NCBI GenBank assembly: GCA_964370635.1 | Contig: CAYJJU010000019.1 | Location: forward strand, 4,900 to 33,315 | Origin: an uncultured Eubacteriales bacterium | Lineage (GTDB): Bacteria > Bacillota > Clostridia > Oscillospirales > Acutalibacteraceae | Length of the DNA: 28,416 nt | Reading direction: 5' to 3' | Shown: positions 1-28,416 of the stretch, one piece after another | Numbering within the stretch: position 1 is the stretch's first letter | Layout: each line of letters starts with the position of its first letter | Translations under genes and position numbers: made by a program | The notes under the pieces: model-generated | Databases searched by the model: none | Told to the model about the DNA's origin: nothing | Seen by the model: only the letters and a program-made list of their open reading frames with translations

Positions 1-3000
1 ATAAACGGCGGCAATGTCACGGCAGAGAGTACGTATGGTGCGGGCATCGGCGGCAGTTCTGGCAGTAGTATCGGTGGTGCCGGTGGCACAGTTACGATAA
101 ACGGTGGCAATGTCACAGCAGAGAGTACGTTTGGTGCGGGCATCGGCGGCGGTGACGGCATCAATATGGGTGATCCCGGAATATTTTCCACGGGTACAGA
201 CGGCAATGCCTTTATTGTGGCCTCCTCTATCTCTGATAACTACATCACAAGCGACTGGTCGGGTGTAATATTTGAGGGTGATGAAGGAGGAGTGTATGGA
301 AGTTCTGTAACACTTGAAACAGACGCAGAAATTCCCGCGGGAAAAACACTTACTATATATCCAGGGCAAACCCTGATTGTTGCAAATGGTGTAACTCTTA
401 CAAATAACGGAGAGATTTACACTTTTGGAAGTGGTGATGTTAGCGGTACAGTTAATGGAAATCAGCCTGTAGGGACAGAATATGACGTGCCGTATATTGA
501 TGAAAATGGAGATGCAAAAACTGCAGACAGTGCCACAGAAGTGAGAGCGACCGACACGGCATGGGGCAGTGCAGGTAGCACAACTTGGTATGTGGCGCAA
601 GGGCGTATCACAAACGCTAATCGCATAGTAGTAACAGGCGATGTCCACCTAATTTTGAATGATTGGACTACTTTACAGGCGACACAGGGTATACAAGTTG
701 AGGACGGCAACAGCCTTACTATATACGGACAGTCATACGGCAAAGGTGTGCTTATTGCGGCACAGAGTGATGCAGGTGCATACACTGCCATTGGCAATAG
801 CACAAATGCGGCGATAGGCGGCAATGCTGATAAAGACGGTGGCACAGTTACGATAAATGGTGGCCATGTCACAGCAGTGAGTGAGTTTGGTGCGGGCATC
901 GGCGGTGGTGCCGGTGTTAGCGGTGGTGACGGTGGCATAGTTACGATAAACGGCGGCAATGTCACAGCAGTGAGTGAGTTTGGTGCGGGCATCGGCGGTG
1001 GTGACAGTCCTGTCGGTACTGCTGGTGGCATAGTTACGATAAACGGCGGTAATGTCACTGCCGAGAGTAGTGAAGCTGCAGGCATCGGCGGTGGTTACGA
1101 CGGTTATCCCGGAACATTTTCCACGGGCACAGACAGCAATGCCTTTATTGTGGCCTCCTCTATCTCCGACAAAGACGAAATAAACAGCTGGTCAGGTGTA
1201 ATATTTGAGGATGATGCAGGAGAAGTGTATGGAAGTTCTGTAACACTTGAAACAGACGCAGAAATTCCCGCGGGAAAAACACTTACTATAAATCCAGGTC
1301 AAACATTGATCATCCCTCGAGGTGTTCGATTCAATATCTCTACAGGCGCCACACTTATCAACGATGGCAATATACAGGTGAAAGGTAGTCTGATAGGCAT
1401 ATTAGATGCTACAGGCAAAGGAACGTTAGATGGCGAAATTGCTGCACTTTCCCACTATATTAGTCAATCTAAATTGCATTTTAGAGCGATTGACGGGCAA
1501 AATCAATACAGCATCGATGGCGGTACCAGTTGGGTATACTACTTCGGTGATATATTTATTTTAATGACCACCACAACAAATAGCGTGGTGGTGGAAAGTG
1601 GCGTCCATAACATCACTTTAGAAGGCGTGAGTATTGACTTGTCGGGTACAGGAAATGCGTGTGCATTTGATATACAAGGCACAGGCACAGCAAACATAAC
1701 CCTAATTGGCACAAACACGCTTATAAGTGGTGAAAATAAAGCAGGCTTGCAAGTGGGAACTGACGCAGCGGTAAACATTACCGGCACAGGCTCACTTAAC
1801 GCAACAGGTGGAACGTCAGGCGCCGGCATAGGCGGTGGAAATATCACCATAAGTGGCGCACCTACAATTACCGCAACTGGTGGTGGAGTGGACGGTAACG
1901 GACTACTTGGACTACACGACCTTAATACTATAGCAATACCAAACACGCTGACATATGCAATGGACGGCAGTGCTATACCTGCAACAGGCTTTACTCTAGG
2001 TACAGGCGCAGACGTCGATTTTAACAAGCAATTTGTAAAAATCGAGCCGTCAATGGTGATAAACTTTGAGTCAAATGGCGGTAGTCAAGCCATGGAAAAT
2101 GGGTATGCCATAAAAGATACACAGTACACCTTACCAGAAAATGCCTTTACAGCACCGACAGATAAAATATTTGACACATGGGACGCAGGCCAACCTGGCG
2201 AAAAGATTACAGTCACAGGCGACATGACCATTAAGGCAATATGGAAGAACTTATTAAGCCAAGACCTACAATTTGCAAATGGAAGCATGACAAAAACCAT
2301 AGGTGACGCTAAGTTTACAAATACTTTAGCAGGTGCAAAAACGACAGTGACTTACATGAGCACAAACGAAGACGTTGCAACAGTAAGCGCAACCGGCGAG
2401 GTGACAATACTTAAGGCAGGAACTACAACAATCGTGGCAATCGCAGAAAAAAGTGATACATACTTTGAAAAAATGGCGCAATATTCACTGCAAATAGAGG
2501 AAAAAGTACCGACAAGTTTTGAAGATATAAAAGATTTTATAGCCTCGTTTGACGTGGATTTCAAACAAATAGTAAAAATTATATTTAATAATGTTGAATT
2601 AGAACTTACAAAAATTGATGAAAATACTTACAGACTTTCGGGTTATCCGTCGGGCGACTCAGTTGTAATAGGAACCGCGGTAGACGGCAGTGTTATAGTA
2701 ACCCTAAACGCAGAGTTCTTAAAAACTTTGCCACAAGGAAACTATAGTCTATCGGTGACAACTTTGTCGGCACCAGACACCCCAGTGGCAACACTGACAG
2801 TATCGGTGCCACAAGCACCAACCCCAACAGTGACAACACAACCAACAACTACCCCAACTACGACTCCAACAACTACCCCAACTACGACTCCAAGCATTAC
2901 CCCAGAAACAGGCGATGATTTTAACCCCGTGTTATGGATATCGATTTTAGCAGTGAGTTTAGTAGCAGTTGTGATTGTAATTATAGTTAAGAAGAAATCA

Positions 3001-3006
3001 AAATAA
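1..3006 (+). CDS. Cell-surface repeat protein, 5'-truncated by the window edge. It has GAGIGGG beta-helix-like repeats, a Listeria-Bacteroides-type repeat, a Big_2-like Ig domain, a PT-rich linker and a C-terminal sorting-signal-like anchor.
   Basis: Frame 1 is open from base 1, so the ORF-track ATG at 166 is internal. Bases 1-165 translate to INGGNVTAESTYGAGIGG...TVTINGGNVTAESTFGAGIGGG, the same repeat as at 838-1100. Other recognisable parts: VINFESNGG...FDTWD...IKAIWK (about 2053-2246), VATVSATGEVTILKAGTTTIVAIA (Big_2-like), and a TTPTTTPTTTPTTTP linker. The C-terminus is ITPETGDD, then hydrophobic VLWISILAVSLVAVVIVIIV, then a KKKSK tail. Confidence 0.85.
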   Translation: MNGGNVTAESTYGAGIGGSSGSSIGGAGGTVTINGGNVTAESTFGAGIGGGDGINMGDPGIFSTGTDGNAFIVASSISDNYITSDWSGVIFEGDEGGVYGSSVTLETDAEIPAGKTLTIYPGQTLIVANGVTLTNNGEIYTFGSGDVSGTVNGNQPVGTEYDVPYIDENGDAKTADSATEVRATDTAWGSAGSTTWYVAQGRITNANRIVVTGDVHLILNDWTTLQATQGIQVEDGNSLTIYGQSYGKGVLIAAQSDAGAYTAIGNSTNAAIGGNADKDGGTVTINGGHVTAVSEFGAGIGGGAGVSGGDGGIVTINGGNVTAVSEFGAGIGGGDSPVGTAGGIVTINGGNVTAESSEAAGIGGGYDGYPGTFSTGTDSNAFIVASSISDKDEINSWSGVIFEDDAGEVYGSSVTLETDAEIPAGKTLTINPGQTLIIPRGVRFNISTGATLINDGNIQVKGSLIGILDATGKGTLDGEIAALSHYISQSKLHFRAIDGQNQYSIDGGTSWVYYFGDIFILMTTTTNSVVVESGVHNITLEGVSIDLSGTGNACAFDIQGTGTANITLIGTNTLISGENKAGLQVGTDAAVNITGTGSLNATGGTSGAGIGGGNITISGAPTITATGGGVDGNGLLGLHDLNTIAIPNTLTYAMDGSAIPATGFTLGTGADVDFNKQFVKIEPSMVINFESNGGSQAMENGYAIKDTQYTLPENAFTAPTDKIFDTWDAGQPGEKITVTGDMTIKAIWKNLLSQDLQFANGSMTKTIGDAKFTNTLAGAKTTVTYMSTNEDVATVSATGEVTILKAGTTTIVAIAEKSDTYFEKMAQYSLQIEEKVPTSFEDIKDFIASFDVDFKQIVKIIFNNVELELTKIDENTYRLSGYPSGDSVVIGTAVDGSVIVTLNAEFLKTLPQGNYSLSVTTLSAPDTPVATLTVSVPQAPTPTVTTQPTTTPTTTPTTTPTTTPSITPETGDDFNPVLWISILAVSLVAVVIVIIVKKKSK
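838..1100 (+). repeat. In-frame tandem coding repeats of about 93 bp (31 aa) inside the surface protein gene. A second array lies at 1-165.
   Basis: The string gttacgataaa(t/c)gg recurs at 91, 847, 940 and 1033. Each unit encodes (I/T)VTINGG(N/H)VTA(V/E)S..(G/A)AGIGGG. Confidence 0.85.
2902..3003 (+). other. Sortase-type cell wall sorting signal candidate: PETG, a hydrophobic helix and a basic tail.
   Basis: cca gaa aca ggc at 2902-2913 encodes PETG. About 20 hydrophobic residues and KKKSK follow, then the stop codon. This three-part layout matches LPXTG-class signals, but the motif reads TPETG rather than LPETG. Confidence 0.5.
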
Positions 3007-3256
3007 GAAAGCGGCCGAAAGGCCGTTTTCAGCGTGTCAAAAAAGTCATACTTTTTTGCACACGCTGTCGGACTGTCCAAAAATCTGCAAGACAAGGAAC
3101 AAATACTTGCAAATGACCGAGTAATACGAGGGTATATGAGGGAAATTTGCAAGTGTCTGTGACGCAGGAAGTAAAAAAAACGAGCCAAGCTGGCTCGTTT
3201 TTTGCGTTTGCGGGTTTTAGGGCAGTCTGAAAGCGGCCGAAAGGCCGTTTTTTTTG
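3007..3256 (+). repeat. Copy A of a roughly 250-bp hairpin-rich intergenic repeat (core 3031-3229), the inverted partner of 4597-4853.
   Basis: By eye, the reverse complement of 4628-4828 aligns with 3031-3229 with only scattered substitutions and 1-2-nt indels. Shared strings include ctgtcggactgtccaaaaatctgcaagacaaggaacaaatacttgcaaatgaccgagtaatacgagggtat and gagccaagctggctc. Terminal cggccGAAAggccg hairpins lie at 3012-3025 and 3234-3247. Confidence 0.9.
3012..3029 (+). terminator. Rho-independent terminator candidate after the surface protein gene.
   Basis: The stem-loop cggcc-gaaa-ggccg is followed by tttt, starting 6 nt after the TAA at 3004-3006. Confidence 0.6.
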
Positions 3257-3286
3257 GTAATAAGTAATAGTGAATAGTGAATAAGT
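3257..3286 (+). repeat. Heptamer micro-repeat array (taataag taatagt gaatagt gaataag).
   Basis: Direct reading of 3257-3286. The same heptamer family recurs at 26038-26070 and on the opposite strand at 25985-26013. Confidence 0.8.
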
Positions 3287-3308
3287 TTTGTAAATTCATA
3301 TTTAATGC

Positions 3309-3338
3309 TTGCAATTTATTACTTTCCTGTGCTAAAAT
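3309..3338 (+). promoter_or_regulatory. SigmaA-type promoter candidate for ilvE.
   Basis: TTGCAA (3309-3314), an 18-nt spacer ending in tgc (a TGn extended -10), then TAAAAT (3333-3338). Confidence 0.45.
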
Positions 3339-3363
3339 AATTAAATAAAGAAAATAAGAAAGA

Positions 3364-4443
3364 GTGATAATAGTGCTTAATATCAAAATAGAAAAAACTA
3401 CTACTCCAAAGGCAAAACCTTTAGACGAAACTAAATTAGGGTTTGGCAATATTTTTACAGACCATATGTTTATTATGGAATATAGCGTGGAAAAAGGCTG
3501 GCATGATGCTAAAATTACACCATATAAGCCAATTTCTATGGACCCTGCGTCTATGGTTTTTCACTATGGACAAGAGATGTTCGAGGGCTTAAAGGCATAT
3601 AATGCGGTAGACGGCAGAGTTTTAATGTTTAGACCACAGAAGAATATCGAGAGGGCAAACAATACAAACAGAAGAATTTGTATTCCTGAAATTAATCCCG
3701 AAGATTTTCTACAGGCAATGACTACACTTATAGATTTAGAAAAAGACTGGATTCCAAAATCAGAGGGCACATCGCTTTATGTAAGGCCTTTTGTAATTGC
3801 GACAGACCCATTCTTAGGGGTAAGACCGTCATTTACATATAAGTTTATGATAATTTTATCACCGGTAGGCGCCTACTATGCAAGTGGTTTAAATCCTGTT
3901 AAAATTTGGATAGAGGACGAGTATGTAAGGGCTGTAAAAGGCGGTATAGGTGAGGCTAAAACAGGCGGTAACTACGTTGCAAGCCTAGCGGCACAAAACA
4001 AGGCGCACGACGAAGGCTACTCACAAGTTTTATGGCTTGACGGAATAGAGAGAAAATATGTCGAAGAAGTGGGCGCTATGAACATCTTCTTTAAAATAGG
4101 TGATAAAGTTGTAACTCCGGCGCTTAGCGGAAGTATCTTACCGGGTGTCACAAGGGCGTCATGCATAGAGCTTATAAAAAGCTGGGGTATGGAAGTAGAG
4201 GAGAGAAAAATCTCGGTTGATGAGCTTGTAGGCGCTGCAAAAGACGGCAGTCTTAAAGAATGCTGGGGCAGTGGCACGGCGGCTGTAATTTCACCCGTTG
4301 GCACACTAAGATTTGGTGACGATGTAATGACCATAGGAGACGGCTCAATAGGAGAAGTAAGCCAAAAACTTTACGACACCGTAACAGGCATACAAGTTGG
4401 TAAAGTAGAAGATAAATTTGGATGGACTTTAGAAGTTAAATAA
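3364..4443 (+). CDS. ilvE: Branched-chain-amino-acid aminotransferase (fold-type IV PLP enzyme).
   Basis: Motifs FEGLKAY, LYVRPF, EAKTGGNYVASL, VEEVGAMNIFF and ILPGVTR, with a length near 355 aa. The start is uncertain: GTG at 3364 and GTG at 3373 are both possible. Confidence 0.9.
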   Translation: MIIVLNIKIEKTTTPKAKPLDETKLGFGNIFTDHMFIMEYSVEKGWHDAKITPYKPISMDPASMVFHYGQEMFEGLKAYNAVDGRVLMFRPQKNIERANNTNRRICIPEINPEDFLQAMTTLIDLEKDWIPKSEGTSLYVRPFVIATDPFLGVRPSFTYKFMIILSPVGAYYASGLNPVKIWIEDEYVRAVKGGIGEAKTGGNYVASLAAQNKAHDEGYSQVLWLDGIERKYVEEVGAMNIFFKIGDKVVTPALSGSILPGVTRASCIELIKSWGMEVEERKISVDELVGAAKDGSLKECWGSGTAAVISPVGTLRFGDDVMTIGDGSIGEVSQKLYDTVTGIQVGKVEDKFGWTLEVK

Positions 4444-4484
4444 AAAAAACGGCTGTGTCGTAATTGTTATAATCTATAAATTTT

Positions 4485-4565
4485 TGTAGGGGCGAACCTG
4501 TGTGTTCGCCCGAAACTAATGGTAAAATCCAAGGTTTCGGGCGGTCACATAGGCCCGCCCCTACA
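4485..4565. repeat. Nested REP-like palindrome: two inverted 32-nt units, each itself a GC-rich hairpin.
   Basis: The left unit is tgtaggggcgaacctgtgtgttcgcccgaaac. A 17-nt spacer follows. The right unit is gtttcgggcggtcacataggcccgcccctaca. The outer arms tgtagggg/cccctaca and cgaaac/gtttcg are complementary. The inner stems are gggcgaac/gttcgccc and gggcgg/ccgccc. Confidence 0.8.
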
Positions 4566-4596
4566 TTTGTGCAAATTTTTTCCTAACAGAGGTTTA

Positions 4597-4853
4597 TTGA
4601 CAGTCTAAAACGGCCGAAAGGCCGTTTCAGACTGTCGAAAAACCCGCAACCGCAAAAAAAATGAGCCAGCTTGGCTCATTTTTTTGCTTCCTGCGTCACA
4701 AACACTTGCAAATTTCCCTCACATACCCTCGTATTACTCGGTCATTTGCAAGTATTTGTTCCTTGTCTTGCAGATTTTTGGACAGTCCGACAGCGTGCGC
4801 AAAAAAAGTAGGACTTTTTTGACACGCTAAAACGGCCGAAAGGCCGTTTTTTT
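4597..4853 (-). repeat. Copy B of the roughly 250-bp hairpin-rich repeat (core 4628-4828), inverted relative to 3007-3256.
   Basis: See copy A. Terminal cggccGAAAggccg hairpins lie at 4611-4624 and 4833-4846. The central aaaaaaaatgagccagcttggctcattttttt looks like a bidirectional terminator. Confidence 0.9.
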
Positions 4854-4856
4854 AAT

Positions 4857-4887
4857 GGAGAATTGAGAATTATTAATGATTAATGAG
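4857..4887 (+). repeat. Heptamer/octamer micro-repeat array (ggagaatt gagaatt attaatg attaatg).
   Basis: Direct reading. The array overlaps the last codons and the stop codon of the minus-strand SEDS gene. Confidence 0.7.
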
Positions 4888-6078
4888 TTCAAATTCTTTA
4901 TAAGAAATTTTATGTGTGTCTCTATGCCTTAGTATGACTTTGCCTTGTCTGTTTCTTTGCATATAAACTGCCTGAACAATGCCTATTCCAAAATATAGAC
5001 ACATCGCAGACGAACCACCTGCGCTATAAAATGGAAGGGTGAGCCCGACAACGGGCAGAAGTGCCAAGGTCATACCTATATTAAATATGGTTTGAATTGC
5101 GATAAGTCCGAAAAAGCCAAAACACATTACCCTACCCATGTCGTCCTTAGCCTTAGACGAGATATATAAAAGTCGCAGTAAAAGTGCGAGCAGGCTCAGT
5201 ATTACAACAGAACAACCTATAAAGCCGAGTTCTTCGCCTACCACAGAGAAAATAAAGTCACTGTGTTGGAAAGTAACTATGTTAGACTCTACCCTAGGGC
5301 CTTGATATAAGCCTTGTCCGGTAAGTCCACCACTGCCTATAGAAAGCCTTCCCTGATATTGCTGGTAACCCTCTTCCATAATTACGGAGGGGTCGTCAAG
5401 GTTATAAACGGCCGTAAACCTGTCAATCTGATATTCTGCAAGGCCGAACTGCCATACTATGGGAAGCATTAGCATTATTATTATGCCTAAAATAGCAAAA
5501 TATCTGAAATTTATGCCTGCGGCAATACTCATAAAAATAAACATAAAGAAGAAAACAAGGCCGGCACCTATGTCATCTTGCCAAGCGCAAAGCGCAAAGG
5601 GCACAAAGGCGTGGGCGGCAAGGCCGATTACCTTTAAAGGCTGATTTAAGACGCCCTCTTCTTTAAGTATGTGTATATGTTTTGCAAAAGTTATGATAAA
5701 AGTAATCTTTACAAGCTCTGACGGCTGAAATGTTCTGCCGAAAATTGAAATCCATGCCGTGGCGTTAACACCGCCTGCACCGGAAACATTAATTCCGAAA
5801 ATCCTAGTATAAAGCATTAAAAGAATAGAAAATACCGCAATAAGCTTCCAATAATTTGAAAATTTATAGTAGTCAAACAAGGGGATAATTATCGCCACGG
5901 CAACTCCTACGACTATAGCGAAAAGCTGAGTGGAATAATAATCTGTTAGTGTAGCCCTTGAAACACTGTTTAATAGTATCAAGGAAAAAGTGGAAATAAA
6001 GGCTATTATCATCCATAAAACCTTGTCCATGTCTTTTATATAACGGAAAATTGAAGAAAAAATACCGTTTCTTTTCAT
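4873..6078 (-). CDS. SEDS-family peptidoglycan glycosyltransferase (RodA/FtsW/SpoVE family).
   Basis: The protein is polytopic and hydrophobic throughout. It carries QPSELVKI and LPFYSAGGSS, which resembles the canonical LPF(I/V)SYGGSS. Length is 401 aa. Confidence 0.85.
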   Translation of the reverse strand: MKRNGIFSSIFRYIKDMDKVLWMIIAFISTFSLILLNSVSRATLTDYYSTQLFAIVVGVAVAIIIPLFDYYKFSNYWKLIAVFSILLMLYTRIFGINVSGAGGVNATAWISIFGRTFQPSELVKITFIITFAKHIHILKEEGVLNQPLKVIGLAAHAFVPFALCAWQDDIGAGLVFFFMFIFMSIAAGINFRYFAILGIIIMLMLPIVWQFGLAEYQIDRFTAVYNLDDPSVIMEEGYQQYQGRLSIGSGGLTGQGLYQGPRVESNIVTFQHSDFIFSVVGEELGFIGCSVVILSLLALLLRLLYISSKAKDDMGRVMCFGFFGLIAIQTIFNIGMTLALLPVVGLTLPFYSAGGSSAMCLYFGIGIVQAVYMQRNRQGKVILRHRDTHKISYKEFELINH

Positions 6079-6235
6079 TAAATAAACCTCATGTTCTATA
6101 AGTTTGATATACCTTAGTATAACATAAAAAAATTTTTTTTCAACAAATTTAAACTTTATTTAAGAAATGCTTTACTATTAATTCATATTATTATATAATT
6201 TTTATGTTAGTAAAAATTTTTAAGGAGGATAATTT

Positions 6236-7909
6236 ATGTATTCTGATATTGAAATAGCTCAAAAGGCAAAACTCATTCCTATTACACAAATTGCAAGTGA
6301 TTTAGGAGTTTTTGAAGAGGAGCTTGAACCATACGGACGGTTCAAGGCGAAAATTAATGACAAACTATTTGAAAGACTTAAAGATAAAGAGGACGGAAAG
6401 CTAATACTGGTTACCGCAATTAACCCAACCCCCGCAGGCGAGGGTAAAACAACTACCTCGGTAGGTTTAGGCCAAGCGATGAAAAAAATCGGCAAAGATG
6501 CGATTATCGCACTTAGGGAGCCATCTTTAGGCCCTGTTTTCGGAATTAAAGGCGGAGCCGCCGGCGGTGGATATGCACAAGTACTTCCCATGGAGGATAT
6601 TAATCTTCACTTTACAGGCGACATGCACGCTATAGGCGCTGCAAACAATTTGTGCTGTGCCTTGCTTGATAATCACATGCAACAAGGAAATGAGCTGTCG
6701 ATTGACCCTAGAAGAATTTTAATAAAACGCTGTGTCGACATGAACGACAGGGCCCTTAGAAACGTAGTAATAGGCCTTGGCGGCAAAATAAACGGCGTTC
6801 CTAGGGAAGATGGATTTATTATCACCGTCGCAAGTGAAGTCATGGCAATACTTTGTTTGGCCTCAGATATAAGCGACCTTAAAGTAAGACTTGGTAAAAT
6901 GTTAATCGCCTATACCTATGATAATAAACCGGTTTATGCAAAAGATATTTTAGCAGATGGTGCCATGACAGCGCTTTTAAAAGATGCAATAAGTCCAAAC
7001 TTAGTACAAACTTTAGAGGGCACACCGGCTGTGCTTCACGGTGGACCTTTTGCAAATATCGCACATGGTTGCAACTCTGTAAGGGCGACAAAACTATCTC
7101 TTAAACTTGCAGATTACTGCATTACAGAGGCAGGTTTTGGCTCAGACCTTGGTGCAGAAAAATTCTTAGACATAAAATGTCAAGCATCAGGCTTAAAACC
7201 GTCTTGTATAGTAATAGTCGCAACTGTAAGGGCACTTAAATATAACGGTGGAGTGCAAAAAGCCGACTTAGTGAGTGAAGATGTAGCGGCACTTGAAAAA
7301 GGAATAGTAAATTTAAAGGCTCATATAGAAAACATGCAAAAATATGGTGTTCCCGTAGTTGTTGCAATAAACAAATTCCACACAGACTCAGACGCTGAGA
7401 TAAATGTTATAGATAAATGCTGTAAAGACATGGGCGTGTCTTATGCACTTTCAGAGGTTTTCACAAAAGGTGGAGAGGGCGGAATAGAGCTTGCAAGGGC
7501 TGTATGTAGCGCCGTAGACCTTGCCGATACCGATAAATTCACACCAATTTATTCACTTGATAAAACTATAGAAGAGAAACTTGATATAATTGCAAAAGAA
7601 ATTTACGGTGCAAATTCTGTAGTGTTTAGCGCACAGGCGAAAAAATCACTTGCTGATATTAAGGCTTTAGGTGGGGATAAACTTGCCGTATGCGTTGCAA
7701 AAACACAGTATTCGCTATCGGATAATGCCACTCTTTTGGGAAGACCAAAAGATTTTAGCATTACGATAAGAGATTTAAAACTTTCAAACGGCGCAGGTTT
7801 TGTTGTCTGCTACGCAGGAGATGTAATGACCATGCCGGGGCTTCCAAAAGTTCCTGCGGCAAACAAAATCTATGTTGACGAAGAAAATACAATTCACGGA
7901 TTATTTTAA
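6236..7909 (+). CDS. fhs: Formate--tetrahydrofolate ligase.
   Basis: It has the [15 protein letters not shown] nucleotide-binding loop and is 557 aa. The RBS aaggagg sits 7 nt upstream of the ATG. Confidence 0.95.
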
Positions 7910-7911
7910 TT

Positions 7912-8343
7912 ATGATAGAAATTATTACAAACAGTGTAAAAGAGACAAAAGATTTTGCAAGAAAGTTTGCTAAAACTCTAAAACCCTCTAGCGTCATAGC
8001 GTATTTTGGCTCTATGGGAATGGGTAAAACTGCCTTTACAAGCGGAATAGTCGAGGGGCTTGGCGGAGAAAACATGGTGTCTAGCCCGACTTTTGCCCTA
8101 GTAAATGAGTATGAGCTTGAAAATATTACAGTCTATCATTTTGACATGTACAGGGTAAATAGCATGGACGATTTGTACTCGACAGGTTTTTTTGATTATT
8201 TGGACATGGGAGCGATACTCATAATTGAATGGAGCGAAAATATTCTTGATGCCTTGCCTGATAGTTTTATAAAAATTACTATAGATAAAGGCGAAGGGGA
8301 AAGTCAAAGAATTATTAAAATTGAGGGGGCTGAGGATTATTAA
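7912..8343 (+). CDS. tsaE: tRNA t6A37 biosynthesis ATPase TsaE.
   Basis: GSMGMGKTAFTSG Walker A, SPTFALVNEY and YHFDMYR, with a length of 143 aa. The gene starts 2 nt after the fhs stop. Confidence 0.85.
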   Translation: MIEIITNSVKETKDFARKFAKTLKPSSVIAYFGSMGMGKTAFTSGIVEGLGGENMVSSPTFALVNEYELENITVYHFDMYRVNSMDDLYSTGFFDYLDMGAILIIEWSENILDALPDSFIKITIDKGEGESQRIIKIEGAEDY

Positions 8344-9040
8344 AATTTTAGCGGTGGACTCATCGACAAAATCTGCTTGTGTCGGAGTAATAGAAGACGA
8401 AAAACTACTTGCAGAAAGTTTTTTAAATAATGGCCTTACACATAGCCAAACTTTAATGCCAATGATAAAACATGTCTTAGAGCTAACTAAAGTCAAGGCA
8501 GAGGAGTGCTCCTTTATAGCCGTGACAAACGGCCCCGGCTCGTTTACGGGGGTAAGAATTGGCGTGTCTAGCGTTAAAGGGCTGTGCTTTACAGGCGATA
8601 TACCCTGTGTGCCTGTATCAAGTCTTGAGGCCTTAGCGTATAATTATTGCGGCTTTGATGATAACTTAATCATAAGTGCCGTCATAGATGCAAGGCGAAA
8701 TCAAGTTTATAATGCCCTGTTTAAGTTAGAGAATAAAAAAATAACAAGACTGTGTGACGACAGGGTAATAGATATAAAAGATTTATTTAATGAGCTTTCA
8801 AAATGTGAGGGAAACATAGTATTTGTAGGCGACTGTGTAGATTTATGCATGAGTGAAAATACACTGAAAAATGCACATCCTGCGCCGATATCTTTAAGAG
8901 AGATAAGGGCAGAGCATATAGCAAAAGCGGCGCTGAATAATTTTGACACCGATAAATGCAGTGCAAAACTTGTAAATCCCCAGTATATACAGCTCCCACA
9001 GGCACAGCGAGAATTAAATGAAAAGAGGAATAAAATATGA
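8321..9040 (+). CDS. tsaB: tRNA t6A37 biosynthesis protein TsaB.
   Basis: ILAVDSST near the N-terminus and the GPGSFTGVRIG motif. The start is uncertain: either TTG at 8321, or ATT at 8336, 7 nt after the GAGGGGG at 8322-8328. The gene overlaps the tsaE end. Confidence 0.8.
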   Translation: MRGLRIIKILAVDSSTKSACVGVIEDEKLLAESFLNNGLTHSQTLMPMIKHVLELTKVKAEECSFIAVTNGPGSFTGVRIGVSSVKGLCFTGDIPCVPVSSLEALAYNYCGFDDNLIISAVIDARRNQVYNALFKLENKKITRLCDDRVIDIKDLFNELSKCEGNIVFVGDCVDLCMSENTLKNAHPAPISLREIRAEHIAKAALNNFDTDKCSAKLVNPQYIQLPQAQRELNEKRNKI

Positions 9041-9480
9041 AAATTGCAATAGGCTGCGACCACGGCGGTTTTGAACTTAAAGAGGACGTAAAAAAACACC
9101 TAATCGAAAACAATTATGAAGTAGAAGATTTTGGTTGTTACGATTTAAATGCGGTAGATTACCCCGACATGGCAGAAAAAGTATCAAATTGTGTGGTAGA
9201 AGATGACGCCGATTACGGTGTGCTTATCTGCTCTACAGGAATAGGAATATCAATTGCCGCAAACAAGGTAAAGGGAATAAGGGCGGCACTTTGTGGAGAT
9301 ATTTACAGCGCAAAGATGACAAGGCTTCACAACAATGCAAATGTTTTGTGCATGGGTGCGCATATGATAGCAAAGCAAAATGCAATAAGAATTACAGACA
9401 TCTTTTTAAGCACAGAGTTTGAGGGCGGTCGCCACGAGAACAGAGTTAATTTAATCACAAAAATAGAAGAAAAAAATTAA
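9037..9480 (+). CDS. rpiB: Ribose-5-phosphate isomerase B.
   Basis: [15 protein letters not shown] and [13 protein letters not shown] (RpiB/LacAB family). The start overlaps the tsaB stop in an ATGA junction. Confidence 0.9.
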
Positions 9481-9491
9481 GGAGCAATTAT

Positions 9492-10124
9492 ATGTCAGAC
9501 AAAATTTTCATAATGGAACATCCACTAATACAGCATAAACTTACATTTTTAAGGGATAAAGATACAGGAACAAAGCACTTTAGAGAGCTTGTAAATGAAA
9601 TTGCAACCCTGCTTTGCTATGAGGCAACAAGAGACATGCCACTTGAAGAAATTGAGATAGAAACACCTATGACCAAGACAAAAACAAAGGTAATAGCCGG
9701 CAGAAAAGCGGCGATAGTCCCAATTTTAAGGGCAGGGCTCGGCATGGTTGACGGCATGTTAAACCTAGTGCCATCTGCAAAAGTAGGTCATATAGGCCTT
9801 TATAGAGATCACGACACGCTAAAGCCTGTAGAGTACTACAGCAAACTTCCGTCTGATATTGAAGAAAGAGATGTATTTATACTAGACCCTATGCTTGCAA
9901 CAGGTGGCTCGGCAATTGATGCGATAGAAATGGTAAAAAAACACAATCCAAAAAGTATTAAATTTTTATGCATAATAGCAGCACCGGAGGGCATAGAAGC
10001 CCTGTCAAAAGCACATCCTGACATAGCAATTTACTGCGCATCAAGAGACGAAAAGCTAAATGAAATAGGCTATATCATGCCAGGCCTTGGAGACGCGGGA
10101 GACAGAATTTTCGGTACGAAATAG
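9492..10124 (+). CDS. upp: Uracil phosphoribosyltransferase.
   Basis: PRPP loop [11 protein letters not shown] and the C-terminal signature [16 protein letters not shown], with a length of 210 aa. The rpiB-upp adjacency also occurs in Bacillus. Confidence 0.95.
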
Positions 10125-10176
10125 GTCAATAGTTTAGAGTTTATGCATTATTCAAAATTATTTTAATATAATATTA

Positions 10177-10212
10177 TTGACATGTATTTGCATGTACGCT
10201 ATAATGTACATG
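10177..10212 (+). promoter_or_regulatory. Consensus sigmaA promoter with overlapping TGTAC(A) palindromic operator candidates for the TA operon.
   Basis: TTGACA (10177-10182), a 17-nt spacer, then TATAAT (10200-10205). The motifs catgta, gcatgtac and tgtacatg are interleaved with the -35, the spacer and the -10. Confidence 0.65.
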
Positions 10213-10225
10213 AGAGGTGACGTTT

Positions 10226-10474
10226 ATGATAAACACTAATATAACCAATTTTAGGAAAAATATTTTTGATATGCTAGGGCAAACGATTAAATGGGGTGAA
10301 CCGCTAAATATAAGTACAAAAGATGGGAATGCCGTGGTACTAAGTGAAGAGGAGTACAATGGCCTCATTGAAACGGCGGCTATAAATGCAAATCCCCTAC
10401 TTAAAACAAAAATTATTGAAGGCCTTAACACGCCTTTAGAGGAATGTGTTTTAGAAGAAGAGGTGGATTTTTAG
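10226..10474 (+). CDS. yefM: Type II antitoxin, Phd/YefM family.
   Basis: The ATG at 10226 lies 6 nt after GAGAGGTG, so the ORF-track GTG at 10217 is less likely. The N-terminus reads INTNITNFRKNIFDML...GEPLNISTKDGNAVVLSEEEYNGLIET, typical of YefM. The gene pairs with a downstream YoeB-like ORF. Confidence 0.85.
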   Translation: MINTNITNFRKNIFDMLGQTIKWGEPLNISTKDGNAVVLSEEEYNGLIETAAINANPLLKTKIIEGLNTPLEECVLEEEVDF

Positions 10475-10737
10475 TGTATAAAATTGTTTACACGAAAAAA
10501 GCATCTCTTGACATTCCAAAGTTAAAGTCGGCAGGCCTTGGCAAAAAGGCTAAAATGCTAATTGATGTATTAAGAGAAAATCCATACCAAAAACCACCTA
10601 GCTTTGAAAAATTGCAAGGTGATTTACTTGGCGCATTTTCAAGGCGAATTAATATAAAACACCGACTTGTATATCAGGTATATGACAGTGAAAAAACCGT
10701 TAAGATAATTAGCCTTTGGTCACATTATGAGTTTTAA
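10474..10737 (+). CDS. yoeB: Type II toxin, YoeB/Txe family mRNA interferase.
   Basis: The GTG at 10474 overlaps the antitoxin stop (TAGTG), with the RBS gaagaggtgg upstream. The sequence VYKIVYTKKA...NPYQKPPSFEKLQGDL.GAFSRRINIKHRLVYQV....VKIISLWSHYE is typical of YoeB. Confidence 0.85.
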   Translation: MYKIVYTKKASLDIPKLKSAGLGKKAKMLIDVLRENPYQKPPSFEKLQGDLLGAFSRRINIKHRLVYQVYDSEKTVKIISLWSHYEF

Positions 10738-10741
10738 AGAG

Positions 10742-10770
10742 ACCCCTGCGACATTCTCGCAGGGGTTCTT
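10742..10770. terminator. Bidirectional terminator hairpin between yoeB and tmcAL.
   Basis: A 10-bp perfect stem acccctgcga/tcgcaggggt with the loop cattc. Confidence 0.6.
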
Positions 10771-10779
10771 CACATTAAT

Positions 10780-11970
10780 TTATTTTCCTTTATAAATAGC
10801 ACTCGACATATTAAGCCCGCATTCTCTTGTTTTTGGGGCGGATAGGGCGTAGATGTCGTCGCATTTGCATTCTAGCTCATACATTTTTAAGGCTTTGCTG
10901 TTAAGTTTTTTTATATCGCTCACTTTTCCTATTATGGGAAGTTTTGGTTTTGCTCGTCTTAAAATTTCCGAGCCGTTTTTGCTCATTGCCAAAATTTTTA
11001 TGTATTTTGGCGTGCACATGCTTTTATCAATACTCAAAAATGCGTGCAGGACTATGCGCCTTATTCTTGCGTGTGAGTAGCGCTTGCTTTTTGTGCTATT
11101 ATATAAATCCTCTAGACTTGTTGCGGTTTTTACCGCTTTATAAAGCTTGTTTCCCAATCCTTCGCTTATGTCGTGTAGTTTAGTAAACTCGCTTTTTTTC
11201 ATGCTTCTAAGTTTACATAATATCGCGGTTTCTAGATTTGTAATACTCGCAGGTGCTTGTCCGCTTTTTATAAGTTTTTCAAGCTCTACATAGGTGTGAT
11301 GGGGAAGTAAGGCTTTTATATTTTCTAAATTCTCATTATATATTCTATCCCTAATGTCCATGGCGCTTGAAAACTCATCGTTTCCAATTTCGTCGTGTGA
11401 CGCACCTTTTCTAAGTATAGATTTAGGTAAAATCTTCGATTTTGTCGTATTTAGTGCATGTATGTATTCAATGCCTAAAATATTATTAGAGCCTGAAAGC
11501 TCGCCTTTATAGTCGCTGCCCATTATTGATGCAACTGTGTTTTCACGGGCGGTGGCATAATTTATTTTCTTATTTAACTCGTCTTTAATCCTTAAATTAA
11601 ATTCATCTGATGAAATAATGTCTGCGATTTCACAAAGTTTTGGTATGTTTCCGCTTTCGCTTCCAAAATGCAAAAAATCCACACATGATAGGGCGTTTAA
11701 AATTTTTACTGCACCCAAAGAAAAGTTTTGCGCGGTCGATGCCGCCACGCCTACGGGCAGCTCAATCACCAAATCTGCGCCACTTAGTACGGCAAGTTTT
11801 GCCCTTGTCCATTTATCGATTATTGCGGCCTCTCCACGCTGTACAAAATTGCCACTCATGACGCATACAACTAAATTGTCTCGTTTCATTTGCCCTAAAA
11901 TATATTCATGACCCTTATGTAGTGGGTTGAATTCACAAATTAATCCCGAAATTTGTTTTTTATTACTCAT
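10780..11970 (-). CDS. tmcAL: tRNA(Met) cytidine acetate ligase (UPF0348/YlbM-type nucleotidyltransferase).
   Basis: The N-terminal GLICEFNPLHKGH resembles the family HxGH motif. Length is 396 aa. Confidence 0.7.
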   Translation of the reverse strand: MSNKKQISGLICEFNPLHKGHEYILGQMKRDNLVVCVMSGNFVQRGEAAIIDKWTRAKLAVLSGADLVIELPVGVAASTAQNFSLGAVKILNALSCVDFLHFGSESGNIPKLCEIADIISSDEFNLRIKDELNKKINYATARENTVASIMGSDYKGELSGSNNILGIEYIHALNTTKSKILPKSILRKGASHDEIGNDEFSSAMDIRDRIYNENLENIKALLPHHTYVELEKLIKSGQAPASITNLETAILCKLRSMKKSEFTKLHDISEGLGNKLYKAVKTATSLEDLYNSTKSKRYSHARIRRIVLHAFLSIDKSMCTPKYIKILAMSKNGSEILRRAKPKLPIIGKVSDIKKLNSKALKMYELECKCDDIYALSAPKTRECGLNMSSAIYKGK

Positions 11971-12076
11971 TTTGTGTAAAAACTCCTTGAATTATTTTTT
12001 GTTTTGTACTATTATAGTATACAGTATTGTAAAAGAAGATACAACAATCTTTAAATATAATTTTGGAGGGCAATAC

Positions 12077-13285
12077 ATGAAAGTATTAATAATCAACGCA
12101 GGTAGTTCGTCACTGAAATACCAACTAATCGACATGGAAACAGAAACCATGCTTGCAAAAGGAAACTGTGAAAAAATTGGTCACGAAATGGGTATTTTCG
12201 GACATAAAACAGCCGACGGCAGGGATAAGTGGTATGAAGTTACTATGAGAGACCACGCAGAAGCATTTGTTCAAGTTAAAAATGCGCTTATACACCCATC
12301 AGTGGGTGTTATAAACAGCTTGTCAGAGGTTACAGCCATCGGGCACAGAGTTGTTCAAGGCGGCTCACTGTTTAGCAAATCGGTAATTATCGATGAAAAC
12401 GTTTTACACGGAATAGAGAGCTTAAATCCGCTTGCTCCGCTTCATAATCCTGCACATGTGCAAGGCATTAAGGCATGTATGAAAGCTTTTGGACCGGATA
12501 TCCCTGAAGTTGCTGTGTTTGATACAGCCTTCCACTCAAGCATGCCTGATAAAGCATATATGTTTGCAATTCCTTATGAATATTACGAAAAATATCAAAT
12601 TAGAAGATATGGTTTCCACGGTACATCTCACAGATATGTAAGTGAGCGCTGTGCGGAAATTATGGGAAGAAAAGATTTAAAAATAATATCATGTCATATA
12701 GGTAATGGCTCATCCATAACAGCCATACAAAACGGCAAAGTGCTAGACACAAGCATGGGACTTACTCCACTTGACGGTTTTATGATGGGAACAAGAACAG
12801 GCACGCTTGATCCTTCAGTTGTTACCTTTATTGCAGAAAAAGAAGAACTATCACCACAGGAGCTTTCAGATTTATTTAACAAAAAATCAGGTCTTTTGGG
12901 AATTTCAGGCGTTTCAAGTGACGACAGAGACGTTACAAAAGCCGAGAGAGAAGGAAACCCAAGGGCTATACTTGCACACAAAATGCTTGTATATCAAATT
13001 CAAAAATTCATCGGTAGCTATGTTGCAGCAATGAATGGCGTTGATGCGATTATATTCACAGCAGGTCTTGGTGAAAATCAAGCATTCCTACGTGAAAGAG
13101 TACTTAAAGATTTAACATGGCTTGGAATCGACTTAGACATTGATGAAAACGAAAAAGCAAGAGGAAGAGAAGGCGAAATTACTACATTTGATAGTAAAGT
13201 AAAAGCCTTTGTAATTCCAACAAACGAAGAGCTTGTCATAGGACGTGACACAAAAGCACTTGTTGAGAGCCTAAAAAGTTTATAA
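12077..13285 (+). CDS. ackA: Acetate kinase.
   Basis: The ATG at 12077 lies 6 nt after GGAGGG, so the ORF-track extension back to 11927 is rejected. Motifs: MKVLIINAGSSSLKYQL, GHRVVQGG, FDTAFH, YGFHGTSH and IPTNEEL. Confidence 0.95.
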   Translation: MKVLIINAGSSSLKYQLIDMETETMLAKGNCEKIGHEMGIFGHKTADGRDKWYEVTMRDHAEAFVQVKNALIHPSVGVINSLSEVTAIGHRVVQGGSLFSKSVIIDENVLHGIESLNPLAPLHNPAHVQGIKACMKAFGPDIPEVAVFDTAFHSSMPDKAYMFAIPYEYYEKYQIRRYGFHGTSHRYVSERCAEIMGRKDLKIISCHIGNGSSITAIQNGKVLDTSMGLTPLDGFMMGTRTGTLDPSVVTFIAEKEELSPQELSDLFNKKSGLLGISGVSSDDRDVTKAEREGNPRAILAHKMLVYQIQKFIGSYVAAMNGVDAIIFTAGLGENQAFLRERVLKDLTWLGIDLDIDENEKARGREGEITTFDSKVKAFVIPTNEELVIGRDTKALVESLKSL

Positions 13286-13295
13286 TTTACTATAT

Positions 13296-13325
13296 AAAGA
13301 CTCGGTGTAAAGCCGAGTCTTTATT
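13296..13325 (+). terminator. Rho-independent terminator of ackA.
   Basis: Stem aaagactcgg/ccgagtcttt with a 7-nt loop, followed by T-rich sequence. Confidence 0.7.
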
Positions 13326-13355
13326 AATTTGTACAAATTATTATCCTTGTATTTG

Positions 13356-13384
13356 TTGACAACTTACAAAGGGTATGTTAAAAT
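13356..13384 (+). promoter_or_regulatory. SigmaA promoter candidate for the lipoprotein gene.
   Basis: TTGACA (13356-13361), a 17-nt spacer ending in tgt, then TAAAAT (13379-13384). Confidence 0.55.
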
Positions 13385-13424
13385 AGCGAAGTTCGCAAAA
13401 CATACAAATAAGGAGTTAAAATTT

Positions 13425-14279
13425 ATGAAAAAAATTATTCTTGCCATAATGCTTTGCATGGCTACACTTTTAGTCGCATGTAATTCAGCACCGGCACAAG
13501 AAGACAGTTCATCACCAGTAGAAAATGAATCACAAGAAGAGAGCGAGTCACAAGAAGAGAGCGAAGAATCAGAATCTGAGCTTGAAAGTGAAGAGCCTGA
13601 AGCTACGCCCGAGCCTGAAGCCACACCAGAGCCTGAAGTAGAAGAAGAGGGCAACGGTGACATGGTTGTAGGCGACTTAGGTATAGATGTTACTACGGCA
13701 ATTGATGCAACAAGCACAACGGCACAAGCACCTGCAGCCATTGGCCAATGGGTAAAAACAGCACGTTATGCAACCGAAGATGACACTTATCACACTATTT
13801 ATGTTAGAGTAAACAGTGTTACAACTCAAACAGAAGACGATGCGTACGTGCAAGAAGCAATTGAGGCGCATAACGCTGTAAGTTACGAATTTTCACAGTT
13901 TACTGTTGAGGATTTAAACCTGCCCGCAGATGTAGAAGTTTGTGTTTTAGATTATGATGTATATATCCCTGCAGAATTTCCGGAAAATCCTGATATAGGA
14001 ATTACAACCATAGATGTAAGCTTCAGTGCAAGCAATATTGAGGGTGGCGGAATACCATCGGCAGACGGCACAAGCACATACATAGGCATGGGTCTTGCAG
14101 ATGATTTGGCTCTTTTAGAAGACGCTACATATTATGCAGGCAATATTTATCCACAAAGAAGCTATTTTGTAATGGTAAAAGGCTTTGAAGGATATGTTTT
14201 AGACTATATTTCATACCCCGACATGACTACTGATACTTCGGAAACCGAATATTATGAGGCATTCCACGCAGCGAACTAA
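13425..14279 (+). CDS. Lipoprotein with an acidic low-complexity linker. Function is unknown.
   Basis: The ATG at 13425 follows AGGAG. The signal peptide MKKIILAIMLCMATLLVAC carries the lipobox LLVAC. An ESQEESESQEES...EPEATPEPEATPEPE tract follows, then a roughly 190-aa globular domain. Confidence 0.75.
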   Translation: MKKIILAIMLCMATLLVACNSAPAQEDSSSPVENESQEESESQEESEESESELESEEPEATPEPEATPEPEVEEEGNGDMVVGDLGIDVTTAIDATSTTAQAPAAIGQWVKTARYATEDDTYHTIYVRVNSVTTQTEDDAYVQEAIEAHNAVSYEFSQFTVEDLNLPADVEVCVLDYDVYIPAEFPENPDIGITTIDVSFSASNIEGGGIPSADGTSTYIGMGLADDLALLEDATYYAGNIYPQRSYFVMVKGFEGYVLDYISYPDMTTDTSETEYYEAFHAAN

Positions 14280-14300
14280 TTTGAGAAAATAAATATTTAA

Positions 14301-14329
14301 AGTGCCTGAAAATTTCGGGCACTTTTTTC
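14301..14329 (+). terminator. Rho-independent terminator of the lipoprotein gene.
   Basis: Stem agtgcctgaaa/tttcgggcact followed by tttttt. Confidence 0.7.
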
Positions 14330-14358
14330 TTGACTGCAATTAAGTTTTTCTGTATAAT
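14330..14358 (+). promoter_or_regulatory. Near-consensus sigmaA promoter of tRNA-Thr.
   Basis: TTGACT (14330-14335), a 17-nt spacer, then TATAAT (14353-14358). The tRNA begins 12 nt downstream. Confidence 0.7.
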
Positions 14359-14369
14359 ATAAGCGTTAA

Positions 14370-14445
14370 GCTTGTGTAGCACAGCCGGTAGTGCAGCTCA
14401 TTCGTAATGAGCAGGTCGTCCGTTCGAGTCGGATCACAAGCTCCA
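14370..14445 (+). tRNA. tRNA-Thr (anticodon CGU).
   Basis: A manual cloverleaf fits. The acceptor stem is gcttgtg/cacaagc and the D arm is gcac-agccggta-gtgc. The anticodon arm is gctca-ttCGTaa-tgagc, the variable loop is aggtc, and the T arm is gtccg-ttcgagt-cggat. The discriminator is t and CCA is encoded. Length is 76 nt. Confidence 0.9.
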
Positions 14446-14516
14446 GTCGAGAGCCTCGACACGCAAAGTCGCACTCCGTATTTGTGGGGTGCGATTTTTT
14501 GCGCCTGCGAATAAAA
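14446..14516 (+). repeat. Copy 1 of a tandemly duplicated two-hairpin module (small hairpin plus terminator) directly after tRNA-Thr.
   Basis: The sequence is gtcgagagcctcgac, then acgcaaa, then gtcgcactccgtatttgtggggtgcgatttttt, then gcgcctgcgaataaaa. A second copy with a few substitutions starts at 14541, giving a 95-bp period. Confidence 0.85.
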
Positions 14517-14540
14517 TTCATAATATAAATAATCTCATGA

Positions 14541-14610
14541 GTCGAGAGCCTCGACATGCAAGTCGCACTCTACATTTGCGGGGTGCGATTTTTTGTGCCT
14601 GCACATAAAA
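14541..14610 (+). repeat. Copy 2 of the two-hairpin or terminator module.
   Basis: The sequence is gtcgagagcctcgac, then atgcaa, then gtcgcactctacatttgcggggtgcgatttttt, then gtgcctgcacataaaa. Confidence 0.85.
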
Positions 14611-14630
14611 GAAGAAGTGTGTCGATTTTG

Positions 14631-14659
14631 TTGACATTAAGTTAAAAAGGGTGTAAAAT
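14631..14659 (+). promoter_or_regulatory. SigmaA promoter candidate for the MCP gene.
   Basis: TTGACA (14631-14636), a 17-nt spacer, then TAAAAT (14654-14659). The RBS ggaaggtgg lies at 14683-14691. Confidence 0.6.
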
Positions 14660-14698
14660 TATAAGTAAGTAGTAGGAGTCTTGGAAGGTGGTTAAATT

Positions 14699-16051
14699 AT
14701 GATTTTAAATACAGTAGTTAAAGTGTCTAAGCTTTTATCAATAAACCAAATGGTTTTGTTGGTATCTTCATTTGTTTTTGGTGTATTATACACACTTTCA
14801 AGTGAGCTAGTTATGGGAGTTAGCTTGGTTGGAAGTCTTTTAATTTTGACAGGCATTAGCCAATACTTTAAGAAGAAAGAGGAATATGTAAAGTGTGCAT
14901 ATATTGTTACTTATACTCAGCTCACAATTATAATTACCTTCGGAATTATATCGCAAAATTTTGCGCCAACTCTCCCGCTTGTTTGCGCAGCCCTTGCCTT
15001 AACCGGTCTTTATTATAATCTGAAATTATATATAAATCAGTGGGTTTTTACAGGTGTAGTTATAATAATTACTTTGTTTTTTAAAGACTGGGTTTACGGC
15101 TCTATAGATAACGGAGATCTTGCTAGACATCTTATTGGGTTTTTCTTTATTTTGTTATTTGAGTATTTTCTTGTTAAATGGGGCAATATGTTTATGGCAA
15201 ATGCCAAGAAAAATGAGGAAAGCTTAAAATCTTTACTGGTACAAGTCGAAACAAAAATGGAAGAAAATGAAAAAAGTAGTAAACTTTTACAAGAGGTTTT
15301 TGATGAGGTGAAGGCCCGCAGTAATAACTTGGAAAACACTTCAAGGAGCATGCTTGAAATTTCTAATTTCTTAAACGAAGCGTCGGCAAATCAGGCTCAA
15401 ATTATAGAGCAGATTTCTTCGCAAAGTGCACAGATGGAAGACGAGGCCATTTCCGCCCAAAAAGAGGCGAAAAATTCTCAAAGTAATGCAATTTTAAGCG
15501 TTGAAAAACTTGAAGAAAATAATGAGCTTATGAAAGACATTCTTTCTGCTGTTATGAAGATTGAAGACTCGTCTACTAAGATTATCGGAATAATCGAAAG
15601 CATAGAAAACATTGCCTTCCAAACAAATATTCTTGCGCTTAATGCTTCAATTGAGGCGGCTAGGGTAGGCGCTGCAGGCAGAGGATTTGCGGTTGTTGCA
15701 GAAGAGGTAAGAACGCTTGCAAGCCATAGTTCAAAGGCGGCAAACGACAGTGCACAGCTTGTAAATGAATCGGTAGAAAATGTAAAAATAGGTGTAAGCC
15801 TAGTTAAAAAAGCTGTAACTAACATGGGTGATGTTATAGAATTTTCAAAATCGGCGGCAAGTTCTGCCGCGGCTATAAGCGATGTAATGGGCGCGCAAGT
15901 CGATAAAAACTATCAAATTGCAAGCAAGGTGCAAGACTTTGGAGAGGACATTGCAAAAACACGACAAACGGCAGAGCAAAATACATCAATTGCAAACGAA
16001 ATCACAAGCGAGCTTAGCTATATTAATAACGCTATAAGAAAAGAAGTTTAA
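14699..16051 (+). CDS. Methyl-accepting chemotaxis protein with a multi-TM N-terminal region and no obvious extracellular sensor.
   Basis: It carries the canonical MCP signalling hairpin [43 protein letters not shown]. About five hydrophobic helices fall within residues 1-165. Confidence 0.9.
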
Positions 16052-16054
16052 ATT

Positions 16055-16101
16055 AAAAAAAATCTGAGGCTTGCCTAAAAAGGGAAAGCCTCAGATTTTT
16101 T
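16055..16101. terminator. Bidirectional terminator between the MCP and GNAT genes.
   Basis: Stem aatctgaggctt/aagcctcagatt, flanked by an A-run upstream and a T-run downstream. Confidence 0.7.
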
Positions 16102-16103
16102 AT

Positions 16104-16508
16104 TTATATAGATTTTGAAAAAATAATTTCTAGGGCTTCATGTTCAAATGAAAATGCGCCTATGTCCTTGTATCCGAGTTTGCGGTAAAAATGTTGCGCC
16201 GTTTCATCAGACTGCGTAGAGGTGAGGACAATATCCTTGCCGCAGAGTTTCATTTTATTTTCCCAATAAGAAACTAAGCTGCGCCCATGGCCTTTTCCTC
16301 TATAATTTTCTAAAAAATACAACATGTTCATAAATGGAATGCTATCCCAAAAAAAATTGTATCTTAGCCAGCCGATTTTTTCACCCTCGATTTCGGCAAT
16401 GTAAATCATGCTAGAATTTATAGAGCGCACAAGCTCGTCTTCGCTTATATGTATATCATGCTTAAGTAAAAATTCCTTGTCCTCAAGCCCTGCTGTTTTT
16501 ATGTGCAT
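16104..16508 (-). CDS. GNAT-family N-acetyltransferase.
   Basis: At 134 aa it has the acetyl-CoA-binding-type segment LYFLENYRGKGHGRSLVSYWENKM, and FYRKLGY near the C-terminus. Confidence 0.8.
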   Translation of the reverse strand: MHIKTAGLEDKEFLLKHDIHISEDELVRSINSSMIYIAEIEGEKIGWLRYNFFWDSIPFMNMLYFLENYRGKGHGRSLVSYWENKMKLCGKDIVLTSTQSDETAQHFYRKLGYKDIGAFSFEHEALEIIFSKSI

Positions 16509-16608
16509 GTCTTATACCTCGTTTCACTTTTTAATGTATTATACCAAACAAAAATTTATATGTCCAGAACTTAAATGTTAAAAATCTACTAATTTAGTAT
16601 ACTTTATA

Positions 16609-16636
16609 TTGACAAGTAGAAAAAAAGGAGTATAAT
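16609..16636 (+). promoter_or_regulatory. SigmaA promoter candidate for the aldo-keto reductase gene.
   Basis: TTGACA (16609-16614), a 16-nt spacer, then TATAAT (16631-16636). Confidence 0.55.
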
Positions 16637-16669
16637 GGAGTTACATTAATTTTGAAAAGAGGAAATATT

Positions 16670-17491
16670 ATGAACTTAAAATTTGCAAACGGTAACTCAA
16701 TTCCCATGGTAGGTCTTGGCGTATTTTTATCAGAAGATGGAAACGAGACCGAAAATGCAGTAAAATGGGCACTTGAAGCAGGATATAGACATATAGATAC
16801 TGCAAAAATATATGGAAACGAAGAGAGTGTCGGCAAGGCTATGAAAGAAAGTGGAGTGAAAAGGGAGGATATATTCCTTACAACAAAGCTTTGGAATGAA
16901 GACATTAGACAAGGCAGAAACAGAGAAGCTTTTTACGAAAGCCTTGAAAAACTTGGAACCGATTATATAGATTTATATCTAATTCACTGGCCGGTAGAGG
17001 GCAGGGTAGAGGCTTGGCTTGAAATGGAAAAACTATATAAAGAGGGACTAATAAAAAATATAGGTGTCAGCAACTTCCATAAAGAACATCTGGACGAGCT
17101 GTTGGCAAAATCATCTATAGTTCCATGCGTAAATCAAATTGAATCTCACCCAAGGCTAACAAACTGTGAGCTAATTGACTACTGCAAGGGCCTTGGAATA
17201 GAAGTTCAAGCATGGAGCCCACTAGGTGGCGGAACAACTGCTGCAGAGCTTCTAAAAAATGAAACACTTGTAGGCATAGGCGAGAAATACGGCAAATCAG
17301 CGGCGCAAGTAATCATCAGATGGAATTTACAAAGAAACGTTATAGTTCTTCCTAAATCTGTAAAAAAAGAAAGAATTATTCAAAACTTTGACGTGTTTAA
17401 TTTTGAACTTACAAATGAGGACATGGAAAAAATTTATGCGCTTAACACAAATTCAAGAGTAGGCGCCGACCCAATGAATTTTAATTTTTAA
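16670..17491 (+). CDS. Aldo-keto reductase (2,5-diketo-D-gluconate reductase / YtbE-YvgN-like).
   Basis: The ATG at 16670 follows aaagaggaaa. Motifs: PMVGLGVF, HIDTAKIYGNE, LWNED, LIHWP, NQIESHP and IVLPKS. Confidence 0.9.
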   Translation: MNLKFANGNSIPMVGLGVFLSEDGNETENAVKWALEAGYRHIDTAKIYGNEESVGKAMKESGVKREDIFLTTKLWNEDIRQGRNREAFYESLEKLGTDYIDLYLIHWPVEGRVEAWLEMEKLYKEGLIKNIGVSNFHKEHLDELLAKSSIVPCVNQIESHPRLTNCELIDYCKGLGIEVQAWSPLGGGTTAAELLKNETLVGIGEKYGKSAAQVIIRWNLQRNVIVLPKSVKKERIIQNFDVFNFELTNEDMEKIYALNTNSRVGADPMNFNF

Positions 17492-17568
17492 TTTAAATTA
17501 TTTAGAGGTAGTCCTGTGTGACGGTTATTGTTGTTTTACAGAATTTTTACAATTTATATGCAGTCAGC

Positions 17569-17597
17569 TTGACATTTTAAAAAGGATACCATATAAT
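17569..17597 (+). promoter_or_regulatory. Consensus sigmaA promoter with no ORF downstream (candidate sRNA promoter).
   Basis: TTGACA (17569-17574), a 17-nt spacer, then TATAAT (17592-17597). Confidence 0.6.
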
Positions 17598-17603
17598 ATA
17601 AGC

Positions 17604-17692
17604 ATAGGGCACTACCGATAGACGGTTGCCCAAAATTAGTGATTAAGAAAGTAACCGCCGTTTTTGAGAATGAGGGCGGTTATTTCTTTTTT
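17604..17692 (+). ncRNA. Candidate roughly 90-nt antisense sRNA (putative type I antitoxin RNA).
   Basis: It starts about 7 nt after the -10 box. A 5' hairpin gggca..accg-ataga-cggt-tgccc lies at 17609-17633. It ends at the hairpin taaccgcc/ggcggtta (17652-17682) followed by tttctttttt. No RBS-preceded ORF is present. The 3' part is complementary to the 3' end of the minus-strand small ORF transcript. The ends are predicted, not measured. Confidence 0.4.
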
Positions 17693-17754
17693 ATGTTATA
17701 GAAAAACAATCCAAAAATCATTAATACTATAGTTAGTATTTCAAAATCTGTCAT
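17680..17754 (-). CDS. Unannotated 24-aa hydrophobic peptide MTDFEILTIVLMIFGLFFYNIKKK, a candidate type I toxin resembling the TxpA/BsrG/BsrE 'holin-like toxin' class.
   Basis: The ATG at 17754 lies 7 nt after GAGGGGG. The peptide forms one TM-like helix plus a KKK tail. The N-terminus M-T-x-F-E-x-L resembles M-(S/T)-x-(F/Y)-(E/Q)-x-L of the Bacillus type I toxins. The gene has its own consensus promoter, and its stop codon sits inside the shared terminator stem. It is too short to appear in the ORF track. Confidence 0.45.
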   Translation of the reverse strand: MTDFEILTIVLMIFGLFFYNIKKK

Positions 17755-17864
17755 AGTAATTCCCCCTCTCTCCCAAAAGGTTTGAGGGCATTTTTATAGA
17801 AATATATACCCTCTAAGGGTTAGAGGGCAACCGTCCACCGTTTATAGTAGTGTCCTACAATTTT

Positions 17865-17893
17865 ATTATACAAATTATTACATATTATGTCAA
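17865..17893 (-). promoter_or_regulatory. Consensus sigmaA promoter (minus strand) driving the small-ORF transcript.
   Basis: On the minus strand: TTGACA (17893-17888), a 17-nt spacer, then TATAAT (17870-17865). Confidence 0.6.
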
Positions 17894-17934
17894 ATGGTTT
17901 TGTGTAAATCTCACTTTGAATTGTCCAAAATTTA

Positions 17935-17968
17935 TAAAATAAAAGATAGGGGATGAAAACCCTATCTT
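17935..17968 (-). terminator. Rho-independent terminator of metG.
   Basis: Minus-strand stem aagataggg/ccctatctt with an 8-nt loop, followed by ttattttat. Confidence 0.7.
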
Positions 17969-17984
17969 AAAATTTATTTAATCA

Positions 17985-19970
17985 TCAATTATTTTCAAAC
18001 TGACTTGGGTGTTTTGAGAAGAAGTCTACTCTGGGCTCTAGGAATTTTAGTTTTTCTTCGCTGTTTCTCACACTTGAAAGAGGGGATAATATAAAGTCCC
18101 AGTTCCATAAGTCATCGCTTGCTCCGAGATAATCTTTTATCATTTCACTGCCCTGTGGTGCTATGGAGTGTAAAAGAGTTGTGATTACTTTTACGCCGTA
18201 AAAACAGTCGGTTAAGATTTGTGCCCTTAAGGCGTTGTCCTCGTTTTTCTCGGCTTCTTTGATGTTTGACACCCAGTGTTTATTCATAAATCTTATAAAT
18301 TCGTCTAAAACATAGGTGAGTCTGTGGAAGTCGTGGTTATACATATGTCTTTCAAATTCAAACGCCTTTTCTTCACAGTAGCTAAGGATTTTTTCGTCTA
18401 CTTCACCCTGTGGAATTACGCTGTCAAAATAAGTTTGAGTGGTGTAAAAACAAGAGCGAACCAGTCTGTTAAACACATTTGTCAAGAGATTGCCCTCTTT
18501 TAAAACGGGATCTTTTGACTCTCTTTCATTTTCGGGAAGATACACATTGGGTTGGAAACTTGCGTTTTTATTTGCAAGTCCAAGGCTTAAAAAGTGAATT
18601 CTGAGTTGCTCTGCCGTGTAGTGGTCTAAAAGCTCTGATGCCATAGGTGGCTTGATGTCTGATGAGGAAGAAGCTTTCTTGTTCATAAATAATATATGCT
18701 TGTTGTCTACAATATGAGGAAGATTTACACCCTCTAATTTGTAGGCGTCTTCTTTTTCATCGGCATAAAACGACACAAACATGCCCATTTCTGCAATGCC
18801 ATAAAAATAAATATTGTCTTCGCCTATGAACTGATAGACTTTTGAATCCTTGTCTTTCCAAAAGCTTTCCCACTCCTGTACGTCACGACCTACTGAGTTT
18901 AGATAGGCCTTAGTAAATGAGATAGGCGCCCAAAGGGATTCGGGCCATACCCAGAAAGTGAGATTGTCAAGTCCCTCGCAGTTTGGAACGGGAACGCCCC
19001 ATTCGCAGTCGCCTGAAAGTCTAAATGGAACCAAGGTTTTACCTGTTCTAAAGCGAATTTCTTTATTTGTTAAAAGCTCACGTGCTGTATCTCTGTCGGT
19101 TAAATTCTTAAATATAAAGGTGTAAGACGGTTTTTTCTCTTCATTTATAAGCTCGTGTTGTGGCAGGTCTTTGCAAAGTGCCTCAAGGTCTTCTACCTGT
19201 GTTTTTTGCACATAGATGACAGGGCTTTTTAAAAATTCTTCAATAGAGCGTATCATGTGTTTTCTGTGCACTCCGCCCTTTTTCCAAGCGTCAACCGCTT
19301 CCGTCATAAGCTCTAAATAGCTGTCGAGTTTAAAATACCAGTTTGTCACATCACGAAGCTCGGGAGTCTTTCCTGTAAGAGTTGATTTTGGGTCAATTAA
19401 TTCCTCGGGATTATACTGATGGCCTAAACCGCATTCGTCTGCATATGCTTTTTCCGAAGCGCAACCCTCAAACGGGCATTTGCCTACTACTTGTCGACCG
19501 TTTAAAAAAACTTCACGCTCGGTGTCGTAAAACTGTGGGGTGGATTCCTTTACGAGGCTGCCATTTTTATATAATTTTTCAAAAAAATCTTTAGAAACTT
19601 CATTATGCCACTCTTTTGCAATTCCCATTCCCGAAGCGGCAAATAAATTTGGCTTAATTAAATAGTCTGAAAGTGTCTTTTTTTGTAGCTCGTGGTTTTC
19701 TCCAACATAATCTTCAATGCTGCCCGAAAATCCACTTTCGCAAAGCTGTCTGTAGCCCTCTAGCGCAGGTGAGCCATAGCAGTCTGTGCCTGATACAAAT
19801 ATTACATTTTCATGTCCTATTCTATCCCTTAAAAATCTGGCAAAAGTGTCGGCGTGAACAAACAAACCGCCCACATGACCAAAGTGTAAGTCTTTATTTC
19901 CGTAGGGCATACCCGAGGTTACTATCGCTTTTTTCGGAAACACGGGTCTTTCTTTTTTAAATGGTTTCAT
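17985..19970 (-). CDS. metG: Methionine--tRNA ligase (class I aaRS of a MetRS-like subfamily, with a divergent KMSKS region).
   Basis: SGMPYGNKDLHFGH (HIGH-type motif), VSGTDCYGSP, and the MetRS-like knuckle insertion GKCPFEGCASEKAYADECGLGHQYNPEELIDPKS. The KMSKS position reads NKKASSSS. Length is 661 aa. Confidence 0.75.
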   Translation of the reverse strand: MKPFKKERPVFPKKAIVTSGMPYGNKDLHFGHVGGLFVHADTFARFLRDRIGHENVIFVSGTDCYGSPALEGYRQLCESGFSGSIEDYVGENHELQKKTLSDYLIKPNLFAASGMGIAKEWHNEVSKDFFEKLYKNGSLVKESTPQFYDTEREVFLNGRQVVGKCPFEGCASEKAYADECGLGHQYNPEELIDPKSTLTGKTPELRDVTNWYFKLDSYLELMTEAVDAWKKGGVHRKHMIRSIEEFLKSPVIYVQKTQVEDLEALCKDLPQHELINEEKKPSYTFIFKNLTDRDTARELLTNKEIRFRTGKTLVPFRLSGDCEWGVPVPNCEGLDNLTFWVWPESLWAPISFTKAYLNSVGRDVQEWESFWKDKDSKVYQFIGEDNIYFYGIAEMGMFVSFYADEKEDAYKLEGVNLPHIVDNKHILFMNKKASSSSDIKPPMASELLDHYTAEQLRIHFLSLGLANKNASFQPNVYLPENERESKDPVLKEGNLLTNVFNRLVRSCFYTTQTYFDSVIPQGEVDEKILSYCEEKAFEFERHMYNHDFHRLTYVLDEFIRFMNKHWVSNIKEAEKNEDNALRAQILTDCFYGVKVITTLLHSIAPQGSEMIKDYLGASDDLWNWDFILSPLSSVRNSEEKLKFLEPRVDFFSKHPSQFENN

Positions 19971-19990
19971 AAATTATTAAAGTTCCTTCC

Positions 19991-20884
19991 TTATATGAGT
20001 TTAACAGCCAAAGGTAATTCGCTTACCGTGTCTTGTGTTTTATAAACATATATTATAGCAGTTTTATCAGAAATTGGCAAATTTAAATTTTCGCCTTTAC
20101 TGTGTTTTTGTAGAGTAGAGCCGGATTTTGTCTTTAGCATGACATAACAGTCTTCATAGGGGCTTAAATCTTCGTTTTGTAAAGAGATATTTATATATCC
20201 ATCTTTAATATCTGAAAACACAAGTACACCACGGCTTACGAGTGTTTTTTGATTTTTTATAGCGTAGTCAAGCTGCTCAGACAGGCTTTTATCTTTGAAA
20301 TTATCAGGCAGTTCCATATAGGTAGTGTGTGCCGCTTTAATATCCTTTTTTGCATGCAAATCAAGTCCTGCGGTAGGGGCAATTTTATAACCCTTAAACA
20401 CTAAGTCCTCCCACATTTTTAAAGCCTTGACATTACAAGGAAAGTCGGGTGTGCCAAAGTTAATAATTTCTATAAAATCAAGTTTGTTATAGTCATTTAT
20501 CTCCATTACAAAACCCGTGCCGTTTGCTATTGGCTGAGAAAAATGCTTAGGGTGTGCAAGACCCACGACACCGCCGTCTTCATGCGCTCTGTCAAGCAGT
20601 TTGTCACAGTTTGACAGCTCTATGTCGTCCCACTCTATGTATTTTGTGATGTTATGGCATAAAATGTGCCCGTGATAAGAAGTTAGCTCATATCCTTTTA
20701 CATATTCAAACTCAGGTTTTTCTTTAAGATATTCATCAAGTACACAAAAACCCGATATCGTGTTGTGGTCGGTGAGGGAGAACGCTGTCACGCCTTCATT
20801 TAGGAAAAAATCTACGAGTTCTCTTGCGGTAAGACTTCCGTCAGATTCTACAGTGTGGTTGTGAAGTTCAATTTTTTTAAACAT
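19991..20884 (-). CDS. PHP-domain metallophosphoesterase (CehA/McbA-like) with a roughly 90-aa beta-rich C-terminal extension.
   Basis: I prefer the ATG at 20884, 6 nt after GGAGA. The ORF-track start at 20923 would overlap the upstream gene by 47 nt. Motifs: ELHNHTVESDGS, SLTDHNT, GLAHP and LDLHA. Confidence 0.75.
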   Translation of the reverse strand: MFKKIELHNHTVESDGSLTARELVDFFLNEGVTAFSLTDHNTISGFCVLDEYLKEKPEFEYVKGYELTSYHGHILCHNITKYIEWDDIELSNCDKLLDRAHEDGGVVGLAHPKHFSQPIANGTGFVMEINDYNKLDFIEIINFGTPDFPCNVKALKMWEDLVFKGYKIAPTAGLDLHAKKDIKAAHTTYMELPDNFKDKSLSEQLDYAIKNQKTLVSRGVLVFSDIKDGYINISLQNEDLSPYEDCYVMLKTKSGSTLQKHSKGENLNLPISDKTAIIYVYKTQDTVSELPLAVKLI

Positions 20885-21338
20885 CTTCATTCTCCTTTTC
20901 ACTAACAGTAAGTACAAAATCAAGCTCTTTATCTATCACGAAATAAGAGTTTATTATTATTTTTAAATGGCCTTTTATAGAAGTGTCAATTTTAAGGCAA
21001 CCACGGCTTCTTTCACAGTTTTTGCCAAAGTACATGTCCTTGTTGTCTAAAGGATTATGCTGGTTTCCTATAAACTCACCGTTTAAAAATGCCGCAAGCT
21101 GTATTTCTGTTTTAGGATTATTATACAGCTTTTCTAAATTTTCCTCTTTAAAATACTCACCGCTTGCCTTTTTGTAGTCGCTTATTAACTGTTCTTTATA
21201 GGCAAGTGCGTTTTCTTTTTTATCACCCGGGAAAGTTTCAAGGCTTATCCTTAAAAAATCTGTCGGCTCTTTTACATGAAATTGATAAGTTATATTGCCA
21301 ATAAAATTTTGGGGCAAAGTACCCTTGAATGAAGTCAT
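20877..21338 (-). CDS. Hypothetical protein of 153 aa with no recognisable motif.
   Basis: The ORF has the RBS GGAGA 7 nt upstream of its ATG. Its 3' end overlaps the PHP gene start by 8 nt (ATGTTTAA), which suggests translational coupling. Confidence 0.6.
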   Translation of the reverse strand: MTSFKGTLPQNFIGNITYQFHVKEPTDFLRISLETFPGDKKENALAYKEQLISDYKKASGEYFKEENLEKLYNNPKTEIQLAAFLNGEFIGNQHNPLDNKDMYFGKNCERSRGCLKIDTSIKGHLKIIINSYFVIDKELDFVLTVSEKENEDV

Positions 21339-21356
21339 ATGTAATTCTCCTATTAA

Positions 21357-22031
21357 TTATAAAAGTCTAGTATTATTTATAATAAGCTCAAAGTCTAAAT
21401 TAAGAAATTTAGCGGCTTTTCTGCAAAGTACCATACGCTCTAAAAATATTTCAAAGTATTCCATTACAGGGCATATGCTTGTGTCAATTGTGATGTAAAA
21501 AACGCAGGTTTTATCCTGGGGGTTAATTTCAAGCCTTGATTCCTCGACGGCATAGTTTACCCTGTCGTGTATGTCGGTGGCCAAGTTCATTTGCCTTACC
21601 CTCGTGCGCCTTACATCGCTCTTGTCAGACAAAATCAAGGCGGCGGCAACGTGATTTACGGGAAATGCGGTTTTTTCGTCGTGGTAGCCTATGGCAGAAC
21701 AGATAAGAGCGGTCTCTTTTGGGTCCATGTTAAGGGACTCCAGTATGTTAAATGCCATAAGTGCGCCACTGTGTGCGTGGTCCACTCGGTTTACAACATT
21801 TCCTATGTCGTGCATAAATCCTGCAATTGCTGCAAGCTCACAGCTTCTCTTGTCAAAGGAGAGCAGTGTTAATATGTCTCTTGCATAATCACTTGTTCTT
21901 TTTGCATGGGCAAGGCCGTGCTCGGTATATCCGAGCGCATCTAAAAAGTCGTTTCCGCTTTCAATATATGCACGTATTTTCGTGTTTTTAAATATTTCAT
22001 CAGGGGTGATTTTATTATACATAGTTTCCAC
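21357..22031 (-). CDS. HDIG-domain metal-dependent phosphohydrolase.
   Basis: HGLAHAKRT ... GFMHDIGN (the H...HD...D pattern with an HDIG signature) ... GYHDE. Length is 224 aa. Confidence 0.8.
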   Translation of the reverse strand: METMYNKITPDEIFKNTKIRAYIESGNDFLDALGYTEHGLAHAKRTSDYARDILTLLSFDKRSCELAAIAGFMHDIGNVVNRVDHAHSGALMAFNILESLNMDPKETALICSAIGYHDEKTAFPVNHVAAALILSDKSDVRRTRVRQMNLATDIHDRVNYAVEESRLEINPQDKTCVFYITIDTSICPVMEYFEIFLERMVLCRKAAKFLNLDFELIINNTRLL

Positions 22032-22041
22032 TTAAATCACC

Positions 22042-23412
22042 TTAGCATGTGAACATGCGATACATTGCCTCAAGGCAAATTTTTGCGTGAAGCTTGTATT
22101 CTTCTAAATTTATGCTTTCGTTGCAGTTGTGGACATTGTTTTCTGTTCCTTTAAATGAAGCACCAAATGCAACACCATTATTATACATTTGTCTTGCATA
22201 TGTGCCGCCACCCATAGAGTAAATGTCGCACTTTTCGCCTGTCACGGCTTCGTAAGACTCTGAGAGTAGTTTGATAAAGTCGCTGTCGGCAGGCAGATAA
22301 AGTGGCGCTTGATAATGAGAGGTCACCCATGTAAGGCCTGCTTCTTCTACGGCTGTTTTAATAATGTTTCTAATTTTTTCGCCATCGACTGTTACAGGAT
22401 GTCTGATATCAACCGAAAAACTTGCGTTTTCTTCGTCTACATTTACAAGGCCTAGGTTAAAAGTGAGCGCTCCGCTTGGCTCGTCCGTAAAATTAACGCC
22501 TATCTTAGAGCCGTCATAAGTCATTCCGATTTTTGTGTTTACAAAAGAAAGTAAACTGCCTATTTTATTTGAAAATACGCTGTGAAGCAAGTCAATTAAA
22601 AGTGAGGCTGCATTTTTGCCTTTTTCTGGCATAGAGGCATGGCTTGCGATACCGTTTGATACTATGTCACAGCCAAAGCTTGTTTTAGTCAAAACAAAAT
22701 CTCCGTCTAGTTTATAGGCGGCTTCGCTTAAAATCTCGAATTCGCTGTCTGTGCAGTTTATAGATGCAAGAGCCTTGTAAGGCACTGCGTTTACAACTGT
22801 GCCCGAAACAAAAGATTTTATAACAGAGGAATCGTTTTTATTTTCCACTTTGAAATTAAGTATGCCTTTTTCGCAGTTGCAAATGCCGTAAACTGAGTCA
22901 GGAGTAAAGCCCATGGTGGGTTTTTGTTCTCTTTCAAAATAATACGGCATGTCCTCCATGCCTATTTCCTCGGCAGAACCCATTACGACACGAAGTTTTC
23001 TTTTGCCAATTACACCCTCGTCTTTAAGTGCTCTTAGGCAGTGAAGTGCTACGATTGCAGGGCCTTTGTTGTCGGACACGCCTCTGCCATAGGCAAGTCC
23101 ATCTTTTATTATCATTTCATAAGGCGGAGTGTTCCAACCCTCGCCCTCGGGTACTACGTCAAGGTGAGCCATTACAACGGCATTTTCTTCACCCTCGCCA
23201 ATTTCTGCGTGGCAGGCATAATAATCGACATTTTTAGCGCTTAATCCATAAGATTTTGCCATGTCTACTGCAAGGTCAATGGCTTTTGCGGCGTTCTCTC
23301 CAAATGGATATTTTCCCTCTTGTGGTTTGGCTACAGACGGTACTGCGACCATTTTTTCTAAATCGGACATAATATCGTCCCAGTAATTAAGTATTTTTTC
23401 TCCAAAAATCAT
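22042..23412 (-). CDS. pepV: M20-family dipeptidase (PepV/Sapep-like).
   Basis: AHLDVVPEGEGWNTPPYE and GRGVSDNKGP, with a length of 456 aa. Confidence 0.85.
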   Translation of the reverse strand: MIFGEKILNYWDDIMSDLEKMVAVPSVAKPQEGKYPFGENAAKAIDLAVDMAKSYGLSAKNVDYYACHAEIGEGEENAVVMAHLDVVPEGEGWNTPPYEMIIKDGLAYGRGVSDNKGPAIVALHCLRALKDEGVIGKRKLRVVMGSAEEIGMEDMPYYFEREQKPTMGFTPDSVYGICNCEKGILNFKVENKNDSSVIKSFVSGTVVNAVPYKALASINCTDSEFEILSEAAYKLDGDFVLTKTSFGCDIVSNGIASHASMPEKGKNAASLLIDLLHSVFSNKIGSLLSFVNTKIGMTYDGSKIGVNFTDEPSGALTFNLGLVNVDEENASFSVDIRHPVTVDGEKIRNIIKTAVEEAGLTWVTSHYQAPLYLPADSDFIKLLSESYEAVTGEKCDIYSMGGGTYARQMYNNGVAFGASFKGTENNVHNCNESINLEEYKLHAKICLEAMYRMFTC

Positions 23413-23520
23413 TTGAATAGTTTCCTTTCGGTTTGCATATTTTTATAATAGTTACTCTTTATAAAATACGCTTTTTTAAGGGTAAAGTCAACACTAAATT
23501 TAAAATTTAGGAGCAGTGAT

Positions 23521-24129
23521 ATGATAGATTACATATGGTTTTTTATGATACTTTCATCTTTTGCCTTTTCTTTGTCTAGCGGAAATATAGAAAGGGTGAG
23601 TATGAGCATATTTGAAGGGGCAACAAATGCGGTGGAGCTTACCATATCTTTGGTAGGTAGCATGGCGTTTTGGATGGGTATGACAAGGATTGCAAAGTGC
23701 TGTGGAATAACTAAGTTTTTAGAAAAACTCTTTATGCCGCTTATCAATTTATTATTTCCGGCATTTAAGCATAATAATCATGTAAAAGAAAAAATGGCGC
23801 TAAATTTTACTGCAAATTTAATTGGGCTTGGAAATGCGGCAACACCCTTAGGCTTGGCGGCACTTAAAGAGATGGAAAAAAATTATAGGGGAGAGTACCC
23901 CACAAAAGAAATGATTTTATTTGTTGTGATAAACACGGCGTCTTTACAAATACTTCCCACACAAATGGCTGCAATGCGACACGCTTATGGAAGTGATAAT
24001 CCATTTATGGTATTAGTTCCTATTTGGATAACATCACTTTGCGTCACTATAAGCGTTATTACACTTTGTAAATTTATGGAGAAACTAGGGTCTAAAAAAC
24101 ATTTAAGAAAGGACAGTCACGGGCTATAG
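23521..24129 (+). CDS. spmA: Spore maturation protein A (nucleoside-recognition-domain membrane protein).
   Basis: The N-terminus MIDYIWFFMIL....GNIE........GA..AVEL.ISL.G.MAFWMG..RIA is typical of SpmA. It is paired with the downstream spmB. Confidence 0.8.
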   Translation: MIDYIWFFMILSSFAFSLSSGNIERVSMSIFEGATNAVELTISLVGSMAFWMGMTRIAKCCGITKFLEKLFMPLINLLFPAFKHNNHVKEKMALNFTANLIGLGNAATPLGLAALKEMEKNYRGEYPTKEMILFVVINTASLQILPTQMAAMRHAYGSDNPFMVLVPIWITSLCVTISVITLCKFMEKLGSKKHLRKDSHGL

Positions 24130-24161
24130 TTCAAAGTTTTCACAAGTTTTGAGCGGCGAAA

Positions 24162-24704
24162 ATGACAAGGTCATTAATCATGACAAATTTAGCTAATATT
24201 TTTCCAGTGCTGGTCGTAGCGCTTATAGTAAGCATAGCCTTTGTAAAATCTGTGCCGCTTTTTTCAGAATTTATAAATGGGGCAAAAGAGGGAATAGACT
24301 CTGCGGTGTCGATAATGCCTACACTTATCGGAATTTTAGTGGGGATAAGCATGTTAAATTCTTCTGGGGCAATAGATGCTATATCAAATGTTTTAAGACC
24401 CGTTTGTCAGTTTTTTAATATACCCGTAGAGGTAGTTCCGCTTGCGATTATAAGGCCGATATCGGGAAGCGGTGCAAGCTCGGCACTCATAAATATATTT
24501 GAAAACGAGGGGCCAGACAGCATAGCAGGGCAAATTGGCTCGGTTTTGTCTGCATCGACAGACACTACTTTTTATGCAATAAGCATTTATTTTGGGGCAA
24601 AACATTATAAAAGCCTGCTTCACACACTGCCCTGCGCACTTTTTGGAGATTTTGTTGCCATGGGGCTTGCGGTGATTTCTGTAAGACTTGCAAATTTTAC
24701 CTAA
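24162..24704 (+). CDS. spmB: Spore maturation protein B.
   Basis: It is a polytopic membrane protein with LAIIRPISGSGA...GPDS, typical of SpmB. An alternative ATG at 24180 is possible. Confidence 0.8.
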   Translation: MTRSLIMTNLANIFPVLVVALIVSIAFVKSVPLFSEFINGAKEGIDSAVSIMPTLIGILVGISMLNSSGAIDAISNVLRPVCQFFNIPVEVVPLAIIRPISGSGASSALINIFENEGPDSIAGQIGSVLSASTDTTFYAISIYFGAKHYKSLLHTLPCALFGDFVAMGLAVISVRLANFT

Positions 24705-24746
24705 ATACAATATAATGAAAATATCATTTAAATTGGGGGAATTAAA

Positions 24747-25517
24747 TTGTTACTTGCACTTGATGTTGGAAATACAAACATAACTATGGGCGTATATGAT
24801 GATAAAAATCTGATTTTCGTCTCACGTATGGCGACGGACACTGTGAGAATGGAAGACCAGTATGCGGTTGAAATTTCGGACATATTAAAGCTTTATAATA
24901 TTGATAGAAAGGCTATAAAAGGAGCCGTGATAAGCTCTGTTGTGCCAAGACTTACAGGCTATATTTCAAAGGCGATAAAACTTATTTTTTCGATAGAAGC
25001 ACTTGTTGTAAGCGCCGAGATAGTAAAAGATTTAGAGGTAAAAGGCGGAAGTCTAAATATGCTAGGAGCCGATTTAATTGTCGGTTGTCTTGCGGCAAAA
25101 AGGTTTTATTCTTATCCTAATATAGTAATAGACATGGGCACGGCGACTACGCTTTTTGTGACGGACAAGGATGGCTTTATAATAGGCGGCTCAATTTTAC
25201 CGGGGGTGGGAATATCGCTTGATGCACTGACAGGCAGGGCGGCACAGCTTTCTTCGGTAAGCCTAGAAACGCCAAAATCCGTAATAGGAACAAACACGCC
25301 GGCATGTATTCAGTCGGGCATAATTTTTGGTGCGTCGTCTATGATAGACGGACTTTGCGATAGAATAGAGACCGAACTCGGCTATAAGTGCACAAAAATA
25401 GCAACAGGCGGACTAGCAAAAACAGTCGTAGAAAACTGTAAATCAGAAATAATCCTAAGCGACACCTTGCTACTAGATGGGCTTAAGATTATTTATGAGG
25501 AATACTTTTTTAGTTGA
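24747..25517 (+). CDS. coaX: Type III pantothenate kinase.
   Basis: A TTG start follows GGGGGAA. Motifs: LLALDVGNTNITMG, IDMGTATT, GGSILPG and ATGG. Confidence 0.9.
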   Translation: MLLALDVGNTNITMGVYDDKNLIFVSRMATDTVRMEDQYAVEISDILKLYNIDRKAIKGAVISSVVPRLTGYISKAIKLIFSIEALVVSAEIVKDLEVKGGSLNMLGADLIVGCLAAKRFYSYPNIVIDMGTATTLFVTDKDGFIIGGSILPGVGISLDALTGRAAQLSSVSLETPKSVIGTNTPACIQSGIIFGASSMIDGLCDRIETELGYKCTKIATGGLAKTVVENCKSEIILSDTLLLDGLKIIYEEYFFS

Positions 25518-25530
25518 GAGTTGAGAGTTG
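25512..25530 (+). repeat. Heptamer micro-repeat (agttgag agttgag agttg) overlapping the coaX stop.
   Basis: Direct reading. Confidence 0.7.
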
Positions 25531-25576
25531 CGGTGAAATGCTTCGCATTTTTTGATTGTATAAGCTGCATTAATGT

Positions 25577-25613
25577 AAAAAGCTAACACTTTATAATGAA
25601 GTGTTAGCTTTTT
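25577..25613. terminator. Bidirectional terminator between coaX and the four-helix-bundle gene.
   Basis: Stem aaagctaacact/agtgttagcttt with a 9-nt loop, with an A-run before and a T-run after. Confidence 0.7.
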
Positions 25614-25958
25614 TTATCTATTATTTTTAGCTGTATTAATTGAAGAAATCAATATTTTTTTAACCTCAATGCAATGATTAAGAATTGTATTATCGTTATA
25701 ATAATCACTTTCGATTAATAATTCTAACCAATATTCAGTTTCAGAACATTCTTTTAGTGCGATTTGAAGCTTTGCAATAAAATCCGCTCTACCGTGAGCG
25801 TAAAATGCTTCCCTAATATTTGCGCCAATACTTGTGCCTGAGCGAATTAGCTGATTTGTTAATACAGTTTCTCTTTTGTTTTTCTTTATATCATTGCAGA
25901 CTTTAATAATTTCAAGTGCGAATTTTTTGGATTTACTTAATAAAATACTATCATTCAT
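25614..25958 (-). CDS. Four-helix-bundle protein (23S rRNA intervening-sequence protein / Avd family, PF05635-like).
   Basis: At 114 aa it reads QLIRSGTSIGANIREA....R.DFIAKLQIALKECSETEYWLELL, characteristic of this family. Confidence 0.8.
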   Translation of the reverse strand: MNDSILLSKSKKFALEIIKVCNDIKKNKRETVLTNQLIRSGTSIGANIREAFYAHGRADFIAKLQIALKECSETEYWLELLIESDYYNDNTILNHCIEVKKILISSINTAKNNR

Positions 25959-25984
25959 AACAATACTCCATTTCGCCTAAACTT

Positions 25985-26013
25985 CTTCACTATTAACTAT
26001 TACTTATTACTTC
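25985..26013 (-). repeat. Heptamer array. On the plus strand it reads cttcactattaactattacttattacttc. The complementary strand belongs to the taataag/taatagt family.
   Basis: Direct reading. The reverse complement is gaag-taataag-taatagt-taatagt-gaag. Confidence 0.75.
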
Positions 26014-26037
26014 AAAAAATCCTATGCAGATATTTTA

Positions 26038-26070
26038 AGTGAAGAGTGAATAGTGAATAAGTAATAAGTA
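26038..26070 (+). repeat. Heptamer array (gaagagt gaatagt gaataag taataag).
   Basis: Direct reading. It shares the string tgaatagtgaataagt with 3271-3286. Confidence 0.8.
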
Positions 26071-26096
26071 AAAAATCCTTCGTATTACTACAAAGG

Positions 26097-26121
26097 ATTT
26101 TTTTGGCAGGGGCAGAAGGAC
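26097..26121 (-). repeat. Perfect 25-nt duplicate of the tRNA-Trp 3' end plus the flanking A-run (att-like direct repeat).
   Basis: The plus-strand string atttttttggcaggggcagaaggac occurs identically at 26097-26121 and at 26280-26304. Confidence 0.9.
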
Positions 26122-26244
26122 AAATTCGCTTTGCGAATTTCGTGCTTGTAGCATAGCTACTTCACACCAATTTGCTAAAAACTTGCCACTGGCAACTTTT
26201 CTTAACGCAAATTACCCACTTTGGGTTCAAGTCCTTCCAAATGT

Positions 26245-26286
26245 AAAAAAAAATAAGCACAGGTCTTTGACCTGTACTTATTTTTT
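26245..26286 (-). terminator. Terminator directly after tRNA-Trp (bidirectional shape).
   Basis: Stem ataagcacaggtc/gacctgtacttat with one mismatch and the loop ttt, flanked by an A-run and a T-run. Confidence 0.7.
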
Positions 26287-26362
26287 TGGCAGGGGCAGAA
26301 GGACTTGAACCCTCGGCACGCGGTTTTGGAGACCGCTGCTCTACCAACTGAGCTATACCCCT
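26287..26362 (-). tRNA. tRNA-Trp (anticodon CCA).
   Basis: A minus-strand cloverleaf fits. The acceptor stem is aggggta/tgcccct and the D arm is gctc-agttggta-gagc. The anticodon arm is gcggt-ctCCAaa-accgc, the variable loop is gtgcc, and the T arm is gaggg-ttcaagt-ccttc. The discriminator is g and CCA is encoded. Length is 76 nt. Confidence 0.9.
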
Positions 26363-26380
26363 AAATTTAACAACTCATTT

Positions 26381-26409
26381 ATTTTATTATAGTTTTGTCA
26401 AAATGTCAA
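26381..26409 (-). promoter_or_regulatory. SigmaA promoter candidate for tRNA-Trp.
   Basis: On the minus strand: TTGACA (26409-26404), a 17-nt spacer, then TAAAAT (26386-26381). Confidence 0.5.
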
Positions 26410-26511
26410 GACTTTTTTATAGAATAATTTGTAATTTTAATTTGAATTTTTTTGCATTATGTGATATAACAATATTATACAATTATCGTACAATTCTATT
26501 TTGGAGGGTAT

Positions 26512-27390
26512 ATGGATACTTTATTTGAATATCGGGATATATTAAATTCGCGCTATGAGGTGTTTTTAGATAGCTTAGATTTTGACCATAAAAGCGTTAC
26601 GCCTCATTGGCATTATTTTATGGAGATAATTTATGTCATATCGGGAAGCTTTGAAGTGACGATTGACGGAAAAAAGAGCAGGGTAAAAGAGGATGGGATA
26701 GTTTTGTTTTTTCCTAGAAGCATACATTCTATGGAAAAAATTGAAAATAAACCGTCTAAATATTTTGTAATTAAGTTTGATATTAATAGGCTAAATATAG
26801 AAAATAGCTATACACCTAAGCTTTCGGGACTTTTCTCTAAGGCAAAAGAAAGCGATAATGCAAGCGTGGTGTTTTCTAAAGAGGAGCTAAAGGACTATGA
26901 TGTTAAAAAATATTTTGAAGCCTGCCTTTTGGAATCAAACAAAGAAAATTACGGATATGACCTTATAATTCACGGACAACTTATGTCACTTTTGATATCT
27001 CTTGTAAGGATTTGGAGAAGTAATGGCTTTGACACCGACTGCGTTGGCGCAAATTTAAAAGGTGAAAATTCTATTTACACCATTACAGAATATATAAATG
27101 AACATTCCTCAGAACAAATAAAAGTGGAAGATATTGCGGCTAAATGCAATGTCAGCTACTCTTACTTTGCAAAGGAATTTAAGAAAATTTATGGAAGGTC
27201 GTGTAAGGAGTACATCGAGTTTATAAGAGTGTGCAAAGTCGAAAACATGCTTCTCTTTACCGATTTTGACCTAAATTATATAAGCCAAGAAGTTGGGTTT
27301 TCCGACAGTAGCCACCTCATTAAAACCTTTAAAAAAGTAAAAAATATTACTCCGAAGCAGTACAAAAAGCTAAAATCGGGCAATTTGTAA
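26512..27390 (+). CDS. AraC-family transcriptional regulator (N-terminal cupin-like domain, C-terminal double HTH).
   Basis: The C-terminal part reads KVEDIAAKCNVSYSYFAKEFKKIYG.S..EYI...R......L......L.YISQEVGFSDSSHLIKTFKK....TPKQY. Confidence 0.85.
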   Translation: MDTLFEYRDILNSRYEVFLDSLDFDHKSVTPHWHYFMEIIYVISGSFEVTIDGKKSRVKEDGIVLFFPRSIHSMEKIENKPSKYFVIKFDINRLNIENSYTPKLSGLFSKAKESDNASVVFSKEELKDYDVKKYFEACLLESNKENYGYDLIIHGQLMSLLISLVRIWRSNGFDTDCVGANLKGENSIYTITEYINEHSSEQIKVEDIAAKCNVSYSYFAKEFKKIYGRSCKEYIEFIRVCKVENMLLFTDFDLNYISQEVGFSDSSHLIKTFKKVKNITPKQYKKLKSGNL

Positions 27391-27447
27391 TAAAAGTATC
27401 AACAATTTTGTTGTTTTGTTTTCAAAAAATTAGTTTTATTTATTTTG

Positions 27448-27476
27448 TTGATTTATGAAAAAAATAGGAGTATAAT
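27448..27476 (+). promoter_or_regulatory. SigmaA promoter candidate for the mrp operon.
   Basis: TTGATT (27448-27453), a 17-nt spacer, then TATAAT (27471-27476). Confidence 0.55.
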
Positions 27477-27517
27477 GAGTTTGTTTAAAGTTTATTAATA
27501 ATTAAGAGGTAAATAAA

Positions 27518-27988
27518 ATGCTTTTTATTTTATATTTTTTATGGATAGTATTTAATGGGAAAATCACATTTGAAATACTTTGGATAGGCGCACTTGTAAG
27601 CGGCGCTATATACTTTTTTTGTTGCAAATTTTTGGATTTTAGTCCTAAGAAAGAACTTTTCTTTGCGAAAAAAGCGTTGTTCTTTTTAAGATATGCAGGG
27701 CTACTCGTAAAAGAAATTTTAAAAGCGAATATAGAAGTAATAAAACTTTTGTTCTCAAGTGAGAAGCCAAAACCTGTGCTAATGCATTTTAATCCTAAAT
27801 TTAAATCTGATGCGGCAAAAGTTATATTATCTCATTCAATTACACTAACCCCCGGTACAATTACTGTTGAAATTGTAGAGGGGGAATTTTGGGTACACTG
27901 TATTGATGAAAGTTTTGCACAGGGGATAGATAATTCATCTTTTATTTGTCTGCTTAGAAAAATGGAGAGGAGCGAAAACAATGATTGA
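27518..27988 (+). CDS. mnhE: Na+/H+ (monovalent cation/H+) antiporter subunit E.
   Basis: SHSITLTPGTITVE, characteristic of the MrpE/MnhE family, plus two N-terminal TM helices. Confidence 0.8.
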   Translation: MLFILYFLWIVFNGKITFEILWIGALVSGAIYFFCCKFLDFSPKKELFFAKKALFFLRYAGLLVKEILKANIEVIKLLFSSEKPKPVLMHFNPKFKSDAAKVILSHSITLTPGTITVEIVEGEFWVHCIDESFAQGIDNSSFICLLRKMERSENND

Positions 27989-28310
27989 AAGCTTGTATGA
28001 TTATTTATTTATAGTTTCGATAGTAATACTTTGCGCACTTGTTGTTTTTGCGCTTATAAGGGCGATAAGAGGGCCTAGGGTGGCCGACAGAATAATAGCC
28101 ATCAATACCATGGGTACATTAATAATCGTAATAATTGCCGTGTTATCGGCGCTACTTGATGAGGAATATCTTGTAGACATTTCTTTGATTTATGCGATGA
28201 TTAGTTTTTTAGCGGTTGTCGTTTTAACCAAGGTGTACATGGGTGCTCATGAGCAAGAGAAGCATGAGGCAAAGAAAAAACTTGAAGAAAACAAGGGAGG
28301 TAAGCCGTGA
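27981..28310 (+). CDS. mnhF: Monovalent cation/H+ antiporter subunit F.
   Basis: LIRAIRGPRVADRIIAINTMGT resembles the MrpF motif RxxxGPxxxDRxxAxD, and there are three TM helices. The gene overlaps mnhE by 8 nt. Confidence 0.8.
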   Translation: MIESLYDYLFIVSIVILCALVVFALIRAIRGPRVADRIIAINTMGTLIIVIIAVLSALLDEEYLVDISLIYAMISFLAVVVLTKVYMGAHEQEKHEAKKKLEENKGGKP

Positions 28311-28416
28311 TGGAGTGGATAAAATATGGGTTTTCTGTTTTATTTATGGCTATAGGGCTATTCACCTTACTTGTCTCAATGTTTGGGATATTTAAATTTA
28401 AATTTGCGATGAATCG
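28310..28416 (+). CDS. mnhG: Monovalent cation/H+ antiporter subunit G, 3'-truncated by the window edge.
   Basis: The ATG at 28310 overlaps the mnhF stop (TGATG), with the RBS AGGGAGG upstream. The sequence MEWIKYGFSVLFMAIGLFTLLVSMFGIFKFKFAMNR resembles an MrpG N-terminus. Operon order also supports the call. Confidence 0.65.
   Translation, partial: MEWIKYGFSVLFMAIGLFTLLVSMFGIFKFKFAMN

Follow-up and report, generated by a model that had tools for sequence, protein, structure and literature searches.

Insertion sequences of the IS1182 family target palindromes (PMC4923244), and one published scheme derives duplication of a whole stem-loop from attack at its 5' feet (PMC5678879). For IS1272, the best-studied member of the family, the target stem-loop is instead deleted and no duplication is left behind (PMC5678879, PMC4923244). 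MITEs derived from IS1182 elements also exist, with MITEPye1 as one example (PMC11578231). In the IS30 family, 16-26-bp duplications are attributed to IS1630 of Mycoplasma fermentans in PMC3317919, which cites Calcutt, Lavrrar and Wise (1999; PMC94219).

The window analysed here, a stretch of 28,416 nucleotides from an uncultured Eubacteriales bacterium of the Acutalibacteraceae, carries ilvE (orthologues in 18/18 genomes of the genus) between two repeats of opposite orientation. Very probably, both repeats are single copies of a ~200-nt IS1182-type MITE, the pair having arisen by two independent insertions (Table 1). At this locus, the first-pass annotation had described near-identical inverted repeats of ~250 bp enclosing ilvE, its own promoter, and a REP-like palindrome. 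The inverted repeat does exist where it was placed, and the gene, a promoter-like site, and the palindrome all lie within it; between the arms, 3052-3179 and 4679-4806, complementarity is 97% across 128 nt, with more blocks lengthening the match. At 92.1% identity between copies A and B (gaps counted), "near-identical" is slightly generous, and the figure of ~250 bp counts separate flanking hairpins. Every internal hairpin listed in that annotation was recovered within the element, the limits of which were defined by an alignment of 40 copies. Folded as single-stranded DNA, 3008-3251 reaches -70.8 kcal/mol, versus -31.4 +/- 3.5 kcal/mol for shuffles (z = -11.2).

The stop codon of the surface-protein gene upstream of copy A occupies positions 3004-3006, and the ilvE promoter-like motifs are also kept upstream of ilvE in both G115 and G116, which are sister species. 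No recombinase gene was found beside the ilvE bracket. The inner duplication of copy B is adjoined by the end module of a second MITE family, a 47-nt unit with ~15 copies in the genome; elsewhere, this module was found next to the left-hairpin module of the main element.

Table 1. Predicted features at and around ilvE, by position in the window
Feature	Position	Strand	Remarks
Target-site duplication, left, copy A	3008-3029 (22 nt)	n/a	AAAGCGGCCGAAAGGCCGTTTT; equal to 3230-3251
MITE copy A	3030-3229 (200 nt)	+	CAGCGTGTCAAAAAAG ... GGGCAGTCTG; from homologues and 40-copy alignment
Left terminal hairpin, copy A	3030-3067	+	CAGCGTGTCAAAAAAGT / ACTTTTTTGCACACGCTG; repeat at the terminus, paired with an inverted copy of itself
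Inner stem, copy A	3099-3160	+	3099-3114 with 3145-3160; closes 30-nt loop GACCGAGTAATACGAGGGTATATGAGGGAA
Central hairpin, copy A	3174-3203	+	AAAAAAACGAGCCAAGCTGGCTCGTTTTTT; A-run and T-run, terminator-like both ways
Right terminal repeat, copy A	3210-3229	+	GCGGGTTTTAGGGCAGTCTG; pairs with 3070-3090
Target-site duplication, right, copy A	3230-3251 (22 nt)	n/a	original T-run follows
ilvE promoter-like site	3309-3338	+	TTGCAA, 18 nt, TG-TAAAAT; inside bracket
ilvE, branched-chain amino acid aminotransferase	3364-4443	+	NF009897, 494 bits (cut-off 307)
REP-like palindrome (REP doublet)	4485-4565		between ilvE and copy B
End module, second MITE family	4564-4607	+	right end ...GGTTTATTGACAGTCTA, type as in main MITE
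Target-site duplication, inner, copy B	4608-4627 (20 nt)	n/a	AAACGGCCGAAAGGCCGTTT; equal to 4830-4849
MITE copy B	4628-4829 (202 nt)	-	reverse orientation
Target-site duplication, outer, copy B	4830-4849 (20 nt)	n/a	with T-run
FtsW/RodA-type gene	4873-6078	-	convergent

The repeat had also been suspected to be a dispersed, MITE-style intergenic element, and this was borne out by searching the genome and related genomes with the core. In the 2.33-Mb draft (93% complete), there are ~20 distinct full-length loci and ~20 fragments, 9 of the latter at contig ends; the element also occurs in both sister species, G115 and G116, the latter with 47 matches, as well as in another genus (G097). Copies are 196-203 nt long, differ by indels, and contain no conserved ORF. 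Copies A and B are each nearer to copies elsewhere in the genome than to each other, with the closest relative of copy B (C1:23220, on another contig) being 98.0% identical to it, compared to 92.1% for copy A. In tandem gene contexts, the orientation of the element is skewed (11 anti vs 3 co). Plasmid and phage collections yielded no blastn match to the core, and scans for the conserved-loop pattern in collections of genome contigs and metagenome contigs gave 0 matches, near relatives probably being left out of those collections.

Direct repeats abut the element in 38/46 copies from four genomes. These are 11-40 bp long (median 26), each is different, and 34 of the 38 constitute one complete hairpin spanning the whole repeat, as opposed to 80 of 2000 length-matched windows drawn at random from the genome. 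The first-pass annotation had counted two "terminal" GGCCGAAAGGCC hairpins as parts of the element. These cggcc-GAAA-ggccg hairpins are instead target-site duplications, i.e., duplicated putative terminators outside the element, with other copies carrying other hairpins. Consistent with this, sister species G116 displays an empty site upstream of ilvE with a single GCGGCCGAAAGGCCG terminator, where ...TAAAAAAGCGGCCGAAAGGCCGTTTTTT... is present once, between the same two genes. The duplications of copies A and B are unlike (AAAGCGG... vs AAACGG...); the left duplication of copy A corresponds to the putative terminator hairpin of the upstream surface-protein gene, and the outer duplication of copy B to a putative shared terminator facing the convergent FtsW/RodA-type gene. 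A composite transposon with ilvE as cargo was also considered and rejected, as each copy is flanked by a matching pair of duplications (H1 = H2, H3 = H4), with no such match between copies, and as the ilvE locus is ancestral, judging from G116.

The terminal repeats of the element are imperfectly inverted (CAGCGTGTCAAAAAAG vs CAGACTGTCGAAAAAC), and its ends, CAGCGTGTCAAAAAAGTCC ... GGGTTTTTCGACAGTCTG (the latter being the commoner right-end variant, as in copy B), match those of IS1182-family insertion sequences from the same bacterial family. The end motif CAG-NN-TGTC-R-AAAAA is common to both; IS1182 elements agree with the MITE left end at 14-18/19 bases (18/19 against the MITE consensus for an element in G039) and have the right-end motif TTTTCGACAGNCTG in common with it, the match being one of termini only. 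An element in G153 (1526 bp, with a 473-aa ORF scoring 400.1 bits against NF033551, cut-off 270) begins CAGCCTGTCGAAAAAGTCC, terminates GGGTTCTTCGACAATCTG, and is flanked by whole-hairpin duplications of 20-33 bp in 6/7 copies, while another in G045 (NF033551, 389.8 bits, cut-off 270) has a 34-bp hairpin duplication. In the draft from which the window comes, no IS1182 transposase gene was detected with PF01609, PF13751, or NF033551, nor was PF13751 detected in four other MITE-bearing drafts (G115, G116, G097, and G059), all being drafts in which repeats may be unassembled. Genome self-BLAST revealed no multi-copy element >500 bp as an autonomous partner; its output consisted of gene-family paralogues and a 54-kb stretch on two contigs. 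Among 400 genomes of the family, no parent insertion sequence was found with end identity beyond the ~19 terminal bases. When family genomes (100, then 400) were queried with the core, MITE copies and short chance-level pieces were all that was returned, and motifs from the MITE interior gave only single one-mismatch chance matches in ~50 IS1182 and related loci. Several observations stand against the IS1182 explanation: the MITE interior is unlike the IS1182 elements examined, the transposase gene was not found in MITE-bearing drafts, the end match stops at ~19 bases, and IS1272 deletes its target stem-loop.

As for the interior, 23 of 55 pairs display compensatory changes. Shuffles gave 10.9 +/- 1.6 such pairs and slid controls 3-8; the covariation counts are inflated by shared ancestry of related copies. 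Pairing in the left terminal hairpin (helices 1-2) amounts to 97-99%, and columns 4/37 and 5/36 show compensatory changes; this module also stands alone beside other elements. In helices 3-4, the partner of the right terminal repeat is the internal left repeat (3070-3090; columns 43-64), which pairs better with the right end than the left terminal repeat does. Within the inner stem (helix 5), both partners have changed in 9/16 pairs, and 11-15 of 40 copies have CCCTAA/TTAGGG in place of TTGCAA/TTGCAA. The TTGCAA...tatatg segment, formerly read as a promoter, is ruled out as such by this covariation of the hexamers as stem arms. The 30-nt loop closed by the inner stem is near-invariant, is kept in the G097 genus as well, and is better conserved than the ends across the two genera. 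In the central hairpin, the stem sequence varies among copies with pairing retained (helices 7-8; 9-10 copies changed on both sides). An Rfam 15 scan of 2800-5100 returned no match to the element reaching the gathering score, the best within it being SraG (24 bits vs a gathering score of 50, E = 0.27); the only strong matches in this interval were spurious microRNA models on the REP doublet.

For the MITE, we thus propose the following. An IS1182-family DDE transposase would act in trans, binding the imperfect terminal repeats, and its target would be picked by DNA shape rather than by sequence, i.e., a palindrome able to form a hairpin or cruciform; in practice, such palindromes would mostly be rho-independent terminators. 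Both target strands would be joined to the element, at the palindrome's two feet, with a stagger corresponding to the whole palindrome, and after gap repair a complete hairpin would border the element at either end. Both the cutting geometry and mobilisation in trans are steps that we infer. In this IS1182 clade, the stagger between the two cuts appears, from the duplications compared, to be dictated by how long the target hairpin is. At the present locus, ilvE would have been situated between two terminators with the common stem-loop GGCCGAAAGGCC, each struck once, independently, and in opposite orientations. Two opposite hits on GGCCGAAAGGCC terminators would thus give what looks like an inverted repeat of 250 bp "with terminal hairpins." The two copies are taken to be independent because they are only 92.1% identical, because each is nearer to copies elsewhere, and because their duplications differ. 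Insertion would likely be nearly neutral, since the upstream gene retains an intact terminator.

Mobilisation of the MITE by some other hairpin-targeting transposase, e.g., of the IS30 type (as for IS1630) or the IS701 type, would fit with the duplication length credited to IS1630 and with the MITE-bearing drafts in which no IS1182 transposase was found. We nonetheless hold it to be very unlikely, given that the CAG-NN-TGTC-R-AAAAA ends are common to bona fide IS1182-family elements (at up to 18/19 bases) and that same-family IS1182 elements produce the same duplications. Less easily dismissed, though still unlikely, is the idea that the conserved interior is a functional RNA or regulatory cassette under selection, for which mobility is merely the vehicle; i.e., that a functional structured RNA or protein-binding DNA module rides on IS1182-type ends. 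Such a module, which we regard as improbable, would comprise the co-varying stem, the near-invariant 30-nt loop GACCGAGTAATACGAGGGTATATGAGGGAA, and a built-in two-way terminator. The excess of compensatory pairs over both controls, a loop that outconserves the ends across two genera, the orientation skew in tandem contexts, and an interior not derived from sampled IS1182 elements all point in this direction. However, Rfam holds no matching family, no conserved promoter was seen (the TTGCAA hexamers co-varying as stem arms), templated correction can yield paired changes in DNA palindromes without selection, and shared ancestry of the copies inflates the covariation counts. Were the interior functional, the MITE would be furnishing many genes with a working part at their 3' ends, as opposed to inert DNA.

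The genome is credited with a RAYT (HUH) transposase and a TGTAGGGG REP family, and one REP doublet lies between ilvE and copy B, raising the notion of a REP/BIME-type repeat spread by RAYT. For an element of 200 nt with terminal inverted repeats and long target duplications, with no GTAG-type REP head, and with ends matching IS1182 elements, such an origin is extremely improbable. Equally hard to credit is an inverted duplication of local origin, or an ilvE cassette purpose-built for inversion and serving as a recombination switch. Inverted 200-nt copies with ~80-nt identity runs could support RecA-mediated inversion, yet the element is dispersed, copies A and B are not mutual closest relatives, and no recombinase gene adjoins them. 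Moreover, inversion of the ilvE segment, as formerly suggested, is not fixed, with gene order and ilvE orientation in G116 being identical to those in the window, and it would not switch ilvE because the promoter sits inside the bracket.

Ultimately, with IS1182-type insertion as the preferred explanation, a housekeeping gene boxed by hairpin-laden inverted repeats would come down to two ordinary insertions of an element whose ends have now been corrected. Taken together, the 38 duplications, the single empty site, and the like behaviour of full-length relatives constitute comparative evidence for shape-directed insertion, with a stagger set by hairpin length being poorly documented in print. 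In annotation, elements of this kind are a source of duplicated terminators and of breaks in short-read assemblies (as with the 9 fragments at contig ends), and they may be taken in error for small-RNA genes or recombination switches.

Compared with known systems, the ilvE-flanking element resembles the IS1182 family (including IS1272/TnSha1 of staphylococci) in that the target is a palindrome or stem-loop without fixed sequence, usually just 3' of a gene, and resembles MITEPye1-like IS1182-derived MITEs in being non-autonomous. IS1272 removes the stem-loop, whereas the MITE and related full-length insertion sequences duplicate it whole, an outcome that PMC5678879 depicts only as a possible route; the interior of the MITE also differs, as a conserved structured module absent from the IS1182 insertion sequences examined. 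IS1630, as portrayed in PMC3317919, is likened to the MITE by behaviour alone, as it belongs to another transposase family, is autonomous, and measures ~1.2-1.4 kb. REP/BIME sequences with RAYT are likewise palindromic extragenic repeats near gene ends; however, REPs are 20-40 nt long, depend on an HUH enzyme, and generate no target duplication, in contrast to a 200-nt element with long duplications. Correia elements of Neisseria and the RUP and BOX elements of pneumococcus are also short intergenic repeats, abundant and rich in hairpins, in which promoters or terminators can be present, and the kinship with them that had been suggested reduces to a likeness of style. Correia and RUP derive from other insertion sequence families and duplicate a TA dinucleotide, where the duplications found here are 11-40-bp hairpins; BOX is without terminal repeats; and, to our knowledge, none of the three duplicates a whole hairpin. 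Hairpin duplication by the ilvE-flanking MITE clearly adds a new case to what IS1182-type elements were already known to do.

Two inverted copies of one sequence surround ilvE in the window, with a beta-helix/Big_2 surface-protein gene upstream and a convergent gene for an FtsW/RodA-type protein downstream. The two copies (92.1% identical) belong to a MITE that carries no transposase gene. Every hairpin listed by the first-pass annotation is present in the window, and segment 3008-3251, folded as single-stranded DNA, reaches -70.8 kcal/mol (shuffles, -31.4 ± 3.5; z = -11.2).

Features of the ilvE region (window coordinates) and of two transposase-encoding elements from family genomes G153 and G045
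Feature	Position	Strand	Length	Details
Copy A duplication	3008-3029 = 3230-3251			AAAGCGGCCGAAAGGCCGTTTT
MITE copy A	3030-3229	+	200 nt	limits from alignment of 40 copies
ilvE promoter-like site	3309-3338			TTGCAA-18-TGnTAAAAT; 3' of copy A and of its second hairpin
ilvE	3364-4443			NF009897, 494 bits
REP doublet	4485-4565			TGTAGGGGCG... / ...CGCCCCTACA
Copy B duplication	4608-4627 = 4830-4849			AAACGGCCGAAAGGCCGTTT
MITE copy B	4628-4829	-	202 nt	limits from alignment of 40 copies
G153 element			1526 bp	473-aa ORF; NF033551, 400.1 bits (cut-off 270)
G045 element				NF033551, 389.8 bits; 34-bp hairpin duplication

As proposed from the window alone, the element is dispersed. The draft genome of the source organism, G000 (2.33 Mb, 46 contigs, 93% complete, 38.7% G+C), holds 21 full-length or near-full-length copies, counted as 20 loci since two of them sit in a 54-kb stretch found on two contigs; ~20 further fragments occur, nine exactly at contig ends. 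Compared pairwise, G000 copies are 79-98% identical (median 89%). Of 18 species genomes in the genus, three have the core: G000 and the sister species G115 and G116 (47 matches in G116). Outside the genus, the family was sampled at first 100 and later 400 genomes from 185 genera, and strong core matches came only from G097, which belongs to another genus. The 54-kb stretch (C2:181-54132 and C4:1-53952; 99.998% identity, opposite orientation), which raises repeat counts by one, reflects redundancy in the assembly or else a large duplication that happened very recently. Two MITE copies (C29:15609-15887, C33:76-354) contain a nested ~280-nt insert, bounded by long terminal inverted repeats (AGAGCCTGACCGATGCAATACGAACCCG...), in place of one inner-stem arm; this is a different small element within the MITE.

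In an alignment that includes the flanks, the copies resemble one another only as far as CAGCGTGTC... (left) and ...GACAGTCTG (right); the sequence further out is copy-specific and the same on either side of a given copy. Such abutting direct repeats (11-40 bp, median 26; e.g., AAAAAAGCCCCTCGGGGCTTTTTT, ACACCACAAAGCTAAAAACTTTGTGGTG, and AAGCTACAGGGACAATGGCGTCCCTGTAGCTT) border 38 of the 46 copies in G000, G115, G116, and G097, and a single hairpin spans the whole repeat in 34 of these 38 duplications, versus 80 of 2000 length-matched random genome windows. The terminal hairpins, initially read as parts of the element, are thus target-site duplications, being copy-specific and outside the aligned MITE ends; as these are direct, the GAAA loop lies on the + strand in all four hairpins despite the inverted cores.

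An empty site is preserved in G116, whose IlvE is 99% identical at the protein level (93% for the DNA): there, only one AAAAAAGCGGCCGAAAGGCCGTTTTTT separates the surface-protein gene from the ilvE promoter and gene. Copy A thus inserted after the split of the two species, with a 22-bp duplication. The G116 spacer downstream of ilvE has a different terminator, leaving the copy B site without a comparable empty site. Judged from sequence comparison, copies A and B are independent insertions, because (i) their duplications differ by one base, (ii) their nearest relatives are other copies in the genome (98.0% to one on another contig for copy B; 94.5% to C4:3985 for copy A), and (iii) their right ends are of different variants (AGGGCAGTCTG versus TCGACAGTCTG). 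A composite transposon that carried ilvE in was considered and rejected, as each copy has its own matching pair of duplications and the locus itself is ancestral. Recombination between the copies could physically invert the ilvE segment, as also raised in the first-pass annotation, given their identical runs of ~80 nt; gene order and ilvE orientation are common to both species, so no inversion has been fixed, and the promoter would move along with ilvE, such that inversion would not act as a switch. The promoter-like site, kept in G116 and G115, lies downstream of copy A, and the gene upstream of copy A retains a full terminator; the insertions would thus be expected to have little effect on expression.

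Both ilvE spacers contain terminators with the stem-loop GGCCGAAAGGCC. Three of the six such sites in G000 are occupied (two in the window, one on contig C7), small numbers that hint at a MITE preference for this stable hairpin. These terminators regularly carry a tail of short 7-8-nt units in tandem (AGTGAAT AGTGAAT, GAGAATT GAGAATT, AGTGAAG AGTGAAA), as at window 3257-3285 and 4857-4887, at G000 C31:17676, C1:53731, and C7:7360, and in G116 (L119 ~1205-1245); terminator and tail may themselves form a small repeated unit. The terminator of ilvE itself appears to have served as a target at least twice (4442-4607): a remnant, AAAAAAAACGGC, at 4442-4453 precedes a second MITE-type element that contains the REP doublet and ends ...TTGACAGTCTA at 4607, directly against the full hairpin that begins at 4608. 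Should these limits hold, this element would have duplicated just half a hairpin, AAAACGGC. With the next 40 nt towards ilvE, the doublet is part of a ~125-nt unit present in at least 15 copies in G000; its match to the human microRNA model mir-1972 (47-49 bits) was judged spurious.

Across 40 copies, RNAalifold places a hairpin at the left end, a long fold-back over the other 160 nt, and a central A-run/hairpin/T-run, with 96.9% of cells paired; 23 of 55 pairs are changed on both sides (shuffles, 10.9 ± 1.6, with 0 of 500 reaching 23; slid controls, 3-8). It is the TTGCAA motifs that form the arms of the inner stem, and in 11-15 copies both read CCCTAA/TTAGGG instead. They are thus no -35 box, and a promoter scan found no promoter within the MITE; the promoter first read into TTGCAA...tatatg was therefore abandoned. 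The 30-nt loop of this stem is the best-conserved part of the MITE, G097 copies included, with no counterpart in the IS1182 elements examined; the conserved interior may stem from a need for it in cis during transposition, from templated correction in DNA palindromes, or from an RNA function. Among 14 G000 copies in tandem gene contexts, 11 are oriented against the upstream gene and 3, copy A included, with it, a skew that is suggestive only. The 38-nt left hairpin, in which the terminal repeat pairs with an inverted copy of itself, also stands alone beside other repeat modules (G000 C7:43403, C6:73005, C25:19066; L145 ~2296-2329 in G356, of another genus), where it may represent a minimal element with two ends, or a hairpin that its own family favours as a target.

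No gene of the DDE_Tnp_1, DDE_Tnp_1_6, or IS1182 (NF033551) type, nor any multi-copy element >500 bp, was found in the G000 assembly, and PF13751 had no match in G115, G116, G097, or family genome G059. DDE_Tnp_1_6 matches occur in 34 of 201 genomes of the wider family, and the MITE terminal motif lies at the very ends of several such elements. That of G153 starts CAGCCTGTCGAAAAAGTCC, ends GGGTTCTTCGACAATCTG, and has whole-hairpin duplications of 20-33 bp at 6 of 7 copies. The seventh (L136, C1:489978-491503) has a different hairpin on each side and no duplication, as expected from recombination between copies or a second kind of insertion outcome. The G045 and G153 transposases are 66% identical, and 18 of 19 bases at the left end of the G039 element agree with the MITE consensus CAGCGTGTCAAAAAAGTCC. 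In G059, a different MITE family (~250 nt) shares the ends and the hairpin duplications of the window MITE. It numbers at least 12 copies there, several at contig ends; one (L078 1501-1745; CAGCGTGTCGAAAAA ... TCGACAGCCTGA) lies directly 3' of a tRNA gene with a 19-bp hairpin duplication. Read most simply, one clade of IS1182-family transposases in this bacterial family would move several MITE families, that of the window among them; the exact parent IS was not found in the family genomes, and the end match to IS1182 elements is limited to ~19 terminal bases.

MITE targets resemble one another in shape rather than in sequence, and it is always the palindrome that is duplicated. The pattern fits strand transfer to each foot of an extruded hairpin or cruciform, one foot per strand, with gap repair afterwards, a cutting geometry that we infer from insertion anatomy only. 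Palindrome targeting by other IS1182 members is credited to Siguier et al. (2015) in Furi et al. (PMC4923244). For the IS30-type IS1630, the title of Calcutt et al. (1999), as cited in PMC3317919, speaks of variable-length inverted repeats duplicated on insertion, and PMC3317919 gives duplications of 16-26 bp. A pathway duplicating the stem-loop was drawn as one possibility for IS1272 by Wan et al. (PMC5678879), in whose data the stem-loop is replaced and no duplication left; TnSha1 likewise replaces its stem-loop without duplication (Furi et al., PMC4923244). IS1272 and TnSha1 replace the target stem-loop, whereas the MITE and the G153 IS duplicate the whole hairpin.

Follow-up and report, generated by a model that had tools for sequence, protein, structure and literature searches.

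The gap between the AKR and metG genes, two housekeeping genes in the 28.4-kb window (that is, the whole stretch of 28,416 nucleotides of DNA that was analysed), holds a two-gene unit, namely a gene for a 24-residue membrane peptide and a convergent small-RNA gene, the two having one common terminator. The first-pass annotation of this DNA had argued that the gap is not empty, and every element it listed there was found in place (Table 1). In particular, the two promoters it had described as perfect and facing each other both match the consensus at all 12 positions. Perfect TTGACA-N16-18-TATAAT sequences occur four times in the window versus 0.03 expected from shuffles; two of these four form the convergent pair at the locus, and the remaining two lie at 10177 and at 16609, the latter being upstream of the AKR gene. 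The window copy is surrounded by housekeeping or core metabolic genes, without a mobile element. Note that the RNA ends given here are derived from the promoters and the terminator, with the starts placed 7 nt past each -10 box.

Table 1. Features of the locus, with window coordinates, strand and the basis of each assignment
Feature	Position	Strand	Basis
Promoter of the small RNA, TTGACA-N17-TATAAT	17569-17597	+	12/12 consensus match
Predicted antisense small RNA (antitoxin-type), ~89 nt: 5' hairpin, A-rich linker, terminator	17601-17692	+	covariance model R1, fold
5' hairpin of the small RNA, GGGCA-CU-ACCG-AUAGA-CGGU-UGCCC	17607-17631	+	fold
Bidirectional intrinsic terminator	17646-17693	both	stem 17649-17685, T-runs on both strands, inverted repeat I18
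Predicted peptide (toxin-type) mRNA, ~213 nt: 104-nt leader, 24-codon ORF, terminator	17646-17858	-	promoter and terminator positions
24-codon ORF, MTDFEILTIVLMIFGLFFYNIKKK, one hydrophobic helix and KKK tail	17680-17754	-	ORF list
Leader homologous to the toxin-mRNA leader of the family	17743-17858	-	covariance model R2
Shine-Dalgarno GAGGGGG, 7 nt 5' of the ATG	17762-17768	-	sequence reading
Second anti-Shine-Dalgarno box, GCCCTC	17784-17789	-	pairs with GAGGG in MFE and centroid folds
Leader hairpin with the first CCCTC box (CCCTCTAA/TTAGAGGG)	17807-17829	-	8 perfect pairs, 10 counting G-U
5' motif TAGGACACTAC..ACGGTGGACGGTTGCCC, common to the start of the plus-strand RNA	17825-17857	-	inverted repeats I1, I4
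Promoter of the peptide mRNA, TTGACA-N17-TATAAT	17865-17893	-	12/12 consensus match

The two predicted RNAs and the peptide

With its start 7 nt past the -10 box, the predicted plus-strand RNA runs from 17604 to 17692 and folds better than shuffled sequences (z = -5.6). It has no credible ORF, as had been claimed: the only ORFs are of 20-22 codons, and none of them has a ribosome-binding site. The core of its 5' hairpin, ACCG...CGGTTGC, is invariant among 15 family members (see below) and shows no covariation; the homologous terminator helix carries three compensatory pairs across the family. The terminator hairpin itself (taaccgcc/ggcggtta, 17652-17682) includes the stop codon of the peptide, in agreement with the first description. 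Since both RNAs stop at this one bidirectional terminator, their predicted 3' ends can pair without mismatch over 47 nt, where about 50 nt had been estimated, and the perfect complementarity of the two RNAs is limited to this stretch. The duplex prediction that the first-pass annotation had proposed as a check gives -80.1 kcal/mol for the terminator duplex of the two RNAs versus -31.6 kcal/mol for the two separate hairpins.

The predicted minus-strand RNA has an MFE of -55 to -56 kcal/mol and likewise folds better than shuffles (z = -3.5). The predicted length of its leader is close to the 100 nt or so first proposed, and the leader hairpin ccctcta/tagaggg does exist and has more pairs than the seven originally assigned to it. 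As for the two further CCCTC boxes described at the time, one indeed lies in the leader, where it belongs to direct repeat D2, whereas the other is found in the loop of the terminator. The sequestration of the Shine-Dalgarno that these boxes were thought to bring about agrees with the fold ensemble of the predicted mRNA, in which the Shine-Dalgarno bases are paired at a probability of 0.8-1.0. In an alternative fold of the window leader, it is the first CCCTC box that pairs with the Shine-Dalgarno, and this matches the consensus of the family.

The ORF downstream, present and hydrophobic as first reported, encodes a peptide without Pro and without Trp, with a top 15-residue Kyte-Doolittle window of 2.51. 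At 24 residues, it offers a hydrophobic stretch that is rather short for crossing a membrane. Queried as a tandem duplicate, the peptide found no relative in IMG/VR, the JGI metagenomes or the 5.8-billion protein set, and a library of 1.84 billion sequences contained no match either; tblastn against plasmids and phages returned nothing, no Pfam, NCBIfam or PHROGs toxin family matched the peptide at E up to 10, and PADLOC gave no match. Because the peptide has no detectable homologues in the libraries searched, it is the position of the ORF that speaks for its coding status. Namely, we infer its translation from the Shine-Dalgarno and from the positional equivalence to a family ORF that does carry a coding signature.

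A family of modules defined by their RNAs

Two covariance models were built with the window left out, R1 for the small RNA from 11 other loci and R2 for the leader of the peptide mRNA from 10 other loci. In the window, the top match of R1 lies at 17601-17689(+) with 43.2 bits and an E-value of 1.3e-6, 17 bits above the next one, and the top match of R2, a weak one, at 17743-17858(-) with 23.1 bits and an E-value of 1.2e-3, the anti-Shine-Dalgarno helix being kept; both E-values are rough, as they come from a shortened calibration. The two matches have the correct order and orientation. In the family, the small RNA consists of a 5' hairpin (..CTACCG..CGGTTGCyC), an A-rich linker and a terminator, and the leader of a 5' hairpin, the sequence ACGGT(A)GGACGGTTGCyCTC and an anti-Shine-Dalgarno helix around inner hairpins, and the window fits both descriptions. 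What is more, alignments A1 and A2 show the motif GTGCTACC...ACGGTTGCyC at the head of both family RNAs, and members have TTGACA and TAnAAT boxes at the position equivalent to the promoter of the peptide mRNA in the window. Across 13 sequences, all alignment cells (100%) of the anti-Shine-Dalgarno helix are paired, and the helix includes a two-sided change, with CCCUC/GAGGG in the window and CCCUCC/GGGAGG in locus L266 versus CUCUCC/GGAGA. Judged by these matches, the module is a member of an RNA-defined family, despite its absence from this site in the closest relative and a peptide without detectable relatives.

The usual product of the family is a conserved 32-residue peptide, M[IV]T[LI]SYEALIALIALCGGAGYxLGKDIxKAKK, whose relatives fall into 49 clusters when grouped at 90% identity; for one of these clusters, the index of the assembly collection lists 555 blocks. 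Its ORF shows a clear coding signature: variable columns number 14 at the first, 5 at the second and 25 at the third codon position, the pairwise codon differences comprise 451 synonymous versus 312 non-synonymous ones, and stops abound in the two remaining frames. Comparison of the window peptide with this 32-residue peptide gave an hhalign probability of 0.4% and shuffle z-values of 0.1-1.9 (the L266 peptide reaches 7.2), with only E5, L7, Y19 and the KK tail as aligned positions. In other words, the regulatory RNAs of the window copy are recognisable and its peptide is not, and peptide-only searches will therefore miss such loci.

Family loci are found in Lachnospiraceae-type genomes and prophages and are common in gut Clostridia. 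Their contexts include prophage tail modules beside a PemK-like gene, a ParE/HipA/HTH island, and tRNA and integrase sites, and the module is present on 12 IMG/VR viral contigs; the abundant P0013-type locus is chromosomal and lies between oxidoreductase and GGDEF genes. Degenerate copies exist as well, the ORF being replaced in L257 and the C-terminus frameshifted in several others. In current annotation, the members appear as 'hypothetical protein' or are uncalled, and the family has no entry in Rfam, Pfam, NCBIfam or PADLOC. An Rfam scan of the locus returned nothing at gathering thresholds, and the weak matches to rli28, SAM-III and BsrG, all below these thresholds, were set aside as chance; a reading of the ACGG and CCCUC motifs as mini-ykkC, preQ1 or another riboswitch was supported by no model. 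A blastn search with the family module against records of cultured phages and plasmids gave no match. We found neither the peptide motif nor a link between type I systems and such a Lachnospiraceae family in the literature. In their supplementary tables, Fozo et al. (2010) reportedly list TxpA-like and Fst-like matches from Clostridiales, and the 32-residue peptide may be among them.

Is the module conserved where the first-pass annotation had looked for conservation of the small ORF frame, namely in homologous intergenic regions? In the closest relative, whose MetRS is 95% identical, both the frame and the module are absent from the corresponding site, with two other genes in their place. Likewise, none of 80 MetRS loci has the module downstream of metG, the single family copy among them (L077, detected by motif search) lying 3.4 kb from that gene. 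That said, the RNA scaffold of the module is conserved in other genomes at non-syntenic places.

Relation to known type I systems

On the predicted features, the locus has the anatomy of a type I toxin-antitoxin pair, as was proposed from the outset: a hydrophobic small ORF with its own ribosome-binding site and a sequestered Shine-Dalgarno, opposed by a convergent antisense RNA that overlaps it at the 3' end, with homologous modules in prophages and toxin-antitoxin islands. The more specific assignment to the geometry and class of txpA/RatA, bsrG/SR4 and bsrE/SR5 was not supported. Namely, the predicted architecture is closer to that of par/Fst-RNA II, a layout of two convergent promoters and one bidirectional terminator (PMC7472228), than to that of txpA/bsrG.

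The par system, i.e. Fst and RNA I-RNA II of Enterococcus faecalis pAD1 together with chromosomal homologues, resembles the window locus in its convergent end promoters, single bidirectional intrinsic terminator and complementary stem-loops, in the leader structure within the mRNA that sequesters the Shine-Dalgarno, in its hydrophobic toxin with a charged C-terminal tail (about 30 residues in Fst, 24 residues with a Lys tail in the window), and in the occurrence of copies both on mobile elements and on chromosomes (PMC7472228). It differs in that the direct repeats DRa/DRb give complementary 5' ends over the translation start (PMC7472228), whereas the 5' ends in the window form an inverted DNA repeat and both RNAs therefore begin with the same sequence. 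What is more, the small RNA of the window is longer, and the PxxxG(C) motif and the conserved Trp of Fst are absent from the window peptide, which no Fst model matches. As in par, the linker of the small RNA might pair a second time, near the translation start, but this has no statistical support, the duplex energies being no better than those of shuffles (z of -1.5 to +1.1). The best such site in the window mRNA pairs CCCAAAA of the small RNA with UUUUGGG just 5' of the Shine-Dalgarno, and 7 of 10 relatives, read by eye, have CUGAAA/UUUCAG at the corresponding position, where it is not their best site.

With the Bacillus subtilis systems bsrG/SR4, txpA/RatA and bsrE/SR5, the points of likeness are the antisense overlap at the 3' end of the toxin mRNA, a Shine-Dalgarno partly in a helix, a hydrophobic toxin with a basic tail and a location that is often in prophages (PMC3834814, PMC6563280). 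However, the overlap in the window comprises the 47-nt terminator alone, unlike that of RatA or of SR4, an RNA of about 180 nt whose complementarity extends over three stem-loops of the 294-nt bsrG mRNA (PMC3834814), and the toxins of these systems have 38-59 residues against 24 in the window. The Rfam BsrG model reaches 14.8 bits (E of 0.41) at the window versus a gathering score of 55, and no other Rfam family reaches threshold.

The N-terminus of the peptide had also been likened to this toxin class, and this claim stands in part. With small peptides of Hol_Tox (PF16935, Firmicutes), the window peptide has in common the N-terminus MT-x-[FY]-E-I-[LV]-x-x-[IV]-L, a single hydrophobic helix and a basic C-terminus, and its MTDFEILTIVL aligns with MT[AT][YF]EIVSTIL of a Hol_Tox-positive subfamily over 11 columns at 55% identity, with an hhalign probability of 36% and a shuffle-test z of 4.8, the comparator having been chosen after the likeness was seen. 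The likeness is, however, confined to the first 11 residues, and the window peptide is 14 residues shorter. The Hol_Tox search that had been recommended at first left it unmatched by the Pfam model, with a 38-residue control peptide detected by the same tool, and 29 family peptides likewise gave no match to Hol_Tox or to other toxin models, even with E allowed to reach 10. At L104, 650 nt separate a family module from a genuine Hol_Tox gene that has the same convergent layout, and the leader of this gene is the second-best match to the family leader model (12.4 bits, E of 0.03 in 2.5 kb).

The type I modules of Clostridioides difficile (CD....1 / RCd RNAs) have in common with the window locus a clostridial host, prophage association in relatives, a hydrophobic N-terminal region and a Lys-rich tail; they differ in that their toxins have 34-59 residues and no sequence similarity to other families (PMC6563280). 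No relation of the window peptide or RNAs to them was found in any library searched. In sum, membership in TxpA/BsrG or Fst is not supported by these comparisons.

Candidate mechanism and alternative readings

In our judgement, the locus is probably a type I toxin-antitoxin-like module and a divergent representative of a family that is defined by its RNAs and has no description in any library. The strong promoter at 17893 would then produce the mRNA of about 213 nt, whose 104-nt leader would fold so as to pair a CCCUC box with the GAGGGGG Shine-Dalgarno and keep the 24-codon ORF silent, and the second strong promoter, at 17569, would produce the convergent RNA of about 89 nt. The small RNA may contact the mRNA via the complementary terminator loops, and the two may zip into a 47-bp duplex, which could either make the mRNA a target of RNase III cleavage and of decay by 3'-exonucleases or lock it in the form in which the Shine-Dalgarno is occluded. 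Upon loss of the small RNA, the peptide would be made and the membrane damaged or remodelled. If the module works in this way, it would represent a new type I toxin-antitoxin family, abundant in Clostridia of the human and animal gut and in their prophages and wholly missed by current annotation; R1, R2 and the peptide profile would permit its annotation in thousands of gut genomes.

Could the same anatomy serve a benign small membrane protein, for instance one that modulates a transporter or sensor, with a cis-antisense RNA to tune its synthesis and without any addiction or toxin-antitoxin function? The window copy among core metabolic genes and the chromosomal P0013-type locus would be in keeping with this, and some type I 'toxins' are non-toxic on overexpression, YhzE-2 being an example (PMC2887945). 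However, the prophage, ParE/HipA island and integrase/tRNA sites of family copies and the patchy presence of the module between close relatives agree better with cargo of a selfish or defensive nature than with a housekeeping regulator, and the combination of Shine-Dalgarno occlusion, an antisense RNA and two consensus promoters is typical of genes that need to be silent. On balance, we regard a benign peptide as unlikely.

The window ORF might, alternatively, be untranslated. The locus would then be a convergent pair of small non-coding RNAs, or else the remains of a family member whose peptide was lost through decay. In favour of this, no homologue of the peptide was detected, its length is 8 residues below that of the family peptide, degenerate copies are known from the family (as in L257 and those with frameshifted C-termini), and a 5' motif common to both RNAs is what would be expected of paralogous small RNAs. 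We nevertheless consider this decidedly improbable: an intact ATG ORF stands at the exact position of the family ORF, with a strong Shine-Dalgarno (GAGGGGG) at 7-nt spacing, the anti-Shine-Dalgarno box fits its variant, the stop codon lies in the terminator and the Lys tail is present as in the family, the composition is that of a clean hydrophobic helix, and both promoters are perfect, contrary to decay. Finally, that the locus belongs to the Bacillus TxpA/BsrG/BsrE (Hol_Tox-type) family with a RatA/SR4-type antitoxin is highly improbable, the post hoc N-terminal alignment, the weak BsrG match and the L104 leader speaking for it, and the toxin models missed by the window and family peptides alike, the Rfam thresholds and the terminator-only overlap against it.

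Returning to the toxin-antitoxin-like module that we favour, three peptide types (of 32, 36 and 24 residues) stand behind the RNA parts of the family. One could go further and view the promoters, 5' hairpins, anti-Shine-Dalgarno helix and shared terminator as a conserved RNA 'chassis' that takes up unrelated membrane peptides, perhaps with a form of regulation new to type I systems, a proposition that we find distinctly unlikely. Namely, since the mRNA and the antisense RNA start with the same conserved hairpin arm, the small RNA might mimic the mRNA or compete with it for a common partner, beyond antisense pairing. This partner might be an RNA-binding protein, an RNase or the 3' arm of the mRNA itself. 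Several more specific ideas were examined and dropped. Invasion of the mRNA 5' hairpin by the small-RNA arm has 10 of 11 complementary positions in some members (by eye) and a central C-A mismatch in the viral-contig type, pairing of the small RNA with the Gly-Gly codons (CGGUGG) is seen in some members only, and concerted evolution of the two 5' arms gave 8.0 of 12 matching positions for cognate versus 7.1 of 12 for non-cognate arms, a difference that is too small, with the register uncertain for two members. At the other end of the module, the Lys codons of the peptide double as the A-run that yields the U-tract of the antisense terminator, and this A-run, together with the 5' motif common to both RNAs, could explain the evolution and control of such compact modules.

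Organization of the convergent module

The pair of facing transcription units between the aldo/keto reductase (AKR) gene and metG is a real, unannotated module that, as far as its function can be read from sequence, is type I toxin-antitoxin-like, and it represents a new family of this known kind; its significance would be greater if the conserved-chassis or 5'-mimic readings were true. The gap measures 490 bp and contains two perfect sigma-70-type promoters in facing orientation. In particular, the whole window has four perfect TTGACA-N16-18-TATAAT matches where shuffles predict 0.03, and the module's pair accounts for two of them. With starts placed 7 nt past each -10 box, the predicted RNAs are approximately 213 nt (minus strand) and 89 nt (plus strand) long, with 47 nt of overlap at the 3' ends. 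Both are better folded than dinucleotide shuffles (z = -3.5 and -5.6, respectively). Pairing probabilities of the Shine-Dalgarno bases in the mRNA ensemble are 0.8-1.0; the mRNA has two alternative predicted folds, in both of which a CCCUC box occludes the Shine-Dalgarno. Since promoters, Shine-Dalgarno, ORF, terminator and the predicted RNAs with their folds are all found, we consider the module confirmed, and the sequence elements listed in the first-pass annotation (promoters, ORF, Shine-Dalgarno and hairpin) were borne out in all particulars, the promoters as predictions.

Features of the AKR-metG region of the window
Feature	Position	Strand	Remark
AKR gene	16670-17491	+	
Promoter	17569-17597	+	perfect sigma-70-type match
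24-codon ORF	17754-17680	-	MTDFEILTIVLMIFGLFFYNIKKK
Promoter	17893-17865	-	perfect sigma-70-type match
metG	17985-19970	-	
Shine-Dalgarno	between the two promoters		GAGGGGG
Hairpin	between the promoters		T-runs on both strands; stop codon inside stem

From the AKR stop codon to the small-RNA promoter (17492-17568) no intrinsic terminator is visible, and AKR read-through would stop at the module terminator, the whole small-RNA sequence becoming its 3' UTR. A half-terminator-like repeat, CGGTTATTGTTGTTTTA, at 17522-17538 resembles 17677-17693. The window's other two consensus promoters lie at 10177-10205 (+), followed by ORFs at 10217-10737, and at 16609-16636 (+), the latter being the AKR promoter, whose leader is some 27 nt long. 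Pfam, searched at E 1e-5, assigns no family to three nearby ORFs of 224-316 residues, at 13329-14279 (+), 19991-20923 (-) and 21357-22031 (-).

An RNA-defined family

Both RNAs open with TAGGrCACTAC..ACGG..TTGCCC; in the DNA, this common motif forms an inverted repeat. A search of the fetched loci with fragments of the motif led to a further module, that of L077 (a Lachnospiraceae MAG), laid out as in the window but with an ORF of 32 codons, MILISYEALIALIALCGGAGYLLGKDINKTKK. At 90% clustering, this 32-residue peptide has 49 relatives (consensus M[IV]T[LI]SYEALIALIALCGGAGYxLGKDIxKAKK), all unnamed or 'hypothetical' and devoid of Pfam domains; in the assembly collection, the index lists one cluster in 555 blocks, and the profile, run in full over 1.84 billion representatives, gave just 20 clusters at 50% identity. 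Family members occur in prophage tail regions with an adjoining PemK-like gene, in a ParE/HipA/HTH island, next to tRNA genes and an integrase and, for some copies, in ordinary chromosomal settings, and the leader motif is present in twelve IMG/VR viral contigs. A metagenome scan for the window-type CCCTC leader variant returned eight matches, the single genuine one being L266, which carries a third peptide type, MITISIQTIYYFVAIISIVCSAAYKLGYENGKNAKK. No Rfam family covers any of these module RNAs.

Covariance models address membership directly. Namely, a small-RNA model built from 11 loci, with the window left out, scores 17601-17689 (+) at 43.2 bits (E 1.3e-6), its next match being an unrelated terminator 17 bits lower, and the leader model, derived from 10 loci, has its top match at 17743-17858 (-) (23.1 bits, E about 1e-3), both E-values being rough due to shortened calibration. 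The order and orientation of the two matches relative to each other are correct, and the small-RNA model, run over 716 kb of other Clostridia loci, found the L077 copy alone. Judged by its predicted RNA parts, the locus belongs to a family that is undescribed yet widespread in gut Clostridia and in the prophages they carry.

The leader alignment gives a consensus fold of a 5' hairpin, a long-range anti-Shine-Dalgarno/Shine-Dalgarno helix and two enclosed hairpins. Across its 13 sequences, 96.8% of cells pair and two-sided changes occur at five pairs, values that no shuffle equals, in an alignment that is model-fitted and thus biased toward pairing. The anti-Shine-Dalgarno helix is paired in all 13, and its box changes along with the Shine-Dalgarno: the window has CCCUC/GAGGG and L266 has CCCUCC/GGGAGG, against CUCUCC/GGAGA in the majority of members. 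In the terminator helix, three pairs are compensatory. The small-RNA 5' hairpin, ACCG...CGGUUGC, is invariant and without covariation, and therefore seems constrained in sequence, beyond shape alone.

Several loci deserve separate mention. Family modules adjoin two tRNA genes (L097:1508-1686), a site that in L099:1-1524 is taken by an integrase and a Rep-like gene; the module of L102:100-4099 shares its island with ParE, HipA and two duplicated gene pairs (HTH + 50-residue). In a viral contig, the degenerate copy L257:940-1420 keeps the leader as far as the Shine-Dalgarno, whereas unrelated sequence takes the place of both the 32-codon ORF and the gene for the small RNA. The whole peptide mRNA (17684-17880, -) weakly matches the Listeria small RNA rli28 in Rfam (26.4 bits, threshold 45; E 0.32); we take this match as chance, although rli28-type RNAs may merit comparison with the family.

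The peptide and its relatives

That the family ORF codes is clear from its substitution pattern: 14 variable columns fall at the first codon position, 5 at the second and 25 at the third, pairwise codon differences are 451 synonymous versus 312 non-synonymous, and the remaining two frames are stop-filled. The final Lys codons, AAAAAG, make up the A-run that, on the opposite strand, supplies the antisense terminator with its U-tract, and this double use partly accounts both for the conserved KK tail and for the frameshifted C-termini of several clusters. In clusters P0008, P0012, P0022, P0025, P0039 and P0053 and in locus L241, C-termini extend beyond KAKK (...KAKSNCP..., ...KAKKQLSS...), apparently because the AAAAAAG run, also the U-tract template, has gained or lost one base; these could be slippage-prone sites or assembly errors.

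The window peptide itself appears to be an orphan. It has no match in Pfam, NCBIfam, PHROGs or PADLOC beyond two composition-driven ones (Heimdall-CTERM, 19.8 bits, below the 24-bit cut-off; a PHROGs 'membrane protein', E 0.08), and none among plasmid and phage records, IMG/VR and JGI metagenome contigs, or 5.8 billion predicted proteins, although genes this short are seldom called, so that a missing match in protein sets counts for little. Nor is the module conserved in place. Among MetRS relatives taken from 80 species-level genomes, the closest (L001, an uncultured Clostridia MAG; MetRS 95% identical) shares the AKR and GNAT neighbours, but between metG and AKR the place of the module is taken by 1.45 kb encoding an AraC-type regulator and a VOC/glyoxalase (L001:5990-7436 versus window 17492-17984). 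The metG-AKR interval is a variable spot, L002 having yet other genes downstream of metG.

Within the family, the window peptide is an outlier: identity is 29%, with alignment only at E5, L7, Y19 and the KK tail, hhalign probability is 0.4%, and shuffle tests give z 0.1 to 1.9, as compared with 7.2 for L266. A positive control for short-peptide detection came from L104, where a genuine PF16935 Hol_Tox gene (1236-1352, -; MTTFEIVSTILTVV..., 38 residues; 24.1 bits against a cut-off of 23.3) lies 650 nt from the family module. The toxin-class likeness earlier seen in the peptide's N-terminus stands in part: residues 1-11 align with this Hol_Tox subfamily, a comparator chosen post hoc (55% identity, hhalign probability 36%, pairwise E 3.8e-4, shuffle z 4.8), and the resemblance is a lead that stops short of establishing membership. 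By eye, the L104 Hol_Tox gene (flanks 1100-1480) has its own convergent promoter and a common terminator. Its leader is the second-best match to the family leader model (12.4 bits).

Possible mode of action and the shared 5' arm

The bsrG/SR4 geometry first proposed is not supported. SR4, a 180-nt RNA, covers three toxin-mRNA stem-loops and acts via RNase III and Shine-Dalgarno remodelling (PMC3834814), whereas the only guaranteed complementarity here is the 47-nt terminator. The layout is instead par-like: par (Fst/RNA I-RNA II), in which first contact occurs at complementary terminator loops (PMC7472228), likewise combines promoters that converge, a single bidirectional terminator and a leader folded so as to hide the Shine-Dalgarno. 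That said, the direct repeats that define par are not evident in the window module, and the window peptide lacks the Fst motif (PxxxG, Trp). The terminator duplex is predicted at -80 kcal/mol versus -32 for two separate hairpins. Small RNA and mRNA would meet by loop-loop contact, a duplex would form, and the mRNA would then decay or be locked. The best pairing site in the window mRNA sets small-RNA CCCAAAA against UUUUGGG adjoining the Shine-Dalgarno, and CUGAAA/UUUCAG stands at the equivalent place in seven of ten relatives (by eye); duplex energies of this small RNA/translation-start pairing are not above shuffles.

The conserved 5' arms of the window's two RNAs are identical, not complementary. 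Tests of strand invasion, Gly-codon pairing and concerted evolution gave results inconsistent from member to member. The arm may be a 5' stabiliser or a protein or RNase site common to both RNAs; it may also reflect fold-back of read-through transcripts, or plain descent by inverted duplication. The L104 Hol_Tox module shows, by eye, the same habit, both of its RNAs opening with AGAGAGTATC.
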